This document shows positions 1 to 31,227 of a stretch of 31,227 nucleotides of DNA, piece by piece. The notes under the pieces were generated by a model, which ran no database searches, was not told the DNA's origin, and saw only the letters and a list, made by a program, of their open reading frames with translations. The position numbers and the translations under genes are program-made. Numbering within the stretch: the first letter of the stretch is position 1; the number at the start of each line of letters is the position of its first letter. This stretch comes from an uncultured Acidimicrobiales bacterium (GTDB lineage Bacteria > Actinomycetota > Acidimicrobiia > Acidimicrobiales > Ilumatobacteraceae): the NCBI GenBank assembly GCA_964616935.1, contig CAZTVJ010000570.1, forward strand, positions 1-31,227, in the 5' to 3' direction.

Positions 1-1
1 G

Positions 2-1372
2 GTCCTCGATCTCGTCGGCAACACCCCCATCGTGAAGCTGAAGGTGGTGGGCCGAGATCTGCCGTGCACGGTGGCGTTGAAGTTGGAGACCACCAACCCC
101 GGCGGCTCGTCGAAGGACCGGCCAGCCGTGGAGATGATCGACGCCGCCGAGCGCGACGGGCTGCTGATGCCGGGCGGCACCATCGTCGAACCGACGTCGG
201 GCAACACCGGCGTGGGCCTGGCCATCGTCGCTGCGCAACGGGGCTACGGCTGCATGTTCGTGATGACCGACAAGGTGGCGCCGGAGAAGATCGCCTTGCT
301 GAAGGCCTACGGCGCGGAAGTGGTCGTGTGCCCGGTGGCGGTGCCCCCGGACGACCCGTCGAGCTACTACTCCACGGCCGAGCGGCTCGTGCGGGAGATC
401 CCCGGCGCCTTCCGACCCAACCAGTACGCCAACCCGGCCAACCCCCTTGCGCACTACAAGACGACCGGCCCGGAGATCTGGCGCCAGACCGCCGGGCGCA
501 TCACCCACTTCGTGGCCGGTTGCGGGACGGGCGGCACCATCTCCGGTGTCGGTCGCTACCTGAAGGAGCGCAACCCGGCCGTGCGGATCGTCGGGGGGGA
601 CCCGGAGGGCTCCGTCTACTCGGGTGGCAGCGGCCGGCCGTACCTCGTGGAGGGCATCGGCGAGGACTTCTGGCCCGCCACCTACGACCCGTCGGTGATC
701 GACGAGGTCATCCCCATCAGTGACGAGGAGAGCTTCCTCGTCGCCCGCCGCGTCTCGCAGCAAGAGGGCATCCTCATCGGCGGATCCGGCGGGACCGCGG
801 TAGCCGCCGCGCTGCGGGTGGCGCAGGGGGCACAGCCGGACGATCTCGTCGTCGTACTCATCCCCGACTCCGGGCGGGGCTACCTCTCGCGCGTGTTCGA
901 CGACGACTGGATGGCCAACTACGGCTTCCTGCGGGAATGCGATCTCTGCGTGGGCACGGTGCTCACGGCGCGGGGCGGAGAGGTGCCACCGCTCGTCTAC
1001 GTCAACCCGGCCGAGTCGGTGCGCGACGCCATCGCCAAGATGCACCACCATGGCGTGTCCCAGCTGCCGGTGTGCAAGAACGAGCCGCCGTTCTCGGCCG
1101 CCGAGGTGGCCGGTGCCGTCGACGAGCTGGACCTGATGGACGCCACCTTCCGAGACCCGGGCGTGATGGAGATGGCCGTGGAGAAGGTGATGGGGCCGAA
1201 GCTGCCGACGCTCGGCATCGGCCAGCCCATGGCGCTCGCCGTCGAGATGCTCGACCGCTCCGCCGCCGTGCTCGTGCTGTCCGGTGGCCGCCCGCTCAGC
1301 GTGATGACCCGCAGCGACGTCCTCACGTTCCTCTCCCGGGAGGGCATCGCCCCGGAGGGTGGCGATGGCTGA
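2..1372 (+). CDS. cbs: Cystathionine beta-synthase with C-terminal CBS domains (5' truncated by window edge)
   Basis: Open frame from position 2 (VLDLVGNTPIVKL). PLP Lys motif NPGGSSKDR, TSGNTG, GCGTGGT, and a C-terminal CBS-domain pair (VSQLPV...VMTRSD). Paired with the downstream gamma-lyase gene. Confidence 0.93.
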   Translation, partial: VLDLVGNTPIVKLKVVGRDLPCTVALKLETTNPGGSSKDRPAVEMIDAAERDGLLMPGGTIVEPTSGNTGVGLAIVAAQRGYGCMFVMTDKVAPEKIALLKAYGAEVVVCPVAVPPDDPSSYYSTAERLVREIPGAFRPNQYANPANPLAHYKTTGPEIWRQTAGRITHFVAGCGTGGTISGVGRYLKERNPAVRIVGGDPEGSVYSGGSGRPYLVEGIGEDFWPATYDPSVIDEVIPISDEESFLVARRVSQQEGILIGGSGGTAVAAALRVAQGAQPDDLVVVLIPDSGRGYLSRVFDDDWMANYGFLRECDLCVGTVLTARGGEVPPLVYVNPAESVRDAIAKMHHHGVSQLPVCKNEPPFSAAEVAGAVDELDLMDATFRDPGVMEMAVEKVMGPKLPTLGIGQPMALAVEMLDRSAAVLVLSGGRPLSVMTRSDVLTFLSREGIAPEGGDG

Positions 1373-2546
1373 CGAGGAGGCCCAGGAGGCGACCGGCCCG
1401 GGATTTGCCACCCGCGCCATCCATGCCGGGCAGGACCCCGACCCCACCACCGGGGCCGTCGTGGTACCGATCACGCTGGCCACCACGTTCGCCCAAACCG
1501 CGGTCGGTGAGCACCAGGGCTTCGAGTACTCCCGCAGCGGCAACCCGACGCGCGCCGCGCTGGAGGCGGTCGGCGCGTCGCTCGAGAACGCGACGCACGG
1601 CCTGGCCTTCGCGTCCGGGCTGGCGGCAGAGGACGCCATCCTGCGACTGCTCGCGCCGGGCGATCGAGTGCTGCTCGGCAACGATGCCTACGGCGGGACC
1701 TTCCGCCTCCTCGCCAGGGTCCACGCGCCGGCCGGCCTCACGTGGACCGCGGCCGACCTCACCGCCGTCGATGCGCTGGACCACGCCTGGACCGACGACA
1801 CCCGCATGGTCTGGTTGGAGACACCGACGAACCCGCTGCTCACCTGCGTCGACATCGAGGCCGTGGCCGACATCGCCCACGACCGCGGCGCCCTGTGCGT
1901 CGTCGACAACACGTTCGCCACGCCCTACCTGCAGAACCCGCTCGACTGGGGCGCCGACATCGTGGTGCACTCTGCCACCAAGTACCTCGGCGGTCACTCC
2001 GACGTGGTCGGCGGCTTCGCCGCGCTTCGGGACGACGAGCTGGCCGAGCAGTTGCGCTTCACCCAGAACGCGGCCGGCGCCGTGCCGGCACCGTTCGACT
2101 GCTACCTCGTGCTGCGCGGCCTCAAGACCTTGGCGGTGCGCATGGAGCGCCACTGCGAGAACGCCCGCGCCGTCGTAGACCTGCTCGGTGAGCACCCGGC
2201 CGTGGAGCGGGTCCTGTACCCCATGCTCCCCGACCACCCCGGGCACCAGGCGGCCACGAAGCAGATGCGCGACTTCGGCGGCATGGTGAGCTTCACCTGC
2301 GCGGGCGGCGAGCCAGCGGCACTGTCGGTCGTGGCCGCGACGCGGCTGTTCACGTTGGCCGAGTCGTTGGGGGCGGTCGAGAGCCTCATCGAGCACCCGG
2401 GCCGCATGACGCACGCGTCCGCGGCCGGTTCGCCGCTGGAGGTGCCAGCGTCGTTGGTGCGCCTCAGCGTGGGCCTGGAGGACGCGGCCGACCTGGTGGC
2501 CGATCTGAGAGACGCGCTCGACGGCGTGATCAGGACGCGCTCTTGA
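1365..2546 (+). CDS. metB: Cystathionine gamma-synthase/gamma-lyase (Cys/Met metabolism PLP enzyme)
   Basis: GFATRAIHAGQ, YSRSGNPTR, VVDNTFATP, HSATKYLGGHSD (PLP Lys), AESLGAVESLIEHP, LVRLSVGLE. ATG 1365 overlaps the cbs stop (ATGGCTGA), with GGAG upstream. Confidence 0.92.
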   Translation: MADEEAQEATGPGFATRAIHAGQDPDPTTGAVVVPITLATTFAQTAVGEHQGFEYSRSGNPTRAALEAVGASLENATHGLAFASGLAAEDAILRLLAPGDRVLLGNDAYGGTFRLLARVHAPAGLTWTAADLTAVDALDHAWTDDTRMVWLETPTNPLLTCVDIEAVADIAHDRGALCVVDNTFATPYLQNPLDWGADIVVHSATKYLGGHSDVVGGFAALRDDELAEQLRFTQNAAGAVPAPFDCYLVLRGLKTLAVRMERHCENARAVVDLLGEHPAVERVLYPMLPDHPGHQAATKQMRDFGGMVSFTCAGGEPAALSVVAATRLFTLAESLGAVESLIEHPGRMTHASAAGSPLEVPASLVRLSVGLEDAADLVADLRDALDGVIRTRS

Positions 2547-3972
2547 CGGCACGCTTGGCGGCGCGCAGCAGCTCGTCGAAGCTCTCCTGAAGGCAGGAGG
2601 CGTACACCTCGGGCTCGGGGATCATCTCGCGAGCCGAGGTGAAGCTGATGGTGAGGCGCCCGTCGTAGCTGAGCACCGGGTGGATCAGTCCCATGCCGTC
2701 GAAGATCGGCCCGAGGCCGTAGTACGCCACCATCTTGGCGCCGCAGCAGTAGAGCGGCACCTGGGGCCCAGGGATGTTGGTGACCACGGTGTTGAAGATC
2801 GGGTTGTGGCGGTTGGCCAGCCCGTTGCGCGTGTACAGCCGCGCCGCCAGGCCGGCCACGGCGGCCGGGATGAACTCGCTGTAGTCGGTGAGGGTCTTGG
2901 CCCCGACCGCCTTGGCCAGCTCCTTCGAGCTCACCGTGCTGGCGTACACGGTGCGCAAGCGATCGAGCGGCTTGGCCACGTTCGTCGCCAAGCTCACGAG
3001 CATCATCGACACCTGGTTGCCCTGCGTGCCGAGCAGATCCGTCGAGCGGGTGGAGATCGGAGCCATGGCGATCACGGCCGCCTCGGGCAGCTCGTCCTGC
3101 GCGCTCAGGTAGCGGCGCAGCGCGCCACCGACGATGGTGAGGACGGCGTCGTTCACCGTCGCCCCCGGCACCGCCTGGCGGATCGTCTTGAACGCGCTGA
3201 ACGGGAGGCTGACGCCGTCGAAGACACGGTGCGGATCGACCGGTCCGTTGAAGCGGGTCCGCGGCATCCCGCCGGGGACGGGCGGAGCGCCCATCTGGTT
3301 CTGGCGGACGCCCTGAACGGCTCGCCCGACCCCGGGCACGGTGCGCCCGACCACCCTGGCGAAGTGCATCGGCCGGACCAGGTTGTTGCGCGTGGCGTTC
3401 GCCACGAGCCGCATCGGGTCAGGATCGGCTTCGCCCGTGAACGGCGTCGTGGCCGCGGGCGGTGGGTCGCCGGAGGCATCGAGGTGGTTGAGCAGCGCGG
3501 TCAGCTCCACCCCGGACACCCCGTCGATGGCGGCGTGGTGCACCTTGGTGACCAGGCCGATGCTGCCGCGAGGTACGCCAGGGATGGCGTCGAGCCCGCG
3601 CACCACGTACATCTCCCACAGCGGCCGGGTGAGATCGAGTCCTCGGCCCATCAGCCGGGCCACCTGGGTCGTCAGCTGGTGCCAGTCGCCCGGCTTGGGC
3701 AGACCCAGCTCGCGGATGTGGAACTCGAGGTCGAAGTTCGCATCCTCGACCCAGTAGGGATGGTCGAGGTTGAACGGGACGGTCACGAGCTTCTGGCGCA
3801 GCGTGCGCGACATCGCCAGGTGGCGCTCGACCCACAGCAGCAGCTGGTCGAAGGTGACCTCGCCCCCGGGCGCCGTGGACGGGTCGTAGATCTGCAGGCC
3901 GCCGACGTGCATGGGCGTCGCCGGTGTCTCCAGGTACAGGAACGACGCGTCCAGACCGCTGAGCTGCTCCAT
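2530..3972 (-). CDS. Wax ester/triacylglycerol synthase (WS/DGAT) O-acyltransferase
   Basis: MEQLSGLDASFLYLET start, PMHVG, LDLTRPLWE, catalytic HHAAIDG (HHxxxDG), NTVVTNIPGP. AGGAGG SD upstream of ATG 3972. The 3' end overlaps metB convergently by 17 bp. Confidence 0.92.
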   Translation of the reverse strand: MEQLSGLDASFLYLETPATPMHVGGLQIYDPSTAPGGEVTFDQLLLWVERHLAMSRTLRQKLVTVPFNLDHPYWVEDANFDLEFHIRELGLPKPGDWHQLTTQVARLMGRGLDLTRPLWEMYVVRGLDAIPGVPRGSIGLVTKVHHAAIDGVSGVELTALLNHLDASGDPPPAATTPFTGEADPDPMRLVANATRNNLVRPMHFARVVGRTVPGVGRAVQGVRQNQMGAPPVPGGMPRTRFNGPVDPHRVFDGVSLPFSAFKTIRQAVPGATVNDAVLTIVGGALRRYLSAQDELPEAAVIAMAPISTRSTDLLGTQGNQVSMMLVSLATNVAKPLDRLRTVYASTVSSKELAKAVGAKTLTDYSEFIPAAVAGLAARLYTRNGLANRHNPIFNTVVTNIPGPQVPLYCCGAKMVAYYGLGPIFDGMGLIHPVLSYDGRLTISFTSAREMIPEPEVYASCLQESFDELLRAAKRAVKSAS

Positions 3973-4012
3973 GACCGACCCTCCTGTCTCGGCGCGCATC
4001 GTAGATGGGCCA

Positions 4013-4687
4013 TCAGAACAGCGTGGGCTGCTCCGGGCGGTAGACGCGCATGCCGGGCCAGGGGACGTAGTGATCCATGAACACCCACGTGCGGCGGTGG
4101 ATGGCGCTGGGGCCGTAGCCCTGCAGCGCTGCCTTGTGGACCGGGCAGGGGTAGCCCTTGTTGGTATCGAACGACCACTGCGGGTAGCTCTCGGCTTCGG
4201 CCCGCATGATGCGGTCGCGCGTGACCTTGGCCAGGATCGACGCCGCCGCCACCGACAGGCAGAGCGCGTCCGCCTTCACCAGGCGGTGGATGTGGGGAAC
4301 CGCGTCGCCGACGAAGTCCCACGACCCGTCCACCACCGCGGCGTCGACGGCCAGCCCTAGCCCTTCGATGGCGCGGCGTGCAGCCAGGCGCTGAGCCGCG
4401 GCCATGCCGAGCTCGTCGCACTCGACCTGGCTGGCGCCGCCGACCGCCCACGCCGAGCACCACGAGGCCACCCGATCGAAGAGCTGCTCGCGCTGGGCCT
4501 CGGTCAGCATCTTGGAGTCCCGGACCTTGTTCACTCTCCGGTCGCGGGGCAAGACAGCGGCCCCGACCATGAGCGGGCCCGCCCACGCCCCCCGGCCGAC
4601 CTCGTCGATGCCCACCACCACCTCGTGGCCGGCCTCCCACAGGCCCCGCTCGGTGCTGCGGCTGGGAGGTCTGGTCCGGATGGCCAC
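4013..4687 (-). CDS. rnhB: Ribonuclease HII
   Basis: GIDEVGRGAWAGP, VRDSK, VDG, SVAAASILAKVTRD, NKGY, HRRTW. GTG 4687 chosen because TAGGTT lies 8 nt upstream (leaderless pattern); the ORF-track extension to 4888 overlaps selD. Confidence 0.92.
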   Translation of the reverse strand: MAIRTRPPSRSTERGLWEAGHEVVVGIDEVGRGAWAGPLMVGAAVLPRDRRVNKVRDSKMLTEAQREQLFDRVASWCSAWAVGGASQVECDELGMAAAQRLAARRAIEGLGLAVDAAVVDGSWDFVGDAVPHIHRLVKADALCLSVAAASILAKVTRDRIMRAEAESYPQWSFDTNKGYPCPVHKAALQGYGPSAIHRRTWVFMDHYVPWPGMRVYRPEQPTLF

Positions 4688-4723
4688 GCCTGGCGAACCT
4701 AGCCCCGCCACCCGCCTCTCGGT

Positions 4724-4741
4724 ACAGATCTCGCGATCTGT
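4724..4741. promoter_or_regulatory. Palindrome ACAGATC-N4-GATCTGT between selD stop and the putative rnhB promoter
   Basis: Perfect 7-bp inverted repeat, AT-rich for this sequence. Could be an operator or a weak hairpin; function not determined. Confidence 0.3.
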
Positions 4742-4755
4742 CGTCGCGCTACGCC

Positions 4756-5823
4756 TCAGCGCAGCTCGACCGCGGCGGCACCGGCTTCGACCGAGCCGAC
4801 GACGTGGAACCCCGCTGCCACCAGCGGCTCGACGGTCGACGGATCGACCGAGGCGAGCAGGCCCCCGGAGGTCTGCGGATCGAAGCACAGCGTCTCAAGC
4901 GCGCCGGGAGCGGTGCTGCGCACGTGACCGTGCAGGTACTCGCGATTGCGGGCATCGCCGCCGGTGCGAGTGCCTGCCTCGGCGGCGTCGAGCGCGCCGG
5001 CGTAGAGCGGCAGCGCGGCGGTCTCGATGACGATGACCGCGTCCGAGCGCTCGGCCATCTCCCAGCCGTGGCCGCACACACCGAAGCCCGTGACGTCGGT
5101 GACGGCATGGACTCCTTCACCGGCCGCGATCAGTGCCTCCGCGGCGGCACGGTTGAGCGTGCGCATCCAGGCGATGGCGGCCTGCTTCTGCTCGTCGGTG
5201 CCGGCCGCCAGGACGATCCCCGTTCCGACGGGCTTGGACAGCACCAGGGCGTCGCCGGGACGGGCTCCGGCCTTGGTGAAGATGCGGTCCGGGTGGACCA
5301 GCCCCTGCACGGCCAGGCCGAAGATCGGCTCCTCGCTGCGGATCGTGTGACCGCCGACCACCATGCCCCCGGCCTCGCGCACGACCTCGGCCGCCGCCGA
5401 CAGGATGCGACCGATGGCGGCGACGGGCAGCCGCTCGGGGAAGGCGGAGATGTTCAGCGCCATGACGACGCGGCCCCCCATGGCGAACACGTCGCTGCAG
5501 GCGTTGGCCGCGGCGATGGCGCCGAAGTCGCCGGGGTCGTCGACGAGCGGCGGGAAGAAGTCGGTGGTGGACACGATGGCAAGGTCGTCGCTGACCCGGT
5601 ACACGGCGGCATCGTCGAACGGGGCCAAGCCCACGAGCAGCGCGGGATCGGCGTCGGCCACCAGGTCGCGCACCAGCTGCGCGAGCGGCGCGGCTCCCCA
5701 CTTGGCGGCGCATCCACCGCACGCTGTCCACTCGGTGAGCCGCAGGTCGGCCAGCTCGTCGGCGCCGGGCTCGGCCCCACCGGCCACCTCGGCCCCGACG
5801 GCGGGATTGGCCACCTCGGTCAT
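4756..5823 (-). CDS. selD: Selenide, water dikinase (selenophosphate synthetase), Cys-type
   Basis: LTEWTACGGCAAK (both Cys are TGC), DDAAVY, TTDFFPP, AANACSDVFAMGG, GGHTI, TDVTGFG, DPQTSGGLL. ATG 5823 preceded by TAGGCT + 7 nt. Confidence 0.93.
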   Translation of the reverse strand: MTEVANPAVGAEVAGGAEPGADELADLRLTEWTACGGCAAKWGAAPLAQLVRDLVADADPALLVGLAPFDDAAVYRVSDDLAIVSTTDFFPPLVDDPGDFGAIAAANACSDVFAMGGRVVMALNISAFPERLPVAAIGRILSAAAEVVREAGGMVVGGHTIRSEEPIFGLAVQGLVHPDRIFTKAGARPGDALVLSKPVGTGIVLAAGTDEQKQAAIAWMRTLNRAAAEALIAAGEGVHAVTDVTGFGVCGHGWEMAERSDAVIVIETAALPLYAGALDAAEAGTRTGGDARNREYLHGHVRSTAPGALETLCFDPQTSGGLLASVDPSTVEPLVAAGFHVVGSVEAGAAAVELR

Positions 5824-5830
5824 GGAGAGA

Positions 5831-5836
5831 AGCCTA
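5831..5836 (-). promoter_or_regulatory. Putative -10 box (TAGGCT) of leaderless selD
   Basis: TANNNT located 7 nt upstream of the ATG; no SD. Confidence 0.55.
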
Positions 5837-5941
5837 CGGGGCCGCGCCGCAGTCACCGCCCGCGACGAACTCCGGCCCCACGACGCGGCTTTCCGCATCG
5901 ACAGGCCGGACTTCGACCGAAGGACCGCGGCGCGGCCCGTA
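5835..5941. repeat. 107-bp nested imperfect foldback (inverted repeat) between divergent selD and deaminase genes
   Basis: Outer arms 5835-5854 / 5923-5941 (1 bulge, 1 mismatch), middle arms 5866-5877 / 5904-5915 (1 mismatch), inner arms 5881-5888 / 5893-5900 (1 mismatch, loop CTTT). TA at both ends. Confidence 0.8.
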
Positions 5942-5945
5942 AGGT
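5940..5945 (+). promoter_or_regulatory. Putative -10 box (TAAGGT) of leaderless amidohydrolase gene
   Basis: TANNNT located 6 nt upstream of ATG 5952; no SD. Confidence 0.55.
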
Positions 5946-5951
5946 CGGCCG

Positions 5952-7316
5952 ATGGCGGACCTCGTGGTGACCGGTGCCCAGCTCGTCGCGACGATGGACG
6001 ACGGCCGCCGTGAGCTGCCGGGTGGCTGGGTGGCGATCACCGGAGGTCTGGTGGACGCTGTCGGCGCCTCGACCGATCCGCTCCCGACCGCTGATCGGGT
6101 GCTCGACGCCCGTGGCTGCCTCGTCACGCCCGGCCTGATCAACACCCACCACCACATCTACCAGAACCTCACGCGCGCCCACGGTCCAGCCACGAAGGCG
6201 ACGTTGTTCCAGTGGCTCACCACCCTGTACCCGCTGTGGAGCCGGCTGGACGAGGAGGCGGCCTACGTGTCGGCGTGGGTGGGTCTGGCCGAGCTGGCTC
6301 TGGGCGGCTGCACCACCACCACCGATCACCTCTACGTGCACCCACGCGGTGGGGGCGACCTGATCACCGCCGAGATCACGGCGGCGCGGGAGCTGGGCAT
6401 GCGCTTCCACCCGACCCGCGGATCGATGAGCTTGTCGCAGAAGGATGGCGGCCTGCCGCCGGACTCAGTGGTCCAGGACGACGACGAGATCCTGGCCGAC
6501 TCGGAGCGCCTCGTCGCGCGCCACCATGACCCCTCCCACGGGGCCATGGTGCGCGTCGCGCTGGCCCCGTGCTCACCGTTCTCCGTCACCCCGGAGCTGA
6601 TGGTGCGCACCGCCGAGCTGGCCGAGCGGCTCGACGTGCGCCTCCACACCCACCTGGCCGAGGACCCCGACGAGGACACGTTCGCCGGGCAGACCTTCGG
6701 GCGGCGCACCGTCGAGCAGTTCGAGGAGGTCGGCTGGTGCACCGACCGCACGTGGGTAGCGCACTGCATCTACCCGAACGACGCCGAGATCGGCCGCCTC
6801 GGGGCGGCGGGCGTCGGCGTGGCCCACTGCCCCAGCTCGAACATGATGATCGGTGGCGGCGGCATCGCACCCGTCCCCGAGCTGCGGGCGGCGGGAGTGC
6901 CCGTGGGCCTCGGCTGCGACGGCTCGGCCTCCACGGACTCGGCCTCGCTCTGGATGGAGGCCCGCAACGCCATGCTCCTCGGCCGGCTTCGCCGCGGACC
7001 CGAATCGACCGGCGCCCGTGACGCCCTCGAGATCGCGACACGGGGAGGCGCGGGCTGCCTCGGCCGCACGGGTGAGCTCGGGCAGCTGTCTGTGGGTGCC
7101 GTGGGCGATCTCGTGTGCTGGCCGCTGGAGGGCGTCGCCTTCGCCGGTGCTCTCACCGACCCCGTCGAGGCCTGGCTGCGCTGCGGGCCCGTCGCCGCCC
7201 GCCACACCGTCGTGGCCGGGCAGCCGGTCGTGCGTGATGGACACCTCGTCGGTGACCGGGTCGAGGAGATGCTGCGCTCCCACCGTCGCATCAGCCACCG
7301 CATCCAGGCGGGCTGA
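5952..7316 (+). CDS. Amidohydrolase, 8-oxoguanine deaminase / AtzB-like family
   Basis: PGLINTHHHIYQNLTRA (HxH), TTTTDHLY, PCSPFSV, HTHLAE, AHC, CPSSNM, LGCDGSAS, ATRGGA. Exact substrate not determined. Confidence 0.88.
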   Translation: MADLVVTGAQLVATMDDGRRELPGGWVAITGGLVDAVGASTDPLPTADRVLDARGCLVTPGLINTHHHIYQNLTRAHGPATKATLFQWLTTLYPLWSRLDEEAAYVSAWVGLAELALGGCTTTTDHLYVHPRGGGDLITAEITAARELGMRFHPTRGSMSLSQKDGGLPPDSVVQDDDEILADSERLVARHHDPSHGAMVRVALAPCSPFSVTPELMVRTAELAERLDVRLHTHLAEDPDEDTFAGQTFGRRTVEQFEEVGWCTDRTWVAHCIYPNDAEIGRLGAAGVGVAHCPSSNMMIGGGGIAPVPELRAAGVPVGLGCDGSASTDSASLWMEARNAMLLGRLRRGPESTGARDALEIATRGGAGCLGRTGELGQLSVGAVGDLVCWPLEGVAFAGALTDPVEAWLRCGPVAARHTVVAGQPVVRDGHLVGDRVEEMLRSHRRISHRIQAG

Positions 7317-7386
7317 CGCTCGGTCCGGACCGATCGGGTGTCTCTCGACGACCAGCGATGGCTCTGCGAGCTGGCCGGCGACGTCG

Positions 7387-7416
7387 GTCCGGCCGCGGCG
7401 CTGACCGCGGCCGGAC
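7387..7416. terminator. GC-rich hairpin between convergent genes (probable bidirectional terminator)
   Basis: Perfect 12-bp stem GTCCGGCCGCGG / CCGCGGCCGGAC with 6-nt loop; no U-tract. Confidence 0.65.
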
Positions 7417-7427
7417 GGTGACGGTGG

Positions 7428-7634
7428 CTACTTCGAGAGCACCGCGATGGCCTGGGCCCAGAGCACGAACTTGTTGGTGGCCAGATCGCCCACCGTCTTG
7501 ATGCCGAGCGCCGCGTCGAGCTTCTCGCCATCAGCATCGGACAGCCCCTGCAGGGCGGCGACGGGGGCCTTCACGAGATCAGCGAACTCCATGCCCTCGT
7601 AGGCCTTGTCCACGAACTTGGCGATGTCAGCCAC
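7428..7634 (-). CDS. Small 68-aa protein with a helix-hairpin-helix-like segment
   Basis: GGAGG SD before GTG; GC3-rich codons. LQGLSDADGEKLDAALGIKTVGDLA resembles HhH motifs. Confidence 0.75.
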   Translation of the reverse strand: MADIAKFVDKAYEGMEFADLVKAPVAALQGLSDADGEKLDAALGIKTVGDLATNKFVLWAQAIAVLSK

Positions 7635-7710
7635 GCGATTCCTCCAGTGAGCGAAGTGTCGGGGCAGCGTTCTAGCCGATCCTGCTGCGCCGCGACGGCT
7701 CTCGCATCCG

Positions 7711-8889
7711 TCAGGGAGTCGTGACCTCGCCGTGGCCGGCCAGGAGCGCCTCGCCGCGGTCGGCCGTCGTCGACCACCACGGATCGAGACCGGTGCTGCG
7801 CAACGTCATCGGCGCGGTGGTCTCCCAGAGCAACGCCGGTCGCATGCCGTGCCACCGCACGGCGAACGACAGCGTGCCGCCGGCCACGGGAACGGCGTGG
7901 GCAGCGATGTCCTGTCCGAGCCAAACGGCGGGTAGGAACGGGACGATGTCAGCGCCGTCCGCCGTCGGCACCACGAGGCGTCGGACCGACCAGGACGCGA
8001 AGCGAGCGGCACCCGATGGGGGTGCTACGGGCAAGGGTGCGGCGACCGGGAGAGAGGACGCGATGGCGGCGGCGTCCTCAGCGCCGCGCCGCTCGCCGGC
8101 GCTCAGCATCACCTCGATCGTCGCTGCCATCGCGGCGGCCACCTCCCACCCGGCCTCGGCCCTTCGTACGGCGGCGTTGGCCAGGCGGGCAGCCACGGCA
8201 GCCACGTCGTCCACCCAGGGTGCGGCTGGTTCACCCAGCCGAGTGCGTTCGGCCACCGCGAGCAGGAAGGCCGCCGGGTCCTGCTCCGGATCACCAGGAC
8301 CCTCGAGCAGGAGAGCCGCCCGAGCGCCGACGAGCTGCTCGACCAGGTCCCCCTCGGGCACCTCGACGCGCGCGGCCACCCCGGTCTGCGCCACCCACCC
8401 GGACGCCACTCGATCGGCGCTCGCCAGCGCGCCTGGCAAGGCACCTGCCCCACCCCCGCTGTGCGGCAGGGCCACCCGCACGGTGGCGCGATGGCCCACC
8501 GGGAACGTCACGGCACCGGCGGGCAGCTGGATGCCGAGCGGCTCGATGGTCGCCGGGGGCCGGCTCGTGAGGAGGTCGTGGCGGCTGAACGCCACGGCGA
8601 ACGGCAGCGACGACGCGTTCTCGACCTCGACCACCGTGAGGCCACCTCCGTCGGCCAGGGCGTAGACCCGCTGGAGGGCGTCGCCACCGGGCACCCGTAC
8701 CGAGGTCTCCGCGACAGGCGCCCCGCGGACGAGCCGCTGGCGCACGCTCGCCTCCTGGCGCGGCGTGTGCCAGCGATCGTCGGCCGCGATCCACCATTCG
8801 AGTCGAGCGGAGCCGTCCCAGGGGTCGATCGCTCCCCACGGGGTGACGGTGGCACGCCACCGCGCGCCCACGACACCGATCGTGGTCAC
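7711..8889 (-). CDS. Hypothetical protein (392 aa), translationally coupled to gpsA
   Basis: GTG start overlaps the gpsA stop (GTGA). Trp-rich N- and C-terminal segments (WWIAADDRWH, FAVRWHGMRPALLWE). No family recognised. Confidence 0.7.
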   Translation of the reverse strand: MTTIGVVGARWRATVTPWGAIDPWDGSARLEWWIAADDRWHTPRQEASVRQRLVRGAPVAETSVRVPGGDALQRVYALADGGGLTVVEVENASSLPFAVAFSRHDLLTSRPPATIEPLGIQLPAGAVTFPVGHRATVRVALPHSGGGAGALPGALASADRVASGWVAQTGVAARVEVPEGDLVEQLVGARAALLLEGPGDPEQDPAAFLLAVAERTRLGEPAAPWVDDVAAVAARLANAAVRRAEAGWEVAAAMAATIEVMLSAGERRGAEDAAAIASSLPVAAPLPVAPPSGAARFASWSVRRLVVPTADGADIVPFLPAVWLGQDIAAHAVPVAGGTLSFAVRWHGMRPALLWETTAPMTLRSTGLDPWWSTTADRGEALLAGHGEVTTP

Positions 8890-9893
8890 GCGCGGATGCC
8901 GTAGATCTCCGGCTTCACCGAGCGGCGCATCAGCGCCCCCATGCCCTGCGCCGCGCTGGCGCCGTGATGGCAGACCGCCACCACCTGTTCGGTGATCGGC
9001 ATGTCGACGCCATGGCGACGCGCCAGCGCCAGCACTGATGGCGAGCTCTTGACCCCCTCGGCCACCTGCTTCATCTCGGCGATCACGTCGGCGATCGTCC
9101 GACCCTTGCCGAGCTCTCGCCCGACCGTGTTGTTGCGGCTCTGGGGGCTGGAGCAGGTGGCGATGAGGTCGCCCATCCCGGCGAGGCCCGAGAAGGTGAA
9201 GCCGTCAGCGCCCATCGCGATGCCGAGCCTGCTCATCTCGGCCAGGCCGCGGGTGATGAGCGTCGCTCGCGTGTTGTCGCCGAAGCCCATGCCGTCGGCC
9301 ATGCCGACGGCGATGGCGATGACGTTCTTCACCACGCCGGACAGCTCGCAGCCCACGACGTCGGGGTTCGTGTAGACGCGGAAGTGCGGGGTGTTGAAGA
9401 TGCGCTGCAGCTCACCGGCGATGACCTCGTCGGGCATCGCGACCACGCTTGCCGCCGGTTGCCCGGCCAGCACCTCCTTCGCCAGGTTGGGCCCGGTGAG
9501 CACCGCGACGGGGTGGCCGGGCAGCACGTCCTGCACGACCTCGCTCATCCGCCGCAACGTGTCGCGCTCCAAGCCCTTGACCAGGCTGACCACGGGCACC
9601 CACGGGCGCACGAACGGGACGGCGGTGGCGAGCACCTCGCGGAAGAACGGCGACGGCACGCCCATCACGATCACATCGGCTGTGGAGGCAACCTCCTCGA
9701 TGTCCGACGACGCCCGCAACGCCTCGGGCAGCTCGTAGGACGCCAGGTAGGTGCCATTGCAGTGCTCGGTGTTGATCTGTTCGGCGAGTGCCGGCTCGCG
9801 GGCCCACAGCAGCGTCGGCGCGTTCTGCACCGTGAGAGCGGCGACGGTGGTACCCCAGGATCCGGCACCGATGACCCCCACACGAATCGGCAT
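8886..9893 (-). CDS. gpsA: NAD(P)H-dependent glycerol-3-phosphate dehydrogenase
   Basis: VGVIGAGSWGTT, LVKGLE, LTGPNLAKE, KNVIAIAVG, GLAGMGDLIATC, SRN, AEGV. ATG 9893. Confidence 0.95.
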   Translation of the reverse strand: MPIRVGVIGAGSWGTTVAALTVQNAPTLLWAREPALAEQINTEHCNGTYLASYELPEALRASSDIEEVASTADVIVMGVPSPFFREVLATAVPFVRPWVPVVSLVKGLERDTLRRMSEVVQDVLPGHPVAVLTGPNLAKEVLAGQPAASVVAMPDEVIAGELQRIFNTPHFRVYTNPDVVGCELSGVVKNVIAIAVGMADGMGFGDNTRATLITRGLAEMSRLGIAMGADGFTFSGLAGMGDLIATCSSPQSRNNTVGRELGKGRTIADVIAEMKQVAEGVKSSPSVLALARRHGVDMPITEQVVAVCHHGASAAQGMGALMRRSVKPEIYGIRA

Positions 9894-9917
9894 GACACCC
9901 ACCGTAGACTCGCCCGG
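9894..9917. promoter_or_regulatory. Bidirectional leaderless promoter: overlapping -10 boxes TACGGT (-) and TAGACT (+) sharing one TA
   Basis: 24-bp gap = 7 nt + ACCG-TA-GACT + 7 nt. Each TANNNT is 7 nt from its start codon; no room for an SD. Confidence 0.65.
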
Positions 9918-10520
9918 GTGACGGTCGCCGTGCTCGTCCCGGTGAAGGACTTCCGCCAGGCCAAGCTGCGCCTCGCCGAAGCACTCGATCCCGCGGCCCG
10001 CGCCGCGCTGGCCCGGCACATGGCGGCCAACGTCCTGGCTGCGGCCTCCGGCCTGCCCACCTTCGTGGTCACCGACGACGACGAGGTGGCCACCTTCGCC
10101 CGCGATCGCGGTGCCGACGTCCTGTGGCGACCCCACCTCGGGCTGAACGGGGCGGTCACCGACGGCGTCCTCACGCTGGGCAACGCCGGCCACGATCGCG
10201 TGCTCGTCGCCCATGCCGATCTCCCCCTCGCCGTCGACCTCGTGTGGATCGCCCGCCTCGGTGGCGTCACACTCGTCCCCGACCGCCACGACGACGGCAC
10301 CAACGTGGCCTGCGTGCCGTCCGACGTGAGCTTCACCTTCGCCTACGGACCGGGATCGTTCCGGCGCCACGCCGCCGAGGCCCGGCGGCTGGGGCTGGCG
10401 GTGCGTGTGGTGCGAGAGCCCGCGCTCGGCTGGGACGTCGACGTCCCGGACGACCTGTCCCACCCGTCACTCCAGGGGGTCCTCCCATCGCTGCCAACGA
10501 GCCCGGCCAGCCCCACCTGA
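9918..10520 (+). CDS. cofC: 2-phospho-L-lactate/phosphoenolpyruvate guanylyltransferase (F420 biosynthesis)
   Basis: VLVPVKDFRQAKLRL, GLNGAV, HADLP, PDRHDDGTN, FAYGPGSFRRH, WDVDVPDDL. Divergent from gpsA, as with mycobacterial gpdA2-fbiD. Confidence 0.92.
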   Translation: MTVAVLVPVKDFRQAKLRLAEALDPAARAALARHMAANVLAAASGLPTFVVTDDDEVATFARDRGADVLWRPHLGLNGAVTDGVLTLGNAGHDRVLVAHADLPLAVDLVWIARLGGVTLVPDRHDDGTNVACVPSDVSFTFAYGPGSFRRHAAEARRLGLAVRVVREPALGWDVDVPDDLSHPSLQGVLPSLPTSPASPT

Positions 10521-10522
10521 CC

Positions 10523-11251
10523 GTGGCCGGCCCGATCACGACGAACCTCGACGTACCACCGGTCGCACTGGCGATCGGCGCCCACCCTGACGACGTCGAG
10601 TTCGGTTGCGGCGGCACCCTCGCCAAGTGGGCCGCCGCCGGATGTGTTGTCCACCACCTGGTGCTCACCGATGGGTCGAAGGGGACGTGGGACGCCAACG
10701 CGGACACGGTGGCGCTCGCCGCGGTTCGCCAGGACGAGCAACGTGGTGCTGCCCGCGCCCTAGGTGCGACGGGCGAGGTGGTGTTCCTCGGCCACGTCGA
10801 CGGCGAGCTCGAGAGCGGGCTCGCCCAACGCGCCGCCGTTGCCGCGGTGATCCGTCGGCTGCGCCCGTCCGTCATCCTTGGGCACGACCCCTGGAAGCGC
10901 TACCGCCTGCACCCCGACCATCGCCACGCCGGCTTGCTGACGTGCGAGGGCATCGTCGCCGCGCGCGACCCACACTTCTTCCCCGAACAGGGCCTGGCCC
11001 ACCATCGCCCCTCGGTGCTGCTGCTGTGGGAGGCCGACGAGCCCGACCACGCCGAGGACGTGAGCGAGTTCGTCGAGACCAAGCTCGCGGCGCTGGCGGC
11101 CCATGCCAGCCAGTTCGAGTCCACCATGAAGGCTACCGACCAGGCGCAGGTGGACGCGTTCCGCCGTCGCGTCCGAGACCGGTTGGCCGGTCATGGTCGA
11201 CGCGTCGGCGTGGCCGCGGCCGAGCTGTTCAAGGCCATCAGCGCCCTGTAG
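10523..11251 (+). CDS. PIG-L/LmbE family deacetylase
   Basis: AHPDDVEFGCGG, LTDGSKG, HPDHRHAG, KLAALAAHASQ. GTG 2 nt after the cofC stop (start approximate). Confidence 0.88.
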   Translation: MAGPITTNLDVPPVALAIGAHPDDVEFGCGGTLAKWAAAGCVVHHLVLTDGSKGTWDANADTVALAAVRQDEQRGAARALGATGEVVFLGHVDGELESGLAQRAAVAAVIRRLRPSVILGHDPWKRYRLHPDHRHAGLLTCEGIVAARDPHFFPEQGLAHHRPSVLLLWEADEPDHAEDVSEFVETKLAALAAHASQFESTMKATDQAQVDAFRRRVRDRLAGHGRRVGVAAAELFKAISAL

Positions 11252-11285
11252 CCGCTGCCCCCCATCACCCTCGGCCGGAGCGCGG

Positions 11286-12074
11286 TCAGGTCTTGGGAAA
11301 CGCACCGGCAGGCCGGCCCGGGCCAGGTGGGCCGGCGAAGGCCTGCGCGATGCCCATCCACTCCTCGGCACATGCGCCTCGGATGGCGAGGCCGGTGTCG
11401 ACCGGATGACGGCGCTGCGTCACCACCAGGCAGAAGTCGAGAGCGTCACCGGCGACGACGTCTGCGGCGTCCTCGCTCCCCCAGGTCCACTGGTCTCCGG
11501 TGGGCGCATCCAGCTCCACTCGCACGTCCACCGCGGGCGCGACGAGGCCCCGCGTGGCGTAGGCGAACGGGCGCGCCAGCACACCGATGTGGGCCACATG
11601 GCGGAGCCGCACGGTGGCTTCACGCGACACGCCGAGGGCATCGGCGACGTCCTGACCGTGCGCCCACGTCTCCATGAGGCGGGCGGTGGCGAACGAGCGG
11701 GCTCCCATCGCCGGGCCGTACCACGGCACGCGAGCCTTTGGGTCGAGTGGTCGCAACGCATCGAGCAGAGCGCCGCGACCCGCCCGCCATGCCGCCAGCA
11801 GCTCGCCCGGCGCGATGGCGCGGCCCGGCTCGATCGACGGGTCGATGCCGGTGCGCACGTCGCGGAGCAGCTCCTCACTCGTCTGGCGGAAGGCGTCCGG
11901 ATCGACCACAGCGAGCCGTGCCGTGCCGTCGAAGAACCAGAGGTGGCTGATCTGATCGCGCACCATCCAGCCTTCGGCCGGTGTGGCACGGTCCCACGCC
12001 TCGTCGGGCAGATCACGGACGAGGCGATCGAGGGCACCGTGCTCGGCGGCCAGGTCGTCGCAGATCGCGTCCAT
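11286..12074 (-). CDS. TIGR03084-like metal-binding protein (MDMPI / DinB-like superfamily)
   Basis: [75 protein letters not shown] before ATG 12074. Confidence 0.85.
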
Positions 12075-12127
12075 CCCGGCATCCTCCCAGATGCGCTCGA
12101 GTGACCCGCCGACCGACGCTCGGACGC

Positions 12128-12159
12128 GCCGGGAGGCCGCCCGCGAGCGGCCTCCCGGC
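12128..12159 (-). terminator. Hairpin terminator downstream of the HU / H1-like gene pair
   Basis: Perfect 13-bp stem GCCGGGAGGCCGC / GCGGCCTCCCGGC with 6-nt loop, 34 nt past the stop at 12194. Confidence 0.7.
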
Positions 12160-12193
12160 ATTGACGTGCTCCGCTCCCCGGAGGGAGGCGGCG

Positions 12194-12592
<399 letters not shown>

Positions 12593-12620
12593 GGTGCTCC
12601 TCTCTCCTTGCGGTCCGGTA

Positions 12621-12905
12621 CTAGCGCTTCGGGTTCAGCTCACCCTTGAGGGTGGAGCTGGGGGTGAACTTCATGGCGGTCGAAGCCGGCACGTGCACCG
12701 TCTTCGTGCGGTCCTGCGGGTTGGCCACCGTGCGGGCGGCCCGCTTGACGGTGCTGAACTTCCCGAAGCCCGGCCACGCAACGTCGTCGCCATTCTTGGC
12801 GGACGCCGTCACCTCGCTGAAGAAGGCGTCGAGCACCTTCTCGGCGTTCGCCTGGGTCGTGTCAGCCGCCTTGGCCACCGCTGCGAGCAACTCGGCCTTG
12901 GTCAT
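12621..12905 (-). CDS. hup: HU family DNA-binding protein (94 aa)
   Basis: [60 protein letters not shown]; TAG stop. Confidence 0.95.
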
Positions 12906-13086
12906 GTGTTGTCGATACCTCCTGGTACACGGAGCGAAACTCAGCGCACATCAGAACTTTTCCGCAGGCCAAGGTCAAGCATTTCGGTCATCACTCGATC
13001 GTTGTACTTGCAACCTTCTGCCCGAGCACTGACGCCGCCCGGCAAACAGACTGGCCGCCGCGACGCTCGTCGCGCACACTGTGGAC

Positions 13087-13731
13087 ATGGATCCACCGAC
13101 CTGGCCGTTGTTCGGGCTCCGCATCGTGACACCCCGTGTCGTCCTGCGCTACGCGGACGACGAGGACGTCCTGGCGCTCGCCGAGCTCGCGACGCACGGC
13201 GTCCACGATCCGCGGTCGATGCCCTTCACGATCCCCTGGACCGATGTCGAGCCTCCCGCCCAGCAACGCAACTCGGTGCAGTGGTACTGGCGCCAGCGCG
13301 CCGAGTGGACCGTCGATCGCTGGAACCTGTCGTTCGCCACGGTGGTCGACGACGCGGTCGTCGGGATGCAGGGCGTCGAGGCCGAGCACTTCCCGGTGCT
13401 GCGCCAAGCCGCCACGGGCTCCTGGCTGGGCCGCGCCCACCAGGGTCAGGGCATCGGCAAGGAGATGCGGGAGGCGGTGCTCCACTTCGCCTTCGCCGGC
13501 CTCTGCGCCGAGTTCGCTCTGTCGGGTGCCTTCCACGACAACGCTCCCTCGCTCGGCGTCTCGAGGTCGCTGGGGTATGAGGAGGAAGGGACCCGGCGGG
13601 TGCTGCGGCGCGACCAACCCGACCGGATCATCGGGCTGAGGCTCTCACGGTCCACGTGGGAGCAGCACCGTCGCGACGACATCCAGATCGAGGGCCTCGA
13701 CGACTGCCTCAACCTCTTCGGCCTCACGTGA
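13087..13731 (+). CDS. GNAT acyltransferase, RimJ/RimL-type, resembling M. tuberculosis Rv0802c
   Basis: WPLFGLRIVTPRVVLR, MPFTIPWT, TGSWLGRAHQGQGIGKEMREAVLHFAF, AFHDNAPSLGVSRSLGY. CACACT 6 nt before ATG 13087. Confidence 0.85.
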   Translation: MDPPTWPLFGLRIVTPRVVLRYADDEDVLALAELATHGVHDPRSMPFTIPWTDVEPPAQQRNSVQWYWRQRAEWTVDRWNLSFATVVDDAVVGMQGVEAEHFPVLRQAATGSWLGRAHQGQGIGKEMREAVLHFAFAGLCAEFALSGAFHDNAPSLGVSRSLGYEEEGTRRVLRRDQPDRIIGLRLSRSTWEQHRRDDIQIEGLDDCLNLFGLT

Positions 13732-14137
13732 CGGCGGCTCGGATCCGGGCCGCAACGTCGGCCATCTGGGCGTCGTCCTCATAGCGCTGGCGAGGCCAGA
13801 AGAACCCGCGCAGACCGTCCTTGCGGCGGCGGGGCACGACATGCACGTGCAGGTGGGGCACGCTCTGGCTGACGACGTTGTTCATGGCGACGAAGGTGCC
13901 GTCGGCTTCCATGCCCCGCTGGACCGCCGCGACGACGCGCTGCACCGCCTCGAAGAGCGGCCCCACCATCGCGGGGGCGAGGTCGGTGAGCGTCTCGACG
14001 TGCGGACGTGGCACCACGAGCGTGTGGCCGGGGAAGACCGGGCGGCTGTCCAGGAAGGCAACCACGTCACCCGCGTCGAGCACGAGTGCGGCCGGCTCGG
14101 CGCCGGCGACGATGGCGCAGAACGCGCAGCCCTCCAC
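13724..14137 (-). CDS. HIT family hydrolase
   Basis: CAFC zinc motif, AFLDSRPVFPGHTLVVP, QSVPHLHVHVVP histidine triad. GTG 14137; 8-bp convergent overlap with the GNAT gene. Confidence 0.92.
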   Translation of the reverse strand: MEGCAFCAIVAGAEPAALVLDAGDVVAFLDSRPVFPGHTLVVPRPHVETLTDLAPAMVGPLFEAVQRVVAAVQRGMEADGTFVAMNNVVSQSVPHLHVHVVPRRRKDGLRGFFWPRQRYEDDAQMADVAARIRAAVT

Positions 14138-14156
14138 GACGGGCAAGTATCGCCGC

Positions 14157-14717
14157 ATGGAGACACCACGCATCGCGCCACTGCCCCCTGCCGAGTGGGA
14201 TGCCGAGACCCGCGACCAGCTCGGCACGGCCGTCAGCGCGCCCGACGGCACGCCGCTCAACATCTTCGCCACCATCGCCAACCATCCCAAGCTGCTGAAG
14301 CGTTGGCTGGTGTTCGCGAACCACGTGCTGTTCAAGAGCACGCTGGCGTTCCGCGATCGCGAGCTGCTCATCCTCAGGACGGGCTGGAACTGCCGCAGCC
14401 CCTACGAGTGGGGCCAGCACGTGCTGATCGCTCGCCAAGGCGGCTTCACCGACGACGAGATCGACCGCGTCGTCGTCGGCCCGGACGATCCGGGTTGGGA
14501 CGCGTTCGACGCCGCGCTCTTGCGGGCGGCGGACGAGCTGCACCGCGACGCCGCCGTCTCCGATGCGACCTGGGCCACCCTGTGCGAGCGCTACGGCGAC
14601 GAGCAGCTCCTCGACGCGGTGTTCGCCGTCGGGCAGTACCACACGGTGGCCTTCGCCTTGAACAGCTGTCGCGTCCCGCTCGACGACGGCGTTGGTGGTC
14701 TGCCCGATGCGCCGTAG
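14157..14717 (+). CDS. Carboxymuconolactone decarboxylase / AhpD-like family protein
   Basis: PRIAPL, NIFATIANHP, RELLILRTGWNCRSPYEWGQH, ALLRAADELH. Confidence 0.82.
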   Translation: METPRIAPLPPAEWDAETRDQLGTAVSAPDGTPLNIFATIANHPKLLKRWLVFANHVLFKSTLAFRDRELLILRTGWNCRSPYEWGQHVLIARQGGFTDDEIDRVVVGPDDPGWDAFDAALLRAADELHRDAAVSDATWATLCERYGDEQLLDAVFAVGQYHTVAFALNSCRVPLDDGVGGLPDAP

Positions 14718-14734
14718 GCGTTAGCGTCGCCTCG

Positions 14735-15493
14735 ATGCGCGTCACGTTGTTCATCACGTGCGTGGTGGATCTGTTCGAGCCCGAGGTCGGCGTGGCCACC
14801 GTGAAGGTGCTGCGGGCGGGCGGCTGTGAGGTCGACGTCCCCCTCGGCCAGACGTGCTGCGGCCAACCGGCGTGGAACTCCGGCCACGTCCAGGAGGCGG
14901 CCAAGGTCGCCCGCACGACGCTGGATGCGCTCGAGGGTGACGGTGCGTCCGTCGTCGTCGTGCCGGCGGGCTCGTGCGCCACGATGGTGCGGGTGTTCTG
15001 GCCCGAGCTGTTCGAGCTGGCCGGCGACCACGACGCCGCCGGGCGAGCCCGGGAACTGGGCGGTCGCACCCGAGAGCTCGGGGAGCTGCTGGCCGAGGTG
15101 GCCGCCCGCGGGGGTCTGCCTCCCATGGCGATCGAGCCCCCGATCCGCGTCGCCTACCACCACTCCTGCCACATGCTCCGCGAGCTCCGCATCGAGCAGC
15201 AACCACTCGAGCTGCTCGACCGCGTCGACGGGTGCGAGCGCGTCGCCTGGAGTGCGGACCAGCGCTGCTGCGGCTTCGGCGGGCTCTTCTCGTTCAAGCT
15301 CCCCGAGACCAGCGTCGCCATGGCCGACGACAAGCTGGCGTCCCTGGCCGACGCCGGCGTCGACGAGATCGTCGGGTCCGATACCTCGTGCCTGCTGCAC
15401 CTGCGAGCGCGCGCCGAGCACGAAGGCCGCCCGGTGCGATCCCGCCACCTCGCTCAGGTGCTCGCCGACGCCCTCGACGCAGGCCAACCATGA
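14735..15493 (+). CDS. lutA: Lactate utilization protein A-like (CCG-domain Fe-S protein)
   Basis: LFITCVVD, TCCGQP, AGSCATM, HHSCH, CCGFGG, DTSCLLH. TAGCGT 7 nt upstream (leaderless). Confidence 0.88.
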   Translation: MRVTLFITCVVDLFEPEVGVATVKVLRAGGCEVDVPLGQTCCGQPAWNSGHVQEAAKVARTTLDALEGDGASVVVVPAGSCATMVRVFWPELFELAGDHDAAGRARELGGRTRELGELLAEVAARGGLPPMAIEPPIRVAYHHSCHMLRELRIEQQPLELLDRVDGCERVAWSADQRCCGFGGLFSFKLPETSVAMADDKLASLADAGVDEIVGSDTSCLLHLRARAEHEGRPVRSRHLAQVLADALDAGQP

Positions 15494-16893
15494 CGGGCTT
15501 CACATTGGCGGGCACCAAGCTGCGCCAGCGCACGGCCGAGGCCACGACCGACGTCCGCCTGCGCGCTGCGCTGGCCAAGGCCGTCGTCCGCTTCGGCGAC
15601 GGGCGCACCAGCGCGCTGGCGACGCTCGACGACCCTGACTCGCTGCGCCAGGCGGCCCGGCGGATGCGCCACGACCTCCTCGATCGCCTTCCCGACGTCC
15701 TGGAGCGCTTCGCCGACAACGTCCTCGCCGTGGGCGGGCACGTCCACTGGGCGCCGGATGCCACCGACGCCAACCACTACATCACGCGCCTCGCTCAGGA
15801 CCGTGGCGTTCGGAGCGTCGTGAAGGGCAAGTCGATGGCGACCGAGGAGACCGCGCTCAACGAGGCACTCGAGGCTGTCGGCGTCGGCGTGGTCGAGACC
15901 GACCTCGGCGAGTGGATCATCCAGCTGGCCGGCCAGACTCCGAGCCACATCATCGCCCCGGCCGTGCACCTCGACCGCCACCAGATCCGCGACATCCTCC
16001 AGCCCGAGGCCGGGCCCGACCGCCTGCTCGACTCCGAGCCCGAGCACCTCGCGGCCTTCGCCCGGGAGCGCCTGCGCGCCCGCTTCCTCGAAGCCGACCT
16101 CGGCGTCACCGGCTGCAACTTCGGGGTGGCGGAGTCCGGCTCGCTCGTGCTCGTCGAGAACGAGGGCAACGGCCGCTTCAGCACGACCGTCCCGCGCATC
16201 CACGTGGCGCTCATGGGGATGGAGCGCATCGTCGAGACCTGGGACGAGCTCGACCTCATGATCAACCTGCTTGCCCGTTCGGGAACCGGCCAGCACCTCA
16301 GCACCTACACGAACATCATCACCGGTCCTCGACGGCCCGGCGAGGCCGACGGGCCTGACGAGCTGCACGTCGTCATCCTCGACAACGGCCGCAGCGACGT
16401 GCTGGGCACGGAGCTGCAGGAGATCCTGAACTGCATCCGCTGCGGGGCCTGCCTCAACGTGTGTCCGGTCTACCGCCAGGTGGGGGGGCACGCCTACGGC
16501 TGGGTCTACAGCGGCCCGGTCGGGGCCGTGCTCACGCCGCTCCTGGCCAAGGGACATCCCGAAGCGGCCGAGCTGCCGAACGCCTCCACGTTGTGCGGTG
16601 CCTGCATGGATGCGTGCCCGGTCAGCATCCCGCTGCAGGACCTCCTTCTGGCCCTGCGCCGGCGCAGTGCCGCGAGCGGGTCGAAGGCCGAGCAGGCGGG
16701 GTGGGCCGCCTGGGCCGCGGCCTGGAGCCGCCCACTCACCTATCGCGCCTCGCTCAAGGGGGCGGCGCTCGGTCGGCCACTCGCGAAGTACGCGGCGATG
16801 GCCCCTGGGCTGCGGGCCTGGGGTGGCGGCCGCCAGCCACCTCAACCGGCGGCCCGCTCGTTCCTGCAGCGGTGGAAGAGCGGCGAGGTCTGA
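15490..16893 (+). CDS. lutB: Lactate utilization protein B-like (LUD + 4Fe-4S)
   Basis: KGKSMATEE, ETDLGEWIIQL, PSHIIAPAVH, ENEGNGR, CIRCGACLNVCPVY, LCGACMDACPV. ATGA overlap with lutA. Confidence 0.92.
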   Translation: MTGFTLAGTKLRQRTAEATTDVRLRAALAKAVVRFGDGRTSALATLDDPDSLRQAARRMRHDLLDRLPDVLERFADNVLAVGGHVHWAPDATDANHYITRLAQDRGVRSVVKGKSMATEETALNEALEAVGVGVVETDLGEWIIQLAGQTPSHIIAPAVHLDRHQIRDILQPEAGPDRLLDSEPEHLAAFARERLRARFLEADLGVTGCNFGVAESGSLVLVENEGNGRFSTTVPRIHVALMGMERIVETWDELDLMINLLARSGTGQHLSTYTNIITGPRRPGEADGPDELHVVILDNGRSDVLGTELQEILNCIRCGACLNVCPVYRQVGGHAYGWVYSGPVGAVLTPLLAKGHPEAAELPNASTLCGACMDACPVSIPLQDLLLALRRRSAASGSKAEQAGWAAWAAAWSRPLTYRASLKGAALGRPLAKYAAMAPGLRAWGGGRQPPQPAARSFLQRWKSGEV

Positions 16894-16897
16894 GCCG

Positions 16898-17587
16898 ATG
16901 GCGACGGACGCACCGCCCCTGGAGTCAGGTGATCGCCTGGCCTTCCTCGGTCACCTCCGCCGCCGGTTGGCGGTCGGCGAGCCGGAGAACCTCGCGCACC
17001 CCATGCCACCACCCAACCAAGGCATCCCCCTCGTGCGCTCGTCCTTGCTCGATCCATCAGACGTCCTGGGGTCCTTCGTGCGCAACGCCAGGGCCGTGAA
17101 TGCAACGGTGCACGACGTGGACAGCCATGAGGTCCCTGCTGCACTCGTGGCCGAGGTCGTCGGGCGTCACCACGTGCGTCGCTCCGTCGTCTCGGCCGAG
17201 CGCGAGGCCGGGTTGGTCGGCGAGCTGCTCCGCGACGTCGGCGTTCACGTGCAGCCACTGTCGCTCGACGCGGCCGCGGCAGCCGACCTCGGCGTCACCG
17301 CCTGCATCGCCGCCATCGCCACCACCGGGACGGTGGTCCAGTCGAGCGAGGTGGCCGGCGGGCGCGGTGCGAGCCTGCTCCCCACCGTGCACCTCTGCAT
17401 CGTTCCCGCCAGCCGTGTCGTGCCGACATCGGCCGAGGTGCTGCGCCGCCTCCCCGAGCTGGGCGCGATGCCATCGAACCTCGTGCTCGTCACCGGCCCG
17501 TCGAAGTCCGGCGACATCGAGCAGATCATGGTGACCGGCGTCCACGGGCCGGTGGCGCTCGAGATCGTCCTGCTGCGTCGTGCCTGA
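16898..17587 (+). CDS. lutC: Lactate utilization protein C-like (LUD domain)
   Basis: ADLGVT...AIATTGTVV, SLLPTVHLCIV, LVTGPSKSGDIEQIMVTGVHGP. Confidence 0.88.
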   Translation: MATDAPPLESGDRLAFLGHLRRRLAVGEPENLAHPMPPPNQGIPLVRSSLLDPSDVLGSFVRNARAVNATVHDVDSHEVPAALVAEVVGRHHVRRSVVSAEREAGLVGELLRDVGVHVQPLSLDAAAAADLGVTACIAAIATTGTVVQSSEVAGGRGASLLPTVHLCIVPASRVVPTSAEVLRRLPELGAMPSNLVLVTGPSKSGDIEQIMVTGVHGPVALEIVLLRRA

Positions 17588-17676
17588 TGATCCGCGCCGA
17601 GACCAGGGCCGGGAAGACCTCGACGTAGGCACCGACCGCAGTAAGGTTCGCCATCCCCTTACGAAGGAGCTTGATC

Positions 17677-18522
17677 GTGCGCTTCCGCCACGTCACCGCC
17701 GCGCTGCTCGCCGGTGCCCTCGTCATCGGCCTCGCCGCCTGCGGCTCGGACGACACGTCGTCCGGTGCCACCACCACGGCGGCCGCCGGCACCCTGCCGT
17801 TCAAGCCGGTCACCGCCGACACCCTCACCGTCGTCACCAGCCTGCCCGGGCCCGGTTTCTGGAACGGCACCGACCCGGCCGAGATCACCGGTGGTGTCGA
17901 GTTCGAGATGGCCAAGGCCATCCAGGCCAAGCTCGGCCTGAAGAACCTGAAGGTCCGCAACGAGAACTTCGACACCATCGTCACCGGAGCGGTCAAGGAC
18001 TACGACATCGCGCTGTCGCAGGTCACCATCACCGACGAGCGGGCCGCCGTCGTCGATTTCAGCGGTGCCTACTTCGAGAGCCAGCAGGGCATCCTCACCC
18101 GAGCCGACACCAAGGTCGCCACCATCGAGGAGGCCAAGGCCCTGAAGTGGGCGGTGCAGACCGGCACCACGGGTGAGCTGCTCATCAACACCACGCTGAA
18201 GCCCACCACGGAGGCCCAGCCCTTCCAGGATCTGGCCGCCGCCTTCACCGCGCTCGAGGCAGGTCAGGTCGACGCCGTCGCGATGGACACCGCCATCGTG
18301 CTCGGCCAGGCCGCCGGCTCCGACGGCAAGCTGGCCGTGCCGGCCCAGTTCACCCAGCCGGGTGGCCCCGACAAGTACGGCGCCATCTTCCCCAAGGGGT
18401 CGGAGAACAAGGCGACGCTCGACGCCATCATCCTCAGCTTCCTGGCCGACGGGTCGCTGGACAAGTGGGCCACGCAGTACCTCACCAAGAGCCCGACCGA
18501 CCTCACCACCATCACCATCTGA
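17677..18522 (+). CDS. Polar amino acid ABC transporter substrate-binding lipoprotein
   Basis: Signal peptide with lipobox LAAC, GVEFEMAKAI, YDIALSQVTITDER, VDFSGAY, GQVDAVAMD. AAGGAG SD 7 nt before GTG 17677; TAAGGT at 17642-17647. Confidence 0.9.
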   Translation: MRFRHVTAALLAGALVIGLAACGSDDTSSGATTTAAAGTLPFKPVTADTLTVVTSLPGPGFWNGTDPAEITGGVEFEMAKAIQAKLGLKNLKVRNENFDTIVTGAVKDYDIALSQVTITDERAAVVDFSGAYFESQQGILTRADTKVATIEEAKALKWAVQTGTTGELLINTTLKPTTEAQPFQDLAAAFTALEAGQVDAVAMDTAIVLGQAAGSDGKLAVPAQFTQPGGPDKYGAIFPKGSENKATLDAIILSFLADGSLDKWATQYLTKSPTDLTTITI

Positions 18523-18570
18523 TGGGTCGGCCGGCACGGCTCCCGCTGCTGAGCGACGGACGCTGACGCC

Positions 18571-19746
18571 GTGACCGATCCAGCCCTCGACCCCGAGCTA
18601 CCCCCCGGCTCGCAGCGGTTGTTCGACGGGTCCGACGCCCTTCGGCGTCGGCCGCCGTCGCGCCTGAAGACCCGTCTCGTACCTGCCGTCCTCGCCCTCG
18701 TCGCAGCCGCGGGGATCGTCGTCCTCTCCTGGGCCGCACTGCGCTACTTCTTCGACACGCTCACGCTCAGCCCGGGAGCGCTCGATGCGTGGCGGATCGT
18801 GCTCGTCGTCATCGGCATCGGCCTCCTCGGCTTCCTCGTACCCGGCATCCTGGCCGTCGTGCGAGCCGTCCGGGCCGGCCGGTTCGCGAAGCGCGGCGAG
18901 ATGATCGAAGCACGCATCTCGGCCGACAAGGCCAAGGACTGGATCTGGTACGTCGGCGGCATCGGCCTCACGATCCTCATCGTCGACTTCTTCCTGTACT
19001 TCCTCAGCGTCAACGACGGCATCATCCGCACGACCTACCTCGACTGGTCGCTCATCTGGGAGAGCCGCCGCCAGCTGTGGAAGGGCTTCTGGCTCAACAT
19101 CCGCGTCTTCATGGTCGCCGAGGTGCTCATCCTGCCGCTGAGCCTGCTCCTGGCCGTGGCCCGCATGTTCCCGGGTCGCCCGGGGGCGCCCGTGCGGGCC
19201 CTGGCCATTGCCTACACGGACGTGTTCCGTGGTTTCCCCGCGCTGGTCGTGATCTACCTGTTCGTGCTCGGCATCCAGCTGGCCGACTTGGACACCAGCC
19301 TGCCCATCATCGGCGGCTTCAACCGTGACGACCGGTTCTTCTGGCTCATCACGTTCTCGCTCGTGATCGTGTACGTCGCCTACGTCGGCGAGGTGTACCG
19401 CGCCGGCTTGGAGAGCGTCCACTGGAGCCAGACCGCCGCGTCACGGTCGCTCGGGCTGTCGCACGCCCAGAGCCTGCGCCACGTCGTCGTGCCCCAGGCC
19501 GTGCGGCGGATCATCCCCCCGCTCCTCAACGACTTCATCGCCCTCCAGAAGGACACCGCGCTGCTGTCCACGGTGGGCGCCCTCGAGGTGGTTGCCCGCG
19601 CCCGCCTCATCGCCAACCAGGAGTTCAACCTGTCCCCGATCTTCGGCGCCGGGCTCTGCTTCTTGATCATCACCATCCCCATGGCTCGCGCCACGGATTG
19701 GCTCATCAAGCGGGACAAGCAGCGCACGCAGGCCGGTGTCAGCTGA
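18571..19746 (+). CDS. Amino acid ABC transporter permease with long N-terminal membrane extension
   Basis: YTDVFRGFPALV, AYVGEVYRAGLESV, LGLSHAQSLRHVVVPQAVRRIIPPLLNDFIALQKDTAL (EAA-like loop). Confidence 0.9.
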   Translation: MTDPALDPELPPGSQRLFDGSDALRRRPPSRLKTRLVPAVLALVAAAGIVVLSWAALRYFFDTLTLSPGALDAWRIVLVVIGIGLLGFLVPGILAVVRAVRAGRFAKRGEMIEARISADKAKDWIWYVGGIGLTILIVDFFLYFLSVNDGIIRTTYLDWSLIWESRRQLWKGFWLNIRVFMVAEVLILPLSLLLAVARMFPGRPGAPVRALAIAYTDVFRGFPALVVIYLFVLGIQLADLDTSLPIIGGFNRDDRFFWLITFSLVIVYVAYVGEVYRAGLESVHWSQTAASRSLGLSHAQSLRHVVVPQAVRRIIPPLLNDFIALQKDTALLSTVGALEVVARARLIANQEFNLSPIFGAGLCFLIITIPMARATDWLIKRDKQRTQAGVS

Positions 19747-20489
19747 TGGCCTTCCTCGAGCTCCGCGACGTCCACAAGCGCTTCGGCGCCAACGAGGTGC
19801 TGCGCGGCATCGACCTCTCGGTCGACGAGCACCAGGTGGTGTGCCTCATCGGCCCGTCCGGTTGCGGGAAGTCCACGTTGCTGCGCTGCATCAACGCGCT
19901 CGAGACGATCGAGGGAGGTGAGATCGACATCGACGGCGAGCGGGTCAGTGGCGCCGGGGTGGACGTCAACGGCCTTCGGCGCGACGTCGGCATCGTCTTC
20001 CAGAGCTACAACCTCTTCCCCCACATGACGGTGCTCGAGAACGTCACGATCGCCCCCCGCAAGGTGCTGCGGCTGCCCAAGCAGTACGCGAGGGAGCGCG
20101 GGCTGGCCCTGCTCGAACGAATCGGGCTGGCGGCCAAGGCCAACGAGTACCCGGACCGGCTGTCCGGTGGTCAGCAACAGCGGGTGGCGATCGTGCGGGC
20201 ACTGGCCATGGGCCCGCGGCTGCTGCTGCTCGACGAGATCACGTCCGCGCTGGACCCAGAGCTCGTCAACGAGGTCCTCAACATCGTGCGCGAGCTGGCC
20301 ACCGAGGGCATGACGATGCTGCTCGCCACGCACGAGATGGGGTTCGCCAAGGAGGTCTCGTCGAAGGTCGCGTTCTTGTTCGGCGGGGTCGTGTGCGAGG
20401 AGGGCCCGCCCGAGCAGATCTTCGACGACCCGCACGAGGAGCGCACCAAGGCCTTCCTGCGCAGCATCACCGAAGCCGGCAGGTTGTAG
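19746..20489 (+). CDS. Amino acid ABC transporter ATP-binding protein (GlnQ-like)
   Basis: [51 protein letters not shown] overlap with the permease. Confidence 0.95.
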
Positions 20490-20593
20490 GAGCGCTCAGG
20501 CGTGTTCGGCTCGTAATCGGGCGGCATCCACCAATTCACATGGCGCGGCGAGTATCACGGTGCCATCAGGCCCCGACCCACCCAGGGAGCGCC

Positions 20594-21997
20594 GTGACCA
20601 ACCGACTCGCCTCCGAGAGCACTGCCACGAGCCGTGAGGCCGTCCAGGGAGGAGGTGAGCCACCAGCGCCGAAGCGTCGCCGGCGCACCCCGGCCGTCGA
20701 CCCGGACCGGGCTCGCATCTACGTGCTCGACACCTCGGTCCTGCTGGCCGACCCGAAGGCGCTGTTCCGCTTCGACGAGCACGAGGTCGTCCTGCCGCTC
20801 GTCGTGCTCACCGAGCTGGAGGGCAAGCGCCACCATCCCGAGCTGGGCTGGTCGGCCCGCCAGGCGCTGCGGACGCTCGAAGCGCTGCGCACCTCACATG
20901 GCTCGCTGCTGCGACCGATGCCGGTCAACGAGCAGGGTGGCAGCCTGCGGGTGGAGGTCAACCACGCCGATACCGCTGGCCTGCCGAGCGCGTTGCGGGC
21001 CGACTCCAACGACCACCGCATCCTCGCCGTCGCGCGCAACCTCGCCAACGAGGGCAGCGACGTCGTCGTCGTCACCAAGGACCTCCCGCTCCGCCTGAAG
21101 GCCAGCATCGTCGGGCTCGCGGCCGAGGAGTACCGCAACGAGCTGGCCACCGACACGAGCTGGACCGGCTTCGTTGCGCTCGACGTGGACGGCTCCTGGA
21201 TCGACGAGCTGTACGAGACCCGCACCATCGACCTCCCGGACGGCCGCGACCTTCCCTGCCACACAGGCCTCGCGCTCACGTCAGGTTCTCAGTCGGCACT
21301 CGGGCGCGTGCACCCGGACAAGCGGGTCCACCTCGTGCGCACCGATCGCTCGCTGTTCGACGTGCGGGGCCGCTCGGCCGAGCAACGGCTCGCCATCGAC
21401 CTGCTCTCCGACCCCGACATCGGCATCGTCTCCCTGGGCGGCAACGCCGGAACCGGCAAGAGCGTCCTGGCACTAGCCGCCGGGCTCGAAGCCGTGCTCG
21501 AACAGCGCACGCACAAGCGTGTCGTGGTCTTCCGGCCGTTGTTCGCGGTCGGCGGCCAAGAGCTCGGGTACCTGCCCGGCAGCGAGAGCGAGAAGATGCT
21601 GCCCTGGTCGGCGGCGGTCATCGATGCCCTCGATTCGATCATGGGCCCGGAAGTGATCGAGGAGGTGCTCGACCGCGAGCTGCTCGAGGTGCTGCCGCTC
21701 ACCCACATCCGCGGCCGCAGCCTCACCGACAGCTTCGTCATCATCGACGAGGCCCAGAACCTCGAGCGCTCGGTCCTGCTGACCGCTCTCAGCCGTCTCG
21801 GCTTCGGCAGCCGGGTCGTGCTCACGCATGACGTGGCCCAGCGGGACAACCTCCGGGTCGGTCGCCACGACGGGGTGGTGTCGGTCATCGAGGCCATGCG
21901 GGGCCACCCGCTCTTCGCTCACATCACGCTCACCCGGTCCGAGCGCAGCCAGATCGCGGCACTCGTCACCTCGTTGCTGGACGGCCCCGGCTTCTAG
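20594..21997 (+). CDS. phoH2: PIN-PhoH protein (PhoH2 / YlaK type RNase-ATPase)
   Basis: PIN motifs [24 protein letters not shown]; GNAGTGKS Walker A, RGRSL, IIDEAQN, HDVAQRD. GGGAG SD before GTG 20594. Confidence 0.9.
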
Positions 21998-22040
21998 CTC
22001 GGCGGTCGGCCAAGATGGGTCGATCGATCCGCACGCTCGT

Positions 22041-23771
22041 CTGCCACCGTCGCCCGACCACCGCGCCAGCCTGGGCGATCGGGCCCGCGCCTACCCGTGG
22101 CCGTTCGGCATCAACCCGTCCCTGCGGCACTACGAGCGGGCGTGGTTGACCAGTGACCTGTCGGCCGGCGTCACGGTCGGTGCGCTCACCATCCCGTCCG
22201 CCCTCGGGTATGCGGAGGTCGCCGGCCTCCCCCCCGTGTTCGGGCTCTATGCCGCCATGGTCCCCATGGTGGTGTTCGCCCTCCTCGGATCGTCCCGCCA
22301 CCTCGTGCTCGGCCCGGACGGCGCCTTCGCCGCCATGATCGGCGCCGCCCTACTGCCCGTCGCCGGCCTCGACCAGGCCCGCGCCGTGCAGCTCGCCCCG
22401 GTGTTGGCGCTGCTCGTCGGTGGGCTGTTCCTGCTCTTCGGGCTGCTGCGCATCGGCTTCCTCGCCAACTTCCTCTCGAGGCCGCTGCTCAGCGGCTTCA
22501 TGACCGGGCTGGCCATCACCATCGTGGTCGGCCAGCTGCCCAAGGTGCTCGGCATCAGCGTCGATGCGGACTCGACCATCGCCAAGGCGGCCGAGATCAT
22601 CCGGGAGCTGGGCGACACCGAGGGTTGGTCGCTCCTGCTCGGGAGCACCACGATCGTGCTGGCGCTCGTGCTCGCCAAGGTGCAGCCGCGCCTTCCCTCG
22701 GCGGTGCTGCTGCTGCTCGTCGGAGCGGGACTCGTCGCCGTGCTCGCGCTGGAGCGCCGCGGGGTCGCGACGGTCGGCGACATCCCCACCGGCCTCCCGC
22801 CGGTCGGCGTGCCGGATGTGACCTACAGCGATGTCACCGGTCTGCTGCCTGGGGCACTCGCCCTAGCCGTGCTCGGCTTCGCCGATGCCGTGCTCCAGTC
22901 GCGGCGCTACGCCGAGGAAGCACGCTACGAGACCGACCCGAACCGGGACCTCGTCGGCCTCGGGGTCGCCAACCTCGCCGGCTCGTTCGCAAGCGGCTAT
23001 CCGGTCGGCGCCAGCGCGTCGCGGTCGAGCGCGTCCCTGGCCGGCGGTGGCCGCAGCTCGCTGGTGTCCATCGTCGGTGCCGTCGTGATCGCGCTGACCC
23101 TGCTCGTGTTCGGACCGGTCATCGAAGAGATGCCACTCCCGGTCCTGGCCGGGGTGGTCATCGCCGCCGCGCTGCGCCTGATGACATGGGGGGAGATCCG
23201 GGCGCTGTGGTCCACGCGGCGACCCGAGTTCTTCGTCGCCATCGCCGCGCTCGTCGGCGTCGTCCTCACCGGCGTCCTCACCGGCGTGGCCATCGCCCTC
23301 GGCCTCTCGCTCGTCAACTTCATGCGGCGGGCGAGTGCGCCGCACGACGCCGTGCTCGGCCGACGACCGGGAGTCCCGGGGTGGCACGACGTGGCGCGCC
23401 ATCCCACGACGACCGTGCCGGGCCTGCTCGTCTACCGGTTCGATGCTCCGTTGTTCTTCGCCAACGCACAGGTGTTCCGTGATCGCGTCCGCGCGCTCAT
23501 CGACGCCACCGAGCCCACGCCGCAATGGCTGGTCGTGCACGCCTCGGCCATCACCGAGCTCGACGTCACCGCCACCGACACCCTGCGGCGGTTGTTCGAC
23601 GAGCTCTCCGAGCAGGGCATCACCGTCGCGGTGAGCGGTGCGCACAGCCGGCTGCGACGACGCATGGCGACCCCCGAGCGCCCGCTCATCCCGGCGCACC
23701 TCCAGTTCACCACCATCGCCCAAGCGGTGGAGGCCTTCCAAGCGGCATCGGCGTCCGACACCTCAGGGTGA
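22041..23771 (+). CDS. SulP family inorganic anion transporter with STAS domain (start uncertain)
   Basis: DLSAGVTVGALTIPSALGYA, GLYAA, GSSRHLVLGPD, GYPVGASASRS, YRFDAPLFFANA, LDVTA. No in-frame ATG/GTG upstream of the conserved region; CTG 22041 used provisionally. Confidence 0.88.
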   Translation: MPPSPDHRASLGDRARAYPWPFGINPSLRHYERAWLTSDLSAGVTVGALTIPSALGYAEVAGLPPVFGLYAAMVPMVVFALLGSSRHLVLGPDGAFAAMIGAALLPVAGLDQARAVQLAPVLALLVGGLFLLFGLLRIGFLANFLSRPLLSGFMTGLAITIVVGQLPKVLGISVDADSTIAKAAEIIRELGDTEGWSLLLGSTTIVLALVLAKVQPRLPSAVLLLLVGAGLVAVLALERRGVATVGDIPTGLPPVGVPDVTYSDVTGLLPGALALAVLGFADAVLQSRRYAEEARYETDPNRDLVGLGVANLAGSFASGYPVGASASRSSASLAGGGRSSLVSIVGAVVIALTLLVFGPVIEEMPLPVLAGVVIAAALRLMTWGEIRALWSTRRPEFFVAIAALVGVVLTGVLTGVAIALGLSLVNFMRRASAPHDAVLGRRPGVPGWHDVARHPTTTVPGLLVYRFDAPLFFANAQVFRDRVRALIDATEPTPQWLVVHASAITELDVTATDTLRRLFDELSEQGITVAVSGAHSRLRRRMATPERPLIPAHLQFTTIAQAVEAFQAASASDTSG

Positions 23772-23802
23772 TGCGGACAAGTCCACGGCTCGCAAAATCC
23801 TC

Positions 23803-23831
23803 TTTACAGGTTCGCCTCGTACATTTAGTGT
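23803..23831 (+). promoter_or_regulatory. Sigma-A-type promoter TTTACA-N17-TAGTGT upstream of whiB
   Basis: -35 at 23803-23808, 17-nt spacer, -10 at 23826-23831, inside the most AT-rich patch of the region. Confidence 0.7.
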
Positions 23832-23840
23832 TAAACATGC

Positions 23841-23881
23841 GAGCGGGTTGGGGCCACCACCCCTCCCGGCCCCGCCCGCTC
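23841..23881 (+). promoter_or_regulatory. Hairpin in the predicted whiB 5' leader followed by a pyrimidine run
   Basis: GAGCGGG(TT)GGGGCC ... GGCCCC(G)CCCGCTC, then CTCTTCTT. Confidence 0.45.
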
Positions 23882-23913
23882 CTCTTCTTGGTGCTGACTG
23901 GAGGCTTCCGAGC

Positions 23914-24261
23914 ATGGTCGCCATCGAACCGCTGTACATCGAACCGCCGGCCTCGGCCGACTGGACCGAACACGCGGTCTGCAAGGGCAAGACCAACGTC
24001 TTCTTCCCACCGCGGGCCGAACGGCCCCAGGCCCGGACCCGGCGGGAGGCACAGGCTCGCCTCCTGTGCGCGACGTGCCCGGTCATGGAGGCATGCCGAG
24101 ACTTTGCACGCGCCCATCGCGAGTACGGGTTCTGGGGTGGCGAGTCCGAGGAGGAACGCCACCTCGGCGGCTTCACCGTCGCGGCGCCGATCGGTGTGCG
24201 GGCCCGAAGCCGTGGCGGCGCTGACGTCTTCACCCTGGTCACTCGTCCCGCCACGGGCTAG
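23914..24261 (+). CDS. whiB: WhiB family Fe-S transcriptional regulator, WhiB3/WhiD-like
   Basis: Four Cys (AVC, LLCATCPV, EAC), FFPPRAERPQARTRREAQAR, YGFWGGESEEER. GGAGG SD 9 nt before ATG 23914. Confidence 0.9.
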   Translation: MVAIEPLYIEPPASADWTEHAVCKGKTNVFFPPRAERPQARTRREAQARLLCATCPVMEACRDFARAHREYGFWGGESEEERHLGGFTVAAPIGVRARSRGGADVFTLVTRPATG

Positions 24262-24329
24262 CGCCGCCGGCCCGACCCGCCCGGATCCGGTCCGCCATCT
24301 CCCGCGCACCCTCGGCGTAGGGTGACGTC

Positions 24330-24932
24330 GTGAACCCGCGGTCCACAGCGCCCGACATCGAGCTCCCGCCCCTTCCGCTCGACCGTCAGCGCTTCGCCGT
24401 CGTCGACATCGAGACGAGCGGGCTGTCGGTGCGGCGCCACCGCATCGTGCAGGTCGCCGTCGTGGTGGTGCTGGGAGACGGGACGGTGGTCGACCGGTGG
24501 TCGAGCGATGTCCGGGCCCTGCGGGCGGGTCCCACGTGGTTGCACGGCATCAACCGCCGGCGGGCCTGGCGAGCGCCGCCGTTTCGCGTCGTCGGCCCCG
24601 AGCTCGCCCAGCGCCTCGACGGCACTGTCGTCGTCGCCCACCACGCGCGGTTCGACTGGGCGTTCCTGGGCAAGGCCTTCCGGCGCGCGAGCCTCGAGAC
24701 GGGCGCCGGGCGCCAGCTGTGCACCCTGGAGCTGTCCCGCTCGCTCGATCCGGACCGTCTGCGCCGCCACACCCTGGACGACCTCTGCGAGCGGTACGGC
24801 GTGGACCGGGGCCGCCAGCACGATGCGCTGGCCGATGCGGAGGCCACGGCGCGGGTGCTCCCCCGCCTGCTGGTCGAGGCTGGCATCACCGACGCCACCT
24901 CGCTCCAGGCAAACCTGCGACGCGCCGATTGA
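24330..24932 (+). CDS. DEDDh 3'-5' exonuclease (DnaQ/epsilon-like)
   Basis: VVDIETSG, HGI, AHHARFD, CTLELSR, HDALADA. TAGGGT 6 nt before GTG (leaderless). Confidence 0.92.
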   Translation: MNPRSTAPDIELPPLPLDRQRFAVVDIETSGLSVRRHRIVQVAVVVVLGDGTVVDRWSSDVRALRAGPTWLHGINRRRAWRAPPFRVVGPELAQRLDGTVVVAHHARFDWAFLGKAFRRASLETGAGRQLCTLELSRSLDPDRLRRHTLDDLCERYGVDRGRQHDALADAEATARVLPRLLVEAGITDATSLQANLRRAD

Positions 24933-24934
24933 CC

Positions 24935-25870
24935 TCAGCGGTAGCGCTCCAGGACGCGCACGGCAACCCGGGTCGCGAGATCGGCCAGCTCGGGCGGGTC
25001 GGCGACCACCACCTCGGGGCCGACGCGCAGCAGGAGGCGCTCGAGCCAGCGTTCGCTCACCACCGGGAGCACGACGCGGAGGCCGTCGGGCGTGGGCTCG
25101 GACGACTCGAGCGGGTAGGCCTCGGCGACCCAGGCGGCCGATGCCGGCAGCACCAGCACGACGCGTCGCGCTTCAGGTGAGCCGGTGAACCAACCGGACT
25201 CCGTAGGCGACGTGACCGGCCGTGACGGGAACCGCTGACCGGTCGGCCGCACGGACTCGATGCGGTCCACGCGGAAGCGGCGCTCAGCTCCGGCGAGCGA
25301 GTCGTCGGCGATGACGTACCACCGGCCCCGATCGAGGAAGGTCTGATGCGGGTCGATCTCGCGCTCGGTCAGCTCGTCACGCGACGCGACCCAGTAGGAG
25401 ATGGCGAGGCGCTCCGAGGAAGCGACGCCGGCCTGTACCGCCTCCAGGTGGGGCGGTCGCAGCACCGAGACGACGACGCTCGGCGTGGCGGCCAGCGTCG
25501 CTTCCAGCTTGACGAGCGCCCGGGCCAGCGGCCCGTCCGGATCAGCACCGGGGAGCTGCTGCGCCGCTCGCCCCGCGGCAAGCAGCGCGAAGCCCTCGCT
25601 GGGGGTCAGACGCAGGGGCCGGGTGAACAGGCGAGGGACACCGACATGGATCTCGCCCTCGTCGATCACGACGTCGATCAGCTCGTCGAGGTAGGGCGGG
25701 AGACCACAGCAGGCAGCCAGCTCCAGGTCGCGGACCAGCTCGGCCTCCGTGATCTGGAACCGGGCGGCCGCCTCGGCCACCGACGCTCCTCCCCGCTCCA
25801 TCAGCCACGGCAGGAGCAGCAGCAGTCGTCGCATGCGCTCGCCCGCGGGGCGAGGTCCTGGCCGCGTCAC
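24935..25870 (-). CDS. pafC: WYL-domain transcriptional regulator, PafC-like
   Basis: RLLLLLPWL, RDLELAACCGLPPY, LRLTPSEGFALL, GRWYVIA, RFRVDRI, and a C-terminal WCX region. GTGA overlap with pafB. Confidence 0.88.
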   Translation of the reverse strand: MTRPGPRPAGERMRRLLLLLPWLMERGGASVAEAAARFQITEAELVRDLELAACCGLPPYLDELIDVVIDEGEIHVGVPRLFTRPLRLTPSEGFALLAAGRAAQQLPGADPDGPLARALVKLEATLAATPSVVVSVLRPPHLEAVQAGVASSERLAISYWVASRDELTEREIDPHQTFLDRGRWYVIADDSLAGAERRFRVDRIESVRPTGQRFPSRPVTSPTESGWFTGSPEARRVVLVLPASAAWVAEAYPLESSEPTPDGLRVVLPVVSERWLERLLLRVGPEVVVADPPELADLATRVAVRVLERYR

Positions 25871-26811
25871 GATCGCCCGCCTCCCGCCATCGCGGTCAGC
25901 CACGCCACCACATCGGCTCGCACCTCCGGCGGTGCGAGCACCTCGGCGCGGTCGACCAGGCCGAGCACCCAAGACCGGAACGCCGGCAGGTTCGTGCACG
26001 GCACCGCCAGCACCACGCTGCCGTCGTCGCGCCGTTCCACCACGGCGTCCGCACCCACCTCACGCACCAACGAACCGGCCCGCGAAGCGTCGACCAGCAC
26101 GTGCGCCAACGCCGGCTCACCGCCGCCCAGCTGCTTCGGGTCCTCCGGCACTGCCGTGGCGGCGTCGAACCCCTCGGCCACGACGAACGCGCCGCTCGGT
26201 CCTGCTTCGATCTGGCCCTCGATGCGATCGACCCGGAACGTCTTCTGCTGACCCGACTCGTGCTCGAGGCCGATCACGTACCAGAAGCCGTCCCGAGCGA
26301 GAAGTCCGTAAGGGTCGACCGTGCGACCACGACCTCGATAGCCGAACTGCACGGTCGCGCGGCGACCGTTCGCGTCGAACAGCAGCGGCAGCGCCGGCAA
26401 CGAGGGCAAGGCCGCAACCTGAGGACCTACCCGGTCGCCGAGGTCGTCGTCTCCTCCCAGCTTCAGCAGCGCCAGGCCACCGACGTCACCGCCGAGGCGG
26501 ACTGCGGCGACGGCGAGCTGCAAGGCCTCGCGCTCCTCCTGGACAAGTCCTAGGTCGGGCAGCTCGTAGGTGGCCCGATCGATCCAGTACGCCGTCGCAC
26601 CCCCGCGCTCACCCTGGAGCACGTGCTGCTCGATGGGCACGCCCAGCTCTCGTAGCTCGCTCTTGTCCCGTTCGAACGCGCCTCGGCGGGCCGCGTCTCC
26701 GTCGGGGTACTGGCCCGCGAGCTCGAACGTGATCTGCTCGAAGGTGAGTGGTTCGGAGGTCTCGAGCAGCAGGGCGAGCAGGTTGACGCGACGTTCGAGC
26801 GGGTCGGTCAT
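25867..26811 (-). CDS. pafB: WYL-domain transcriptional regulator, PafB-like
   Basis: ERRVNLLALLL, RGAFERDKSELRELGVPI, VDPYGL, GFWYVIG, TFRVDRI. Confidence 0.88.
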   Translation of the reverse strand: MTDPLERRVNLLALLLETSEPLTFEQITFELAGQYPDGDAARRGAFERDKSELRELGVPIEQHVLQGERGGATAYWIDRATYELPDLGLVQEEREALQLAVAAVRLGGDVGGLALLKLGGDDDLGDRVGPQVAALPSLPALPLLFDANGRRATVQFGYRGRGRTVDPYGLLARDGFWYVIGLEHESGQQKTFRVDRIEGQIEAGPSGAFVVAEGFDAATAVPEDPKQLGGGEPALAHVLVDASRAGSLVREVGADAVVERRDDGSVVLAVPCTNLPAFRSWVLGLVDRAEVLAPPEVRADVVAWLTAMAGGGRS

Positions 26812-26823
26812 GATGACCTCACG

Positions 26824-27228
26824 CTAGGCGTGGGACGCCCGTGATTCCTCGATCACCCGCTGCATCGTGGCCACGACCTGGTCCGAGGTGGCGCCCGGGG
26901 TCAGGACGGCAGCGACGCCCACCTCGAGCAGCCGGGCCTCGTCCTGTTCGGGGATGATGCCACCGACCACGACGGGGATGTCGATGCCCCGCAACCGGAC
27001 CTGCTCGACGACGCGGGGAGCGAGCGTCATGTGGGCGCCGGACAGCATGGAGAGGCCGATGGCGTCGACATCCTCGTCGACTGCCGCCGCCGCCACCTTC
27101 TCCGGCGTCTGGAACAGCCCGGTGTAGATCACCTCGTACCCTGCGTCGCGCAGTATGCGCGCCACCACCTTGACCCCGCGGTCGTGTCCGTCGAGCCCGA
27201 CCTTCGCGACGAGGATCCGGTCACTCAT
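26824..27228 (-). CDS. Stand-alone cobalamin-binding subunit of an acyl-CoA mutase (IcmB/HcmB/MCM small subunit-like)
   Basis: AKVGLDGHDRG (DxHxxG), YEVIYTGLFQTPE, IGLSMLSGAH, VVVGGII. Confidence 0.9.
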   Translation of the reverse strand: MSDRILVAKVGLDGHDRGVKVVARILRDAGYEVIYTGLFQTPEKVAAAAVDEDVDAIGLSMLSGAHMTLAPRVVEQVRLRGIDIPVVVGGIIPEQDEARLLEVGVAAVLTPGATSDQVVATMQRVIEESRASHA

Positions 27229-27238
27229 GCCTGCATCC

Positions 27239-28105
27239 CTACTTGGCGTGGTAGTCGTAGAAGCCGCGCCCCGCCTTGCGGCCGAGCAGGCCGGCCTCCA
27301 CCATGCGCGAGAGCAGGGGCGGCGCAGCGTAGAGCGGCTCCTTGAACTCGGTGTAGAGCGAATCGGCGACTGCCATGGTGGTGTCGAGACCGATGAGGTC
27401 CGCGAGCCGCAGCGGGCCCATGGGATGGTTGCAGCCCTCCACCATGCCCGTGTCGATGTCGTCGGGCGAGGCGAAGCCCGACTCCAGCATGCGGATGGCC
27501 GACAGGATGTAGGGGATCAGCAGCGCATTGACGATGAACCCGGCGCGGTCCTGGCTTCGGATCACCCGCTTGTGCAAGGTGTCGGCGGCGAAGGCATCGG
27601 CCCGCGCTGTCGTGTCCGGACCGGTCAGCAGGGAGGTGACCAGCTCGACGAGGCGCAGCACCGGGACCGGGTTGAAGAAGTGGATGCCGATGACCTGCTC
27701 AGGGCGCTGCGTGGCCATGCCGAGCTTCATGATCGGGATGGAGCTGGTGTTGGAAGCCAGGATGGCGTCGCTGGCCACCACGACCTTGTCGAGGGCCGTG
27801 AACACCTCGGTCTTCAGCCCTTCGTCCTCGACCACCGCCTCGACCACGAGCTGGCGGTCGGCGAGGTCACCCAGGTCGGTGGTGTAGCGCAGGCGCGCCA
27901 CGGCGGCGTCCCGCTCCTCCTCGGCCAGCTTGCCGGCCCGGACTCCACGGTCGAGCGAGCCGGTCAGCCGGGCCATGCCGGCCTCTACGGCGGCGATGTC
28001 CACCTCACGCACGATCACGTCGAGACCGGCCCGGGCGCACACCTCGGCGATGCCCGACCCCATGAGCCCGCATCCGACCACGCCCACCCGCTCGATGGTC
28101 GTCAT
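27239..28105 (-). CDS. 3-hydroxybutyryl-CoA dehydrogenase (FadB2/Hbd-like)
   Basis: GVVGCGLMGSGIA, EAVVE, ASNTSSIPI, GIHFFNPVP, GFIVNALL, HPMGPLRLADLIGLD, GRKAGRGFY. Confidence 0.93.
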   Translation of the reverse strand: MTTIERVGVVGCGLMGSGIAEVCARAGLDVIVREVDIAAVEAGMARLTGSLDRGVRAGKLAEEERDAAVARLRYTTDLGDLADRQLVVEAVVEDEGLKTEVFTALDKVVVASDAILASNTSSIPIMKLGMATQRPEQVIGIHFFNPVPVLRLVELVTSLLTGPDTTARADAFAADTLHKRVIRSQDRAGFIVNALLIPYILSAIRMLESGFASPDDIDTGMVEGCNHPMGPLRLADLIGLDTTMAVADSLYTEFKEPLYAAPPLLSRMVEAGLLGRKAGRGFYDYHAK

Positions 28106-28139
28106 GCGTCCACGCTCCTCCCTGATTCAGCCGCGCCGA

Positions 28140-28187
28140 GCGAAGCGCCAGCGACGAGGCGCACGCGGCGCGAAGCGCAGCGGACGA
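28140..28187. repeat. Imperfect direct repeat GCGAAGCGC(C)AGCG(G)ACGA, two copies 30 nt apart
   Basis: 28140-28157 and 28170-28187, in the P450-hbd intergenic gap. Confidence 0.5.
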
Positions 28188-28199
28188 CGAACCCGCCAG

Positions 28200-29450
28200 T
28201 CAGCACGTGAATTCGATCTCCAGGCGCTTCAGGCCCCGCAGCACGAAGCTGGGGTGGTACTCGAGCGTGTTCCCGTCGGCCAGGCGAAGATCGCCGAGGC
28301 GGGTACCGAGGCGTTCGAAGGCCACCTGCATCTCCAAGCGCGAAAGCGGCGCACCGATGCAGAAGTGGATGCCCTTGCCGAAGGCCAGGTGCTCCTTGAG
28401 GTTGCTCCGCCCCGGGTCGAACGAGTCGGGCTCGGGAAACACCGACGGGTCCCGGTTCGCCGCCGAGTACATCACGATCAGGCGAGCACCCTTCGGCAGC
28501 GCAACCCCCTCGATCTCGGTGTCGCGGGTGACCATGCGGAACATGCCCTGCGTCGGTGTCGAAAGGCGCAGCACCTCCTCGGTGACTGCGGCCGCTCGCC
28601 CCGCGGGGTCGGCCTTCAACTTGGCCCACTCCTGCGGGTCGCCGGCCAGCAGCATCATGCCCTCGGTGAGCGCCTTCGTCGTCGTCTCGTTGCCGGCGAC
28701 GAGAAGCTGCTGCACGATCGAGAGCATCTCGTTCATCTCGAGCGGCCGCTTCGTGCCCTCGTCGGTGTCGATGCGGGCCTGCCCGAGGTCGGACATCAGA
28801 TCGCCCACGGGGTTCGCCCTGCGGTCTTCGAGCTGCGCGGCGAAGTACTGCTGGAACTCGAGAATGCCGTACTGCGCCTCGATGCGGCGCTCGTCCGTGA
28901 TGACGGCCCCGATCGACGCGATGGAGTCGTCGGACCAGCGCTTGAAGTCCGCCATCTTCTCGGTGGGGACGTTCAGCACGTGGGCGATGGCCTCGATCGG
29001 CAGCGGCACGCCGAAGCGCTCGACGAACTCGATGTGGCCCTCGTCGATCCATCCGTCGATCAACCGGTCGACGATGATCTCGATCGGCTCGCGCAGGGCC
29101 GCGATGGGGCGCGGCGTGAAGTACGGGGCAACCGTGCCGCGATAGCGGGTGTGCCACGGCGGGTCGATGGTGAGCATCGTGCCGACCGGTGGCCAGCCCT
29201 GGCGGATGATCTCCTTCAGCTTGTCGACGACGGGGCCCTTCGGCATCTCACCGGTCACGAAGTTGTTCGAGAACGTGGCGGTGTCCCGCAGGATCGGCAC
29301 CACCAGGTCGTGGCGGGTGACGAGATAGATGTCGGTGCCCGGCACATGGAACACCGGCACCTCGTCGCGCATGGCCGCGTAGTACTGGTGTGGGCACTGC
29401 TGCACCTCGGCGTCGAAGGGGTTGAAGCCCTCCAGGGTGATCTCCGACAT
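28200..29450 (-). CDS. Cytochrome P450
   Basis: MLTIDPPWHTRYR, I-helix LLVAGNETT, ExxR (EVLR), AANRDP, heme motif FGKGIHFCIG. Confidence 0.96.
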   Translation of the reverse strand: MSEITLEGFNPFDAEVQQCPHQYYAAMRDEVPVFHVPGTDIYLVTRHDLVVPILRDTATFSNNFVTGEMPKGPVVDKLKEIIRQGWPPVGTMLTIDPPWHTRYRGTVAPYFTPRPIAALREPIEIIVDRLIDGWIDEGHIEFVERFGVPLPIEAIAHVLNVPTEKMADFKRWSDDSIASIGAVITDERRIEAQYGILEFQQYFAAQLEDRRANPVGDLMSDLGQARIDTDEGTKRPLEMNEMLSIVQQLLVAGNETTTKALTEGMMLLAGDPQEWAKLKADPAGRAAAVTEEVLRLSTPTQGMFRMVTRDTEIEGVALPKGARLIVMYSAANRDPSVFPEPDSFDPGRSNLKEHLAFGKGIHFCIGAPLSRLEMQVAFERLGTRLGDLRLADGNTLEYHPSFVLRGLKRLEIEFTC

Positions 29451-30265
29451 CAGGGCGTCTCCACGAGCTCGAGGTAGGCGTGATGGAAGTGCACGTAGCT
29501 CACGTCGCCGGTGTCCGGGAAGGCCTCCGGCGCCATCGCCTTCACCTTGGCCTTGTCCGGTGCGCCGAGGCGGAAGTGCGAGTACCCGACCTGGGCGAAC
29601 ACGTCGTCGGTCCAGCGGGGCTCGATGCGGCCACCGGTCTTGGGCGTGAGCAGCCCGATGGTGACCGGCGGATCCTGGCGGACGAGCAGGACTGCGTCAC
29701 CGAGGCCGTGGAAGTCGACCCCGCGCTCGGCCACCTGCAGGCCGAAGTGCTCGTCGTAGTCCTTCTCGATCACGTCCGCTTCGCCAGGATCGGTCCAGAT
29801 GAAGATGGCGTGGTTGTCGACGGGGTCGTCGCTCGACGGCACCAGCTCGTACACCTGGTGGTCGGGACCCCGGAACAGCACAGCGATGCCGTCGTCGTGC
29901 AGCAGCTCCACCAAGCCTTCGGCCTCCCATGCCCCCCACACCGCGCGGGGGTCGGGGTGCGGGAGGCGGAAGACGGTGTCGGCCACCCGGGGTGCCCCCG
30001 GGTCTGGTGCGAAGGTGGACGTGTACGACGTGAACGTGTCCTTCTCGACGTAGTCGACGTCGCTGCGCTCACCGCGGCGGTAGATGTACTGGCGGCCCAC
30101 ACCGGGGTACATGTTCGTGATCAGGAGCTCCATGCCGAACAGCTGGAGGAAGCGGTCCGTCCGCGCGAGCGACCCGGTGAACGGCACGTCGATCTGGACG
30201 GCGCCGTCGGGCGGCACGTCCTCGGGAAGGGTGGTGCCGAAGTGGGCGATGCTGGGCGTGGCCAT
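29450..30265 (-). CDS. Uncharacterised protein, probable two-domain VOC (glyoxalase/dioxygenase) fold
   Basis: VOC-like segments FRGPDHQVYELV, NHAIFIWTD...YDEHFGLQV, GYSHFRLGAPD, YVHFHHAYLELVE. Stop overlaps the P450 start (TGATG). Confidence 0.7.
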   Translation of the reverse strand: MATPSIAHFGTTLPEDVPPDGAVQIDVPFTGSLARTDRFLQLFGMELLITNMYPGVGRQYIYRRGERSDVDYVEKDTFTSYTSTFAPDPGAPRVADTVFRLPHPDPRAVWGAWEAEGLVELLHDDGIAVLFRGPDHQVYELVPSSDDPVDNHAIFIWTDPGEADVIEKDYDEHFGLQVAERGVDFHGLGDAVLLVRQDPPVTIGLLTPKTGGRIEPRWTDDVFAQVGYSHFRLGAPDKAKVKAMAPEAFPDTGDVSYVHFHHAYLELVETP

Positions 30266-30286
30266 GAGCTGGTTCCCCCTCGTGGG

Positions 30287-31099
30287 TCAGACGCCGGCTT
30301 CGGCGAGGAGCATACGGGTGCTGTCAGCGAGGCGGCGAGCCACATCCGACGCGGGCAGGAGGTCGAGATCGTCGTCGATCACCTCGACCGAGAGCGGTAC
30401 GGCGGCGGGCAGCTTCTGGAGGAAGGTGATGAGGTCGAACTCGCCGTCGCCCGGCACCTCGCGGTAGTGCAGGCAGTCGTTCAGGTAGTCCGGATCGACC
30501 GGGACCATCGGCCCGTCGTCGAACTGGACGACCACCACCCGCTCGGGCGGGATGTCGTCGAGCTGGCCGATGCCGGTACCCCGGAACACATGCCACGAGT
30601 CGACGCAGAGCCCGCCGTTGTCCGGGTTCCCGGCCGCCGCGATGATGGCGAGGGCGTCCGGTGCGTCCTTCACTGCGGTGAACGGAAGGAACTCCCAGGC
30701 GAGCCGGGCGCCGAAGGGAGCAGCCCGCTCGCACAGCGTGGCGAACCGCTCGCCGGCGGCTTCGACCGGCACCTCACCCTCGAACGGTGCGATCACCTGG
30801 ACGTGGGTCGGCCGGAAGGCTTCGACCATCTCGAACACGTCATCGACTCGGTCGTCGCCGAAGATGCGGAGCGCCTCCACCTCCAGCAGGCGGATGCCGT
30901 GGTCGTCGAGGACGCGTTGCATGGCGTCGATCGACCAGCCGTCGCGCACCATCGCTCGGAACCAGCCGACGTTCAGCCCGATCCCGTCGAAGCCCGCTTG
31001 GGCGGCCGCCGCCACGCGCTCGTCGAACCCGGCGTTGCGGAGGCTGAAGTGGCTGAGGATCAAGGTCCGCCTGTGATCTGACGCGACATCATCGGTCAT
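30287..31099 (-). CDS. Sugar phosphate isomerase/epimerase family (xylose isomerase-like / AP-endonuclease-2 TIM barrel)
   Basis: ERVAAAAQAGFDGIGL, LAWEFLPF, LCVDSWH, VQFDDG, PGDGEFD, SVEV metal-binding pattern. GAGGTG SD. Confidence 0.85.
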   Translation of the reverse strand: MTDDVASDHRRTLILSHFSLRNAGFDERVAAAAQAGFDGIGLNVGWFRAMVRDGWSIDAMQRVLDDHGIRLLEVEALRIFGDDRVDDVFEMVEAFRPTHVQVIAPFEGEVPVEAAGERFATLCERAAPFGARLAWEFLPFTAVKDAPDALAIIAAAGNPDNGGLCVDSWHVFRGTGIGQLDDIPPERVVVVQFDDGPMVPVDPDYLNDCLHYREVPGDGEFDLITFLQKLPAAVPLSVEVIDDDLDLLPASDVARRLADSTRMLLAEAGV

Positions 31100-31106
31100 G
31101 TGGAGG

Positions 31107-31226
31107 TCACCTCGCCTCAGATGGCTCGGGAGCGCGTCCCGGGGTGCGGCCGATCATGTCGAACTCGCGGTCGACGCCCTCGGCGCCACTGACCTTGATG
31201 CACCGGAAGCTGAACCGCCACCCGAC
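31107..31226 (-). CDS. 3' end of an upstream gene, possibly NTF2/SnoaL-like (truncated by window edge)
   Basis: Frame VGWRFSFRCIKVSGAEGVDREFDMIGRTPGRAPEPSEAR*. GWRF resembles the C-terminal strand of SnoaL-like proteins; only 39 aa visible. Confidence 0.4.
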   Translation of the reverse strand, partial: VGWRFSFRCIKVSGAEGVDREFDMIGRTPGRAPEPSEAR

Positions 31227-31227
31227 G

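Follow-up and report, generated by a model that had tools for sequence, protein, structure and literature searches.

The selD gene of an uncultured Acidimicrobiales bacterium is separated from a divergent gene for an 8-oxoguanine deaminase-like amidohydrolase by a 128-nt spacer, and the interval between the two -10 boxes in that spacer is occupied by a long imperfect palindrome. This raises the question of how such a structure came to lie exactly there, and whether it serves the two genes. An earlier note on this DNA had preferred to see a MITE-like element that landed in a TA dinucleotide, with a symmetric dual operator or cruciform as the alternative. From the whole 31,227-nt stretch of DNA analysed (the window) and from related loci, we tentatively favor a different answer, in which the foldback is a single-copy, lineage-specific palindrome that arose in place between leaderless promoters and is tolerated there, although we would stop somewhat short of calling this probable. 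The features of the locus, together with one comparison site, are as follows.

4756-5823, minus strand: selD (selenide, water dikinase), 355 aa, with its ATG at 5823-5821; NCBIfam TIGR00476, 339.6 bits against a cutoff of 125.
5831-5836, minus strand: putative selD -10 box TAGGCT, 7 nt upstream of the ATG; leaderless promoter, box conserved.
5835-5941, no strand: imperfect palindrome (foldback) of 107 bp, filling the interval between the two -10 boxes.
5835-5854, no strand: left (selD-proximal) arm of the outer stem, paired with 5923-5941.
5866-5888, no strand: left arm of the inner stem, 23 nt, 78% complementary to the right arm.
5893-5915, no strand: right arm of the inner stem, 23 nt.
5923-5941, no strand: right (deaminase-proximal) arm of the outer stem, paired with 5835-5854.
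5940-5945, plus strand: putative deaminase -10 box TAAGGT, 6 nt upstream of the ATG; leaderless promoter.
5952-7316, plus strand: 8-oxoguanine deaminase-like amidohydrolase, 454 aa; NCBIfam NF006055, 605.9 bits against a cutoff of 532.
9901-9910, no strand: putative -10 boxes of gpsA (TACGGT, minus strand) and cofC (TAGACT, plus strand), overlapping on one TA in a 24-bp gap; the comparison site.

Both genes point away from the spacer, and the SelD N-terminus, ATGACCGA, is common to relatives when the sequences are compared. Read along the plus strand, the locus runs CAT (5821-5823), 7 nt, AGCC-TA (5831-5836, which is the selD box TAGGCT on the minus strand), 103 nt (5837-5939), TA-AGGT (5940-5945), 6 nt and ATG (5952), so that the terminal TAs of the foldback are, as had been claimed, the opening dinucleotides of the two boxes. 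None of the genes adjacent to the spacer encodes a regulator, and no tRNA or tmRNA gene was found within the 31-kb window. In the 5' end of selD, 15 nt from the foldback, there is an in-frame expansion of the slippage type that has a direct repeat of 11 nt.

The promoter half of the earlier interpretation holds up well, since both TANNNT boxes sit at leaderless distance from conserved start codons. TANNNT occurs only 17 times in the window, and 10 of these hexamers, among them both boxes of this locus, lie 5-9 nt ahead of the start of an open reading frame of at least 60 aa; at control spacings the number is 1-5. In 106 of 164 loci the in-frame start of selD is preceded at 5-9 nt by a TANNNT box, mostly TAG[G/C]CT, amid many different upstream contexts, and the deaminase gene has TACGGT or TAGGGT 9 nt before a conserved MADLVV start in loci L002, L003, L165, L166 and L167. 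On these comparisons, TAGGCT and TAAGGT look like genuine leaderless -10 elements. In mycobacteria, TANNNT promoters show no conservation of a -35 element, and divergent promoters often stand in close juxtaposition (PMC3898074). The arrangement seen here resembles the divergent leaderless promoters of Mycobacterium tuberculosis, which stand back to back with TANNNT 5-9 nt before the start and no -35 (PMC3898074, PMC3160421), but those pairs have not been described with a long palindrome between their boxes, and our host, with its putative promoters, belongs to the Acidimicrobiia. About 4 kb from the foldback, the gpsA/cofC gap (9891-9920) has the overlapping-TA architecture that was cited for it, CAT-GACACCC-ACCG-TA-GACT-CGCCCGG-GTG. 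One RNA-type run holding the organism at very low depth yielded a single 262-nt contig, which lies inside selD, and no contig over the spacer.

The foldback itself is as had been described, both in sequence and in arithmetic. Its outer stem consists of 19 pairs and one bulge (the sub-arms 5839-5854 and 5923-5938 are 94% complementary), its inner stem closes on a 4-nt loop, AAAG (5889-5892), and the segment between the two stems is irregular and unpaired. The minus strand forms 45 pairs, five of them G-U, while the plus strand forms 36 with no G-U. When the 128-nt spacer was folded as RNA, the minus strand reached -88.3 kcal/mol (z = -6.9, with 0 of 200 shuffles as good) and the plus strand -70.4 kcal/mol (z = -4.0); with DNA parameters the z values were -6.2 and -3.3, respectively. 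The foldback is also the top outlier in a scan of local folding across the window (some 3,100 overlapping 110-nt windows per strand), standing at -6.1 SD on the minus strand where the next outlier stands at -3.8. It is thus a real structure, the most stable local fold of the 31-kb window and far outside chance. Nor is it an assembly artefact, as independent Logan contigs from two runs contain it with flanks that differ on each side. The divergence between the arms differs from segment to segment: beside the unpaired middle, the outer stem shows a single transition and a single indel over 19 positions and the inner stem five mismatches over 23, a pattern that fits a patchwork or an aged palindrome.

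Several familiar kinds of intergenic hairpin were considered for this structure and set aside. A scan for intrinsic terminators and sigma-70 consensus sequences found nothing, and the flanking genes both point outward from the spacer, so that a terminator reading was rejected. Rfam 15 gave no match anywhere in the window at the gathering threshold, and the best match of a permissive scan reached 19 bits against a threshold of 50. The R''/R' core motifs of an attC site were not seen when the sequence was inspected by eye against the consensus. Elements of the REP/BIME and ERIC type are likewise GC-rich imperfect intergenic palindromes, ERIC being about 127 bp long, but they occur in many copies and are mostly found transcribed at gene 3' ends, whereas the foldback is single-copy and lies between promoters; the REP/RAYT reading was rejected because of that single-copy status. 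In some relatives rpiB stands between the deaminase gene and selD (deaminase<->rpiB-selD), and two JGI contigs have this arrangement with 25 bp between the deaminase gene and rpiB-selD. The translated spacer of our window showed by eye no resemblance to rpiB, and a remnant of a deleted rpiB was therefore also dismissed.

The insertion model would have a solo IS630/Tc1-mariner-type foldback landing in a TA that was shared by overlapping -10 boxes, the duplication of the TA keeping both promoters intact. Much about the element suits it: the 107-bp size, which falls within the roughly 50-500 bp of MITEs, the 19-bp outer stem in the role of terminal inverted repeats, the flanking TA-TA, and the fact that removing the foldback and one TA yields exactly the gpsA/cofC type of overlapping-box architecture. 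Correia elements (CREE) and other MITEs of the IS630/Tc1-mariner type are similar in length (about 100-150 bp), in their terminal inverted repeats, TA ends and foldback structure, and in their location at promoters (PMC10969869). Those families, however, come in tens to hundreds of copies with polymorphic empty sites, and their promoter boxes are often inside the element, whereas here the parts of the -10 boxes beyond the TA are host sequence common to relatives. The multiple TA-flanked copies that the insertion model predicts were not found, and every search returned this locus only: blastn detected no second copy within the window; each of two metagenomes containing the genome at 7-9x had one contig matching at a likeness of at least 80%; the Logan index of public runs (31-mers) gave no foldback beyond the two host runs; no copy was present in 170 related Acidimicrobiia loci (757 kb); and PLSDB plasmids, searched in distant mode, returned chance GC-rich matches only. 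No contig in the two host metagenomes skips the foldback.

The relatives speak against an insertion as well. Three of them share the deaminase<->selD pair. The expected empty site of about 23 bp (CAT-7nt-AGCCTAAGGT-6nt-ATG) is absent from all three; their spacers measure 122, 123 and 49 bp, and every one of them contains two -10 boxes of its own, separate from each other. Two TAs would be present anyway, as TA opens each -10 box, and since the relatives already have separate boxes, no TA duplication is needed to explain them. The near agreement of our 128-bp spacer with the 122-bp spacer of a sister would moreover be a coincidence under independent insertion. Taken together, these results leave the part of the earlier interpretation that concerned the boxes supported and its preferred MITE model without the copies or the empty site that it called for; we regard an insertion as quite improbable. 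The 122- and 123-bp spacers show no significant structure when folded (z = -0.7 to +1.6), and the 49-bp spacer (L167) is too short for such a fold, so that spacer length is variable and the palindrome specific to this lineage. The closest relative in the collections searched has a SelD about 80% identical, and none exceeded about 81%.

Homology of both spacer ends to the spacers of relatives is weakly hinted at, with no test reaching firm significance (p = 0.02-0.12). In local alignments judged against dinucleotide shuffles, the piece GGTCCTTCGG resembles GGTCCTTTGG in L167 (p = 0.07), and the left halves of our spacer and that of L003 align at p = 0.06 and the full spacers at p = 0.12. The selD-proximal 25 nt gave p = 0.02 in a top-5 similarity test against relatives, and a PWM test gave p = 0.09. 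No signal was obtained for one arm being the reverse complement of the other half of the sister's spacer.

Function was weighed in two forms, one acting as DNA and the other as RNA. The palindrome might be a selected device, either an array of operators in symmetric layout, bound by a regulator in dimeric or tetrameric form, or a cruciform driven by supercoiling, that co-regulates selD and the deaminase gene. Its symmetry center (5890/5891) is nearly equidistant from the two start sites (67 and 61 nt), the DNA upstream of the two promoters is mirror-image and nearly identical over about 19 bp before each -10 box, and no other structure in the 31 kb is as strong; in another lineage, the divergent leaderless pair of locus L066 likewise has both its -10 boxes spanned by an inverted repeat. 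Against this, the relatives that share the gene pair do not conserve the fold, a length of about 105 bp far exceeds that of the usual operator, and no regulator gene is adjacent. The stems are also imperfect, as the 36 pairs of the plus strand illustrate, and the center is GC-rich, so that extrusion of a cruciform would probably be costly. We consider such a device unlikely. Its most specific version, in which a coupling device (a cruciform or shared operator) ties SelD to the deaminase and was born by template switching in this one lineage, seems to us a long shot.

A role for the hairpin in selD-sense RNA, whether in an extended, structured 5' leader or in a small RNA whose upstream promoter has escaped recognition, strikes us as very doubtful. 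It would account for the minus strand folding 18 kcal/mol better than the plus strand, and for the five transition mismatches, every one of which is G-U when read on the selD-sense strand and C-A when read on the other, a 5:0 bias not expected of DNA that is entirely neutral. That asymmetry is statistically weak, however, at a two-sided p of 0.06, and the three of the five that lie in robust stems give 3:0 (p = 0.25). The spacer has no TA other than those of the two boxes, and therefore no other TANNNT box able to transcribe the hairpin; on the minus strand the stretch free of TA reaches 160 nt or more upstream. Judged by the conserved TAGGCT-7nt-ATG, the start site of selD lies downstream of the hairpin. 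The loop AAAG is not one of the stabilising tetraloops, and neither the Rfam scans, the folding of the relatives' spacers nor the sparsely covered RNA-type run gives any sign of such an RNA.

We return, then, to a palindrome formed in place, which its single-copy and lineage-specific status makes the most likely alternative to a mobile element. The starting point would have been a pre-existing promoter spacer, of the kind that varies in length among the relatives, and the route may have been template switching during replication, or short inverted repeats may have grown step by step and become homogenised. Template switching is known to create and extend perfect inverted repeats, in promoters among other places (PMC8794818, PMC13100816, PMC8604942), and the repeats described in those reports are similar to the foldback in being local and single-copy, with a near-perfect stem and patchwork segments in promoter DNA; at about 50 nt per arm, however, the foldback is larger than most documented single events. 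The patchwork divergence of the stems, the slippage-type expansion close by in selD and the weak similarities of the spacer ends to those of relatives also speak for an origin in place. The DNA between the two promoters is most likely untranscribed, and the palindrome is probably tolerated, since promoters consisting of TANNNT only barely constrain the DNA upstream of them; it would then have no dedicated function. As only palindromes in register with both -10 boxes spare both promoters, this would also explain why the ends fall exactly at the TAs. Several observations run against an origin in place. No ancestral or intermediate state is seen among the recovered relatives, the closest of which is at that roughly 80% SelD identity; the similarities of the spacer interior to relatives fall short of firm significance; a palindrome ending exactly on two TAs is also the expected trace of a TA-duplicating element; an aged palindrome that still has 45 pairs could mean selection for pairing, that is, function; and the 5:0 bias toward G-U on the selD-sense strand would be unexpected in purely neutral DNA.

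On present evidence nothing points to a new class of element or to a new mechanism. The locus does suggest that a TA-bounded foldback at a promoter is insufficient for calling a MITE in high-GC actinobacteria, because nearly every TA there belongs to a -10 box. For the annotation of Acidimicrobiia MAGs it is useful that the rarity of TANNNT in this genome makes the hexamer, almost alone, a marker of leaderless starts, and that a single TA can serve both genes of a divergent pair. Should the palindrome prove to be a coupling device after all, it would represent the de novo birth of a regulatory structure in promoters lacking a -35, and would link the supply of selenophosphate by SelD to the expression of an 8-oxoguanine-deaminase-like enzyme. 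If instead the palindrome did arise in place, as we tentatively favor, it would mean that the -35-free DNA upstream of two leaderless promoters can become a long palindrome without either promoter being disturbed.

The foldback, a 107-bp imperfect palindrome at 5835-5941, occupies most of the 128-bp spacer (5824-5951) between the divergent selD and deaminase genes; G+C across the window is 70-73%. The spacer reads CAT (5821-5823), GGAGAGA, AGCC, TA (5835-5836), 103 nt, TA (5940-5941), AGGT, CGGCCG, ATG (5952), in exact agreement with the layout described in the earlier note.

Features of the foldback and of the genes discussed here
4756-5823, minus strand: selD (TIGR00476, 339.6 bits)
5835-5854 with 5923-5941: outer stem, 19 pairs with one bulged base
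Between outer and inner stems: irregular middle segment of the foldback
5866-5888 with 5893-5915: inner stem, 23-nt arms
5889-5892: loop of the foldback, 4 nt
5952-7316, plus strand: 8-oxoguanine-deaminase-like amidohydrolase (NF006055, 605.9 bits against a cutoff of 532)
12624-12950: HU-domain ORF (PF00216)

The 128-nt spacer folds at -88.3 kcal/mol as minus-strand RNA (z = -6.9) and at -70.4 kcal/mol as plus-strand RNA (z = -4.0), and under DNA parameters z is -6.2 and -3.3, respectively. None of 200 shuffles folded as well on either strand, so the foldback is real by the shuffling check that the earlier note proposed. In a G+C-corrected scan of the whole window (110-nt windows, 10-nt step, both strands), it ranks first at -6.1 SD, the runner-up being at -3.8. 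The foldback is also present in independent Logan contigs from two runs and, as the flanks on each side are unrelated, it is not an assembly artefact.

Nearby genes encode RNase HII, WS/DGAT, cystathionine-pathway enzymes, GpsA and CofC, and the protein relatives are in every case from Acidimicrobiia or Acidimicrobiales MAGs. Identical sequence was found only in two freshwater-sediment metagenome runs, both from one study; the genome is absent among GTDB representatives, where the best SelD match is 76-80% identical. Between the gene for the uncharacterised protein hyp392 and the deaminase 3' end lies a 68-aa ORF (7428-7634, minus strand) with no Pfam or NCBIfam match and no match in the syntenic sister loci L002 and L003. 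Elsewhere in the window, 15- and 60-nt tandem repeats (12205-12568) make up a Lys/Ala/Pro-rich ORF of the AKKA type, which has a Shine-Dalgarno sequence of its own, begins with GTG and lies directly downstream of the separate HU-domain ORF. The two look like a HupB-type histone-like protein split over two ORFs, an arrangement that also accounts for the AT skew of -0.40 at 12198-12950.

TA is rare in this genome, and TANNNT hexamers number only 17 on the two strands of the 31-kb window. In ten cases the hexamer is followed, 5-9 nt after its end, by the ATG or GTG of an ORF of 60 aa or more, compared with 1-5 at control spacings; thus TANNNT alone nearly marks leaderless genes here. Both the selD box (TAGGCT) and the deaminase box (TAAGGT) belong to these ten, as do the gpsA and cofC boxes (TACGGT and TAGACT), which overlap on a single shared TA (ACCG-TA-GACT, 9901-9910) between divergent starts 24 bp apart (9891-9920). 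Further examples lie at 4701 and 26826 (minus strand) and at 14722, 23826 and 24318 (plus strand). Of 164 selD loci (those fetched and that of the window), 106 show a TANNNT box at 5-9 nt from the in-frame selD start, on its upstream side, mostly TAGGCT or TAGCCT and irrespective of the upstream gene, and deaminase orthologues have TACGGT or TAGGGT 9 nt before a conserved MADLVV start. The boxes match the leaderless grammar of actinobacterial transcription start site maps, in which TANNNT is the sole recognisable promoter element, with no -35 consensus, and divergent promoters are often juxtaposed (PMC3898074, PMC3160421). The spacing enrichment and the conservation across orthologues support the earlier promoter reading of both hexamers, and the computational evidence for TAGGCT and TAAGGT as predicted leaderless promoters is strong. 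The spacer contains no other TA and hence no further TANNNT box from which the hairpin could be transcribed; most likely, then, the hairpin is upstream of both transcription start sites. In the sole RNA-type run containing this organism, coverage amounts to 262 nt of selD and none of the spacer.

The earlier note proposed, as one of two readings, that a MITE-like element had inserted here and duplicated a TA, and named a single copy and the lack of an empty site as outcomes against this; both were found. There is one copy in the window and none in 757 kb of related loci, a plasmid search returned only chance GC-rich matches, and hairpin 31-mers in the Logan index occur only in the two host runs. 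These metagenomes carry the genome at 7-9x, and other organisms' homologous contigs pile up on the conserved coding segments either side; over 5824-5951 there is exactly one contig per run at 80% likeness or more, and none skips the foldback. The deaminase-selD pairing is rare (0 of 160 selD loci from GTDB genomes and JGI metagenomes), being found only in L002 and L003 (SelD 81% identical, same order cofC-gpsA-hyp-deaminase-selD-rnhB) and in a third related locus, L167. Their spacers of 123, 122 and 49 bp each hold two separate -10 boxes, and the predicted 23-bp empty site was not seen in any of them. Two TAs are expected regardless of insertion, since every -10 box starts with TA, and the near-equal length of the window and sister spacers (128 and 122 bp) would be a coincidence if an element had inserted independently. 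The insertion model is thus not supported. The note's alternative, an operator array or cruciform acting at the DNA level, would suit a structure that is symmetric about its centre and places nearly the same 19 bp upstream of each box, but the structure is unconserved in relatives, and the foldback is long, with imperfect, GC-rich stems. A selD-sense RNA hairpin is hinted at by the minus strand, which folds 18 kcal/mol better and has five G-U pairs against none on the other strand; this asymmetry is, however, weak (p = 0.06; p = 0.25 when only the three robust pairs are counted), and there is no Rfam match, upstream -10 box or stabilising loop.

The 122- and 123-bp sister spacers have no significant fold (z = -0.7 to +1.6 against shuffles), and this absence in relatives with the same gene pair makes the palindrome lineage-specific. 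Over the 19 positions of the outer stem its arms differ by a single transition and a single indel, over the 23 of the inner stem by five mismatches, and the middle segment is unpaired; this pattern is more in keeping with a patchwork or an ageing palindrome than with one recent insertion. Template switching is a known source of perfect inverted repeats and of their enlargement, in promoters as well (PMC8794818, PMC13100816, PMC8604942). Compared with L167, the window has 13 extra nt (CGGGCCGCGCCGC) separating GGTCC from the deaminase box. These nucleotides are the selD-proximal GCGGCGCGGCCC(C)G in reverse complement, as would be expected of a template-switch copy, although the statistics fall short of demonstration. 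Signals of homology to relatives' spacers recur but are weak: between left halves of the window and L003 spacers (p = 0.06), between GGTCCTTCGG in the window and GGTCCTTTGG adjoining the L167 deaminase box (p = 0.07), and for the selD-proximal 25 nt against relatives (top-5 p = 0.02). SelD here has, after the conserved MT(D/E) start, about 20 N-terminal residues more than all relatives (5750-5823), and this insert carries GGCCACCTCGG twice as an 11-nt direct repeat (5782-5792 and 5809-5819), 15 nt from the foldback. This suggests a slippage-type in-frame expansion, and hence that local replication errors have been fixed earlier in this lineage. As the best explanation, though with somewhat less than even confidence, we suggest that the palindrome formed in place, in weakly constrained promoter-upstream DNA, and that its ends would have been fixed by the need for both -10 boxes to survive. 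As a kind of feature, the foldback is a further instance of the known intergenic quasi-palindrome.

Other selD loci offer sites for comparison. In locus L066 (2412-2490), an unknown gene and selD, both leaderless, diverge from a 72-bp spacer that has a strong fold (z = -4.4), with an 11-nt inverted repeat (GGCCGAGCCTA / TACGCTCGGCC) spanning both -10 boxes. Locus L090 (1666-1713) has a perfect 23-bp-stem hairpin of lower G+C, unrelated to the foldback, that directly follows the stop codon of a histidine-kinase/receiver gene running in the same direction as selD and lies immediately upstream of the selD TAGCCT box; this hairpin could be a terminator, an insulator or a repeat element. In two contigs of JGI sample 3300056388 (4508 and 5391 bp), the deaminase points away from an rpiB-selD-DUF3303-rnhB operon, and the called deaminase and rpiB starts are only 25 bp apart, a candidate shared-TA site. 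Across the Acidimicrobiia loci L005-L170, the gene upstream of selD changes repeatedly, being hyp392 (co-directional), rpiB (overlapping or fused), MOSC (divergent) or the deaminase (divergent), while the TAG[G/C]CT box stays. Given this variety, the DNA just upstream of the box, at the edge of the selD promoter, looks like a recurrent rearrangement boundary.

Follow-up and report, generated by a model that had tools for sequence, protein, structure and literature searches.

An orphan four-module VOC-fold protein with a candidate His/Glu/His/Glu metal site, encoded in overlap with a cytochrome P450 gene of an uncultured Acidimicrobiales bacterium

The DNA analysed here (the window; a stretch of 31,227 nucleotides from an uncultured Acidimicrobiales bacterium) ends in a series of co-oriented genes on the minus strand, which includes a cytochrome P450 gene and the gene for an unannotated protein of 271 amino acids, here termed VOC1. 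The series begins with the 3′ end (39 codons) of a gene that is cut by the contig end (31107-31226, minus), followed by the gene for a xylose-isomerase-like TIM barrel of 270 amino acids (AP_endonuc_2; 30287-31099, minus; PF01261, 7.6e-15), VOC1 itself (30265-29450, minus; defined as an open reading frame and backed by an AF2 model and homologues), the P450 gene (29450-28200, minus), and a 3-hydroxyacyl-CoA dehydrogenase gene (27239-28105, minus; PF02737 and PF00725). The TIM barrel gene lies 21 bp upstream of VOC1, an adjacency limited to two Acidimicrobiia contigs (Acidimicrobiales MAG locus L001/L009). Its product is closest in the PDB to 2g0w (Lmo2234, function unknown; 1e-21), also matches QuiC1 (5hmq) at 1.2e-8, and is matched by the NCBIfam model NF042435 at 1.4e-13. 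The dehydrogenase gene begins 94 bp downstream of the P450 gene and may be on the same transcript; no terminator-like site was found between the two, and a promoter and terminator scan of positions 26700-31227 returned nothing.

The P450 gene encodes a predicted class I bacterial enzyme of 416 amino acids (PF00067, 2e-29) in which all three signature motifs are intact, namely the heme-thiolate loop FGKGIHFCIG (residues 357-366, with the heme ligand Cys364), the I-helix motif AGNETT (252-257), and the ExxR motif EVLR (292-295). Among solved structures it comes closest to 6gmf, a reconstructed CYP125 ancestor, EryF, and CYP142. Phylogenetically, it is the sister of a paralogue in its own genome (46% identity; contig C116) that is unlinked to VOC1. 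As the first-pass annotation of this DNA had noted for ferredoxins, no small ferredoxin motif occurs anywhere in the window.

VOC1 and the P450 gene overlap in a TGATG stop/start motif (29448-29452, minus; read directly from the sequence), in which the VOC1 stop codon TGA (29452-29450, minus) and the P450 ATG have one base in common (29450); the junction in the window reads ...CCCTGATGTCG.... The P450 ATG is preceded at 9-12 nt by GGAG and the VOC1 ATG at 9 nt by GAGGGGG. The N-terminus MATPSIAHFGTT is common to approximately 167 homologues of 45-63% identity, which shows that VOC1 is a genuine gene. The arrangement thus bears out the earlier reading of the junction, and it supports co-expression and translational coupling of VOC1 with the P450 on the source contig. 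An overlap of this type was found on the source contig alone and at none of the other related loci.

VOC1 is an orphan with respect to annotated proteins. No match to Pfam or NCBIfam models, PF00903 included, was obtained at E ≤ 1, nor was there a sequence match in the PDB, where a profile built from 53 sequences also found nothing relevant; the earlier description of the protein as unannotated therefore stands. An HMM search of 1.84 billion proteins returned only 30 cluster representatives, all belonging to the VOC1 family, and no bridge to annotated VOC families. Every one of the approximately 167 homologues is labelled “hypothetical” and all derive from MAGs. The family is present in 4 of 61 close relatives, and all 39 carrier genomes are rich in P450 genes (from 7 to 36 or more each). 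VOC1 hence represents a small, unnamed four-module VOC family, confined to uncultured P450-rich bacteria, that is new within a known superfamily. Since it lies outside the reach of Pfam and LinE profiles, comparisons with characterized enzymes are structural only.

Membership in the VOC superfamily was confirmed by the predicted fold. The AF2 model (pLDDT 97.3, pTM 0.93) consists of four beta-alpha-beta-beta-beta modules, m1 (residues 8-80), m2 (97-143), m3 (153-208), and m4 (230-269), and all 45 Foldseek matches to it with E ≤ 1e-3 are VOC proteins, in agreement with the two-domain VOC fold originally proposed. The best match is glyoxalase I (GlxI) of Zea mays (E 1e-8). Over the full length, the monomeric maize enzyme gives a TMq of 0.60-0.63, and both 3oaj and PcpA (4huz) give 0.57, whereas BphC reaches 0.34-0.39 and HPPD/HMS 0.28-0.35, with rmsd values of 9-20 Å for the extradiol/HPPD group. 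The single chains of swapped dimers (Escherichia coli GlxI 1f9z, FosX, and GloA2) fit two consecutive VOC1 modules with a TMt of 0.64-0.68, which indicates that consecutive modules do not share a cup. In the model, the module arrangement thus matches the glyoxalase I/PcpA type and not the extradiol/HPPD type, and His152 is for this reason expected in the cup that does not contain His230 and Glu266. The N- and C-terminal halves align collinearly and in the expected register by hhalign (R64 with R196, and FRL 99-101 with FRL 231-233), at a non-significant E-value of 0.026. Direct-coupling analysis (mean-field, 146 sequences, Neff 91) placed the strongest pairs between m1 and m2 and between m3 and m4 (R38-E116, K75-D135, and Y170-F231), with weak m1-m4 couplings (S5-G234 and A7-A245). 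The strong pairs are read as back-to-back packing of outward-facing residues, and taken alone they would also fit an extradiol-like pairing of m1+m2 and m3+m4; the method is blind to invariant in-cup residues, for which no covariation is possible.

Residue conservation across 146 aligned family members points to the cup formed by m1 and m4. His8 (codon 30242-30244, minus), the first residue of beta1 in m1 and a proposed ligand, is retained in 145 of the 146 sequences; Glu74 (30044-30046, minus), on beta4 of m1 and the proposed fourth ligand or catalytic base, is invariant (146/146); His230 (29576-29578, minus), the first residue of beta1 in m4 within an SHFRLG motif, is found in 145; and Glu266 (29468-29470, minus), on beta4 of m4 within a YLELV motif, is found in 145, the exception being an Asp. 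In the model all four residues stand where beta1 and beta4 of m1 and m4 would canonically supply ligands. Arg100, Arg196, Arg232 (two residues after His230), and Asn151 are likewise each present in 146/146, and the family as a whole has about 37 invariant positions, with arginine at five of them. The first-pass annotation had instead assembled an extradiol/HPPD-like triad from His152, His230, and Glu266, with Tyr257 as the accompanying tyrosine. All four residues are present as described. His152 (29810-29812, minus; start of beta1 in m3) nevertheless varies, being kept in just 122 of the 146 and replaced by Phe in 14, Arg in 5, and Asn in 4, and position 257 is Phe in 83 (57%) and Tyr in 62; together with the poor TMq to extradiol and HPPD enzymes, these substitutions speak against that triad. 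The m2+m3 cup is degenerate at its ligand positions (V98, E140, H152, and T202), although it retains invariant Arg100, Glu140, Asn151, and Arg196. The likely metal site is accordingly placed by the model and alignment at His8/Glu74/His230/Glu266 and not at His152/His230/Glu266. Convergence of these four side chains on a single metal is our inference from topology and fold class; Glu74 could serve as a base instead of a ligand. By position only, His8, His230, and Glu266 correspond to His11, His227, and Glu276 of PcpA, which supply the metal ligands of that enzyme from its modules 1 and 4 (PMC3204407).

Genomic context was compared over 39 non-redundant related loci, with a P450 scored if it lay within 10 kb. 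A P450 gene occurs at 17 of these loci, against about 4-6 expected (4.4-5.8), and about half have none; across the family the association is frequent but facultative. The tally of neighbours gives VOC2 (19 loci), P450 (18), SDR (17), acyl-CoA dehydrogenase (16), histidine phosphatase (10), and enoyl-CoA hydratase (8). VOC1-linked P450s are spread over at least five clades, which, with the grouping of the window P450 with its unlinked own-genome paralogue, eliminates the P450 as an orthologous partner of VOC1. Neighbourhoods are heterogeneous, some Pseudomonadales loci being housekeeping-like (isocitrate dehydrogenase, PabB-like) and many lacking aromatic-pathway genes, so that no substrate can be deduced from them. 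VOC2 is a second orphan four-module VOC family, about as frequent near VOC1 as the P450s are, and in the source genome its genes lie on contigs other than that of VOC1. It shares the VOC1 fold class and poor structural match to the extradiol/HPPD type, and it retains the His/Glu/His/Glu pattern at m1 and m4, with its invariant Glu69 aligned to Glu74 of VOC1. By hhalign the two families are collinear with matching ligand motifs (probability 15%), which suggests that they are paralogous. A 589-aa open frame in one relative (G005) that resembled a TIM-VOC fusion turned out to be an artefact of extending the reading frame across tandem VOC2 and VOC1 genes.

The earlier proposal of a divergent metalloenzyme acting on the P450 product is borne out in part. 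A divergent VOC protein with a conserved His/Glu site and P450 genes enriched around it are both observed; a dedicated link to the P450 is weakened by the half of loci without one, the dispersal over at least five clades, the unlinked closest paralogue, and the uniqueness of the overlap. Conservation fails at His152 and Tyr257, and linkage to a P450 holds only about halfway (17 of 39 loci). The reading preferred here is that VOC1 is a metalloprotein with the module arrangement of monomeric glyoxalase I, carrying a His/Glu/His/Glu site in m1+m4, catalysing a proton-transfer-type reaction, and linked facultatively to P450s; the probability assigned to this proposal as a whole is approximately 0.6. 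Its four modules follow the plan of monomeric glyoxalase I, PcpA, and GLOD4, with cups from m1+m4 and m2+m3, of which the former would be the functional metal cup, with Arg232 beside the four ligands. VOC1 would bind a divalent metal, which would in turn chelate an oxygenated intermediate through two adjacent oxygens; this intermediate would be anionic and probably carry a carboxylate, and the reaction would be an isomerization, epimerization, or lyase-type cleavage, not an O2-dependent ring cleavage. On the source contig the TIM barrel, VOC1, and P450 genes would form an operon, in that order, with VOC1 and the P450 probably serving one catabolic route. More broadly, the P450 link would reflect a shared home in catabolic islands of uncultured bacteria that are rich in genes for P450s, SDRs, and acyl-CoA dehydrogenases, and VOC2 would be the recurrent partner.

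The choice of an m1+m4 cup does not in itself decide the chemistry, for a ring-cleaving Fe(II) dioxygenase of the PcpA/LinE/MhqO kind would use the same cup, with His8/His230/Glu266 as the metal triad, Glu74 as a second-sphere base, and as substrate a ring of the hydroquinone or catechol type that the P450 would produce and the TIM-barrel dehydratase might aromatize. The TMq values to PcpA and 3oaj (the latter with a putative-dioxygenase annotation), the almost identical positions of the PcpA ligands, the adjoining P450 gene, and the distant kinship of the TIM barrel to the dehydroshikimate-dehydratase domain of QuiC1 are all consistent with such an enzyme; the product of that domain is an aromatic diol. 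What weighs against it is that hhalign comparison of VOC1 and VOC2 profiles with 117 LinE/PcpA homologues gave a probability below 1%, that the equivalent of PcpA Tyr266 is unconserved (Tyr257 of VOC1), that an invariant fourth acidic residue, Glu74, would reduce the number of coordination sites available to substrate and O2, and that many loci have no aromatic-pathway genes. Ring cleavage of this kind is considered unlikely, and Lewis-acid chemistry of the glyoxalase I kind, acting on a substrate that is anionic and oxygenated, is favoured over it.

Two further readings differ from the preferred one in the cup that is used or in the function that is assigned. The type I extradiol/HPPD-like enzyme of the first-pass annotation, in which m3+m4 would bind Fe(II) through His152/His230/Glu266 with the assistance of Tyr257, draws on residue positions that mimic H146/H210/E260 of BphC, on the location of His152 where beta1 of m3 would canonically supply a ligand, and on the covariation that joins m3 to m4 and m1 to m2. 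It is nonetheless highly improbable, given that 23 of the 146 sequences (16%) carry Phe, Arg, or Asn at position 152 and that position 257 is most often Phe, that TMq is 0.28-0.39 against about 0.6 for proteins of the GlxI/PcpA type (VOC2 behaving alike), and that invariant His8 and Glu74 of m1 would be left without explanation. Alternatively, VOC1 might be a true thiol-dependent glyoxalase I, engaged in methylglyoxal or 2-oxoaldehyde detoxification, or a non-catalytic, bleomycin-resistance-type sequestering protein, in either case beside the P450 by chance. The best Foldseek match, the His/Glu/His/Glu pattern, and the housekeeping neighbours at some loci would suit these functions, but no PF00903 or other glyoxalase profile matches even at E = 1, the restriction to P450-rich genomes and to 4 of 61 close relatives is unlike a housekeeping detoxifier, and the five invariant arginines and some 37 invariant positions favour a specific anionic substrate and catalysis; a role of either sort is very unlikely.

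The VOC superfamily is a classic example of one scaffold supporting many metal chemistries, in which new families have repeatedly meant new reactions, and recalcitrant organic matter is considered a target of uncultured bacteria rich in P450s. VOC1 and VOC2 are invisible to sequence searches of Pfam, NCBIfam, and the PDB, with every record “hypothetical,” and the candidate site H8/E74/H230/E266, along with the partners VOC2, P450, and SDR, provides defined targets for mutagenesis and co-expression. The corrected site also guards against mis-modelling VOC1 as an extradiol dioxygenase. A more ambitious proposal, which is speculative and held to be rather improbable, is that VOC1 and VOC2 could form a new two-protein metalloenzyme module of P450-rich catabolic generalists (uncultured marine/aquatic Acidimicrobiia, Chloroflexota/Dehalococcoidia, OM182- and HTCC2089-type Gammaproteobacteria, and Alphaproteobacteria), performing an undescribed ring-opening or isomerization after P450 and SDR oxidation of carboxylate-rich alicyclic or aromatic substrates by a chemistry unlike that of characterized VOC enzymes. 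The finding opens no long-standing question and demonstrates no new principle, and its interest is moderate.

Among known systems, Bacillus cereus 1zsw, human GLOD4 (3zi1, 9csj), and Streptococcus pneumoniae CppA (3e0r) share the fold class of VOC1 and have no sequence similarity to it; they are the top structural matches of VOC2 (TMq 0.51-0.59), 3e0r also matching VOC1, and they have no assigned chemistry and hence offer no functional clue. BphC, catechol 2,3-dioxygenase, and HPPD/HMS resemble VOC1 in superfamily, in having four modules, and in placing His/Glu on beta1/beta4, but the cups of type I extradiol and HPPD enzymes are built from consecutive modules, superpose poorly on VOC1, and depend on catalytic His and Tyr residues that are absent or unconserved in it. 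QuiC1, the Pseudomonas putida 3-dehydroshikimate dehydratase, joins a TIM barrel and an HPPD-like VOC domain in one chain, and the module arrangement of that domain differs from that of VOC1; TIM barrel and VOC protein are thus encoded together in both systems, fused in QuiC1 and, with no fusion found, as separate closely spaced genes here.

The closest comparisons are with PcpA/LinE/MhqO and with monomeric glyoxalase I. LinE was taken from plasmid pCHQ1, on which it was found and confirmed after a motif search, PF00903 having failed to detect it there; another candidate turned out to be TraF. PcpA, LinE, and MhqO (4huz, 3oaj) have the fold class in common with VOC1, and PcpA takes its ligands from the same two modules, near H8, H230, and E266. 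The LinE/PcpA motifs LHHIT, HLYF, and VHHxAF, which together with a Tyr ten residues ahead of the Glu make up the signature of that family, are absent from VOC1, and the LinE invariants H13, H51, Y53, H229, and Y268 have no counterparts in VOC1 or VOC2, while VOC1 has five invariant arginines and, at the m1-beta4 position, an additional invariant Glu74 where LinE/PcpA have His51/Tyr53. Monomeric glyoxalase I (Zea mays GLX1, 5d7z/6bnx; also the rice, yeast, and Plasmodium types) has the same four-module single-chain arrangement as VOC1, likewise a complete and a degenerate lateral cup, and the same His/Glu/His/Glu at beta1 and beta4 positions, residues that (with Gln as a variant) form an octahedral metal site in glyoxalase I and would do so in VOC1, at 14-15% identity between the maize protein and VOC1 and with no profile-detectable similarity. 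The complete cup is m1+m4 in VOC1 and probably m2+m3 in the maize enzyme, as judged from the mutant names E144Q and V278E; in addition, the distribution of VOC1 is restricted and accessory. Given that LinE and PcpA have no Glu at the m1-beta4 position, the four-ligand pattern of VOC1 is closer to that of glyoxalase I than to that of the ring-cleaving enzymes.

On its predicted structure, the 271-aa ORF at 30265-29450 on the minus strand of the window, here called VOC1, is a new family of the VOC superfamily belonging to the glyoxalase I/PcpA fold class. No match was obtained in Pfam or NCBIfam even at E = 1, nor among PDB sequences with either the single sequence or a 53-sequence profile, and its 167 homologues (256-340 aa, 45-63% identity) are all named "hypothetical protein". 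The start codon is fixed by the N-terminus MATPSIAHFGTT, which is conserved among these homologues. When 1.84 billion cluster representatives were searched exhaustively with the family profile, the 30 hits all belonged to VOC1 itself, a small family standing apart in sequence space. VOC1 loci number 39 in the species-representative genome collection, all in MAGs and none in a cultured isolate; carriers include Acidimicrobiales, Chloroflexota/Dehalococcoidia, Deltaproteobacteria, a Spirochaetales bin, Alphaproteobacteria, and many Pseudomonadales (OM182, Azotimanducaceae), with 4 of 61 genomes carrying it in the window's own family and order.

The AlphaFold2 model of VOC1, built from a 53-sequence alignment (pLDDT 97.3, pTM 0.93), comprises four beta-alpha-beta-beta-beta modules (m1, 8-80; m2, 97-143; m3, 153-208; m4, 230-269), and its significant Foldseek matches in the PDB are VOC proteins without exception, which upholds the two-domain VOC assignment of the first-pass annotation. 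Four-module VOC proteins build their cups from module pairs in one of two ways. Extradiol dioxygenases and HPPD pair consecutive modules (1+2 and 3+4), with the catalytic triad in the 3+4 cup, whereas in the glyoxalase I type non-consecutive modules pair, giving 1+4 and 2+3 in fused monomers; the topologies of E. coli GlxI, FosX, and maize GlxI follow established knowledge and PDB entry titles. Over its full length, VOC1 is closest to maize monomeric GlxI (TMq 0.60-0.63), B. subtilis 3oaj (0.57), and PcpA (0.57). A single chain of each domain-swapped dimer compared (E. coli GlxI, FosX, and GloA2) matches two consecutive VOC1 modules (TMt 0.64-0.68), so that consecutive modules do not close a cup. 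The model thus fits a glyoxalase I-type arrangement and not that of extradiol enzymes or HPPD.

Conservation was counted over 146 non-identical family members. E74 is present in all of them, and H8, H230, and E266 are each conserved in 145, with one Asp besides at position 266. H8 opens beta1 of m1 and H230 opens that of m4, with E74 and E266 placed in the beta4 strands of the same two modules; these four positions are the canonical ligand positions of glyoxalase I. This conservation, which is independent of the model, points to the same glyoxalase I-type arrangement, and the four residues, which would converge in the predicted fold, are the probable metal centre of VOC1.

The first-pass annotation had instead proposed an extradiol/HPPD-like triad of His152, His230, and Glu266, with Tyr257, a reading that now appears very unlikely. 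H152 is histidine in 122 of the 146 members and is replaced in 23 (Phe in 14, Arg in 5, Asn in 4), position 257 is Phe in 83 and Tyr in 62, and structural similarity is low both to BphC (TMq 0.34-0.39) and to HPPD/HMS (0.28-0.35), with rmsd values of 9-20 A. What speaks for extradiol-like pairing, and against the glyoxalase I-type reading, is that the top direct couplings of the family (Neff 91) join m1 to m2 and m3 to m4 (R38-E116, K75-D135, Y170-F231) and, taken alone, fit consecutive cups as well. The coupled residues are outward-facing and adjacent to the inward-facing ligands, which fits back-to-back packing of the two cups. 

At the candidate metal centre H8/E74/H230/E266, the four-ligand pattern favours Lewis-acid proton transfer: VOC1, acting on a chelating intermediate that bears a carboxylate, might be an isomerase, an epimerase, or a lyase; an anionic substrate is suggested by five invariant arginines (R64, R93, R100, R196, and R232). 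PcpA-like Fe(II) ring cleavage is a serious rival, if an improbable one: VOC1 has the fold class and three ligand positions in common with PcpA-type dioxygenases, but differs from them in sequence family, and in having a fourth invariant acidic residue it is like glyoxalase I.

Every ORF lying up to 10 kb to either side of VOC1 at the 39 non-redundant loci was included in a clustering. The most conserved neighbour is VOC2, a second Pfam-less family of about 272 aa, found divergent and immediately upstream at 19/39 loci (e.g., L020:9125-9946, L045:9070-9918, and L073:2316-3104, all minus strand) and anywhere in the genome in 24 of the 39. A relative of the window's genome encodes SDR, VOC2, and VOC1 in tandem on a single strand, and the window's own genome carries VOC2 on the plus strand of two contigs (C288:4545-4888, at the contig end, and C378:~4112-4849). 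VOC2 bears the motifs QTHHGI, HTHYVEN, ANHFRL, and ETIExFD, and its AF2 model (pLDDT 78) is a four-module VOC protein of the same GlxI/PcpA/GLOD4 class, with best Foldseek matches to 1zsw, maize GlxI, GLOD4, and PcpA (TMq 0.52-0.59; extradiol enzymes 0.26-0.31). By hhalign, VOC1 and VOC2 are collinear with matching H/E/H/E positions, at a probability of only 15%. Other neighbours are SDRs, often in two copies (17/39), acyl-CoA dehydrogenase (16/39), a histidine phosphatase overlapping the VOC1 3' end (10/39), and enoyl-CoA hydratase (8/39); VOC1 is part of accessory catabolic islands in which P450s, SDRs, and beta-oxidation enzymes abound. One gammaproteobacterial subgroup (L003/L045, L033, and L036-L039, Pseudomonadales), where VOC1 overlaps a downstream His_Phos_1 gene and is flanked by monomeric isocitrate dehydrogenase, a PabB/PabC-like fusion, and an APH/EcKL-type kinase, has a context that looks housekeeping, not catabolic.

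P450s are clustered neighbours of VOC1 at 18 of the 39 loci. The P450 linkage claimed earlier stands as an enrichment, with a P450 in the flanking sequence of 17 loci against 4.4-5.8 expected from per-genome P450 counts, and 9 within 3 kb against 2.1-2.7, although shared synteny inflates the significance of both; the link is real but facultative, and the stop/start overlap occurs on the window contig only. At least five clades are represented among the linked P450s, six of which, all proteobacterial, group in a single supported clade (35-37% identity to the window's P450); the sister of the window's P450 is an unlinked own-genome paralogue on C116 (46% identity). All 39 genomes, 2.2-6.3 Mb in size, are unusually P450-rich, with 7 to at least 36 PF00067 matches and first-look candidates numbering as many as 65; among the 61 relatives, at least 25 such candidates were counted in 4/4 carriers vs 13/57 non-carriers. 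In the window's genome (3.4 Mb), P450 genes number about 22-27 and PF00903 matches 24. Pairing of a P450 with a VOC gene is recurrent in this host, since at least three more P450 genes adjoin ordinary VOC-domain genes: on C494 (P450 5533-6816, PF00903 5159-5494, both minus), on C21 (P450 6220-7287, minus; PF00903 5734-6141, plus), and on C52, where a two-domain PF00903 protein lies 3 kb from two P450s.

The window, a complete contig (C570) of 31,227 bp from a 3.37-Mb Acidimicrobiia MAG, carries VOC1 and the genes described next on its minus strand. VOC1 is preceded by a 270-aa xylose-isomerase-like TIM barrel (31099-30287; PF01261, 7.6e-15), an adjacency that recurs in just one Acidimicrobiales MAG, and by the last 39 codons of a gene truncated by the contig end (31226-31107); as this co-oriented gene stops 7 bp ahead of the TIM-barrel start, the operon runs past the contig end. 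VOC1 is followed by a 416-aa cytochrome P450 (29450-28200; PF00067, 2e-29) with intact motifs (heme loop FGKGIHFC364IG, I-helix AGNETT, EVLR). Among solved structures, this P450 is closest to 6gmf (a reconstructed CYP125 ancestor), EryF, and CYP142. The TGATG coupling reported earlier is real, because the VOC1 TGA and P450 ATG have one base in common (CCCTGATGTCG) and GGAG lies 9-12 nt upstream of the ATG; the two are predicted to be co-translated, although stop/start overlaps are common in operons and unremarkable alone. A 3-hydroxyacyl-CoA dehydrogenase (28105-27239), after a 94-bp gap without a terminator-like site, and an orphan B12-binding mutase small subunit (27228-26824) may share a transcript with the pair; no promoter- or terminator-like sites were found across 26700-31227. 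A motif scan of the window found no small ferredoxin, as first noted.

For comparison with characterized enzymes, the PcpA homologue LinE of plasmid pCHQ1 (L078:7235-8200, minus; NC_014007.1, about 114235-115200) was used with its 117-sequence family alignment. A PF00903 search of the whole pCHQ1 record did not detect LinE, and most LinE-family clusters have no precomputed Pfam domain; the Pfam glyoxalase model covers even characterized four-module VOC dioxygenases poorly. The iron ligands of PcpA, His11, His227, and Glu276, come from modules 1 and 4 (PMC3204407). Profile-profile comparison of VOC1 with the LinE family gave a probability below 1%, and none of the LinE-family invariants (H12, H13, H51, Y53, H228, H229, Y268, and E278) is a Glu at m1-beta4. 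The second VOC1 cup, with V98, E140, H152, and T202 at the equivalent positions, retains the invariant residues R100, E140, N151, and R196 and is degenerate in the manner of plant GlxI, which has a cryptic site.
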